Positions 1-37,838 of a DNA stretch of 37,838 nucleotides are shown here, in pieces. The translations under genes were made by a program, and so were the position numbers. Numbering within the stretch: the first letter of the stretch is position 1; each line of letters opens with the position of its first letter. A model generated the notes under the pieces. It did not search any database. It saw only the letters and a list, made by a program, of their open reading frames with translations, and was not told the origin of the DNA. The DNA is from a virus. The stretch spans positions 1-37,838 of the IMG/VR virus record IMGVR_UViG_3300045988_155539. One strand, 5' to 3'.

Positions 1-55
1 CGTGCTGACGCATGACCGGCGGCGAGGCATCGACAAGCTGCTCGCCGTCCTTTAA
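1..55. repeat. 55-bp terminal direct repeat, copy 1 (circular-contig overlap)
   Basis: cgtgctgacgcatgaccggcggcgaggcatcgacaagctgctcgccgtcctttaa at 1..55 is identical to 37784..37838. An ORF reads straight through the join. Confidence 0.9.
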
Positions 56-187
56 GGTGTAGTTCTGCACCTCCTCGACCTGCTCCGTGCCGCCGTCCTC
101 CAGCGGCTTATCGCGGATTTTTACGAGCACGTAAGTCACGTGCCTGCCCTCAGCGTCGATGACGCTGCAGTGCTTTTCAGTTTTCAT
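1..187 (-). CDS. XkdW-like tail-module protein, 5' part of a 143-aa gene that crosses the circular junction
   Basis: ATG at 187 reads MKTEKHCSVIDAEGRHVTYVLVKIRDKPLEDGGTEQVEEVQNYTLKDGEQLVDASPPV, then MRQHAG..., which is the ORF 37539..37796 (1..55 = 37784..37838). The W-rich segment, Pro-rich linker and coiled-coil C-half, and its position after the tail fibre, recall PBSX XkdW-type proteins. Confidence 0.6.
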   Translation of the reverse strand, partial: MKTEKHCSVIDAEGRHVTYVLVKIRDKPLEDGGTEQVEEVQNYTLKDGEQLVDASPPVMRQH

Positions 188-365
188 ACCTTCTCAGCTC
201 CTTTTCTACGTCTTTCAGTGCGTTATTCATACTTTTAATCTTCCCTGCGTTGTTACGCAGCCCCCGACGGAGGCCGTCGCGCGTTCCCAGCAACATACCT
301 AATGCGATAGGCGCAAAGGCTAATGTCGAGAGCGCAATCGCTTGCAGCCAGTCTCGTAAATCCAT
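177..365 (-). CDS. small single-pass membrane protein (62 aa)
   Basis: ATG 365 is preceded by GAAGGTGA. There is one hydrophobic helix (LQAIALSTLAFAPIALGMLLG) and a basic/coiled C-terminus. It lies directly outside crossover site S1. Confidence 0.55.
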   Translation of the reverse strand: MDLRDWLQAIALSTLAFAPIALGMLLGTRDGLRRGLRNNAGKIKSMNNALKDVEKELRRYEN

Positions 366-382
366 AAAATCACCTTCTTTCT

Positions 383-412
383 TTAAGGGCGCCTACGGCA
401 AAGCGCCTTAGG
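383..412 (+). repeat. putative recombinase crossover site S1
   Basis: ttaagggcgcctacggcaaagcgccttagg. The 19-nt core 387..405 is identical to the S3 core, 18/19 to S2 and 17/19 to S4 (inverted relative to S4). It is read in phase as L-R-A-P-T-A-K-R into cassette A. Confidence 0.7.
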
Positions 413-1577
413 TACGACGACAATCTGGGCCTCAAAATCAAGTTAAAAGCACATAAATCTCTTGAATATATGAGCTTTGATAGTGGAGAAGAGACTGACC
501 TTAATTATTCAGGCGGTTGCCTTGCCTTGCCCGGATGGAGATCGGGACCTTGGGGAATGCAAGTCCGATACGATATGCGTTGGAATACTTTGTTTACGAG
601 GCGATACTTTAACGAAGGATCTGAATGGGACGATTGGGTTAGACTCGCCACCTGCATGCCACCTGAGGTGCATGATCTGCCGCTCTACAATGGCTATACC
701 AATCTCGGCTGTAAATACTTCCGCACACAAGAGAATGTGGTTTCTTTTGCCGGAGAAATAGAGCGAAAGAGTGGCTTTCATCAGGATGAGGCCTTTGCGG
801 TACTGCCCGAGGGCTTTAGGCCGGATCATGCGATCGTCGTGCCGGCGCTACTTTATCCAAGTTTCACGCCAGCGTCAATTATCATTAAATCTAACGGTGA
901 GATTTGCGAAACGATAACAGCCAGTGACAAATCGCTTTATATGCAGGCGACTTTTGTCGCAAGTTAAACAGATGCTGGATATGTCAACTGGGCAAAAATA
1001 TATTCGGCGCTCGTAAATGAACCGCGGACATAAATATTGCCTCCAGGTTGAATGACGATTTGCCCTATCTGATAAGATATCGGAGCGTTCTGTATCAGCA
1101 GCGGTGTGACGACATCCCATACCGGCAGAAAACCCTCTGGTAATGTGCCGATTATTTTGTAGTCATTCCAATTAGCATTTAATTTTGTTCTAATACTTAC
1201 GTACACTCGTCCAAACTGATCTTTTGCATAATAACAGGTGCTATCATCGCCTGCAATATTTAAAGGCAACGAATGCACCTCTGGCGCAATGCACCGTGCA
1301 AGCTCATACCAGATATCGCGTGCCGGGATAGCATCATCTCCGGCACGTGCAAACCAAAAACGGCAATCTGAAGCGCCAAACCACAAATCGTAGCTGCCAG
1401 ACAGCGAAGAGCGTAGCTTAGCATACGCGGCGTATTCAGACGGCATATTTCCGTCCCAATCTGAGTCTGTTGTGCGGAATACCAAACTTTTACCGCGCGG
1501 AAAAGCACTTTTTGCGTTAATATCGCCTGCCAACGTAAGCGTTTCCTTCGCCAAGGGTCGCTTTGCCATAGCCGCCC
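387..1577. other. putative invertible segment 1 (expressed fibre tip D and silent cassette A between inverted sites S4 and S1)
   Basis: Inverted 19-nt cores lie at 387..405 and 1559..1577. The two convergent homologous coding regions have stop codons overlapping in TTAA at 964..967. Confidence 0.65.
470..967 (+). CDS. silent tail-fibre C-terminal cassette A (promoterless, RBS-less alternative receptor-binding tip)
   Basis: The frame is already open from 368 and is in phase with S1. There is no SD before ATG 470. It shares with the tail-fibre C-terminus the skeleton W..W.., PPEVHDLPL, YFRTQENVVSF and LPEGFRP. GC is visibly lower than the flanks. Confidence 0.75.
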   Translation: MSFDSGEETDLNYSGGCLALPGWRSGPWGMQVRYDMRWNTLFTRRYFNEGSEWDDWVRLATCMPPEVHDLPLYNGYTNLGCKYFRTQENVVSFAGEIERKSGFHQDEAFAVLPEGFRPDHAIVVPALLYPSFTPASIIIKSNGEICETITASDKSLYMQATFVAS

Positions 1578-2439
1578 TTAAGTTCTCCGCATCATCGGCT
1601 CCCATAGCAATGTCATCGCCCGTCAGCGTCACATCCGCGCTCAGCGTCTTCCCGTTGATTTTCCGCGCCAGCGGAACGAACAGCTTACCGAGCGCCCTCT
1701 TAACGCTCGACCACAGCAGCCGCTTTGCCTTGCCGCCGTCCACGCTGTCCGCGATCATCACGCCGTCCGCGTCGGCAGGTGCGGCCTTGGCGGTGATCTT
1801 GGTCGGGTCGATGGCATCGAGAGCGTTGTTGATCTGCCGCAGATCGTCCGCGCCCGCGCCGTCCATGCCCTTCTGCGCGATCAGCAGCCAGTACGCGGTA
1901 TCGGTCGGCTCGTGTCCGATCGTCGCCGCCGTGCACACATAAGACGAGCCGCCAAAGCTGACCTTGTTGCCGGGAACGTAGGTCTTTGCGGCGTCATATG
2001 TCTGCCAGACGTTCCGTGCGGTCTCCGCAGAAACCCGGCTTTTCTCCGCCGAGTCGCGTTTGTTCTCCGCATTCACGCGCGCCGTCTCTGCCGCGATCCT
2101 CGCGTTCTCATCCGCAACGCGCCGCGACTCCGCCGACAGTCTCGTTTTCTCGCTCTGAACGCGCTGACCTTCCGCGCTCACGCGCCCCTGCTCGGCCGTC
2201 TGCCGGGCGTTCTCCTGCTGCACGCGCTGCGCTTCCTCGGCGGACCAGTTGTCCGCGGACTCTTCCATCTGCGCGAAGACCTCTACAATCGCATTAAACT
2301 GCGGCGCGACGACCTCGCGCGTAAACTTCTCAAGCGATTTCTTGTTCTCGTAAGGCGTTCCGTTCAGAGTATCAGGCAGCGAGGTCATGCCCTTCTCGTT
2401 GAACTGCTCGTCTGTGATCTTGTAATCACGAATACTCAT
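964..2439 (-). CDS. tail fibre (constant aa 1-294 plus currently expressed variable tip D, aa 295-491)
   Basis: ATG 2439 overlaps the upstream stop (TAATG). The N-terminal region carries a repetitive coiled coil (ENARQTAEQGRVSAE.. RVADENARIAAETARVNAENKR..). A CBM5/12-like motif is present (YVPGNKVSFGGSSYVCTAATIGHEPTDTAYW). The C-terminal tip carries APEVHSLPL and LPEGFLP. Confidence 0.85.
   Translation of the reverse strand: MSIRDYKITDEQFNEKGMTSLPDTLNGTPYENKKSLEKFTREVVAPQFNAIVEVFAQMEESADNWSAEEAQRVQQENARQTAEQGRVSAEGQRVQSEKTRLSAESRRVADENARIAAETARVNAENKRDSAEKSRVSAETARNVWQTYDAAKTYVPGNKVSFGGSSYVCTAATIGHEPTDTAYWLLIAQKGMDGAGADDLRQINNALDAIDPTKITAKAAPADADGVMIADSVDGGKAKRLLWSSVKRALGKLFVPLARKINGKTLSADVTLTGDDIAMGADDAENLRAAMAKRPLAKETLTLAGDINAKSAFPRGKSLVFRTTDSDWDGNMPSEYAAYAKLRSSLSGSYDLWFGASDCRFWFARAGDDAIPARDIWYELARCIAPEVHSLPLNIAGDDSTCYYAKDQFGRVYVSIRTKLNANWNDYKIIGTLPEGFLPVWDVVTPLLIQNAPISYQIGQIVIQPGGNIYVRGSFTSAEYIFAQLTYPASV
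1551..1581 (-). repeat. putative recombinase crossover site S4, inside the tail-fibre gene
   Basis: Minus strand reads ttaagggcggctatggcaaagcgacccttgg, with the core at 1559..1577. It encodes LRAAMAKR (aa 287-294) at the constant/variable boundary. Confidence 0.7.
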
Positions 2440-4349
2440 TATGCACCTCTTTCCTCTCCGGCTTCGATGTACTTCACGAGAATTTCATAGATACCGAAGC
2501 CCTCGTTCAGTGCGTCTGAAGCAAAGATAAACTGGATCATTTTCCACTTCTTTACCTTGCAGCGGAACTGACGGACGCTGTTCGCGCTTGTTTCAAACGT
2601 AAAACGTTCGAAATCAATGTCCTCGAACGTCAGCCGGTCCGCGTAGAACTCGCGGATGCGCCTGCCGCTGTCCTTCTCGGTGCGGACATACAGCTCGCAC
2701 TTGCTTCTCGCGTATCTCTTGAGATGCACCGCGCTTCCGCGCTTGGGCATGGTCTTGAGCATCGCGATATTGCCCATGCTGTCAAGCTTGCTTGCCCACT
2801 CCGCATGGATAGGCGCGCCGTCGTCGTTGTAGGCGCGCATGAGCGTCTCGTTCTCCTCGGTGGTGACCATATCGTCGTTGAACTTGCAGATCCTGCCGTC
2901 TGCCGTGCCGAAGTACAGCGTCTGGCGGTCTGCGCGCAGCACGCGCGCCGGAATGTTGATCCAGTAGTACCACTCATAGCCGTTATCGCTCTTGTCCTGA
3001 TTGCCGTCCGCGACGTAGGCTCTGCCGTCCACGACGAGCACATACCAGCCGCGCCACGTTGCCGCGACCGCCTCCTCAAGACCGTGCTCCTTGGTCAGTT
3101 TTGGGTTGACGCGCCGCGAGCGGCAGAACAGCTGACGCATCTGCATGTTGTTGTAGTAGGTCGTCGTCGGCGCATAAACGCCTCGGGGACTCAGATACAG
3201 CGGATCGTCGTTGAGGTTCGCCGCCGAGTACCGCGCGACCGCGCCGTAACCGGGCACGCCCTCCTTGAGCGGGAACGCCGCGACGTTGTTCGTGATCGTT
3301 CCGACATGGTGCCAGATCGTGCCCTCCTGCCGGTTGTCCTTCTTGATGACGAGCAGTTCCCCCTGCGCCTTGAGATAGCACATGATAGGAAAGTCGCTCG
3401 AGCCGACAGCGGAATAGTTGCTGTCCGGGAAATACGTCGGGTCGCTGAGGCCGGAGAACCATTCCATGTTTGCAAAGCCGTCGTTTCCGGACAGGAACAC
3501 GCGGTCTCCCGAGCCGTCCAGACCGTAGATTGCGAAGATCGTGCAGCCGAAGATCTTCTTTCGCGTCTCGGTGGTCTTGGCGAACTTGATTTCAATGTTG
3601 CTTGTGCCCGCGTTCTCCGGTGCTCTGGGCGCCGAGCTGAGCGTCACTGTGCCCTTCACCGCGTCGAAGCTCTTTACCGCGATGCTCTCGCCAGTGATAT
3701 GGAACTGCGCCGTAGGCGTGACGTCCGCGTCAATGCCGGCCACGTCGAGCTGAAATGTCGTGCTCGAGCCGTCCGCGACGAAGCGGTTGCGCCGCCACTT
3801 GGAGATCATGTTGACCTTCTCGTAGGGCTCGCCGCCGCCTGCCGGCTTGCGCTGATAGCTTGTCAGCGGGCAGTACGCCGTATCGTCCGCGACGCGCTTT
3901 ACGCTCGTTCCGTCATAGACGAGGTATTCCGCGCCGGTGAGCAGATACAGCTTGCCGTTCAGGTAAAACCCCTGTGTCCGGCCGCCGCTCTTCAGGCCGG
4001 TCATCAGCGTCTGCTGACTGCCCGCGATAGGCTGATAGGTGTCCGTGTTCAGACGCACCTTGTACAAGGTGTCTCCGGCGTGGACGATCATGGTTCTGCC
4101 GGCCTCGGTCGTGGCCTCGTAGAGGAAAATACCGGCGACCGGCTTGTTTTCGCCGAGGTTCAGCACTGTGCGCCAGCCCCACCGCCGTTCGGGCGCGCCG
4201 CCCTCGTCCGCGATAACGTTCACCGCGCGCGGCGAGCGGCCGTCGTCAATCTGCGTCTCGTCCGTGGAGTAATCCACGCCACGAAAACGCTTGTAACTCT
4301 TCCTGCCGATGGTCGGCGTTGAGAAAGAGGGGACCGTCGCCTGTCTCAT
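2439..4349 (-). CDS. large tail structural protein (hub/nozzle-like, family not recognised)
   Basis: 636 aa. ATG 4349 overlaps the upstream stop (ATGA). It is the only large ORF between the head genes and the tail fibre, and its composition is beta-rich. Confidence 0.6.
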   Translation of the reverse strand: MRQATVPSFSTPTIGRKSYKRFRGVDYSTDETQIDDGRSPRAVNVIADEGGAPERRWGWRTVLNLGENKPVAGIFLYEATTEAGRTMIVHAGDTLYKVRLNTDTYQPIAGSQQTLMTGLKSGGRTQGFYLNGKLYLLTGAEYLVYDGTSVKRVADDTAYCPLTSYQRKPAGGGEPYEKVNMISKWRRNRFVADGSSTTFQLDVAGIDADVTPTAQFHITGESIAVKSFDAVKGTVTLSSAPRAPENAGTSNIEIKFAKTTETRKKIFGCTIFAIYGLDGSGDRVFLSGNDGFANMEWFSGLSDPTYFPDSNYSAVGSSDFPIMCYLKAQGELLVIKKDNRQEGTIWHHVGTITNNVAAFPLKEGVPGYGAVARYSAANLNDDPLYLSPRGVYAPTTTYYNNMQMRQLFCRSRRVNPKLTKEHGLEEAVAATWRGWYVLVVDGRAYVADGNQDKSDNGYEWYYWINIPARVLRADRQTLYFGTADGRICKFNDDMVTTEENETLMRAYNDDGAPIHAEWASKLDSMGNIAMLKTMPKRGSAVHLKRYARSKCELYVRTEKDSGRRIREFYADRLTFEDIDFERFTFETSANSVRQFRCKVKKWKMIQFIFASDALNEGFGIYEILVKYIEAGEERGA

Positions 4350-4729
4350 GCGCCGTCCTCCTCTCCGTAGCCGAGCACCGCCGGCGCGCGGTCCTCGAGC
4401 GCCTGCACAAAGTAGTTGCGTTCGAGTACCATCTGCGCCTGCTTGTCCTCCTCGTCGATCATCAGCGCGGACGCCAGTCCGTGCGGCAGCGCCCCGCGCG
4501 TGATCCTGTCGTCCCAGTCAATTACCGTATCGTCTATGCTGTTCACTTCGGGCGCTGTTTTCAGCTCTTCTCTGCCGTCTGCGGCGCGAATGGCGTTTTC
4601 GTACGGCAGAGCCTCCATCAGCAGCCGTTCAAGCAAAAGCGGCGAATACTGATCAAAATCAGTATCGCCGCCCTTCGCAGTAAACAGAATAGCGGCCGCC
4701 AGTTCAAAAATCTTTTTAACTGTTGCCAT
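4346..4729 (-). CDS. head-tail adaptor-like protein (127 aa)
   Basis: ATG 4729 (MATVKKIFELAAA...) is preceded by AGGAGGG. It sits between the capsid and tail genes. The longer ORF-track start at 4771 lacks an SD. Confidence 0.5.
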   Translation of the reverse strand: MATVKKIFELAAAILFTAKGGDTDFDQYSPLLLERLLMEALPYENAIRAADGREELKTAPEVNSIDDTVIDWDDRITRGALPHGLASALMIDEEDKQAQMVLERNYFVQALEDRAPAVLGYGEEDGA

Positions 4730-4745
4730 TCTGCCCTCCTGAGAT

Positions 4746-5801
4746 TTACTTGTCGGTAGCCTCAGCGACATCCGAGGTCAGCTTGCCCGCCTTGCCGAAC
4801 GCAACCACGCGGATGGTCTGGCCTGCGGTCATAGCAACCGTGCCGCCGGTAGCAACCTGCTTGAGGTTTGCAGAGAAACGCGGGTCCGAACCGTCCAGGG
4901 TGTACCAGATTTCCTCTGCGTCCGCCGCCGTAACGGTAGCGGAATGCGAGGCGATAGCCACAGTGCAAGCCTGCTGGCTTGCCTTCTTAGCCACAACGAC
5001 AACCGAATCCGCACGGCTGGAAAGCACAAACAGATCGTAAATCTGACGGCCCTCAACCAGAGAACCGGAAACGCCGGGGGGATCGGTGTGGATTTTGGTA
5101 TCGTCAATGGTATACGGGAATGCAAGCGCCTGTTCGTGAATTGCCAGCATGTAAACATCGGTCGGGAACAGTCGGTCGGGAACCTTTACAACAGTAAAGC
5201 CCGCAACCTCGCCAACAACGCCCGTGGGCAGCTGCTTGCCCGCCAGATTGTCCAGCTTGACCCACTCGTCCGAGAGGATGATCTTCTTATAGTCACTCAC
5301 GCGGACAAAAAGGATACGGCCGTCATCCGGAACATAGTGATCGTCCATATAGGCGGCGGCATCATAGATGATGGAGATAATGTCGCTCTTGGTCGGTGCA
5401 GCAGAAACGCCCTGAATATGGCCGAATCGTGCAATGCGGCTGAAGCCGTACTTGTCGCCGGTCGGCACGCACTTCTCGGAGATCTGCTGGCGCAGGTACT
5501 GGCCGGCCTTGTTGCTGATAGCCTGCTGAGAGCCGTCGCCCTTGTCTACAATGGCGGTAAACGCCTTGTCCTGGGTGATGGTGTACTCGTTTGCAATGTC
5601 CTGTACATCGTTCGGCACGCCGTAGCGGTCCTTGCCCTCGCGCTTGTAGTCATTCAGCTCGCTGGTGAGAATCTGGTAGACTTTGCAGGTTTTCTTGCCG
5701 ATCATGTCAACGTGCGCCTTGCAGTGCGGGCGCAGGAACGAGGTATGGGTATACAGCTTTTCTACAGCTTTCGCATACTGTTCAGTAAGATAAATAGGCA
5801 T
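4746..5801 (-). CDS. major capsid protein with fused C-terminal Ig-like (CHB_HEX_C-type) domain
   Basis: 351 aa, immediately after the scaffold gene. The last ~75 aa contain the TVTAADAEEIWYTLDGSDP motif typical of chitobiase/hexosaminidase C-terminal Ig-like domains. Confidence 0.75.
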   Translation of the reverse strand: MPIYLTEQYAKAVEKLYTHTSFLRPHCKAHVDMIGKKTCKVYQILTSELNDYKREGKDRYGVPNDVQDIANEYTITQDKAFTAIVDKGDGSQQAISNKAGQYLRQQISEKCVPTGDKYGFSRIARFGHIQGVSAAPTKSDIISIIYDAAAYMDDHYVPDDGRILFVRVSDYKKIILSDEWVKLDNLAGKQLPTGVVGEVAGFTVVKVPDRLFPTDVYMLAIHEQALAFPYTIDDTKIHTDPPGVSGSLVEGRQIYDLFVLSSRADSVVVVAKKASQQACTVAIASHSATVTAADAEEIWYTLDGSDPRFSANLKQVATGGTVAMTAGQTIRVVAFGKAGKLTSDVAEATDK

Positions 5802-5819
5802 AGTGTAAAATCACTCCTT

Positions 5820-6821
5820 TTAGAGTCCCAGAAGGCCGCGCAGGAACGGGTCCGAGGTGTCGCCCTCGCGGCCGGTCATACTGCCCGGGCTCATCTGTCT
5901 GTTCTGATTGTTTTTCTTTTCGATCTCGACCTGCTGCTGTGCCTGCTCGCTCATATAGCGCCAGTGCGCAGCAACCGGGGTCATGTGCTCCTTTGTGACG
6001 AGCTCAGCCACGCGCGGCGGCACGTCCTCGACGCTTTTCGCGCCGGAGACCCTGACGTACTCGTCCCATGCGCGCGTTTCGGCCTCGTGCCGTGCCTGCT
6101 GCACGGTCTGGTCGATACGCTGCTGCGCGGCGGTGATCTCCACCTGCCGCTGCTGCGCCGCGCGCACCTGTTCGGCACGCTGCGAGGCGAGACGGCCCTC
6201 TGCAATGGCCCGGAGCGCCGCGTCCGGCGTGTCCGGGAACTCACTGCGGCACTTTTCGATTTCGCCCTCGAGCATCTGCTGACGCTGCACGCCCTCGAGC
6301 TGTTCGAGGTACTGCTGACGGCTCATGCCGGAGGCCTCGGCGTACTGATCCAGCAGACGGAACTCGCGTTCGCCCTTCGCGTCGTAGTTCATGCCCTTCT
6401 GAAGGAGCTCAACCGGGTTTGCACCCAGCGCGCCGGTGAGCGCCTGCACCGCGTCCGCAGGCAACTGGAACCGCCGTCCGTTGTAGACGAGCGGTACGGT
6501 CTGCACCGGCTGATTTTCCGCCTCCTCCGGCGGGGTCTCGCCGCCCTCCGGCGGCAGGGTCTCCGGCTCGTCGTGCTGACCGGGGTCAGTCTGCTGGTTT
6601 TCCAGACCGCCCTCTTCACCCTCCGCGCCGCCGTCCGGGGCAGCGGCCTGCTGGTTTTCCAGACCGTTTTCTCCCGTCAGGCTTTCGAGGAAAGCGCCGC
6701 CGTCGAAGCCGTCCATGTCCGCGCCGGTCTCGGATGAATTGCCGTCCCCGGCAAAATACTGCAAACCGATACCCTCGCGAAGCTCGCTTCCGTCCATGAT
6801 GTTTCTGGTTTCCAAACTCAT
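5820..6821 (-). CDS. scaffolding protein (333 aa)
   Basis: ATG 6821 (MSLETRNIMDG...) has an AAAGGA SD. The N-terminal third is acidic and low-complexity, and the C-half is a long Q/E/R-rich helical region. It sits directly upstream of the capsid gene. The ORF-track extension to 7058 runs through the tRNA-like element and is rejected. Confidence 0.7.
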   Translation of the reverse strand: MSLETRNIMDGSELREGIGLQYFAGDGNSSETGADMDGFDGGAFLESLTGENGLENQQAAAPDGGAEGEEGGLENQQTDPGQHDEPETLPPEGGETPPEEAENQPVQTVPLVYNGRRFQLPADAVQALTGALGANPVELLQKGMNYDAKGEREFRLLDQYAEASGMSRQQYLEQLEGVQRQQMLEGEIEKCRSEFPDTPDAALRAIAEGRLASQRAEQVRAAQQRQVEITAAQQRIDQTVQQARHEAETRAWDEYVRVSGAKSVEDVPPRVAELVTKEHMTPVAAHWRYMSEQAQQQVEIEKKNNQNRQMSPGSMTGREGDTSDPFLRGLLGL

Positions 6822-6880
6822 AGAGCAAATCCTTTCTATTGCAATCGCCCGCAGGCGTTTGCGGCGTAGTGTTGTTTGTT

Positions 6881-7010
6881 TTCCCTGCCCTGCGGCGGAC
6901 GCACCGCCGTTCCGCAGGCGGTACGCCCGGCATCCTTGCACACAGGGGGAATGTGTGGCCCGGGCGCGCGGCCGATATGGCGAGAGCCGCCGCCCGCCGC
7001 AGGGCAGGAA
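6881..7010 (-). ncRNA. multi-stem structured element in the 5' leader of the scaffold/capsid genes
   Basis: A 17-18-bp closing stem pairs ttccctgccctgcggcgg (6881..6898) with ccgccgcagggcaggaa (6994..7010), with one bulged C. It encloses smaller hairpins (cacaca/tgtgtg, accgcc/ggcggt). No U-tract follows on either strand. Confidence 0.35.
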
Positions 7011-7022
7011 AGATGAAGTTGA

Positions 7023-7157
7023 GCGCGGCAGCCGGACTTGAACCGGCACCATCCGCACGTTTTCGCATTGGTGACTGGTCGCCGCGTCCGCGTGCGGTGT
7101 ATCGTCAATGTGACACCCCTTAGCAAGAGGCCGCTCTATCTTTGAGCTACACCGCGC
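7023..7157 (-). tRNA. tRNA-like element (anticodon loop UUGCUAA, GCU) with a ~67-nt insertion between anticodon arm and T arm
   Basis: Minus strand reads GCGCGGTG TA GCTC AAAGATA GAGC G GCCTC TTGCTAA GGGGT [67 nt] GCCGG TTCAAGT CCGGC TGCCGCGC. The acceptor, D, anticodon and T arms can all be drawn. The D loop lacks GG, and the extra region is far longer than any normal variable arm. Confidence 0.4.
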
Positions 7158-7265
7158 ATATTGTTCAGGGCTCTGACGGACGGGCGAGAAAAAGAAATAG
7201 GAGGAACTCGCTCATCCGCCTGTATCCCCGAAGGTCATCGGGCGGTAACGCCCGTCACGGCCCTG

Positions 7266-7422
7266 AATAGAAGAAAAAACGTGGTTCCGGCGCTCGGACG
7301 GACGCCCGGACGGGGGAATGTCCGGGAGGGAATGTCCGCCAAAAAAACTGAAAGGAAATGTAAACCCAGCCCAGGAAGAGGCCGCCGGGCGGCATCTCAA
7401 ACCGCCCGTCCGAGCGCCGGAA
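7266..7422 (-). terminator. compound hairpin plus U-tract downstream of gene 7428..7793
   Basis: A 17-bp perfect inverted repeat pairs ccgtccgagcgccggaa (7406..7422) with ttccggcgctcggacgg (7285..7301). It encloses smaller hairpins. On the minus strand it is followed by ccacgTTTTTTCTTC. Confidence 0.35.
7383..7422 (-). repeat. 40-nt post-gene hairpin repeat, copy 1
   Basis: cgccgggcggcatctcaaaccgcccgtccgagcgccggaa is identical to 7844..7883. It starts 5 nt after the stop of gene 7428..7793 and contains the hairpin CGGGCGG-N9-CCGCCCG. Confidence 0.8.
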
Positions 7423-7427
7423 AGAAA

Positions 7428-7793
7428 TCAGTATGTCGGATGATCCGGAACTTCCACGCAGCATCCGCTTTCGGCAGGTTCAGAGCGGTTCCCCGTTTCA
7501 ATATCCTCAAGGAAACTCTTGATGGAACCGTCCAGATCAATGTCCTCGATCTGCGCGCGAACCTCGAGAGTATGCAAATATTCGCCCATGTGTCTTTTCT
7601 GCTCACGAAGGAGATCAATAGAGCGGTTTGGGGTAAAGACGAGAGTGCCAGCCTCATGCTTGATGACCATCTTATGCAGACGCTCATAGCGAATCAGCGT
7701 TTCAAGATATTCGCCAAAAAACCGGTCATTGTAGTCAGAGCTGCAAACGAGGTAGGAAACGTCCCCAAGCTTGAGATCAGAAATAAATTTCAT
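7428..7793 (-). CDS. hypothetical protein (121 aa)
   Basis: ATG 7793 has an AAGGTGA SD. Composition is coding-like. I recognise no family. Confidence 0.6.
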   Translation of the reverse strand: MKFISDLKLGDVSYLVCSSDYNDRFFGEYLETLIRYERLHKMVIKHEAGTLVFTPNRSIDLLREQKRHMGEYLHTLEVRAQIEDIDLDGSIKSFLEDIETGNRSEPAESGCCVEVPDHPTY

Positions 7794-7843
7794 ATCATAT
7801 CACCTTAAAATCTGAATTTAGGCTCTTTCCCCTTGCGATACTT

Positions 7844-7883
7844 CGCCGGGCGGCATCTCAAACCGCCCGTCCGAGCGCCGGAA
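7844..7883 (-). repeat. 40-nt post-gene hairpin repeat, copy 2
   Basis: Exact copy of 7383..7422. It starts 8 nt after the stop of gene 7892..8197. Confidence 0.8.
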
Positions 7884-7891
7884 CAGAAAAA

Positions 7892-8197
7892 TCAATAATC
7901 AGGTTCGAGAATCGGAACGCCGTACTGCACAGCACATTCGCGCTCGATCATACAGCCGCGTGCGTCCTCCCAACCCTTGGCGAAATAAACGAGATCCGCA
8001 TCAGCCAAAAGCCGGATAGACTCAGCCAGAAACCAAAGCGGCTTTGCGTCGTGCGGCGCGTTCTTGAAGAAAGAGTCGATAACTTCGACCGGCTCACCGA
8101 TATATTCAGTCGCTTCGCGGATAGCACGCTCACGCGCGCGTTCAATCTCATCGTTGGTCTTGCCGTTCATCGGCTGAGAAATAAAGAGCTTTTTCAT
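7892..8197 (-). CDS. DUF4406-like / nucleoside 2-deoxyribosyltransferase-like protein (101 aa)
   Basis: MKKLFISQPMNGKT... ADLVYFAKGWEDARGCMIERECAVQYGVPI matches the pattern of that family from memory (N-terminal ISGPM-like loop, C-terminal GWE.SRG...E motif). Confidence 0.5.
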   Translation of the reverse strand: MKKLFISQPMNGKTNDEIERARERAIREATEYIGEPVEVIDSFFKNAPHDAKPLWFLAESIRLLADADLVYFAKGWEDARGCMIERECAVQYGVPILEPDY

Positions 8198-8198
8198 G

Positions 8199-8429
8199 TC
8201 ATCTCACCCCAAACCGGAACTTCTGTTCCTTGCCCTTGCAGAACTTCGCCTTCGCGGTATTCAGCGCCTCCTGCATCGCGCCGAACATCGCGTCTACCTG
8301 CTGTTCGGTGTACTCGTAATCGCCGGTTGCGAAGTTGCCGATCAGGCTGATCGCCTTGCACGCTCGTCCCACGCGCGGCTCTGCCACGCGGATAAAGCGC
8401 TCCGCCTTGGTTTCAACTGTCTTTCCCAT
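8199..8429 (-). CDS. hypothetical protein (76 aa)
   Basis: ATG 8429 has a GGAGGAA SD. It is tightly packed between the portal gene and the next gene. Confidence 0.55.
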   Translation of the reverse strand: MGKTVETKAERFIRVAEPRVGRACKAISLIGNFATGDYEYTEQQVDAMFGAMQEALNTAKAKFCKGKEQKFRFGVR

Positions 8430-8431
8430 GT

Positions 8432-10021
8432 TTACATTCCTCCATTATTCATAAGCTGCTGCATGCTTTGCTGCTGCTGCATCCTCTTCGCCGCCTCGAC
8501 AAGCTCCTCCTGATCCTTGACGGAGCCCTCGGGCATCCGCGCCAGAAAATCCGCATTAGACGGCATAACACCCGCCGTCTGCAAGTTGTTGAGCGTCGAG
8601 ATCTGCAAAATGCGGCTCCAGTAGCTCGCCTCGCCGATATGGATGTTGAGGTCGAGCGCCTCGACCGGGAGCGTGCCGAAGTCGTACATCTCGACCCTCG
8701 TCTGTTTCTCGGTCTGCCCGTTCTCGCCCGCCGGAACCTCGTCGGTGATCTTGACCTGCCGCACGCCGTAGTAGGCGTGCATCATGTCGATGAGCACCCG
8801 CTCGTAGTCCTCGACGAACTGGTAATACGCGATCTTGGTCAGTGCGAGCGGCGCGGCGTTCGCGGTCTGCACCGCAACGATGGCCGAGCTGTTCTCCGGG
8901 TTCTTGACGTTGCCGAGCGCAGCGTCATTCGCGCCCGCGCAGTTCTTGAGCGCGTCGGTCATGGTGCTCATAATGCCGGTTGCCTCTGTCGGCAGCGGCA
9001 TCGACCCGGCGACCGCCGTCAGCGCCTCCCTGACGTCGCCCGACACGCCGATATAGGGCGCGTCCGGGTCCCAACCGTTCGGGAACTTCGAACGGTTGTA
9101 CACAAGTTTCGGCATTGCCGTGTTGATGAGCTGCAAGGCGATAGCCGTCCACAGCTTGTTGATTTCGATCTGCGTGTTGATGAGAGGCTTCACCTCCATC
9201 ACGCCGTGATAGCAGTTCTTGCGCGGCTTCCAGCTCATGTACGCCACCGGATACAGCGTCATTCCCGTGGTCACGTCCGGCTCGATGAGAACATCGCCGC
9301 AGCTGCGGCAGTAGTGGACGCACCCGTCCTCGCTCTTCCAGAAGCGCACAAGCTCGGTGCCGAGCGTATCGTTCTCGCTCTGCTCGTCGTCACCCTTGTA
9401 CAGGCCGTCCGAGTCGCCCTCGATGCGCTCCCAGTCCTTACAGCCGAGCCGTTTCGCGTCGCGTCGGATCTCGGTCACAGGTCTGCGGCGGACGACGATG
9501 ATGTACGGCTGCTCCTGAAGGGTCGAGTTCGATGGATTGCCGAAAAGGATGTTGGTGTTCATCACCTGCTCGGCGCGGATCTCGCCCTGCACGCCGCCGA
9601 GGCCGGAGCTTTTGCTTCCGTCAAAGTAGAAATACAGTGCCGCGTCTCCGTCTACGCAGGCATCGCGCAGGATGGAGTGGTGCATGCTCTTGAGCTTTGT
9701 CCGCTCGACAACGCGGTCAATGGACTGCTCGAGGATCTTCGCGGCGTACTCCGCCTGCTCGTCCGGCAGGAACGGCTCAATGTCCTGGTCGACGTCGTTC
9801 GAAACGATCTGCGCAACCTTGTAGTGCACGATAGGGTCGAGTACGTTCATCGTGATCGGCCGCAGCATCTTGGCCTTCAGGCCTTCCCATTGCCGCCCCT
9901 CGACGAAATTCTCGCACTGCTTGACGTCCTCATAGAGGTTCAGACCGTTGTTGAACTGTACACCCTTGTCGTACTCCGCACGCACGCGCGCGGCCGTGAT
10001 CGTCTCAGTATTCGTCTGCAT
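8432..10021 (-). CDS. portal protein
   Basis: 529 aa. ATG 10021 has an AGGAGGA SD. It follows the terminase genes, and its size and position are typical of a portal. Confidence 0.75.
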   Translation of the reverse strand: MQTNTETITAARVRAEYDKGVQFNNGLNLYEDVKQCENFVEGRQWEGLKAKMLRPITMNVLDPIVHYKVAQIVSNDVDQDIEPFLPDEQAEYAAKILEQSIDRVVERTKLKSMHHSILRDACVDGDAALYFYFDGSKSSGLGGVQGEIRAEQVMNTNILFGNPSNSTLQEQPYIIVVRRRPVTEIRRDAKRLGCKDWERIEGDSDGLYKGDDEQSENDTLGTELVRFWKSEDGCVHYCRSCGDVLIEPDVTTGMTLYPVAYMSWKPRKNCYHGVMEVKPLINTQIEINKLWTAIALQLINTAMPKLVYNRSKFPNGWDPDAPYIGVSGDVREALTAVAGSMPLPTEATGIMSTMTDALKNCAGANDAALGNVKNPENSSAIVAVQTANAAPLALTKIAYYQFVEDYERVLIDMMHAYYGVRQVKITDEVPAGENGQTEKQTRVEMYDFGTLPVEALDLNIHIGEASYWSRILQISTLNNLQTAGVMPSNADFLARMPEGSVKDQEELVEAAKRMQQQQSMQQLMNNGGM

Positions 10022-10532
10022 ACAGATCCTCCTGACCGCGTCCCGAGCCGGAGTAGTTGAGGATGTTGGAGATCTCGCGCGATACGCGGCCCTCGGTGGT
10101 CAGACGCGCATAATACTCCTTGTCGTGCTCGCTTTTCCAGTGCTCAGAGGTCTCCTTCTCGCGGATGAGCGCATCTTCGAGTGTGTGCCGGTCGCTTTTC
10201 AGCGTCTCGATCTCGCGTTTCACCGTCGAAAGCTCCTTTGTCGCCCGCTCGTGCTCATCCTTTTCGAGCTGAAGCTCTGCGCGAGCCTCCTGAAGCGAGC
10301 GCCGCAGCGTGCACGCCGCGTTCTCGCCGTCAGTGAGAGAGTTGCGAAGTTTCCGATTGACGCGAAGGAGCTCGTTGCGCTCGTTCTCTATGGATTTCGC
10401 AGTTACTTCCCACGAAACGAGCTGCTCCTCGTTGTCCTCGAGCGTCCGGCGCAGCCTTTGCGCCTTCCGCGCCTGAATGACCGCCTCCGCGCAGGCGGCA
10501 ACAGCGAACGCAACGCTAATACCCAAATACAT
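10005..10532 (-). CDS. membrane-anchored coiled-coil protein (175 aa)
   Basis: ATG 10532 has a GAGGAGGAG SD. There is an N-terminal hydrophobic helix followed by a long heptad-like E/K/R/L-rich region. It overlaps terL and the portal gene by 17 nt each. Confidence 0.55.
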   Translation of the reverse strand: MYLGISVAFAVAACAEAVIQARKAQRLRRTLEDNEEQLVSWEVTAKSIENERNELLRVNRKLRNSLTDGENAACTLRRSLQEARAELQLEKDEHERATKELSTVKREIETLKSDRHTLEDALIREKETSEHWKSEHDKEYYARLTTEGRVSREISNILNYSGSGRGQEDLYADEY

Positions 10533-11841
10533 TTCTGGTCTCCTCCTCTGTGCTTACATAATCCTCGTCCCTTATTTCCGGCAGATCGGCCGGAAGCGGA
10601 CATCCATCACAGAAATACCGGATTGCGTCCGGTCCGTGCGTCAGCTCGTGCGGCTCGGTTGCCGTATCGTTAGGGTTCTTTTCGTTGTGCTGCAAGCCCG
10701 GCAGTGTGCGAATGAGATTCAAGCAGGTATCAAAAATCTGCAATTTCGGTCTAAGCGTACCATCCACATCGGGCACAGGCTGCAGCCGGCGCTTGAGCTC
10801 GTACCATCCGGCCACACGACCGTTGCTCACCTTGGAGAGATACAGACCGTACTCCGCAAACAAGTCGGATACGCTCTTGCCGGTCTCCTGCCGCCTGTTC
10901 CACAGGTCTTTCGGCGCGAACCATGCCGTGATATCCTCGTTACCGTTTGCGTTCAACAGCCGCTTGGCCGCCTCCGGGATGATAAGGTCGGGCTGGTAAA
11001 CCTCACGGTAAACCACCGCATAATCGTTCTCATCCACCGCGATCCAGTACGCCGCCAGCATGTCGAGGCCGTAGTCGATCGCAACATACCGTCTCCACCA
11101 TGCCGGAATCTCAAACGGACGAACAACGTGCAGCTCCCGCTTGAACTCGGTGAAATACTGTCCGACGTAGTAATCCCAGTTGCCCTCACGCAGTGCAATG
11201 TAGATTTCACGCGGCAGGTTCTTCATGCGTTCCTCATACTGTGGGTCTTTGGAAAGCAGAAACGGGTTGTCCTCCAGCTTGGCCGGAATAAACAGCCGCG
11301 TGCCGCCCTCGCAGCGGTGTACCTCCATCGGAGCGCCGATATCGATAAACCGGCTCTTGGCGTTGGTGTGTCCCACGCTGCCGGGGTTGGCGGTGGATTT
11401 GACGTGTCTTGGAAACGGTCTCGTGCCGCGCACGCGAGAGATCATATAGGTGTACATTTTCTCGGTAAAATGCGTCATCTCGTCAAACCGGATCACGTCA
11501 TACTCGGCGGACTGGTACTGCTGCACATCGCCCTCGGTTGCAATGTATCCCATCTCAATGGTTGATTTGCCAACCTTCCAGATGTGCTCGCTCTTGTTGT
11601 AGCTGGCTACATCGACGGGGTACAGCTCCATTGTCTGCGGCACCATCGAGCGTTCCAGCTCCTTGAACGTGCGTCTGAGGATCAGCTGTCTGCTGCCCTG
11701 ATACCGCAGGGCGTACACCAGCGCGTCGAGTGCCTGAATGAAAGTCTTACCGCCTCCGGCTGCACCGCCGTAAAGAACCTCGAAAGCATCCGTGTCCATA
11801 AACAGCTGCTGCTTGGGTGTAATCTGAAAGTCAAGATTCAT
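10516..11841 (-). CDS. terL: terminase large subunit
   Basis: 441 aa with Walker A YGGAAGGGKT near the N-terminus and nuclease-half motifs. It overlaps the end of terS. Confidence 0.9.
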   Translation of the reverse strand: MNLDFQITPKQQLFMDTDAFEVLYGGAAGGGKTFIQALDALVYALRYQGSRQLILRRTFKELERSMVPQTMELYPVDVASYNKSEHIWKVGKSTIEMGYIATEGDVQQYQSAEYDVIRFDEMTHFTEKMYTYMISRVRGTRPFPRHVKSTANPGSVGHTNAKSRFIDIGAPMEVHRCEGGTRLFIPAKLEDNPFLLSKDPQYEERMKNLPREIYIALREGNWDYYVGQYFTEFKRELHVVRPFEIPAWWRRYVAIDYGLDMLAAYWIAVDENDYAVVYREVYQPDLIIPEAAKRLLNANGNEDITAWFAPKDLWNRRQETGKSVSDLFAEYGLYLSKVSNGRVAGWYELKRRLQPVPDVDGTLRPKLQIFDTCLNLIRTLPGLQHNEKNPNDTATEPHELTHGPDAIRYFCDGCPLPADLPEIRDEDYVSTEEETRNVFGY

Positions 11842-12373
11842 CGCTTACCGCCTTTGCCGGGTCAACGAGCGTCAGCTGCAAGTTGATCTCCGGAGCAGCC
11901 TCTTTCTTCTCGTTCAAATGCGCCTCAAGCGCCTCCTGCCGCTCCATCACGTCCTTGAGCGTGCCGGACAGCTCGCGCAGGGTGGTGCCGGTGTAGTTCG
12001 TCATGATCTTGCCGAGCAGCTCGACCTGAGCCGGATCTAAGGCGACGCTTCCGTCCGATGCGGCCTTCCGCAGGATCTTGAGTCCTTCGTCCAGGTCTTT
12101 CATCTCGCTGAGCGTCGCGGCAGCCTTGCGGCCGAGCGAACGGACAACATCGTCCACGACCTTGTTGCACCGCTTGATCTGCGCACGGCGGATCTCGCGC
12201 CGGGCGGCCACGCCGTCCTCGTCTCCCTCGTTCTGCGTATGCACCCAGTCCGCGAGCGTCGATTTCGGAATGCGCAGCCGGCAGGCGGCGTTTGTGATCG
12301 AGACGCCGCTCGCCACGAGCGCAAGCGCCTCCTCTTTGAACTTCTGGTCATACTTGCTTCCGCGCTGCTGCAT
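11831..12373 (-). CDS. terS: terminase small subunit-like HTH protein
   Basis: ATG 12373 has a GGGAGGTGA SD. There is an N-terminal HTH (ALALVASGVSITNAACRLRIPKSTLADWV). It sits immediately upstream of terL and is the first gene after the early-operon terminator. Confidence 0.6.
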   Translation of the reverse strand: MQQRGSKYDQKFKEEALALVASGVSITNAACRLRIPKSTLADWVHTQNEGDEDGVAARREIRRAQIKRCNKVVDDVVRSLGRKAAATLSEMKDLDEGLKILRKAASDGSVALDPAQVELLGKIMTNYTGTTLRELSGTLKDVMERQEALEAHLNEKKEAAPEINLQLTLVDPAKAVSDES

Positions 12374-12414
12374 CCGATCACCTCCCGCTCGTGTTTTGTT
12401 TCTTGTTTGTCTTT

Positions 12415-12447
12415 GCTGAATCTAAGTATAATCGGAAAAATCGGACA
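12415..12447 (+). repeat. 33-bp duplicated element, copy 1 (candidate late promoter/regulator site)
   Basis: gctgaatctaagtataatcggaaaaatcggaca matches 12528..12560 at 32/33. It contains TATAAT (TATACT on the other strand) and tandem TCGGA half-sites 9 nt apart. Confidence 0.7.
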
Positions 12448-12527
12448 GCCCGTAGGCCGCTAACCTCTTTCCTGCGCCGTGCGCAGTTTGAACGAGTGCA
12501 ACGGACCGTCCGTTTTGTCCTGCTTCC

Positions 12528-12560
12528 GCTGAACCTAAGTATAATCGGAAAAATCGGACA
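12528..12560 (+). repeat. 33-bp duplicated element, copy 2
   Basis: gctgaacctaagtataatcggaaaaatcggaca, a direct repeat of copy 1 located 113 bp away. Confidence 0.7.
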
Positions 12561-12585
12561 AAACGGACAACTTTGTTCGCGCAGT

Positions 12586-12625
12586 AAAAAAGCGCCCGGA
12601 CGAGCCTCACGGCGCGCCCAAGCGC
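12586..12625 (-). terminator. Rho-independent terminator after the small serine recombinase gene
   Basis: Minus strand reads gcgcttgggcg-N12-cgtccgggcgc, an 11-bp stem including G-U pairs, followed by TTTTTT. It lies 9 nt after the stop at 12634. Confidence 0.6.
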
Positions 12626-12633
12626 TTGTGTTT

Positions 12634-13224
12634 TCAGTTATTTGGTTTTGCAATGAATTCCCGCTCGTACTCCTTCAGCAGCCTGTCCAGCGTCGGACGG
12701 CTGACACCGTTTTCCCGCGCGAGCGTCGCCTTGCTCTTGTGCCGCGTCACCCAGTCGTGATACACAGCCGCCATGTCCTCGATAACGGTTTTCTTGCGTC
12801 CCTTGTATGCGCCGTTGCGCTTTGCGATAGCGATACCTTCCCTCTGGCGTTCCAGCATGTTCTCACGTTCGAACTGGTTGATCGAGGCGAGGATCGTCAT
12901 CATCAGCCTTCCGTTCGGTGTCGAGGTGTCGATGTTCTCCTTGAGAGAGAAAAGCGTAATGCCGCGCGCCTTCAGGTTCTCAGTCAGCTCAAGCAGATCT
13001 TTCGTGCTGCGACTAATGCGGCTCCAGTCCATGATGTAGATCGTGTCCCCCTCTCGTGCGTAGTCCAGCATCTCCTTGAGCTTCGGCCGGTTCATATCCT
13101 TGCCGCTGATCTTCTCGATGAACCACTTGTCGATGTCATACTTTTCAAGCGCTTCCACCTGCCGCGCCTCGTTCTGTTCCTCGGTCGATACACGCACATA
13201 CGCGAGTTTTGCCCCGTTTGCCAT
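12634..13224 (-). CDS. small serine recombinase (resolvase/invertase family, 196 aa)
   Basis: ATG 13224 has an AAGGAG SD. The N-terminus carries the AYVRVSTEEQ catalytic-Ser motif. Later motifs include DWSRISRS and GRLMMTILASINQFERE..ERQREGI, and there is a C-terminal HTH. Confidence 0.85.
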   Translation of the reverse strand: MANGAKLAYVRVSTEEQNEARQVEALEKYDIDKWFIEKISGKDMNRPKLKEMLDYAREGDTIYIMDWSRISRSTKDLLELTENLKARGITLFSLKENIDTSTPNGRLMMTILASINQFERENMLERQREGIAIAKRNGAYKGRKKTVIEDMAAVYHDWVTRHKSKATLARENGVSRPTLDRLLKEYEREFIAKPNN

Positions 13225-13403
13225 TTTATCCACTCCTTGTTGATGTTTTGTAAAGTTGAACTCTTGACTTTGCTTTACACATGTAAAACAAAGCGAAAAA
13301 CCATGCTATTTTTACGTTTTTCGGTACTCCTGCACACCTGCTCATTAGGGCATGTCCTATTTTTACATCAGAGGGCGCAGCAAAGCGGACGGGTGACACA
13401 TCG

Positions 13404-13769
13404 TCAGTCCATCCGCATATATCGTTCGACCAGCTTCCTCGGTCCGCTCTCATCCGCGTACCCCATCCGCCGGGCGCACTCGCCCCAGCTCTTCCCGTCC
13501 AGGTACCGCAGCCGCAGCGCGCGCCGGGTCATAGAGTCGGAAACGCTGTCGATCCACTGCCGCACCTCGTCCTGCTCGTCCCGGCACTGCGCCTCGATCC
13601 GCCGAAGGCGGTCCCGGGCGTCCTCGAACGGCCGTTCCCCGAACAGGCAGCCGACGCCGTATGAAATTTCCATGCGTTCGCGGTGACGCTTCTCACGAGA
13701 AAACCGCTCACGTTCCTCCTCGAGCTCGAGCAGCAGGCTTTCCACCTGCCGCAGCCGTTCCCTTGTCAT
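13404..13769 (-). CDS. sigma-70 region-4-like transcription regulator (ArpU/RinA/DUF1492-style late activator candidate)
   Basis: The C-terminal RRALRLRYLDGKSWGECARRMGYADESGPRKL is a region-4-type HTH. AGGAGG lies upstream of ATG 13769. It sits just before the recombinase and the late operon. Confidence 0.5.
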   Translation of the reverse strand: MTRERLRQVESLLLELEEERERFSREKRHRERMEISYGVGCLFGERPFEDARDRLRRIEAQCRDEQDEVRQWIDSVSDSMTRRALRLRYLDGKSWGECARRMGYADESGPRKLVERYMRMD

Positions 13770-13970
13770 TTCCGTCCATACCTCCTGCCTCTTCGGTCTC
13801 ACGCTTCCAGCCGCTTACAGTTCTGCGCTCCCGCGCAGTTCCTCCCTTTGAAAAATACGAAAAGTAATGCGATAACAAATAGTTATCATTCGTCCGAATC
13901 TGTCCGAGGAAATGCAAGGGAATTGTTAGACCCCTTACAAGCCAGAAAAGCGGACATTTTCCGCTCTTTC

Positions 13971-14801
13971 TCAGCACCGCCAAACGCTGGCAGGCCGATC
14001 GTAAAGCCGCTTGCGTCGGCGGCGTATGCGCTCCCACGGGTCAGGCGCGGCGCGCTTTCTCTGCCGTGCCCAGTAGGCGTCGAAGGCCTCCCGGTCGACG
14101 ATCACGCCGACCAGATACCGGAATACACCATACTGATTTTCCTTTGCCTCGCTGTCGAGAACCTTGACGCCGGGCGGAATTTCCCCCGCCTCGCTGTCCG
14201 GCAGACGAAGCCGGAGCGGCTCGTTCGGCTTTTTGAGGTTGCGGCTGCAAGAGTACGCGCGCCGCCCCTTGCTGTGCGGCTGATCCAGAAGATACTTTAC
14301 TGTATCCTCGAAAAACTCGGTGTTCTGCCGGAGTGGCCGGACGTCGACCGTGCCATGCGGCCAGCATTCCCCGATGATCTTCGCCATCGTCGAGAGTGCA
14401 CCCGCGCCCTCCATTCCTCGCAGAATGATATGGAAATGCGCGCGCACGCTGCACCCCGGCAGCTCGTGTTCTGCCGGAAACACGATATAAGCATGCTCGA
14501 CGCCGAGCTTCGCAAGTCTGCGCTTCATTTGAGAATTAAACTTTTCGAGGTCCTTGCCCTCGTTCTCCGGCGCTTCCGCATAGGTAAGGCACGTAAACAG
14601 ATCCCGCATCTCGCGGAAATTGCACGCGATAATCTGCATCACATTCCATTTCCGTGAGAGAGCATTGCATCTCTTTTTCGCCTCGCTTGTCTGTTTCTTG
14701 CGCTCGCCGCGCTGTCGCGGACTCTCCCCCGGCACAAAGCCGATGGAATAAAGCGACATCTGATAAAGATTGCCGTTTGCTTCTTCTTTCTGATAGATCA
14801 T
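13971..14801 (-). CDS. HUH-superfamily rolling-circle replication initiator-like protein
   Basis: ATG 14801 has a GGAGGAAAAC SD. Three motifs appear in the canonical order: FTCLTY (motif 1), RAHFHIIL (HUH) and VKYLLDQPHSK (Tyr motif). Confidence 0.6.
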   Translation of the reverse strand: MIYQKEEANGNLYQMSLYSIGFVPGESPRQRGERKKQTSEAKKRCNALSRKWNVMQIIACNFREMRDLFTCLTYAEAPENEGKDLEKFNSQMKRRLAKLGVEHAYIVFPAEHELPGCSVRAHFHIILRGMEGAGALSTMAKIIGECWPHGTVDVRPLRQNTEFFEDTVKYLLDQPHSKGRRAYSCSRNLKKPNEPLRLRLPDSEAGEIPPGVKVLDSEAKENQYGVFRYLVGVIVDREAFDAYWARQRKRAAPDPWERIRRRRKRLYDRPASVWRC

Positions 14802-14864
14802 GTTTTCCTCCGGCGGCCGGCTCATGCACCCGCACCGCTGCATATACAGGGATAAGCCAGCCCC

Positions 14865-15131
14865 TTACAGGCTGGCTTTCCTGTTGTTCCTTTTCCGTTT
14901 CCAGACTCTGCGCGCCTCGGCCATAAAAGCCTTGCGGCAAACAGCCTCCGAAGCGCCGAAAACAAATGTAAGCCGCACCGCCGTCATGCAGTTGACAAGT
15001 TCTGCGGCCTCGAGGCCGTTTTCGGCAGCATTTCGGATGAAGCCGCGCACCTCCGCACCCGGATGCACGCCAAAAGAGCGCCGGTAGTGCGGAATGACAA
15101 GGCGCGCCGTCTCAGCAGGAGCGCGCGCCAT
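14865..15131 (-). CDS. hypothetical protein (88 aa)
   Basis: ATG 15131 (MARAPAETARL...) has a GGAAGGGGAAAG SD. The upstream part of the ORF-track frame looks non-coding. Confidence 0.45.
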   Translation of the reverse strand: MARAPAETARLVIPHYRRSFGVHPGAEVRGFIRNAAENGLEAAELVNCMTAVRLTFVFGASEAVCRKAFMAEARRVWKRKRNNRKASL

Positions 15132-15483
15132 CTCTTTCCCCTTCCACAAGATCAAAGATCGTGTTTTCATCCAGATCCCGAAGCTCAAGCTGTCCGTCCA
15201 CGACGCGCAGCTTGAGCATATCCGCGACCTCGCCGTTAGACTTGCTTTTCTGGGTGACAGCCGAGGAGACGTTGTAATCAAAATGCGTTTTGTTGGTGTC
15301 GTGATAAACTCCATCCTCGTCCTGTTCGCCGACAGTCCAGAGCTCGACGTTGAGCTTGAGTGTCACCGAGCCCGCGCTCAGGCCCTGGCGGAGCAGGGAG
15401 TTCAGCATGTCATGCAGTTTGAGATCAAAGAGCTCGACCGCGTCGTTAAAAATCTCGCCGCGCAGACTCAGATCATGCTTCAT
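15112..15483 (-). CDS. hypothetical protein (123 aa)
   Basis: ATG 15483 lies 7 nt after GGAAGGAG. Composition is coding-like. Confidence 0.55.
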   Translation of the reverse strand: MKHDLSLRGEIFNDAVELFDLKLHDMLNSLLRQGLSAGSVTLKLNVELWTVGEQDEDGVYHDTNKTHFDYNVSSAVTQKSKSNGEVADMLKLRVVDGQLELRDLDENTIFDLVEGERDGARSC

Positions 15484-16117
15484 CGCCAAGCTCCTTCCGG
15501 ATCCTCTCGATGGTCTTGTCGACGCCGCGCTGACGCGCTACCTTGAATTCCACCTCGAGTGCGAACAGCGTCAGAATCTGCTCAGTGACGTTCGCGACGT
15601 CCGCGAGCTCAGAGGCCAGACGCTCGAGTCGCTCCTCGAGGCCGGACTCCTTGCCGCCGTCCTCGGAAAAGGCGAGCAGCTGTAAAACCTCGCTTGCCGC
15701 GCTCGACGCCTCGCCGAGCTCCTCCATCAGCTTGCAGACCTGCCGCTCCTGGCCGTAATAATTGGCAATCTTCAAAAGTTTTGCCGCACGTTTCGTGTTC
15801 ATATTTTTCGTCTCCTCGTTTTTGTCTGTGAATTTTTCAGTGCCCGGAAATTTCGGATTTCTAAAATCAACATTATCCCAGTCGATGTCAAGCGTAGGCT
15901 TCACGTTCTCCGGCGGATCTAAGAAGCGTGCCGGTGCTCGCCCGTGCCGCATGTCGTCGATCCGGTGCATCAAAGTATTCTCGGCGATCCGGCAGAGGTT
16001 TAAGTAATGTTCGTAAAGCTCAAGGCAGGGAGCTTTTCCGTCCTCCGTGCCCGGCCGAAGTTCAAGACGAGCGCCGGTAGGATTGTCCAGAACAAAATAA
16101 AAAGTTCTAATTGACAA
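15473..16117 (-). CDS. hypothetical protein with MazG-like C-terminal half
   Basis: A TTG start at 16117 lies 7 nt after AGGAGG. The C-terminal KLMEELGEASSAASEVLQ...ELADVANVTEQIL resembles MazG-type NTP pyrophosphohydrolase helices. Confidence 0.45.
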   Translation of the reverse strand: MSIRTFYFVLDNPTGARLELRPGTEDGKAPCLELYEHYLNLCRIAENTLMHRIDDMRHGRAPARFLDPPENVKPTLDIDWDNVDFRNPKFPGTEKFTDKNEETKNMNTKRAAKLLKIANYYGQERQVCKLMEELGEASSAASEVLQLLAFSEDGGKESGLEERLERLASELADVANVTEQILTLFALEVEFKVARQRGVDKTIERIRKELGDEA

Positions 16118-16128
16118 AGCTGAGCCTC

Positions 16129-16479
16129 CTAATCAATTTTGAGTTTCCCGTAATATCGAATGTCCATCCGGCTGACGTCCTCGGCCATACGCCGCAGCTT
16201 TTCAAAGGCGTAATCGTCGTCTACCTCTGCCCGCATTTTCGCAAGCTCGTCCGAGTTCTCCTGAAACGCCTCGAAAAACTTTTGCAGACGCTCCGGCCCG
16301 AAGCCGTAAGCGTCGTGCAGGCTGACCGCCGTAAGCCAGAGATACCGCTGCATGCTCTGCTCGACGTTCAGGAGCGCCGCCTCGTCCATCGCGAGCTGTA
16401 AGCGATCCCGTCGCGACTTGAGCACGTCCGCGTAGTTCATCCCGGCCGGCTTGCCGGGGTGCTTGCGTTTGTGCTTCAT
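16129..16479 (-). CDS. hypothetical protein (116 aa)
   Basis: ATG 16479 overlaps the upstream stop (ATGA). Confidence 0.55.
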   Translation of the reverse strand: MKHKRKHPGKPAGMNYADVLKSRRDRLQLAMDEAALLNVEQSMQRYLWLTAVSLHDAYGFGPERLQKFFEAFQENSDELAKMRAEVDDDYAFEKLRRMAEDVSRMDIRYYGKLKID

Positions 16480-17351
16480 GCAAGCCTGTCCCCTTCCCTG
16501 CGCAGCCAGTCCGCAATCACCTTTGCAAACTTCTCGCAGGCAGCCTCATCAGTCTGCCGAAGCTCCGCGAGTGCCTGCTCGAGCCGCTCCTCCACGCCGC
16601 GCAATTCGCCAAACAAAAAGTTGACCTTGTGCGCAGCCGGATTTTTCGCCTTGTCAAGCCGTTCCTCTGCCGTCAGGGCGCGCGCCTCAGCCGCGCGTAC
16701 CGCCTCGGCATTCTCCGCGCGGATCTTCTCGCGCAGCTCGCCCAGCTCCTCCTCGGTCAGCTCCCGCACCTCGGCCGGCCGTTTTTCGAGCTCGTCGAGA
16801 CGTTCGGCGAGCTCTTTTTCGCGCTGCGTGGCGTCCGAGAGCGAGCTTTGAGCTTTGTCGCGCTCTTCGTTTGCCTCGCGGAGCTTGCTTCTGAGGAGCT
16901 TGTCCTTTTCCTTGAGCTTGTCGGCGTTCGCCTTTGCCTCGTCCCGCTCCTTGACAAGCGCCGCAATCTCGCGGCTCGACATGCTCGGCAGGTCGTGCTC
17001 TTCGGCGAGCTCCTCGCGCTCCTCCTCGGCCATGCCGAGCAGCGGCAGGATCTGCGAATACGAGAGCTCCGCGAAAGCGTCCGCCGCCGTCTTGCCGGAG
17101 AGCGAGACCTGCCCGCCGCCGAACTCGCGTGCAATGCGCATGTAGTTCTGCGCCGTGCTGGGCTTGTATCCGAGCTTGTCCGTCAGATAAGCCGTCCACT
17201 CGCCCTGCGGCACAAGCTGCTTTGCCTCCTCGAGCCGCGTGCCGATCTGTACGACAGCGTCCAGGAACACCTTCCGCGCGTTGTCGCGGATGGTGTTGAT
17301 TTCCGCGGTTACGATCTCGATAGACCGTACCGCGACCACATTTTCACTCAT
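16476..17351 (-). CDS. DUF3102-like protein with long coiled-coil C-half
   Basis: The N-terminal IGTRLEEAKQLVPQGEWTAYLTDKLGYKPSTAQNYMRIAREF matches the DUF3102 pattern from memory. Confidence 0.55.
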   Translation of the reverse strand: MSENVVAVRSIEIVTAEINTIRDNARKVFLDAVVQIGTRLEEAKQLVPQGEWTAYLTDKLGYKPSTAQNYMRIAREFGGGQVSLSGKTAADAFAELSYSQILPLLGMAEEEREELAEEHDLPSMSSREIAALVKERDEAKANADKLKEKDKLLRSKLREANEERDKAQSSLSDATQREKELAERLDELEKRPAEVRELTEEELGELREKIRAENAEAVRAAEARALTAEERLDKAKNPAAHKVNFLFGELRGVEERLEQALAELRQTDEAACEKFAKVIADWLRREGDRLA

Positions 17352-18881
17352 TTACATAACCTTCCTTCCGTTCATTTTCGCGGCCTCGCGCAAATGGTCA
17401 AGATAAGCATTCATGAATGCCGCCGCCTCCGGTGTCCGTCTGCGGTTGCCCTGCGCGTAGCACTGTATGCAGTCGAGTGTTTTCGGGTCGATCTCGACTG
17501 TGTGCCAGCTCCTGCTCGGCGCGCTGCGCAGCCGCAGCACCATGATGATGGTCTTGCCGTCCGCGTGTCGGCCTGCATATGAGGCGACGCAGTTGTTCTG
17601 CCCCTCGCCCTCGCGCACAATTTCCTCTGCACTGTCGACTGGCCGGATGAAGCAGCCGCCGTGCCGCCACTTCATCCACCGCAGCAGATGCCGCCGTGCG
17701 CGGAACTTCGCGTTTTCGGCGTGATGCATCAGCTGTGCTTCTCGCCGCGTCAGCCGCATATGGGCCTCGCGGAGATCTGCCGGCAGCTCACCGCCGGCGA
17801 GGCTCAGGCGCTCGAGCTGTGCACGGTAGTCGCGCAGTTCGGTGAGCGTCGCGCCGGTCGGCTGATTCGCGCGCCGCGCCTGCCGCTCTATGTATCGGCG
17901 TGTCTCCTTCGGCGTCGCGTCAAAGAAGCCGCATAGATCGACAAATTCGACGAAGAAGCGAAACACGGAAAATGAGGACACGGCGAAGTACGCGCTGTCC
18001 TCATCCGCCCGCGCCGCGCCTGCTTTCTTGAGCTCTCGATAAAAGAGTGCCGACCCAAGCGACGCTCCCGCGTCAAGCAGCACGCGCAGATCCGCGCGGT
18101 CAAGTCCTCGAAACAGCTTTTTCGGGCTGTCCGCGCGCAGATTGATGAGGCGATTGAAAATCGCGCCACCGCGGCTCTCGCGCTCCCGCAGCCAGAAAAT
18201 AAAGCCACGCTTCACGAGGTGCTCGACTGCCGCCGGATAGCGGCAGTAAAGCGCGAGATAAGCTGCGAGATCTTCGAGCGCATAGTTCGCGGAGTCGAGG
18301 CAGCTGTATTCAAGACAGGAGCCGCGCAGCTCAGCCGAGTCGATCGCGAGATAGCTCGGATAGTAATTTCCCATGCCATAATGCCATGTCGTCATGCCGA
18401 TCTGCTTCACCGGAAGCGCGCGGTCCACATAATTAAATTTCCACTTTTTCGCGCCGCCGTCGAAAAAGACGATGCGTGCCGCTTCGCAGATGCAGTATTT
18501 GCTCTCGAGAAAATGAGGGTTCATCCTCACCTGCACCGACACAAGCCAGACCTCGCGTCCCTGTCCGCGCAGGAAGAAGGAAAACAGGAACGCCTCAGCA
18601 GCGAGAAACTTCGAGCCGTTCCAGCGCGAAGGATGTATCTCGCCGCGGCAGTGCGGACAGAACTTCCATTTCGACGCTGGGCCGCTCTTCAGTGGCTGTA
18701 CAAAATGCTCCCGGCACCTCGTGCAGAAGCATTCATACCCGTCCTCGTGCCCGAGAAAGGGGTCTAAATCGTCTCCCGGATTGCGCCGGAAGAAAAGATA
18801 TTCCCTGTGCTGTACGTGCTCGTCAATGAGCTGCTCGAGCTCGCCGCCGTCAATCGGCGGCATATCGTCTACGTTATACAT
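17352..18881 (-). CDS. PcfJ-like protein (509 aa)
   Basis: The C-terminal EIVREGEGQNNCVASYAGRHADGKTIIMVLR...WHTVEIDPKTLDCIQCYAQGN resembles the PcfJ-like domain. There is also an N-terminal CxxC...CxxC zinc-ribbon. Confidence 0.55.
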   Translation of the reverse strand: MYNVDDMPPIDGGELEQLIDEHVQHREYLFFRRNPGDDLDPFLGHEDGYECFCTRCREHFVQPLKSGPASKWKFCPHCRGEIHPSRWNGSKFLAAEAFLFSFFLRGQGREVWLVSVQVRMNPHFLESKYCICEAARIVFFDGGAKKWKFNYVDRALPVKQIGMTTWHYGMGNYYPSYLAIDSAELRGSCLEYSCLDSANYALEDLAAYLALYCRYPAAVEHLVKRGFIFWLRERESRGGAIFNRLINLRADSPKKLFRGLDRADLRVLLDAGASLGSALFYRELKKAGAARADEDSAYFAVSSFSVFRFFVEFVDLCGFFDATPKETRRYIERQARRANQPTGATLTELRDYRAQLERLSLAGGELPADLREAHMRLTRREAQLMHHAENAKFRARRHLLRWMKWRHGGCFIRPVDSAEEIVREGEGQNNCVASYAGRHADGKTIIMVLRLRSAPSRSWHTVEIDPKTLDCIQCYAQGNRRRTPEAAAFMNAYLDHLREAAKMNGRKVM

Positions 18882-18899
18882 ATCCCCCTGTGCGCCTCC

Positions 18900-19259
18900 T
18901 CAGAGCAGGCTCATAAGGTCGAGCTCGTCCGCCTGTTTTTCCTGCCCAAGCGTTTGGGCTTCCGTGCCGAATGCCTCGGCAGGAATTTTGTAAAAATCGC
19001 AAATGACCTTGATTATAGGATTGTCGAGATCAATGTCATAGCCGCCACAGCTCCACGAGTTATTCTTCTGGTGCTTTTTTGCGTACTCATAAAGCGCGCC
19101 GAAGCACTTGTCAAAGCTCATCTCCGGATTGTCGAGGTCTGCAGCGATCACCTCGGCGGCGTGTGCGTCGTGCTCTGCGATCATCAGTACGATCCCGCCC
19201 ATCTGGCGGGCGTTGTCCCTGGCGGCCTTGACCGCCTCACGGATTTTTTGCAGGCTCAT
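18900..19259 (-). CDS. PcfK-like protein (119 aa)
   Basis: ATG 19259 overlaps the upstream stop (ATGA). MSFDKCFGALYEYAKKHQKNNS...IIKVICDFY resembles the PcfK-like pattern. It is paired with the PcfJ-like gene as on conjugative plasmids. Confidence 0.4.
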   Translation of the reverse strand: MSLQKIREAVKAARDNARQMGGIVLMIAEHDAHAAEVIAADLDNPEMSFDKCFGALYEYAKKHQKNNSWSCGGYDIDLDNPIIKVICDFYKIPAEAFGTEAQTLGQEKQADELDLMSLL

Positions 19260-19756
19260 CGTGCTCCAACCTCTCTCCACTTTTTCGAGTTCATGCAACT
19301 CTGTACCGAGCTTTCCGTGCGCCCGAGCTGACGCGCGATCTCGGAACGCGAGTAGCCGCTGTTGATCATATCTTGCGCTTCTCTGATCTCTGTGACCTTC
19401 CAGAAGCCTGTCTTGCGCGTCTTGATCACGCCGAGCCGGCGCAGATGGCTGCGCACGGTCTCCTGTGTGCGGTGAAAGCGGTGCGCGATCTCTTCGATCG
19501 TGACGCCCGCGCGGTACAGCTCCGCGAACCCCTCCGCCTCGCAGTCCGAAACCGCGACAAAGTGGATTTGGGGCTTGTCCTCTGTCTCCGCGCTCTGCCG
19601 GATGCGCATCGCCTCCGGCAGTCTCCGCCGGTCCTCGTCCGGCGTGAGAAACGCCTCGCGGACAGTGTATGTATTTCCGAAAGCATGGTGCGTGGTCTCC
19701 CGGACCTCAAACCGCCCCTTCGGATGGCGGTAAACTGTTTTTACGCCGATTACCAT
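19256..19756 (-). CDS. DNA-binding protein with two sigma-r4/LuxR-type HTH motifs
   Basis: GVTIEEIAHRFHRTQETVRSHLRRLG and GYSRSEIARQLGRTESSVQSCMNS. Confidence 0.6.
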   Translation of the reverse strand: MVIGVKTVYRHPKGRFEVRETTHHAFGNTYTVREAFLTPDEDRRRLPEAMRIRQSAETEDKPQIHFVAVSDCEAEGFAELYRAGVTIEEIAHRFHRTQETVRSHLRRLGVIKTRKTGFWKVTEIREAQDMINSGYSRSEIARQLGRTESSVQSCMNSKKWREVGAR

Positions 19757-20015
19757 GGTTGTACATCTCCTCCGTGCGCGCCCTGTAAATGCGCGCCTCT
19801 ATTTCCTTTTTCGCCTCCCAGACGTCCGGAAGGTCTTTCATCGGCGCGCAGACCGGATACGCGCGCCCCTCGTCGCCCATCGTCCCGACCAGGTGATACT
19901 CCACCTCGCCGAACAGCGTCCGCTGCACCTCGACGCGCACGCGGTCGATCTTGACGCGCGGCAGGTCGGTGAGCTGGCTGTAGGGCTTGATCTCGAGCCC
20001 CGAAAAGCTAATCAT
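19707..20015 (-). CDS. hypothetical protein (102 aa)
   Basis: ATG 20015 (MISFSGLEIKPY...) overlaps the end of the upstream gene. Its 3' end overlaps the next gene by 50 nt, so the exact extent is uncertain. Confidence 0.4.
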   Translation of the reverse strand: MISFSGLEIKPYSQLTDLPRVKIDRVRVEVQRTLFGEVEYHLVGTMGDEGRAYPVCAPMKDLPDVWEAKKEIEARIYRARTEEMYNHGNRRKNSLPPSEGAV

Positions 20016-20193
20016 CCGTCTTTTCCGCCCTTCTCGCCGCGAGCCGTTCGTGCAGCAGGCGGAGCGTGCGCTCATACCGCGCCTTCTCTTCGCGTTTTTT
20101 CTGCCGGCCGTAGAAGTCCGCCCACTGACAGGCGGACTCCATCGCGCGTTTTCTCTGCCAGTACCGCTCGCGACTTGAGAGCTTGCGGCTCAT
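20008..20193 (-). CDS. hypothetical basic protein (61 aa)
   Basis: ATGA start/stop overlap with the upstream gene. Confidence 0.45.
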   Translation of the reverse strand: MSRKLSSRERYWQRKRAMESACQWADFYGRQKKREEKARYERTLRLLHERLAARRAEKTDD

Positions 20194-20435
20194 CGGCTGA
20201 TCTGGCGGAAGAAGTCGCGCTTCCAGGCGCGGCGCTTTTCCGCCTTTGCGGCCGTGCGGTAATCGCGGTAGAGTGACAGCAGCGCATACATCGCGGTGCA
20301 GTAGGCAGCGCAGCCGAGCAGCACGCAGCTGACAGCGACCGAAGCCGGCACCACGCCGGTAATGCCGAACACCGCCGCCAGCGCGACCGATACCGCGCCC
20401 ATCGACGCCGCGATCTTATACGTTTTCTTTTCCAT
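20190..20435 (-). CDS. small membrane protein (81 aa, two hydrophobic helices)
   Basis: ATG 20435 has a GAGGGAGG SD. Confidence 0.55.
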   Translation of the reverse strand: MEKKTYKIAASMGAVSVALAAVFGITGVVPASVAVSCVLLGCAAYCTAMYALLSLYRDYRTAAKAEKRRAWKRDFFRQISR

Positions 20436-20589
20436 TTCTGTTTACCTCCCTCTTCGCGCGGAGCTCCCACGCGAGCTCTTGCAGGCGCCGAATGCGTTCC
20501 TGCATTTCTTCCTCCGAGACGCCGCGATAGCAGTCGTCGTCGATCCGCACGACGCCGTGCGGATATTTGTACTCAGCAACGATAGCCAT
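20416..20589 (-). CDS. hypothetical protein (57 aa)
   Basis: ATG 20589 (MAIVAEYKYPHGV...) has a GGGAGG SD. The longer ORF-track start lacks one. Confidence 0.5.
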   Translation of the reverse strand: MAIVAEYKYPHGVVRIDDDCYRGVSEEEMQERIRRLQELAWELRAKREVNRNGKENV

Positions 20590-20617
20590 TGCATTCGCCT
20601 CCCTCATAGATATTATG

Positions 20618-20761
20618 TCATTCCTGCTCGTCCGTTGCCTGTCCGAGCATTTTTGCCTTCTCGAGCTCGATGCGCGCGGCAATGACCAGACTCTCCGGCG
20701 CTTCCGGGTCTGCGAGCAGCGCCTCCGCGCTCATCGCGAGATATTCGTTATATGGTTTCAT
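20618..20761 (-). CDS. hypothetical protein (47 aa, below the ORF-track cutoff)
   Basis: ATG 20761 has a GAGGTGA SD and an ATGA overlap with the upstream gene. It reads MKPYNEYLAMSAEALLADPEAPESLVIAARIELEKAKMLGQATDEQE. Confidence 0.45.
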   Translation of the reverse strand: MKPYNEYLAMSAEALLADPEAPESLVIAARIELEKAKMLGQATDEQE

Positions 20762-20916
20762 ACAGGTATCACCTCAATCTTAACCGCCTTGTCCATCCAC
20801 TCCGTAACTTTCGCGATGGTTTCATTCTTGTCCTTGCAGAAAAACTGGCGCATCACCCGGCCGCCCCGCGGCCGCTCAAGCATCACCCAGACCTCATACT
20901 TCACGGTGTTCTCCAT
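20758..20916 (-). CDS. hypothetical protein (52 aa, below the ORF-track cutoff)
   Basis: ATG 20916 follows directly on the lipoprotein stop. It reads MENTVKYEVWVMLERPRGGRVMRQFFCKDKNETIAKVTEWMDKAVKIEVIPV. Confidence 0.45.
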   Translation of the reverse strand: MENTVKYEVWVMLERPRGGRVMRQFFCKDKNETIAKVTEWMDKAVKIEVIPV

Positions 20917-20917
20917 T

Positions 20918-21187
20918 TCAATCTTCCTCATCGATTACAATGCCGCCATGAATGATGACGCGCTTATTGTTCAAATCGAAAAATACCTCGTTATCGTTCT
21001 CGGAAACATCAAACTTGCCGTTCCATTCTTTGATCTTCTCGCCGGTGTTGCTGTACACCGTTACCGTGCGGTGCAGGCCGCCGCCAAAGTCACTTCCGAT
21101 GCTCTTACCCACTCGGTCGCATCCGGCACAGCCGGAAAACATAGCCGCCATCGCGCCTACCAGCGCGACCAGTATTGTTTTCTTCAT
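20918..21187 (-). CDS. small lipoprotein (89 aa)
   Basis: ATG 21187 reads MKKTILVALVGAMAAMFSGCAGC, a signal peptide plus lipobox FSGC. It lies in the lower-GC island. Confidence 0.6.
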   Translation of the reverse strand: MKKTILVALVGAMAAMFSGCAGCDRVGKSIGSDFGGGLHRTVTVYSNTGEKIKEWNGKFDVSENDNEVFFDLNNKRVIIHGGIVIDEED

Positions 21188-21247
21188 TTTCGTATTCCTT
21201 TCGTTTTCCTTCTCTGCTATACTGAAAAGCAGAAAGGACTGATTTTT

Positions 21248-21709
21248 ATGCCTAAAAATGTGTCTATTGCAGCTGAAACGCTCCTCTTCAATCTTTACCA
21301 TACTTTCCGTCAACGCATAAAAAATGGTAAAAACCGGATGGAAGCAGTAAGATTCAGCAAACCGCTGGATGAATCCCTTTTTCCCGACCTGCTGTTACTT
21401 GGGCTTGAGGACGGTATTGAAATTGCACGCTCGCAAGGTTGGATTGAAGAACTTACAATGGACTATGAACTCACTGTCGCCGGCATTGAATATGCTCAAA
21501 GATACGAACAGAAAGAACATCTGATCGATGCAGCTGAAGCTGCAATCCGTCAGGCAAATGCAGCCGAAAAAAACGCAGCGCTCGCCCAGCAAGAAGCGGA
21601 TCAGGCGAAAAAGAATGCATTTAGATCAAATCTTTTCGCCATTGCATCTCTTGTCATTTCAGTGATTTCCCTTATTCTCCAATATCATCAATATCATTTT
21701 CTTCGATAA
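21248..21709 (+). CDS. hypothetical protein with coiled coil and C-terminal TM anchor (153 aa)
   Basis: ATG 21248 has an AAAGGA SD. The C-terminal NLFAIASLVISVISLILQY is a TM helix. Only the 3' part of ORF-track frame 20567..21709 is credible. Confidence 0.55.
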   Translation: MPKNVSIAAETLLFNLYHTFRQRIKNGKNRMEAVRFSKPLDESLFPDLLLLGLEDGIEIARSQGWIEELTMDYELTVAGIEYAQRYEQKEHLIDAAEAAIRQANAAEKNAALAQQEADQAKKNAFRSNLFAIASLVISVISLILQYHQYHFLR

Positions 21710-21792
21710 ATCATGCCTGCAATTTGAAAACCAATGGCAATACCCAACGTCAGTGCCTGGATCAGCATAAGCAAAGCCTCTGTTTTATCCAT
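21694..21792 (-). CDS. 32-aa hydrophobic peptide directly downstream of the Cro-like gene
   Basis: ATG 21792 lies 5 nt after the cro stop and has an AAGGGG SD. It reads MDKTEALLMLIQALTLGIAIGFQIAGMIYRRK, one TM helix with a basic tail. Confidence 0.35.
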   Translation of the reverse strand: MDKTEALLMLIQALTLGIAIGFQIAGMIYRRK

Positions 21793-21796
21793 GGTG

Positions 21797-22012
21797 TCAC
21801 CCCTTCCCTTCCGCCTGCTCGGCGTCCAGCGCGAAAAGATATTCAAAATCAGCGTGAAACAGACCCATAACCTGTTTCGCTTCGCTCATTTTGAAATCTT
21901 TTCTACCCTTGAGTTTATTTCGCATTGCGCTTTCGCTGATGTCACAGACGTCTGCAAGCTGCTTTGTGTTAATCTTCTGCTTGAACATCTCAAGTTCCAA
22001 GTTTGGATACAT
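21797..22012 (-). CDS. Cro-like XRE-family HTH regulator (71 aa)
   Basis: ATG 22012 lies 8 nt after AAAGGAG. The HTH is INTKQLADVCDISESAMRNKLKG. It is divergent from the repressor gene. Confidence 0.65.
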   Translation of the reverse strand: MYPNLELEMFKQKINTKQLADVCDISESAMRNKLKGRKDFKMSEAKQVMGLFHADFEYLFALDAEQAEGKG

Positions 22013-22051
22013 CAACAACGCTCCTTTCTTATTGAAAACAATAAAATCTTG

Positions 22052-22086
22052 TTGACGTAAACCGCCCCAAACCTTATACTTATAAT
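22052..22086 (+). promoter_or_regulatory. sigma-70-type promoter (TTGACG-17-TATACT, followed by TATAAT)
   Basis: TTGACG at 22052..22057, a 17-nt spacer, TATACT at 22075..22080, and TATAAT at 22081..22086. Confidence 0.55.
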
Positions 22087-22114
22087 CATCCCATTAAAAG
22101 AGGAGGTGGTGTTC

Positions 22115-22168
22115 ATGGAGAAACTTACTAAGTTTCTTATGACGCCCCCCTGTTCTGTCCGCGTGTAA
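22115..22168 (+). CDS. 17-codon ORF with very strong SD (leader peptide or micro-protein candidate)
   Basis: AAGAGGAGGTGG lies 6 nt before the ATG. The ORF reads MEKLTKFLMTPPCSVRV. Confidence 0.3.
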   Translation: MEKLTKFLMTPPCSVRV

Positions 22169-22309
22169 ACCAGACGCTAAGTTAGTCAGGCAAGTGTGCA
22201 TGACACAAAACTACTTTCATCCTCACAAAGAATGGTCGTTTCGGGACCTCAGCAGTCGGAAAACCAGCGACAATGCTTGTGCAGGGGTTGGGGCGGGATT
22301 CATGCCAAG

Positions 22310-22345
22310 CCGTACATCTGCCGAAACCAGATGTACGGTTTGTTT
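22310..22345 (+). terminator. Rho-independent terminator
   Basis: ccgtacatctg-ccgaaac-cagatgtacgg, an 11-bp perfect stem, followed by TTTGTTT. Confidence 0.7.
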
Positions 22346-22387
22346 ACGCCTCGAAATACCCTTACTCGTATTTCTTGAATATAGAAT

Positions 22388-22443
22388 ATACCCTTTCTGA
22401 TAATCTGTCAATAGCATTTTATCAGAAAGGGTATATTTTTATT
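22388..22443. terminator. 16-bp perfect inverted repeat (bidirectional terminator or operator)
   Basis: ataccctttctgataa (22388..22403) pairs with ttatcagaaagggtat (22419..22434) across a 15-nt loop. T-rich tracts lie on both sides. Confidence 0.5.
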
Positions 22444-22470
22444 GTAACCGTTTATATTTTGTGGTATAGT
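22442..22470 (+). promoter_or_regulatory. repressor-gene promoter (TTGTAA-17-TATAGT with TG extension)
   Basis: TTGTAA at 22442..22447 and TATAGT at 22465..22470, about 20 nt upstream of ATG 22491. Confidence 0.5.
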
Positions 22471-22490
22471 AAGGCAAAGGAGATGAACGC

Positions 22491-22883
22491 ATGAATATAC
22501 TTGACAAGCTCGACTTGTTAATGCACGAACGAGGACTGAATAAGCGAACACTTTCCCAGTCCTGTGGCATACCCTATACAACAATTATCGGGCTGTACAG
22601 CAAAGGCTATGAAGGTGCACGAATGAGCACCGTCCGAGGACTTGCACACTTTTTCGGTGTATCAACGGACTATCTAATTACAGACGAAATCACCGACCCG
22701 CATTACGGTCTGTCGTCACCTGCCGCACCGGTCCCCGCCCTTTCCGCCGACGAGCAGCAGCTCATTACCGACTACCGTTCCCTGAACGAGCAGGGACAGG
22801 AATATATCCGTCAGACCATGTATATGGCAAAGCAAACGCATAAAAAAATGCCTGACCTTTCCGATCTGGAAAAGCAGGCATGA
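22491..22883 (+). CDS. XRE-family (CI-like) repressor
   Basis: The N-terminal HTH is LNKRTLSQSCGIPYTTIIGLYSKG..STVRGLAHFFGVSTDYLI. There is a C-terminal oligomerisation-type tail. The SD is AAAGGAG. Confidence 0.75.
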   Translation: MNILDKLDLLMHERGLNKRTLSQSCGIPYTTIIGLYSKGYEGARMSTVRGLAHFFGVSTDYLITDEITDPHYGLSSPAAPVPALSADEQQLITDYRSLNEQGQEYIRQTMYMAKQTHKKMPDLSDLEKQA

Positions 22884-22913
22884 ATAAAATAAGAAACTCA
22901 GGAAGTAAATATA

Positions 22914-23600
22914 ATGAAACCATCTGTAGAAAGAGCTGTAACAGCCGTCTGTTGTGCTTTGCTGCTGACTTCGTTCGCATCTGCGCACTCCGGCAAAACC
23001 GATGCCAACGGCGGCCACTGGGACAACAGCACCGGTGAATACCATTACCACCACGGCTACCCGGCCCATCAGCACGAAAACGGCGTCTGCCCCTACGAAC
23101 AGCCGGAAGCACAGGAGTTAGAAACCGATGACGAATACGAATATGACTACGGCCCGGAAGCCGAAACCGATTTTGACTCAAAGCGTGAAGCCTGGGCAAA
23201 CGGCTATGCATCCGCGATCGAATATTCAAGCGACTCTACCTATAGCAGCAGTGCTTACAGCGAAGGCTACGACGAGGGCTACGATGAGGGCTACGAGCAA
23301 GGCCTCGCCGAAGGCAGGGAAAGCGGATCGGACGAAGGCCGCCAGGATGGTTATGAAGAGGGATACCGCGACGGCTACGCCGCGAGTGATTCCGCACCTG
23401 ATAACGACATCATCGACCGCAGCGAGATCCACACGTCTGGCGAATCGCAGCCGATCAACGGAAAAATCGAAACAAAGAAGAAATTTACCCTGCCGGAATG
23501 GAAAATAGGTGAAACGGATGCAGTCGTATTTCCATTAGTCTGCGTTATCGCCGGCATTTCCATTATTGCACTTATCATTGCCATCATAAAAGGAAAATAA
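22914..23600 (+). CDS. YHYH-domain membrane protein (signal peptide, acidic Y/E/G-rich linker, C-terminal TM anchor)
   Basis: AHSGKTDANGGHWDNSTGEYHYHHG matches the YHYH motif. The C-terminal VFPLVCVIAGISIIALIIAII is a TM helix. Confidence 0.65.
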   Translation: MKPSVERAVTAVCCALLLTSFASAHSGKTDANGGHWDNSTGEYHYHHGYPAHQHENGVCPYEQPEAQELETDDEYEYDYGPEAETDFDSKREAWANGYASAIEYSSDSTYSSSAYSEGYDEGYDEGYEQGLAEGRESGSDEGRQDGYEEGYRDGYAASDSAPDNDIIDRSEIHTSGESQPINGKIETKKKFTLPEWKIGETDAVVFPLVCVIAGISIIALIIAIIKGK

Positions 23601-23614
23601 AAGGAGGAAACTCC

Positions 23615-25156
23615 ATGCAAACCGAATACGCCCTCTATCTCCGCAAATCCCGCGCGGACCTCGAAGCCGAGGCGCACGGCGAGGGCGATACCCTCGCCCG
23701 GCACGAGCACATTCTGATGGAGCTTGCCAAGTCCCGCGCCCTGCCCATCGGCGCGATCTACCGCGAGATCGTCTCCGGTGAGCGCATCGCGAACCGTCCC
23801 GTCATGCGGCGGCTGCTCTCCGAGGTGGAGGACGGCCGCTGGAAGGGCGTGCTCGTCACCGAAACCTCGCGTCTGGCGCGCGGCGATACGATAGATCAAG
23901 GCATTGTCGCCCAGGCGTTCAAACTCTCGGGCACACTGATCGTCACCCCGTCCAAGATCTACGACCCCACGCAGGAAGCGGACGAGGAATGGATGGAATT
24001 CGGCCTGTTCATGTCGCGTCAGGAGTACCGCATGATCCGCCGCCGTATGACCGCCGGCATGAATGCAGCCAAGCGTGAAGGACGCTTTATCGGCAACGTC
24101 GCGCCCTATGGCTACGAGCGTTTTAAGCTGGACGGCCGCGGCTGGTCTCTGCGTATCGTGCCAGAGCAGGCCGAAATCGTGCGCATGATTTTTGATCTTT
24201 ATAACTCAGGTCTCGGATATTGCAGAATTGAAAAGCGCCTGAATGAGCTGCACGTTCCGGCTCCAAAGGGTGAAAAATGGACATCTGCCACGATCCCCGG
24301 TATAATTCAAAACCCCCACTACATCGGCATGATCCCGGCAGGCCGCCGCCCCGGAAGGAAGGTCGTAAAAGATGGCGAGGTGAAGCTGATACGTCCGCGC
24401 CAGAAATGCGAGCTGTACCCCGGGATGCACGAACCGATCATCTCGCGCGAGACCTGGGATAAAGCGCAGGCACGCATCGGCAAAAACCATGAAGCAAGAG
24501 TGCCGGCAGGCCGCAGGCAGAGCAACCCTCTCGCCGGTCTGCTTGTCTGCGACTGCTGCGGCAAGAACATGCAGCGCCGACCGCAAACCAGCAGAGGAAG
24601 TCAGACGCAAATCCTTTGTCCGACGCGCGGCTGTCCGACCGTTGCGCACAACGCAGACGAGCTCGAGGATATGGTTATTGATTCTCTGCGCGTATTCCTC
24701 GCGAAGCTCGAGGCAGGAAAGCCTGCAAAAACAGATGTTTCCGCGGAATATGCCGCACTCGAAGAATGCATGAAAAAGCTGAAGGACCTCGAAGCGCGTC
24801 AGCGCCGAACGTTTGAACTCGTCGAGGACGGCACATATACGCGGGAGATCTTCCTCGCGCGCCAGGCAGAACTCACCGCCGAGCGCGTGAAGATTGAGCA
24901 GCAGAAAGCAGAGCTCGAGGAGGCAATCGCAAAGAAGAAGCAGGAAGCCGAAGCACAGAACAGCCTCGCCCCTGCCGCACGTCAGGTCCTCGAGGCGTAC
25001 AAAAAAGATATGTCCGCCGAAGATCGAAACCGCCTGCTCAAGAAGGTCATCGACCATATCGACTATCACAAAAGAAAAAGAACCAGATGGAACCCCGAAA
25101 GCGACCTCTCAATAACCCTGCACCCGGTCGTCACTTCTTCAAACCCTCACCGATAA
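23615..25156 (+). CDS. large serine recombinase (probable lysogeny integrase)
   Basis: 513 aa with an AAAGGAGGAAA SD. The N-terminal YLRKSR catalytic-Ser region is followed by a recombinase domain (YGYER..., IVRMIFDLY), a Cys zinc-ribbon (VCDCCGKNM...CPTRGC) and a coiled coil. It is adjacent to the immunity genes. Confidence 0.85.
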   Translation: MQTEYALYLRKSRADLEAEAHGEGDTLARHEHILMELAKSRALPIGAIYREIVSGERIANRPVMRRLLSEVEDGRWKGVLVTETSRLARGDTIDQGIVAQAFKLSGTLIVTPSKIYDPTQEADEEWMEFGLFMSRQEYRMIRRRMTAGMNAAKREGRFIGNVAPYGYERFKLDGRGWSLRIVPEQAEIVRMIFDLYNSGLGYCRIEKRLNELHVPAPKGEKWTSATIPGIIQNPHYIGMIPAGRRPGRKVVKDGEVKLIRPRQKCELYPGMHEPIISRETWDKAQARIGKNHEARVPAGRRQSNPLAGLLVCDCCGKNMQRRPQTSRGSQTQILCPTRGCPTVAHNADELEDMVIDSLRVFLAKLEAGKPAKTDVSAEYAALEECMKKLKDLEARQRRTFELVEDGTYTREIFLARQAELTAERVKIEQQKAELEEAIAKKKQEAEAQNSLAPAARQVLEAYKKDMSAEDRNRLLKKVIDHIDYHKRKRTRWNPESDLSITLHPVVTSSNPHR

Positions 25157-25202
25157 CATCAATGTACGGGTGAACTTGCGCCTCGAAGTTATCCATAACA
25201 AA

Positions 25203-25229
25203 ACCACCGCCTCTCGGCGGTGGTTTTTC
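25203..25229. terminator. bidirectional Rho-independent terminator between convergent integrase and giant gene
   Basis: accaccgcc-tctc-ggcggtggt, flanked by AAAA on the 5' side and TTTTT on the 3' side. Confidence 0.75.
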
Positions 25230-25234
25230 CATTT

Positions 25235-28200
25235 TCACCTGAACACTGGTAAGCCCTTCAGCGCGCTCGGTTTTCTCAGTCCCGACGAGCCGCCGCTCTT
25301 CCTGCTGCCAGAGCTCTTTTTCGAGCTAGAAGCGGCAGACTTGCCGCTTGCAATCGTTCCAGCGCTTGCAGAGCCGCTATAAACAAGGTTGGAGCCGGCG
25401 CCATACCCTGGAATGTAATTCCGCGGATCCACGAAGTCACCGTCCTTCTGCACTTGAAAATCGAGATGCGGACCGGTCGAGTTACCGGTCGAACCGACCT
25501 TGCCGATCTGCTGGCCTGCTTTGACTTCCTGACCAACAGAGAGACCTTCAAGCGAACCATCAAGCATGTGGTGATACTTTGTAATAATACCGTTGCCGTG
25601 ATCAATTTCGACAGTATTTCCATATCCGCCATAATCACCCTTGTAAACGAGTGTGATCTTGCCACCCATCGCAGCCTTAACAGCAGTGCCGGCAGGCGCA
25701 GCAATGTCAATCGCCTTGTGATTGGTAGAGGAGGATTTGCCGTTGCTCGTGGCGAAAGAAGAGCGAGATCCGAACCCGCTCGAGATCGTGCCTCCCTCGA
25801 CCGGGTTCACAGCGTCAGACTTCGAAGATGAATACTTCGAAACATCCGTCGCACCCCACGGATTATTCTTTGAGGTCTTGCCGCCCTTCGCAGCCTGCCA
25901 AAGATAGCCGCGCTGCTTGTCCGTCAAACCAGGGATGCACTTAACAGCCGCCTCGATCTCAGCAGATTTATAGCTGCCGTTTTCGTCGTAATCATTAGCC
26001 TTGAGTGCGACCTGGAACAGAGCGTAAATCTCCGGTTTGATCCCAGCCTCATTCGCCATGTATGCCTTTGCCTTCCAGCCTGTGAGATCCTTTCCGTCGG
26101 CGATAGCCTGCGTATACTCATTGCAGTATTCGCGCAGCGTCGTGTGGCCGTCGTCGTTGAGATCTTTGTAGAAAGCATTATCCTTGAGCCTTTTCTCCAT
26201 ATCGGAAACAGTAAACGGATTGCTCTTGTTGCTGTCAGTGTATGTGCTCATCAGCACGCCTTTCTGCTCATCAGAGAGGTTCGTATAGCTGTCGAGAATG
26301 CTCGCAATGTTCGAGGCATTATCCGCGCCCGTTCCCTTGAACTCCTTCTGATATTCAGCAAGGTCACCCTTGAACTTCACGTAATCAGAAGCATTGACGA
26401 CACCCTTAACACTGTCGTTCCACTTCTCGCGATCCGCTTTGCTCATCGCAGAAACGATGAAATAATCAGCAAAAGCGTTCACCTCCGAATCAGAAACGTC
26501 CGGGTTGGAGGCATATTCGTTCAAAATGTTTGCAAGGAGTGTGTTGGTCGCATAGAGCTTGTTGTCGCCTCCCTCAGTATAGTCAGCTGCATCAACAAGA
26601 TTATCGCTGTTGGCCTGCTGAAGGATTTCGTCCCACTCAGCAAAAAGCTCGACAGAAATGCCATGCTTCGCAGCTTCAATCGCGTCACTCTGGCGCGACT
26701 CGCGGACCATCTGCGAAACCTTGAACGCCGTTTCCGAGGTATAGAAACCGCTTTGTCCGCCGGAAATGAGATTTTTATCGAGAAATTCCTTCTGAGCAGT
26801 CGAAAGATCATTATCGTTGAACAGCATCGCGCGAGCCTGGCCAGCCGAAACATCTCTGTTTTCATTGCTCTCAGAAATCGCGCGCATGGCCTTGATGGCG
26901 GCGAAAACCGCCTCGGAGTTGTCGACCGCGTTGCCGTTCTCGTCCCTGTGCCAGCTCATGCGCTCGCGCAGCGTGTCGAAGGCCTTGGTTTCCTTCGCGC
27001 TCAGCGTGTCGTAGCCGTTTTCCGACCAGTCCTGTGCGGTTTTGAGGGAAGATTTGCCGAACAGCATCGCCTGTGCCCAGTCGCGCGGCGTCTGGCCGTA
27101 TACCGGGAACTGGAGGATCTTCTCGCCGTTCTTGTTGACGCCGTAGCTGCCGCCCGCGCCCACCGTCACCGCGCCCTCGATGGTTCTCTTGAGCGCACCG
27201 CCGCCGAACGGCAGCAGCAGATACGCCGCAGGCTTTGCGGCCTCCTTCGCGGCCGTAAAGGCGATGCGTTTCGGGTCATAGCCCTGCGTGATTTCGTCCG
27301 CGACCTTGCCGACATCCGGGAATGCAGCGGAGATCGGAACACGGCCGCCGCCGATCAGACCGCCGACGAACGGCAGCTGTTCGGCAATGCCCTTGCCGAG
27401 CGTGAACGCCGTATCCACGCCGGACTTTTTCTTCTCGTCGTCATCGTCGCCGAGACCGAACGCTTCCGCGATCAGGCCGATGGGGTCGAGCGCGCTGTCG
27501 CGGCCGGTCAGCTCGTGATAGATCCTGTTGTAGAAGAAGGCGAGCGTGAACGCCTTGGTGAGCGCGAGACCGGTCGAGGCGATGGCCGCCGCCCTGCTCT
27601 TGCCCTCCATGTGCCGCGGCAGGTCCTTGAAGAAATACCGCAGCTGGTTGTTGGTCTCGAGCTGATACATCGTGAACACCTTGACGAGAGGGTTCTTCAT
27701 CTCGAACGCGCCGGGCGTCGCGCCCTTGGAGCGGTCTGCCATCAGCGAGGAAGCGAAGCTGTCCGCCTCCGCGAACGCCTCGTCGAGCGCCATGTGACGG
27801 CCGATGTTCTGCGCGACACGTGCGCGCACGATGCTCTCGGCGGTGAAATGGTCGATGCACTCCATCGGCGCGCCTGCAAGGTCGCTGACCCGGCGCAGCG
27901 CGGTCTTGGAGATACTGTCCGAGCCGTAGCGGCTGGTGAGGAAGGTCGAGGTGTTGACGAAGCCGTCGTCCGAAAACGCCGCGCGCACGGTCTCCGCCAT
28001 GCCCTGCAGCAGGCTTTTCGTGTCGATCTCGCCCGCCGCCTGCGTCAGCGGAATGAAGTTCGTCAGCCACGAGCCGGGATTGAGTGTGATCATGTTCGCC
28101 GCGACACGGCTTTCCACGTTCTTGGAGATCTCGTAAACGTCGCGTCCCACGATATCCTCGATGCCGCGGTCTCCGCGGTGTTTCTTGCCGCAAAGGCTGT

Positions 28201-31200
28201 CCGTGTAGCGCCGCAGCTCGGTGACGAAGTTGCGCATGCCCGCCTCCTTCTGCCGGAGCAGAGGGTCGATTGCGCGCTGAAAGGCGGTGCGGTCTCCGCC
28301 GTCGTCGTAGACAGCCTCGATCTCCTGCCGCCGTTTCAGCGGATCTTTCATGAAGTCCGACTTGATCTCGTCGATCTTCCGCTGTGTTCCCTCGTCCGAC
28401 AGCGTATAGCGGACGCTGTCCTCGAGTGCGCGCAGCTTCTGGATCTGATCTGTGAGCATGATGTAGTCCGAGATCTCCGAAACATACTGGTCGAAGCCCG
28501 TCACTGCGTCATAGACCGTGTTTTTGCCTTCGCGGTGCTGCAAATGCCGCTCCCACTGATGGCCGGGGCGGAACTTCTCGGTCAGACCGGCGAGGTCTGT
28601 CGTGAGCGTGTCGCGGCCGGTGAGCTTCATGCCGATCCGCCACATCGCGCGCGCGAGGAGCGTGTCGGGCGCCTTCTCTGTAAAGTGCGGGAAATAGTTT
28701 CCGCGCTTCTGCGTCGGCTCGAGGCCGTTTCTGACCTCGGCGTCGTTGATCATGTCGAACAGCTCGTCATAGGTCTCGCGGAACACGTTTGCGGCGTGGT
28801 TCAGCCGTGCTTCCGTCTCGCCGTCCAGTCGGATGCCGTGCTCCTCGGCATACTGGAGCGCCGCGGCCTTCTCGCCCTCGCCGAGCATCTGCACGATTGC
28901 GCTCTCGTGGCGGTTGAGGTTCAGCCCGCTGATGCGCTCGCGCAGGCGGTTCTGGAGGCGCGTGGACTCTGCCACGCTCTCGTGCACCGGCTTCAGGTAT
29001 TCGCGGATGAACTCGTCCGCCTCGGCGCGGTGCTGTTTGCCGAAAATGTCGTATATGTTGCGCTCCGGCGTCTCGGTGAGGTAATACAGACCGCGCGCCT
29101 TGTCCGAGGCGTAGGACGCGATCGTCTCCGCCCACTCTGCCGCCTGCATCTCACGTTCGAGCCGCACGCGTCTGTTGTACTCGCGCACGGGTGCAAGTGT
29201 CTCGCGCCGTTGCTTTTCGAGCTCATACAGATGCAGCGCGGCTGGCTGATTTTCGCAGTCCGCGAGGATTTCGCTGTGTCCGCTTGCAGACGCAGCCTGA
29301 AGCAGGCGCATATCGTTGTCCGACAGCTGCGCCTGCCGGCGCACGGACTCGATCTTGCGGTCGAGAGGACGGACCTCGTCCCAAGCGGACCGCAGTTCGC
29401 GGTACGTCTCGCGGTTTGCCTGTTCGCTCTTCGCGTTCCGCCGTGCGACCGCGTCCATCAAGTCGAGGTAGTCGGCCGCCGTGCGCTTGGCCTTGCCGCC
29501 CGCTCTGCGCATCTCATCCGAGACCGGCGCATATCCCGCCGCCGTCCCGGCGTCAGCCTGTGCCCTCTTCTCCTTCGCCTCCCGCATCGCCTGTTCCGGC
29601 GTTTTGCCGTACTGCATCGCCTCGGAGAGCGGAATATTTGTGTCGGAGGTATTGCTGTTTCCTGCATTCTGGCGTATACTGTTAGCAGCAAGAGTATCAT
29701 CAGACAACAACCCCGGCAATTGGAGCCGGCCGTCAAGGGTCTGATTGAAGCTCTTGTTTTCTTTTGGCAGATACCTCCGTGCATCTCCGTTGACAAGCCC
29801 CATCAAATCTGCTACAGTAATATAAGAGGACGTTGAAGGGTCGTTAACACCGAAAGGCATCGTGGCGGCTGAACTGGATGCGTCCTTCAAAGAGGAAGCT
29901 GAAGGGTACTCACCTTGCGCCGTCTGCTTGGCGGCGAGTGTTGGCTGTACTGAACTGGATGCTTCCTCTTTTTCTATGCTCTCCAGCGCCAGCACCTTGT
30001 TATCGTATGCCGAAGCGTACTGTTCCGGTACTCCGTATGTATTAAAATACTCTGCAATATTCTGAGGAATCTGCTGATTGCCCAGTTGATATTCCTTTAC
30101 CTTGAGTTTCACCGGCTGTACGCCATCGTTTGTGCGTACCGCGCCGAACAGCGTATAAATACCTGTTGCGCTGGTGTCCCCGTGCGTGATCGGCTCAGCG
30201 CTCGTCAGTACAGAATGTGCAATGATCTGCTGAATCTGCTTTGCCGCACTGATTTGAAGCTGACCGCCATTGCTGAACGAGTGTTCCAGCGTTTTCGGTG
30301 TCACAAACACCATTTCGCCCGTGTCGTAGTTCGTCACCGGCTGACGGTAAAGCTGCTGGGCTTCCTCGCTGTTCATAAAATTCCTGCGCTGCTCCCTGTA
30401 GCTGCCGGCCGGCGTTTCCCGAATATCTACAACTCTAACATCCGGCTTTTCGATGAGTTCATCGTAAGTCGGTATTTTTTTGCCTGCAAAGCCGTTTGCA
30501 GTACCATCCGGATTGCCGAACAGGCCGTCACGCGCATTCATTTCCTCGTGCGCCGCAAGGTATCGTGTGGTATAGTCCGCGATCGTCTGCGACATCTTTT
30601 CCCGTGCCGCGTTCACCGCCGCATCGCGTCCTGCTCCTTCCGGCAGGCTGCGCGCCGCGCGCAGCTGTGCATCTGCGTCCTGAAGGGAGCGCACGACGTC
30701 GCGCTCATAGGCGGTATCGTCATAAATGCCGCCCTCATTTCGCTGTGCGAGCTTCGCGCCGACAGTACCCGCAGTACCGAACACCAGGCCGCCGAACGCG
30801 CCGCCCGCAGCGCTCTGAGCGAGCTCTGCAAGGCTGAATTTCGCGTCCGGGTCTGCGGCGGCGAGGTCGGAAACGTAGTTCAGGAAGTACGAAACGCCCT
30901 CCTCGGTGGCCTCGGTGCCCATCTGCCGCAGGATATTCTTTACCGCGTTCGCGCCGCCGGAGTGCAGGATTTCGGCCATCCGTTCGAGCGGCAGCTTTTC
31001 GGTTGCGGCCTCGATGATGCCGGAGACCGTGCCCCTGCCGAGCGCCTCGCCCGCGCTTTTTCCCTGCTCGTTCAGCTCAAAAGCGCGCTGACCGGCCGCC
31101 TGCGCGCCCATCACGAGTGAGCCGAGCGCCGTACCCACGACCGGAACCGCGCTCGTAGCCATCGTCGAGGCGTTCGAAGCAAGCGAGATCGCCTGTTCGG

Positions 31201-32599
31201 CCACCCAGCGCGGCGCAGGCGCGAGACCGGCCTCGGCGTTTGCCTGTGCCTCGTTTGCCTCGCGCAGGACACGCTGAGACCAAAGGTTCTGATCTACGCC
31301 CTTCTCGACCTTGAGCGAATTCTTCTCCTCGCGCACGCGCTGAAGCTCGTTGTAAACCTGCTGATAGTCTGCCGGAACTTTGCCGTTCTCGTCCTGACTC
31401 TGCATGTTCTGGAGCTGAAGCTCGAGCTGCTTCTCCTGCTCCTCGAGCCTCGTGAAGACCTCGTTTTCCTTGTTTTCGCTCTGGTTCGAGATGGCCTGCT
31501 TCACCGTGTCGACGAAGGACGGAATAGAGGCCTCGAGGCGCTTGCCGACCGCAGTCAGACCCTGACCGAGCCGGTCCGAAGCGTCCCGCAGACGCAGATT
31601 TTCGCGCACATATTCGAGCGTCTGCTCGTCCGCGCCGCGCAGGGCGAGATCTTTCACGGTCTCGTCTGCACTGAGCCGCGGCTGATACGTCGCGCCGTAC
31701 TGCTGGTAGATCGCCTGCATCTCCTTCTGGAGGGCGTCCCGCGCCTCGTCCCGCGCCTTGGTGTCCGCGTCCGTCCACGTCTCACCCGAGCGGTTTAACA
31801 GATTTGCAATAATGCTGTGCGCCTTCTGACCGCTCTGGATGGCGTGATACGGGTCATCCGATGTCGCACCGCGCACTGCTTCCAGAATGGACGGCTGAGC
31901 CGCCGTGCGCGAGGTGTCACGGACAAAATCCTTCGTCTGTGCAACGTCGCGGAACTGCTTTGCGGTCTCCGCCCTGCCGCCGTAGATCTGCCGCGCCGCG
32001 AGCGTCAGCTCGTTGCCCTTGCTGTCGAAGGTCGAGCCGGTGTGGGTGTCGTAGGCGTAGCCGCGCCGTGCGCGGATGGCGCTGTTTTCGGCCTCAAGAC
32101 GCCGCCGTTCGGCCGCGTCGCTCGTCTGATGCCATTTCAGCGAGTTCGCAGCGAGTGCCGCCCGGTCCTTTTTGAGCGCCGCCGCGTTCGCCTGTGCCGC
32201 CTGCCGCTGTCCCTCGCGTGCCCGCGCCGCCCGCGCGCGGCGCGTGTTGTCGTTCCTGATGTTCTGCTGTGTGCGCTGTGCGAGCGACTGACCGACCGAG
32301 AACGTCGGCAGCTGCTTCACCGCAGCTGTATGCGTGGCTTTCGGTGCCGTCTGCCGTGCCGCAGGCTTTGCCACCTGCGAGGGCGTCACGCCCTTCCAGC
32401 TTGCCGAGGACTGCACCGCCGGGCGGCTCACCGTCGTTTTCGGTGCCGTCTGCTGTGCAGGCTTTGCGACCTGCGAAGGGGTAACGCCGAGCCACGATTT
32501 GGCAGACGGCAGATTGACGCGCTGCTGCTGCGCGGCCTGCTGCGCACGCTTTCTTCTGCGGCTCTCCTCGAGCTTGTCGCGGCTGTATGAATGGCTCAT
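25235..32599 (-). CDS. giant virion-associated/polyvalent-type protein (2454 aa) with C-terminal M23 (LytM) peptidase domain
   Basis: ATG 32599 has an AAGGAGGAAG SD. It is the last gene of the late operon. There are two N-terminal ~33-aa repeats (W.GVTPSQVAKPA..QTAPK) and several Gly/Ala-rich hydrophobic stretches. The C-terminus carries HKAIDIAAPAGT...GSTGNSTGPHLDF; the HxxxD motif is present, and the canonical HLHF reads HLDF here. Confidence 0.75.
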   Translation of the reverse strand: MSHSYSRDKLEESRRRKRAQQAAQQQRVNLPSAKSWLGVTPSQVAKPAQQTAPKTTVSRPAVQSSASWKGVTPSQVAKPAARQTAPKATHTAAVKQLPTFSVGQSLAQRTQQNIRNDNTRRARAARAREGQRQAAQANAAALKKDRAALAANSLKWHQTSDAAERRRLEAENSAIRARRGYAYDTHTGSTFDSKGNELTLAARQIYGGRAETAKQFRDVAQTKDFVRDTSRTAAQPSILEAVRGATSDDPYHAIQSGQKAHSIIANLLNRSGETWTDADTKARDEARDALQKEMQAIYQQYGATYQPRLSADETVKDLALRGADEQTLEYVRENLRLRDASDRLGQGLTAVGKRLEASIPSFVDTVKQAISNQSENKENEVFTRLEEQEKQLELQLQNMQSQDENGKVPADYQQVYNELQRVREEKNSLKVEKGVDQNLWSQRVLREANEAQANAEAGLAPAPRWVAEQAISLASNASTMATSAVPVVGTALGSLVMGAQAAGQRAFELNEQGKSAGEALGRGTVSGIIEAATEKLPLERMAEILHSGGANAVKNILRQMGTEATEEGVSYFLNYVSDLAAADPDAKFSLAELAQSAAGGAFGGLVFGTAGTVGAKLAQRNEGGIYDDTAYERDVVRSLQDADAQLRAARSLPEGAGRDAAVNAAREKMSQTIADYTTRYLAAHEEMNARDGLFGNPDGTANGFAGKKIPTYDELIEKPDVRVVDIRETPAGSYREQRRNFMNSEEAQQLYRQPVTNYDTGEMVFVTPKTLEHSFSNGGQLQISAAKQIQQIIAHSVLTSAEPITHGDTSATGIYTLFGAVRTNDGVQPVKLKVKEYQLGNQQIPQNIAEYFNTYGVPEQYASAYDNKVLALESIEKEEASSSVQPTLAAKQTAQGEYPSASSLKDASSSAATMPFGVNDPSTSSYITVADLMGLVNGDARRYLPKENKSFNQTLDGRLQLPGLLSDDTLAANSIRQNAGNSNTSDTNIPLSEAMQYGKTPEQAMREAKEKRAQADAGTAAGYAPVSDEMRRAGGKAKRTAADYLDLMDAVARRNAKSEQANRETYRELRSAWDEVRPLDRKIESVRRQAQLSDNDMRLLQAASASGHSEILADCENQPAALHLYELEKQRRETLAPVREYNRRVRLEREMQAAEWAETIASYASDKARGLYYLTETPERNIYDIFGKQHRAEADEFIREYLKPVHESVAESTRLQNRLRERISGLNLNRHESAIVQMLGEGEKAAALQYAEEHGIRLDGETEARLNHAANVFRETYDELFDMINDAEVRNGLEPTQKRGNYFPHFTEKAPDTLLARAMWRIGMKLTGRDTLTTDLAGLTEKFRPGHQWERHLQHREGKNTVYDAVTGFDQYVSEISDYIMLTDQIQKLRALEDSVRYTLSDEGTQRKIDEIKSDFMKDPLKRRQEIEAVYDDGGDRTAFQRAIDPLLRQKEAGMRNFVTELRRYTDSLCGKKHRGDRGIEDIVGRDVYEISKNVESRVAANMITLNPGSWLTNFIPLTQAAGEIDTKSLLQGMAETVRAAFSDDGFVNTSTFLTSRYGSDSISKTALRRVSDLAGAPMECIDHFTAESIVRARVAQNIGRHMALDEAFAEADSFASSLMADRSKGATPGAFEMKNPLVKVFTMYQLETNNQLRYFFKDLPRHMEGKSRAAAIASTGLALTKAFTLAFFYNRIYHELTGRDSALDPIGLIAEAFGLGDDDDEKKKSGVDTAFTLGKGIAEQLPFVGGLIGGGRVPISAAFPDVGKVADEITQGYDPKRIAFTAAKEAAKPAAYLLLPFGGGALKRTIEGAVTVGAGGSYGVNKNGEKILQFPVYGQTPRDWAQAMLFGKSSLKTAQDWSENGYDTLSAKETKAFDTLRERMSWHRDENGNAVDNSEAVFAAIKAMRAISESNENRDVSAGQARAMLFNDNDLSTAQKEFLDKNLISGGQSGFYTSETAFKVSQMVRESRQSDAIEAAKHGISVELFAEWDEILQQANSDNLVDAADYTEGGDNKLYATNTLLANILNEYASNPDVSDSEVNAFADYFIVSAMSKADREKWNDSVKGVVNASDYVKFKGDLAEYQKEFKGTGADNASNIASILDSYTNLSDEQKGVLMSTYTDSNKSNPFTVSDMEKRLKDNAFYKDLNDDGHTTLREYCNEYTQAIADGKDLTGWKAKAYMANEAGIKPEIYALFQVALKANDYDENGSYKSAEIEAAVKCIPGLTDKQRGYLWQAAKGGKTSKNNPWGATDVSKYSSSKSDAVNPVEGGTISSGFGSRSSFATSNGKSSSTNHKAIDIAAPAGTAVKAAMGGKITLVYKGDYGGYGNTVEIDHGNGIITKYHHMLDGSLEGLSVGQEVKAGQQIGKVGSTGNSTGPHLDFQVQKDGDFVDPRNYIPGYGAGSNLVYSGSASAGTIASGKSAASSSKKSSGSRKSGGSSGLRKPSALKGLPVFR

Positions 32600-32653
32600 G
32601 CTGCTTCCTCCTTAAAGAGCGGGAGCGGCGCAAAGGCCGCCCCCGAAACCGGT

Positions 32654-33835
32654 TTAGAACTGCGTAGAATAATACTTGTTGGTGAGATCCTGTCCGGTAG
32701 TCTGAGAATTGGTATACCGGGTCTCAGCGTTGAGATTGTCGATCTGCGCCTGAATGTACTGAAGCTGCTTGCGTGCGGTCTCCATGTCGATCTTGCCGGC
32801 CTCGAGATCCTGCTGAACCTGCTGCTTCTGAAGCTCGAACTGACGCGCCGCGAGCGTCGCCTGACCGTTGTAAGTGCCGCTCTGCTCAGCCTGAGAAAGA
32901 CCGAACTGCTGACCCCACTGGTACGCGGAGTTGATCTTGTCCACGTTCTCGAGCTGCTTTGCGGCGGTCTCCTTGTAGAGGTCCGCGAGCGCGTTCGCCT
33001 TCTCGATGTCGCCGTTCAGCCGCGCCTGGGTAATGGCGCGTTCGATTTCCGCGAGCGCCTCGGTCTGCGTAGTGGCGTTGCTGTTGAGGGCGTTCTGATA
33101 CGTGTTGCCCGCCGAGATCATCGAGCTCTCCGTGATGCCGGATTTCGAGAGGCCCTGACTTGCAAGCCCCTCGGCATACGAGCCGTTCGGGTTGATGGCG
33201 GTCATATACGCCTTCTCGGCCGCGGCATTGTTCGCCTCGGTGTTCTTGCCGATGGTGGTTTTCTGGCTTTCGAGATTGTTGACCGCGCTGTCGATGGACG
33301 CCTGAAGCGCCTTCTGCTGTGCCGCGGCAGCGTCGTTCATCTTCTGCTCATAGTCGCTGTAGCCCTGCGAATAGCGGTTCGCCATCTGCTCACCGAGGTT
33401 CGCGCCGGAGATGCCGCCCGTAGAGATGTAGTCCGAGCCGTCCTCACCGCCGGAGTAGCCCCACCCGGAGCGGAGGCTTTCCGCCGCCTTGTGCGCGGCG
33501 TCCATGCCGGCCTTGTCGCCCTTCGCAGCCGCCGCAGCGTAATCGTCCTTGTATTTCTGGATCTGGTCTGCCTGACTCTGCGAGTTGTTCTTGATCGTCG
33601 CATCGTAGTGCGTGCCCTTCGGCGTATACGAGCCGCCGGACGAGGACGAGCCGCGTGAGGAAGAACTGGAAGACGAAGAAGAAGAGCCGCGCGAGGAAGA
33701 ACTGGAAGACGACGAGGACGAGCCCTTGGAGCTCGATGCACCGGTCGCCTTGGCCGCACCCTTCGCGGAGGCGGCAGCGGAGGCGGCAGCGGAGGCTCTG
33801 ATTGCCGCCGCGATGCTTGCGCCGAGAATGCTCAT
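32654..33835 (-). CDS. Ser-rich structural/internal protein (393 aa)
   Basis: It lies between the endolysin and the giant gene. The N-terminus is an Ala/Ser low-complexity region with a tandem SSSSSSSSSSRG, followed by a Q/A/N-rich helical region. Confidence 0.55.
   Translation of the reverse strand: MSILGASIAAAIRASAAASAAASAKGAAKATGASSSKGSSSSSSSSSSRGSSSSSSSSSSRGSSSSGGSYTPKGTHYDATIKNNSQSQADQIQKYKDDYAAAAAKGDKAGMDAAHKAAESLRSGWGYSGGEDGSDYISTGGISGANLGEQMANRYSQGYSDYEQKMNDAAAAQQKALQASIDSAVNNLESQKTTIGKNTEANNAAAEKAYMTAINPNGSYAEGLASQGLSKSGITESSMISAGNTYQNALNSNATTQTEALAEIERAITQARLNGDIEKANALADLYKETAAKQLENVDKINSAYQWGQQFGLSQAEQSGTYNGQATLAARQFELQKQQVQQDLEAGKIDMETARKQLQYIQAQIDNLNAETRYTNSQTTGQDLTNKYYSTQF
33648..33719 (-). 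repeat. 2 x 36-bp tandem repeat encoding SSSSSSSSSSRG
   Basis: gagccgcg(t/c)gaggaagaactggaagacga recurs with a 36-nt period. Confidence 0.7.
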
Positions 33836-34585
33836 TTACTTCGCCCCCTTCCCGATGAGACCGAGCCGCTGGAGCATGACCGCAAGCTGTTCGCGCGTGA
33901 GCGGAGCCTGCGGCGCGGAGCCGTCTGTGATACCGGCGTCCGTCAGCGCCTTCCAGGCGTCCGCCGCCCAAGCGTTTGCGGTTTTGCGCTCGTTTTCCTT
34001 CTCATAGCGCTGCAAGAACGCCTTAAAATGTTCGTAGGTCAATGTTGTTTCCTCCTTCTTCGGTTCGGGTTCAACCGGCGCGGTCAGCAGTGCCTTGAAC
34101 TTACGCCACAGACTTTCGTCGCGTACCCACGGCTCGGGGCACAGCTTGCCGGTGACATCATAGTGCCGCACGACGTGATCTGCGTCAATGCCGTACTTCG
34201 TCATGAGATGCTTGACCAACTCGACGGCACGGTCTACCGTCTGCGGCGTGATGGTGTACTTGCCACCTACGATGTCGCTGCACATTTCCACACCCAACGA
34301 ATTGCGGTTCATACAAATGCCGCGTAACGGGTGATGCGAGCTCTCGAGATCGCCGCCGCAGTGCCATGCTGCATCTCTATCACGCACGGACTGCGTAACG
34401 CTGTCCTCATCGACAAAATAGTGTGCACTTGCCCGTCGGCCTGCGCCCTGAAAATAGTGCGCATTACCCTCGTCGGTGTCACCGTCGTTGGCGGTATAGT
34501 GCATGACGATGTACTTGATCGAATTTCCGCCGCGGCCGGAGTAGTAGTTACTCGGATCAGCCGGCACAAACGGAATGTTCATCAA
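33836..34585 (-). CDS. endolysin, N-acetylmuramoyl-L-alanine amidase (Amidase_2/PGRP type)
   Basis: IKYIVMHYTANDGDTDEGNAHYF..ASAHYFVDEDSVTQSV...AWHCGG...LGVEMC. It overlaps the holin stop (ATGA). Confidence 0.8.
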   Translation of the reverse strand: MMNIPFVPADPSNYYSGRGGNSIKYIVMHYTANDGDTDEGNAHYFQGAGRRASAHYFVDEDSVTQSVRDRDAAWHCGGDLESSHHPLRGICMNRNSLGVEMCSDIVGGKYTITPQTVDRAVELVKHLMTKYGIDADHVVRHYDVTGKLCPEPWVRDESLWRKFKALLTAPVEPEPKKEETTLTYEHFKAFLQRYEKENERKTANAWAADAWKALTDAGITDGSAPQAPLTREQLAVMLQRLGLIGKGAK

Positions 34586-35040
34586 TCGTTCTCCTCCCCT
34601 AACTTATCCACTGCGTCCTTTGCTGCCGCGAGCGCCTTCTGCAGCCACTGCGGCACCGGCGCGCCGAGCGCGACGGCATTCTCGACGATGCTGCCGAGCT
34701 CCGTAAGGGTGTACCACACCACTACCATCGGGCACAGCAGCACAGTGTACTCAAACGGCAGCGTAACGCCGGGGATGTGTCCGATCAGCGTGCCGATCAG
34801 CAAATCGGCGACGCCTGCGACAATGACCACGACGATGCTGCCGCACTTGTGCCAGATGCCGTCTCTGGCGGCCGGGGATGACCACTTGCCGGCGCGGCAC
34901 GCCACCGCCGAGCCGGTGAGAAAGTCAACAGCCATGCAAAAGATAAAGAGCACGACCAACCAGCCGAACCACCCCCAGAGCGCGGTGAGAATGGCGATGA
35001 TTGCTGCAATCGCAGCCTTAAAATGCGCTACATTTTCCAT
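34582..35040 (-). CDS. holin (Phage_holin_4_1 / TcdE-like family)
   Basis: 152 aa with 3-4 hydrophobic helices, the WYTLTELGSIVENA motif and an acidic C-tail. It sits immediately upstream of the endolysin. Confidence 0.75.
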   Translation of the reverse strand: MENVAHFKAAIAAIIAILTALWGWFGWLVVLFIFCMAVDFLTGSAVACRAGKWSSPAARDGIWHKCGSIVVVIVAGVADLLIGTLIGHIPGVTLPFEYTVLLCPMVVVWYTLTELGSIVENAVALGAPVPQWLQKALAAAKDAVDKLGEEND

Positions 35041-35057
35041 GATTTTTACCTACTTTC

Positions 35058-36023
35058 TTACGCGATAACGCGATTATATTCGTACTGTACGCGGATTGGA
35101 TTGATCTCCGCATAGATGAGCGTCGTTTTCGGGTCGGTATGCCCCAAAAGGTGCTGTATTACCGTGAGGTCCATACCGGCGCTCAGCGCATGCGACGCGA
35201 AGGTGTGCCTCATGAGATGCGGATACAGCGGCCGCTCCATGCCGATGCGCTTGCCCAGCTTAGAGATAATCTTTTCGATACCTCTATCTGACAGCGGTTC
35301 GTAGGGCGCACGGCTGCTGGAGAAGAGCGCCTCTCCTCCCTTGCGGCCTTCGATGTACAGCTGCAGCATGAGCTTGGCCCTCACCGAGAAATACACTGTC
35401 CGCTGTTTGCCACCCTTGCCGATCACCTTGCACTTGCGCTCCTGCCAGTCGATGTCCTGCACACGCAGTCCGGCGACCTCAGACACACGACAGCCGGACG
35501 AGACCAGAAATTCGACCAAAGCCTTTTCCTTGTAGCCCTTGCACCCATCGCGGATGAGCTCCAACTGCTCGGCCGTCAGCGGATGCCGGGCACGCAGCTT
35601 GTCGATACGCAGCGACTTGATCTTGCGCATTGGGTTCTTTCGGATCGCGTCCTCATCCGTCAGCCACTGGAAGAAGCTCCGCAGGCAGTTGATGTGCGCT
35701 TGCACCGAGTTGTCTTTGAGATGCCGCTCGTCCACGAGGTACGCGATATGCTCGCGCAGGTCGTCGGTCGAGATTTTCTGAACCGGCTTTTTTATCCGCG
35801 CAATCAACACCCTCAGCCGCTCACGGTAGCCCTCCAGCGTCTTCGGCCGGCAGCCGTCGATGCGCTTCGCCGCCAGGAAAGCGTCAACACGCCTCGGCAG
35901 GTTGCTCCGCTCATACACCTTGGCAGGCATAATCTCGTAGTCATGCAAGATTTTCGCGATCTCGCCCGCACATTCGGGCATTAAAGCGGTAAGTTTAGCT
36001 AACAGGTCCATTTTTGCAGTCAT
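35058..36023 (-). CDS. Xer-like tyrosine recombinase (candidate shufflon invertase)
   Basis: ATG 36023 lies 10 nt after AAAGGAG. A complete catalytic set can be read: R (SSGCRVSEV), K (GKGGKQRTV), HxxR (HLMRHTF), H (LLGHTD), Y (TLIYAE). It has a simple two-domain ~320-aa architecture. Its start is 44 nt from the S2 core. Confidence 0.85.
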   Translation of the reverse strand: MTAKMDLLAKLTALMPECAGEIAKILHDYEIMPAKVYERSNLPRRVDAFLAAKRIDGCRPKTLEGYRERLRVLIARIKKPVQKISTDDLREHIAYLVDERHLKDNSVQAHINCLRSFFQWLTDEDAIRKNPMRKIKSLRIDKLRARHPLTAEQLELIRDGCKGYKEKALVEFLVSSGCRVSEVAGLRVQDIDWQERKCKVIGKGGKQRTVYFSVRAKLMLQLYIEGRKGGEALFSSSRAPYEPLSDRGIEKIISKLGKRIGMERPLYPHLMRHTFASHALSAGMDLTVIQHLLGHTDPKTTLIYAEINPIRVQYEYNRVIA

Positions 36024-36062
36024 GGCGCACACACTCCTTTGCCATCATTGTAACATGATATT

Positions 36063-36093
36063 GCACGGGCGCCTATGGCAAAGCGACTCAAGG
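36063..36093 (+). repeat. putative recombinase crossover site S2
   Basis: gcacgggcgcctatggcaaagcgactcaagg, with the core at 36067..36085. It is read as A-R-A-P-M-A-K-R into cassette C; the ATG of the ORF-track call lies inside the core. Confidence 0.7.
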
Positions 36094-36701
36094 ACTGCGG
36101 CGAGTTATCGGGTCAAAACGACGCTGATGTGCTCACAGAACCCGGCTTTTATCGGGGAGGAGACACGTCGAAAATGTTGCTGCACGCCCCGATTTTCTCG
36201 TACGCATGGACTTTAGAAGTGCTTGCAAATTCAGCATGGAACGTCGGAGTGACACAGCGGTTTATCGACTACGAGACCCGACGCATGTACATCCGCTCTA
36301 ATCACCCTATCGAAAGCGGCTGGGTGTGGTATGACTGGGTTGAGGTTGCACAATGCAAAACGCCCGACTACCATGCATTGTCACTTGCCGATGGAATACA
36401 AAGTCATGGTACTGCGGTGTACTGGAAGGACCAATTTAATGTTGTGTCCATAATCTTTGATTATGGATCTAAAAAAAGCGGTTCGTTTATCCCAGACGAC
36501 TGGGAACTGCTTGCCACGCTGCCTGAGGGGTTTCGACCATATGGCGACAACTGGCGTATGTGCGATGACTCGGAAAGCGGCAGCGCCGTTGCGACCTGTC
36601 GTGTCAGCGCAAATGGTGAACTGCGGTATCGTGCGTCAACTCAGTCGCAGCACCTAAATCTTTTTGGGCATATCTACATCACGTACATCGCCATGAATTA
36701 A
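36075..36701 (+). CDS. silent tail-fibre C-terminal cassette C
   Basis: No SD is present. The frame is in phase with S2. It is homologous to the fibre tip (W.WYDWVEVAQCKTPDYHALSL, VYWKDQFNVVS, LPEGFRP). Confidence 0.75.
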   Translation: MAKRLKDCGELSGQNDADVLTEPGFYRGGDTSKMLLHAPIFSYAWTLEVLANSAWNVGVTQRFIDYETRRMYIRSNHPIESGWVWYDWVEVAQCKTPDYHALSLADGIQSHGTAVYWKDQFNVVSIIFDYGSKKSGSFIPDDWELLATLPEGFRPYGDNWRMCDDSESGSAVATCRVSANGELRYRASTQSQHLNLFGHIYITYIAMN

Positions 36702-37234
36702 GTGCATGGGAAAGAAATATTCAGATACACATAGGCAACCCCCGAGGTAGCAATAATCACGGTAACATTACCGCCTGTAGTGACCGAGCAACGTACTCCT
36801 ACACCATAAGACGCCGTTACAGGCAGTTCCAACGCATGTGCAGAGTGGAAACCCTCCGGTAAATACCCGATAGAGATGTAACTATCTTTAGCGAAGGTCC
36901 CGTAAATGCAGCCGGACACAGTGCATATGTTCTCTTGCGTTTTATAGTAGATAATGTCGCCAGTAAAGCCGTCCGCCAAAGGGAAATTATGCACTTCTGG
37001 AATATTCGCCGATACGATTTTCTGCCAGTCAGCTACCCACCCATTCGAGTCTGCAAAGCGTACATATCCTACATCTGGAATACTGGGGTAGGATCGCAAT
37101 GCATAGGCGACATAGTGTTCTCCATGAAAAAAGAATACATTGTAGCCCCAGTCTTTTTCGCCATTTGGAATATCGGGACAGTTAATAGCATGGATAAAAC
37201 CTGCATGATGACCGGCATTGTTCTCACTTTTCAT
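36698..37234 (-). CDS. silent tail-fibre C-terminal cassette B
   Basis: The frame is open from 37312 and in phase with S3. There is no SD before ATG 37234. It is homologous to the fibre tip (WVADWQKIVSANIPEVHNFPL, IYYKTQENICTVS, LPEGFHS). Confidence 0.75.
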   Translation of the reverse strand: MKSENNAGHHAGFIHAINCPDIPNGEKDWGYNVFFFHGEHYVAYALRSYPSIPDVGYVRFADSNGWVADWQKIVSANIPEVHNFPLADGFTGDIIYYKTQENICTVSGCIYGTFAKDSYISIGYLPEGFHSAHALELPVTASYGVGVRCSVTTGGNVTVIIATSGVAYVYLNISFPCT

Positions 37235-37275
37235 GTAGTCGAAAATAGATGTTCCGGCCAGATACTTAGCCCGGC

Positions 37276-37306
37276 TTCCAAGGCGCTTTGCCGTAGGCGC
37301 CCGTGC
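37276..37306 (-). repeat. putative recombinase crossover site S3
   Basis: Minus strand reads gcacgggcgcctacggcaaagcgccttggaa, with the core at 37284..37302. It begins 6 nt after the stop of the 55-aa gene and is read as A-R-A-P-T-A-K-R into cassette B. Confidence 0.7.
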
Positions 37307-37312
37307 AGCCGT

Positions 37313-37480
37313 TTACGCGGCCGCTACGTCCTTCGTACCGCCGAACTCGGCCGGCACCATCTCCGGCAGGCCGCACTCGTCGATCAGGATCTCCGCCACC
37401 TGCTTCTGGAGCTTTGCGGGAACCTTTTCAAACTCACATTTGCCGAGAATAACTCTCTGCGAAAATAACATAGCCATCAT
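37313..37480 (-). CDS. XkdX/CD1375-like small tail-module protein (55 aa)
   Basis: ATGATG at 37480 has an AAGGAGAA SD. MMAMLFSQRVILGKCEFEKVPAKLQKQVAEILIDECGLPEMVP resembles the small proteins that follow tail fibres in Firmicutes phages. The Arg-rich N-terminal extension of the ORF-track call is rejected. Confidence 0.55.
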   Translation of the reverse strand: MMAMLFSQRVILGKCEFEKVPAKLQKQVAEILIDECGLPEMVPAEFGGTKDVAAA

Positions 37481-37538
37481 TTCTAGTTCTCCTTCTGATA
37501 ATAAAATGTAGATTTTTAAGGTGATTTCCGCCAACAAC

Positions 37539-37838
37539 TTACGCATAGACGATTTCCGCCATTTCAGCAATGCAGTCCTCATAAAAGGACTGCTGGTCGG
37601 CCAGCGCCGACACCTGCTGCTTGAGCTTAGCGTTCTCGCTTTCCAGTTCTGCGTTGGTTTTCGGTGCCGGCTTGATCTCCGGCGCCGGGTGCTCCTGCTC
37701 CCACGCCGCGATCTCGTCGGCCGTGGCGGTCTCCTGCCAGTCCGAGCCGCCCCAGATCGGCGAGAGAAAGCCGGTGCTGCCGGCGTGCTGACGCATGACC
37801 GGCGGCGAGGCATCGACAAGCTGCTCGCCGTCCTTTAA
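37539..37838 (-). CDS. XkdW-like protein, 3' part of the junction-spanning gene
   Basis: The frame is open to the window end and continues from 187..56 through the 55-nt overlap. It ends ...ELESENAKLKQQVSALADQQSFYEDCIAEMAEIVYA. Confidence 0.6.
   Translation of the reverse strand, partial: LKDGEQLVDASPPVMRQHAGSTGFLSPIWGGSDWQETATADEIAAWEQEHPAPEIKPAPKTNAELESENAKLKQQVSALADQQSFYEDCIAEMAEIVYA
37784..37838. repeat. 55-bp terminal direct repeat, copy 2 (circular-contig overlap)
   Basis: Exact copy of 1..55 at the window end. Confidence 0.9.

Follow-up and report, generated by a model that had tools for sequence, protein, structure and literature searches.

A probable four-tip fibre shufflon with an adjoining tyrosine recombinase in a phage of gut Bacillota

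The DNA analyzed here, referred to as the window, is the whole 37,838-nucleotide stretch of IMG/VR virus record IMGVR_UViG_3300045988_155539. It probably carries a multiple-inversion shufflon that exchanges the receptor-binding tip of a phage fibre among four alternatives, with the adjacent tyrosine recombinase as the invertase. Aligned sequences of relatives show tip exchange exactly at the core sites of the locus. From this comparison, we infer that the adjacent recombinase is the catalyst and that switching occurs within a population of this phage. Tip exchange would be expected to alter host range.

The last 55 bp of the window (37784-37838) are a direct repeat of bases 1-55, which indicates a circular assembly of a ~37.8-kb phage. 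The two cassette pairs are thus merely 867 bp apart across the window ends, and the complete switch, running from 36067 over these ends to 1577, measures 3.3 kb. A close relative of the phage was not found in the phage collection, where the sole match was a holin (66%) of Flavonifractor phage Castelnaud. The host phylum is Bacillota, as indicated by a related prophage in the Agathobaculum hominis chromosome. The switch and the recombinases of the window are composed of the following features:

1..386, minus strand: second part of spacer segment M, with the 5' part of a 143-aa ORF and a 62-aa gene
187 down to 1, minus strand: 5' part of the 143-aa spacer ORF, whose 3' part is 37539-37783
177-365, minus strand: 62-aa gene in the second part of spacer M
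387..405, plus strand: S1 core, identical to S3; precedes cassette D
398..967, plus strand: cassette D, 189 aa, type c26; silent fibre tip
964..1566, minus strand: cassette A, 200 aa, type c11; tip fused and expressed at present
1559..1577, minus strand: S4 core, GGGCGGCTATGGCAAAGCG, codons R-A-A-M-A-K-R; within the fibre gene, expression site
1567..2439, minus strand: constant N-terminal part, 291 aa; its last ~90 aa are an adapter common to myovirus-type relatives
2439 down to 964, minus strand: fibre gene, made up of the constant 291-aa part, the core site, and then tip A
12634..13233, minus strand: small Hin-like serine recombinase, 199 aa; Resolvase domain, E 3.5e-43
23615..25156, plus strand: large serine recombinase, likely integrase; Resolvase, Recombinase, and Zn_ribbon_recom domains; outside the switch
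35058..36023, minus strand: Xer-like tyrosine recombinase, 321 aa, the proposed invertase; SAM-like core-binding and catalytic domains
36067..36085, plus strand: S2 core, GGGCGCCTATGGCAAAGCG; adjoins the recombinase gene and precedes cassette C
36078..36701, plus strand: cassette C, 207 aa from A-K-R to stop, type c14; silent fibre tip
36698..37291, minus strand: cassette B, 197 aa, type c7; silent fibre tip, tail-to-tail with C
37284..37302, minus strand: S3 core, GGGCGCCTACGGCAAAGCG read on the minus strand; precedes cassette B
37303..37838, minus strand: first part of spacer segment M, invertible between S3 and S1
37313-37480, minus strand: CD1375/XkdX-like gene, 55 aa, in the first part of spacer M

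The core pattern GGGCG(C/G)CTA(C/T)GGCAAAGCG is 19 bp long and has exactly four matches in the window. Chance expectation is 0.05, and four matches were reached in 0/100 shuffles. S1 and S3 are identical, S2 is off by one base, and S4 by two. The sites, which alternate in orientation, delimit three segments: A/D, the spacer (867 bp, three small genes), and B/C. In a set of 190 related sites, almost no variation is seen at 17 of the 19 core positions, and both flanks are variable. The core is asymmetric in these sites, and an internal dyad is absent. The left half is non-coding at S1, S2, and S3, yet its conservation is just as strict as that of the coding copy. The site adjacent to the constant part is G6/T10 regardless of the tip that follows (60/60 cases), and the other sites are mostly C6/C10. 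This pattern indicates that core positions 1-10 stay with the outer flank and that exchange takes place within positions 11-19.

The bases just outside the cores in the window are TTAA for S1 and S4 and GCAC for S2 and S3. In relatives, the outer flank is set by location, being GTAG or TTAA on the constant side and GCAC or GATA on the recombinase side. Two incompatible site classes, suggested by the within-pair flanks (TTAA, GCAC), were considered and rejected because the pattern is not kept in relatives.

The fibre gene follows a gene matching the PHROG 'virion structural protein' family. All four cassettes (189-207 aa) are open from core to stop, and the core is read in frame as A-K-R. Fusion to the constant part, which has 291 residues ahead of A-K-R, is predicted to yield fibres of 498 aa (C), 488 aa (B), and 480 aa (D). 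Cassettes C and B are present as ORFs 36075..36701 (plus, 208 aa) and 36698..37234 (minus, 178 aa), with an overlap of the two stop codons, TTAA, at 36698-36701. An AGGAGG-like motif is absent before the internal ATGs at 36075 and 37234. A first-pass annotation had described this tail-to-tail pair with overlapping stops, the positions of S2 and S3, the identity of S3 with S1, the frames open to the site and read as A-K-R, the missing Shine-Dalgarno sequences, and the 498-aa and 488-aa fusions; each of these was recovered. Around both cassette pairs, scans for consensus promoters and terminators did not exceed shuffled background, and these scans are uninformative on expression of the recombinase or of the spacer genes.

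The AlphaFold model of C (pLDDT 82) matches the receptor-binding heads of p2, TP901-1, and Listeria phage PSA gp15 with a probability of 1.0 and an rmsd of 3.3-3.8 A over ~120 residues. C has a dN/dS ratio of 0.06-0.15 and B one of 0.37-0.62, and frameshifts are not observed. Judged by these ratios, B and C are under purifying selection. They are neither pseudogenes nor an isolated reserve; the decay that had been raised earlier as an objection was not found.

In the proposed mechanism, the tip of ~200 aa that follows the core would have the fold of the lactococcal p2/TP901-1-type receptor-binding head. Tips D, B, and C would be silent, lacking a promoter or ribosome-binding site, and each is placed behind the same core in the same frame. 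The Xer-like recombinase would pair any two inversely oriented sites, with strand exchange inside the invariant GGCAAAGCG, and would invert one segment or all three. Enumeration of these events predicts that the genome has 16 isomers and the fibre four versions, with A, D, B, or C at the end. A single S4xS2 inversion would bring C to the expression site, and B would require a prior S2xS3 inversion.

The arrangements in relatives are consistent with this scheme. About 170 related loci contain 41 tip types. Types c1 and c2 are found in all four positions, and five cassette pairs (c8/c12, c2/c3, c5/c15, c5/c13, and c1/c4) are seen in both orientations, so the permuted orders sought in homologous genomes do exist. 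Sibling L170 (35.4 kb, same backbone) has the constant part, a site, and a C-type tip (95% aa). Its gene is called as a 490-aa protein, P0004, and its nucleotide match to the window jumps from 1557 to 36067 inside the core. In L166, the order is constant part, site, C (97.6%), B (94.4%), and site, with a gene of 466 aa. L167, L168, and L169 have the constant part, a site, and B (95%), with a gene of 456 aa. The order in L095 is inverted spacer, site, D, A, site, and recombinase, at 97.4% nucleotide identity to the A/D segment of the window. This is the order that the large inversion, S4xS2, is predicted to produce. In L087, a contig that includes the constant part as well as the recombinase, the spacer is inverted. 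Inversion of the spacer with respect to the recombinase is seen in six further contigs, including L083, L113, L137, L124, and L126. The full-length constant-C and constant-B genes of relatives, together with the L095 inversion, support the earlier proposal that B and C are silent tips of one four-site shufflon with A and D.

Two other samples yield the same phage, L174 at 100% identity and L175 at 99.9%, in exactly the arrangement of the window. ENA entries ERZ28576946 / SAMEA4545450 and ERZ19693079 are among the samples with this phage. A single arrangement is thus common to all assemblies of the phage (n=3). Rearranged relatives have, without exception, a nucleotide divergence of 3-7% or more. 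For this exact phage, a constant-B or constant-C junction was not found with the IMG/VR junction patterns or in L174 and L175; the exact constant-C pattern had 0 matches in IMG/VR. Among two-site relatives, the sole junction of this constant-part type directly to C is in L112, where the core contains one additional A and an IS110-like ORF is located upstream; L112 is probably a prophage in decay. For B behind the constant-type core, there was one match, L044. Its outer flank is the spacer and not the constant part, so L044 does not prove a constant-B fusion.

Cassette partners re-assort (c7 with c14 or c6; c11 with c26 or c6), and the cassettes combine shared N-terminal linkers and C-terminal strands in mosaic fashion. 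Homologous recombination therefore also acts, and some permutations could arise without the recombinase. Two-site relatives that lack the spacer exist, and their sequences hint at deletion or insertion between direct sites over evolutionary time. Several contigs end only 14-46 codons into a cassette after a site. In L009 and L076, an inverted constant-part fragment follows the second site; a fold-back assembly artefact was suspected for both, but the arms share only ~100 bp at 75% identity.

The tyrosine recombinase likely starts at ATG 36023, with AAGGAG 10 nt upstream, and is 44 nt from S2. Its R-K-H-R-H-Y set is complete; the first-pass annotation had stated both this and the 44 nt. All six residues align to XerD R148, K172, H244, R247, H270, and Y279. 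It has a Phage_integrase domain (E 1e-35) and aligns end to end with XerD and XerA. Only the SAM-like and catalytic domains are present, so the enzyme is without an arm-type DNA-binding domain. It falls under the curated NCBIfam cut-offs for XerA/integron-integrase (the best, 210 vs 220), XerC (178 vs 335), and XerD (167 vs 330). In the profile comparison, it was claimed by no invertase family, and an Rci-type match was not seen. A search of the plasmid collection gave, among the matches listed, generic Xer or integrase annotations only. The closest recombinases in isolated phages are 36-39% identical and belong to Clostridium phage phiCp-D and Terrisporobacter phage TPELB_ph1, where they are located between tail genes and holin; no convincing inverted repeats or cassettes were found in these neighbourhoods. 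A Bifidobacterium record was absent from the recombinase matches in the phage collection at E<=1e-20.

A complete recombinase is located <=1.2 kb from the outermost site in 21 of the 22 loci with enough flanking sequence (17 distinct records). Three siblings are missing the recombinase and are also without sites. In the chromosome of the cultured lysogen Agathobaculum hominis M2 (NZ_JACOPK010000004), which has two sites, the homologue is 97% identical and is between the cassettes and holin/amidase. The co-occurrence with sites and the inversions in relatives favor the tyrosine enzyme as the putative invertase over the large serine enzyme, which had been assigned to lysogeny and whose three domains agree with an integrase.

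The window encodes another candidate enzyme, the Hin/Gin-like serine recombinase at 12634..13233 (minus), which could be the invertase and leave the tyrosine enzyme to dimer resolution or integration, say. Its Resolvase domain is Hin-like, and the protein is 40% identical over 122 residues to the Hin sequence used for comparison. The classical phage fibre switches (Mu, P1, and p15B) employ this serine family, a point that the first-pass annotation had right while overlooking the window's own gene, which needed excluding. However, homologues at 97-99% identity occur on sibling contigs without sites or cassettes (L001, L002, L003, and L006), and the homologue search returned none of the site-bearing IMG/VR contigs. 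The distance of the serine gene to the sites ranges from ~11 kb for S4 to 14 kb for S3 (measured over the window ends), compared with 44 nt for the tyrosine gene, and an inverted-repeat pair was not found near the serine gene. Dyad symmetry is absent from the core; matches to hix/gix-like sites show no enrichment (16 vs 10.6 expected), and none flanks a cassette. Myovirus-type relatives have the sites and the tyrosine recombinase on an unrelated backbone. Control by the serine enzyme is considered extremely improbable. It is improbable, if less so, that the 19-bp repeats are a mere conserved coding linker, that the permutations arise via homologous recombination between co-infecting phages, and that the tyrosine enzyme, as an integrase or Xer-type resolvase, is nearby by chance. 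The re-assorting partners, the mosaic cassettes, and the one arrangement in three near-identical assemblies are compatible with such a linker. The conservation of the non-coding left core half at S1, S2, and S3 argues against it, as do breakpoints inside the core with a constant-side G6/T10 that never moves with the tip (60/60). Inversion of whole segments, including the gene-carrying spacer, is a prediction of site-specific recombination. Recombinase and sites are gained and lost together, and the position of the A. hominis recombinase between cassettes and holin likewise argues against chance proximity.

Inversion could also be restricted to local flips (S1xS4 and S2xS3), in which case the B/C pair would be the stranded remnant of a captured module, barred from the expression site. 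The outer flanks are alike within each pair, and the constant-B and constant-C junctions were not found for this exact phage, as such a restriction would have it. This is nonetheless very improbable because flanks in relatives follow location and not pair, L095, L087, and L170 display exchange between both segments, and both B and C are intact cassettes subject to purifying selection. The preferred reading is a four-site shufflon in which the adjacent tyrosine recombinase probably acts on all sites.

Gin of Mu, Cin of P1, and Min of p15B are serine invertases of small size; their crossover sites are dyad-symmetric, and their enhancer depends on Fis. In these systems, as proposed here, DNA inversion swaps the C-terminal part of the tail fibre to change host range, and Min is also multi-site. 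In contrast, the enzyme adjoining the present locus is a tyrosine recombinase, the site is asymmetric, and the Hin-like gene is not co-distributed with the sites.

The R64/IncI shufflon is plasmid-borne and is made up of the Rci tyrosine recombinase, sfx sites, and the pilV adhesin of the conjugative pilus. Both systems pair a tyrosine recombinase with several inversely oriented short sites, with segments that invert singly or grouped in R64 and would do so here, and both join a constant N-terminus to alternative C-termini of an adhesin. The sites are asymmetric in both, with one-sided conservation; here, positions 1-19 are kept and the cassette side is not. The target is a pilus adhesin in R64 and a virion fibre here, and the enzyme is Rci in R64, whereas the best families here are Xer-like. 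Rci avoids deletion or insertion between direct sites, whereas the spacer-less two-site relatives suggest such events here.

The closest described likeness is with the Rin shufflon of Bifidobacterium breve and B. longum prophages, published in 2018, in which a phage-encoded tyrosine recombinase acts on the receptor-binding protein (Mavrich et al., PMC6109161). The Rin shufflon was also reported in Eggerthella lenta prophages (PMC8778435). Both Rin and the present locus are phage-encoded and adjoin the gene of a tyrosine recombinase that lacks an arm-binding domain, and both combine a receptor-binding-protein gene with a constant N-terminus and several promoterless C-terminal cassettes (PMC6109161). 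In both, a short asymmetric repeat comes before each cassette, with inversions at the repeats that are seen here between related genomes (PMC6109161). Rin cassettes resemble the TP901-1 receptor-binding head (PMC6109161), just as the C model matches p2/TP901-1 heads. The Rin site is the 11-bp rix TTCCCTAACCC (PMC6109161), compared with a 19-bp core here, and rix was not found in the window with <=1 mismatch allowed. The cassettes of Rin are contiguous, in a single block bounded by Rc and rin (PMC6109161). Here, unlike Rin, two convergent pairs with overlapping stops are separated by the 867-bp invertible three-gene spacer. Rin hosts are Actinomycetota and its phages are siphovirus-like (inferred from tape-measure and Dit genes), whereas the present hosts are Bacillota and the backbones podovirus-like and P2-like myovirus.

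BV01-like phages of Phocaeicola vulgatus contain a recombinase-flanked tail-fibre shufflon, according to a 2026 preprint (PMC13596623). There, as here, a temperate gut phage has a recombinase-flanked multi-cassette region that overlaps the tail-fibre gene's distal end, with cassettes separated by short directional motifs (PMC13596623). The motif given there is the 10-bp TGGGAGAACT, which was not found in the window. The preprint describes three non-homologous cassettes, with six isoforms via different stop positions, and read-level evidence, compared with genome comparison here (PMC13596623). The first-pass annotation had called a tyrosine-recombinase fibre switch unusual. This overstated its novelty in view of Rin (PMC6109161), Eggerthella (PMC8778435), and the recombinase-flanked shufflon of BV01-like phages (PMC13596623). 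The system is not of a new kind, since tyrosine-recombinase shufflons of receptor-binding proteins are already published. What is new relative to known systems is the different site, the Bacillota host, the split architecture, and a module common to podovirus-like and P2-like myovirus backbones.

This module is found on both backbones, and the B and C tips are present on both at 94-98% aa identity. It is possible, though doubtful, that the switch is a self-contained and horizontally mobile host-range module that gains and loses tip pairs in an integron-like manner and shares heads communally. Such a module may be composed of the ~90-aa adapter, the 19-bp sites, the tip pairs, the three small genes, and the Xer-like recombinase, and may transfer between unrelated virion architectures. 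The recombinase may excise and integrate circles between directly oriented sites, moving whole tip pairs. If this is true, gut Oscillospirales phages draw on a common library of receptor-binding heads, at least 41 in number. Spacer flipping may also couple the choice of tip to on/off expression of the three spacer genes.

To our knowledge, almost nothing is known of host choice by phages of strictly anaerobic gut Bacillota such as Agathobaculum, Butyricicoccus, and their relatives. The switch locus may also be the reason that virome assemblies of these phages break or turn chimeric here. The known principle of such switches is unchanged, and fibre shufflons with a tyrosine recombinase are extended from Actinomycetota to Bacillota phages, with the same module on two different virion types. 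The recombinase-flanked BV01-like shufflon is the Bacteroidota counterpart (PMC13596623). For the Bacillota phages, the locus supplies, in directly testable form, a defined site of 19 bp, an enzyme that is the candidate invertase, and no fewer than 41 receptor-binding heads that can be interchanged.

The window is a circular assembly, in which the final 55 bases are a repeat of the initial 55 bases. The region 35058-37312 and the fiber gene at the window start therefore adjoin. The 19-bp core pattern GGGCGCCTAYGGCAAAGCG, with 3 or fewer mismatches, has exactly four matches in the window (S1-S4); 0.05 are expected by chance, and none of 100 shuffles has four. A fiber-tip cassette (A-D) follows each core. 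The proposed system is a shufflon, where inversions at the cores swap the receptor-binding tip joined to the constant part, the 291-aa N-terminal portion of the fiber gene.

Recombination sites, cassettes, and recombinase genes of the window
387-405, plus strand: core S1, followed by cassette D (189 aa)
1559-1577, minus strand: core S4, the expression site, followed by cassette A (200 aa), the tip now joined to the fiber gene
2439 down to 964, minus strand: fiber gene, 491 aa, containing S4 as codons R-A-A-M-A-K-R
12634..13233, minus strand: small Hin/Gin-like serine recombinase, 199 aa
23615..25156: large serine recombinase with Resolvase, Recombinase, and zinc-ribbon domains
35058..36032, minus strand: open frame of the Xer-like tyrosine recombinase
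36067-36085, plus strand: core S2, followed by cassette C (207 aa)
37284-37302, minus strand: core S3, followed by cassette B (197 aa)
37303-37838 and 1-386: spacer, whose three small genes lie on the strand of the late operon: a 62-aa ORF, a 143-aa ORF (weakly matching a tail-fiber PHROG), and a 55-aa CD1375/XkdX-like gene

At all four sites, a frame in the same phase is open 3' of the site through to a stop. The A/D and C/B pairs are both tail-to-tail, with TTAA as the overlap of the stops (964-967 and 36698-36701). The tips share the motifs PEVHxLPL and LPEGFxP and are 30-35% identical in pairwise comparisons. Joining the constant part to C or B gives computed fibers of 498 aa and 488 aa, the lengths stated in the first-pass annotation, and every detail of that observation (sites, frames, TTAA stops, fusion lengths) is confirmed. 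Because the cassettes (406-1558 and 36086-37283) have a G+C content of 47-48.5%, versus 57.5% for the genome and 61.7% for the constant part, the tip pool looks compositionally foreign to the backbone.

The tyrosine recombinase most likely starts at ATG 36023, giving a 321-aa product. AAGGAG lies 10 nt 5' of this codon, gene callers pick the equivalent start in relatives, and the distance to S2 is the 44 nt originally reported. Its N-terminal domain is a SAM-like core-binding domain, its catalytic domain matches Phage_integrase (E 1e-35), and the protein aligns with XerD and XerA over its whole length. Counterparts of XerD R148, K172, H244, R247, H270, and Y279 are all found, in agreement with the complete RKHRHY set described earlier. 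Among curated families, XerA/integron-integrase scores highest, with 210 bits where the cut-off is 220, and the protein is far under the XerC and XerD equivalog cut-offs. The enzyme is a simple Xer-like recombinase lacking an arm-binding domain. The invariant half-core GGCAAAG is copied at 36036-36045 (minus strand GGCAAAGGAG), overlapping the recombinase ribosome-binding site; this copy could be an autoregulatory binding site or else chance.

Comparison with relatives answers whether B and C are fiber tips that reach the expression site. Approximately 170 related loci were gathered from IMG/VR, human-gut metagenomes, and GTDB genomes. All cassettes after a core were taken, and the 171 complete ones cluster at 85% amino-acid identity into 41 tip types. 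In these terms, the window reads constant part, core, c11 (A), c26 (D), core, spacer, core, c7 (B), c14 (C), core, recombinase, holin. When the junction proteins expected for constant-C and constant-B fusions were queried against a collection of 5.8 billion proteins, both matched full-length genes (98-100% query coverage, 89-93% identity). In L170, a 35.4-kb sibling with the same gene order and 83-96% nucleotide identity, the constant part continues directly into a C-type tip (95% aa), and the nucleotide match to the window leaps from 1557 to 36067, within the core. Another relative, L166, has the order constant part, site, C (97.6%), B (94.4%), site, while L167, L168, and L169 have constant part, site, B (95%). 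On these arrangements, B and C are working fiber tips in other genomes. Decay of B and C into pseudogenes, named as a refutation in the first-pass annotation, is excluded because the frames are intact, with no frameshift in any relative, and dN/dS ranges over 0.06-0.15 (C) and 0.37-0.62 (B). A two-site relative, L112 (2379-4140), also has a constant part of the window phage's type joined to C. It is probably a decaying prophage, since its core has one additional A (GGCAAAAGCG) and a 414-aa IS110-like ORF lies just 5' of the fiber-gene remnant.

The C tip was modeled with AlphaFold from an alignment of 50 relatives (mean pLDDT 82). The model is an all-beta domain whose closest counterparts among solved structures are receptor-binding heads, from the lactococcal phages p2 and TP901-1 and from gp15 of Listeria phage PSA (probability 1.0, rmsd 3.3-3.8 Å over ~120 residues, with E-values of only ~2e-3). 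Matches in a viral model library are baseplate and receptor-binding proteins.

The core itself points to where strands are exchanged. Over 190 sites, 17 of its 19 positions hardly vary, and the flanks on both sides do. In the window the left half is coding only at S4 and non-coding at S1, S2, and S3, so the core is more than a conserved peptide linker. Cores beside the constant part have G6 and T10 in 60 of 60 cases regardless of the tip that follows, which indicates that positions 1-10 remain with the outer flank; the same tip types elsewhere have C6/C10. As identity to a given tip type starts at position 20, strand exchange must, on this pattern, fall within positions 11-19, GGCAAAGCG, plausibly the 6-8-bp overlap region for a tyrosine recombinase.

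The two cassette segments do exchange on evolutionary time-scales, and the permuted orders that the first-pass annotation proposed to look for are seen. In L095, the A/D segment of the window directly adjoins the recombinase (97.4% nucleotide identity, 1215 bp) and the upstream spacer is flipped, an arrangement that matches the exact product of a single S4xS2 inversion. In L087, the spacer is inverted with constant part and recombinase both forward. In six more contigs, the spacer is flipped with respect to the recombinase. Five cassette pairs occur both ways around when compared with the constant part, and tip types c1 and c2 each occupy all four positions. The same phage from two other samples (L174, 100% identity; L175, 99.9%) has the arrangement of the window. 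Homologous recombination also molds the locus: individual tips are mosaics in which N-terminal linkers and C-terminal strands are shared, and the pairing of tips re-assorts. Convergent cassettes nearly always have overlapping 3' ends (44 pairs share TTAA in their stops, 33 overlap by 16 nt, and only 2 have a gap), yet their partners differ across genomes. Because relatives flip the spacer or, in two-site versions, are missing it altogether, its genes would be either dispensable or switched along with the tips. In L076 (1648-5619, a contig shared with L009), a cassette pair is followed by an inverted constant-part fragment, after which the opposite strand carries another, different set of tail genes. 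The arms have only ~100 bp in common at 75% identity, and no recombinase is present within ~9 kb. This is either a chimeric assembly across an invertible segment or a real arrangement.

The window encodes two serine recombinases besides the tyrosine recombinase. The large serine enzyme, called an integrase in the first-pass annotation, has domain matches that agree and would be available for integration. The small serine recombinase was overlooked there (Resolvase domain E 3.5e-43; 40% identity to Hin). Its family provides the enzymes of the Mu, P1, and p15B switches, and for this reason it was examined as the invertase. However, its homologues (97-99% identity) are on exactly the sibling contigs without sites, and the search for them returned no site-bearing IMG/VR contig. 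No hix/gix-like sites flank the cassettes, and the core is asymmetric. The gene lies among small HTH and replication-associated genes, adjoining the gene of a 180-aa HTH protein located before the terminase gene, and no inverted-repeat pair is found near it. Inversion by this enzyme is therefore very improbable. The tyrosine recombinase, by comparison, is within 1.2 kb of the outermost site in 21 of the 22 loci that have two or more cassette-bearing sites flanked by 2.2 kb or more to each side (17 distinct records), and is lacking from the 6 kb 3' of the fiber gene in each of three same-backbone, site-less siblings. Comparison of relatives makes inversion at the cores by the tyrosine recombinase probable.

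Related loci include other recombinases and repeats. L020 (4371-5922) and L021 have a diverged recombinase (54% identity) beside another repeat, AGACCGCTATGACGGC, coding T-A-M-T-A. In L020, at least 8 direct copies lie inside 10-aa repeats of a 478-aa fiber-like gene, and a single inverted copy lies ahead of a silent cassette of 127 aa. This repeat may be a second site family, through which inversion can also alter fiber-shaft length. A ~60-aa C-terminal recombinase fragment (98-100% identity) is located beside the holin in L020 (7607-7783), L021 (6842-7018), and L146-L151, phages without cassettes at that location; such fragments resemble scars left where a shufflon was deleted. Two isolated Clostridia phages, Clostridium phage phiCp-D (L172, 4917-5894) and Terrisporobacter phage TPELB_ph1 (L173, 4896-5891), encode an Xer-like "integrase" (36-39% identity) placed as in the window, with the final tail gene on one side and the holin on the other. 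A further integrase is annotated in TPELB_ph1. Around neither Xer-like gene were convincing inverted repeats or cassettes found.

A tyrosine-recombinase fiber switch, considered unusual in the first-pass annotation, is of a kind already published. In the Rin shufflon of Bifidobacterium prophages, described as the first phage-encoded tyrosine-family invertase, the recombinase adjoins a constant receptor-binding-protein gene with up to 5 silent C-terminal cassettes, each preceded by an 11-bp rix repeat (Mavrich et al. 2018, PMC6109161). Rin-type shufflons were later found in Eggerthella lenta prophages (PMC8778435). A 2026 preprint describes a recombinase-flanked tail-fiber shufflon in BV01-like Phocaeicola phages, where reads show all configurations (PMC13596623). 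A systematic survey identified tail-fiber genes as common targets of programmed inversion, with tyrosine recombinases enriched close by. In a 2025 long-read study, a single prophage species was reported to be integrated in Vescimonas, Negativibacillus, and Agathobaculum, and inversions were named as one possible reason for broad host range (PMC12823448). The literature searched, whose coverage is incomplete, yielded no description of this type of switch for phages with Clostridia-class hosts.

The window system would work in the manner of Rin but differs from it. The rix motif, a defining feature of the Rin family, is absent. The cassettes are arranged as two convergent pairs, split by an invertible 867-bp spacer with three complete small genes. 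The host is likely in Bacillota; the Agathobaculum hominis M2 chromosome has a copy of the cassette-recombinase-lysis region (recombinase 97%, holin 100% aa identity). Lastly, two virion types carry the module, and with it the same B and C tips: that of the window, whose short gene set has a P22-like portal and an M23-peptidase protein of 2454 aa, and that of relatives with a P2-like set of tube, tape measure, gpU, gp25, Baseplate_J, and Tail_P2_I.
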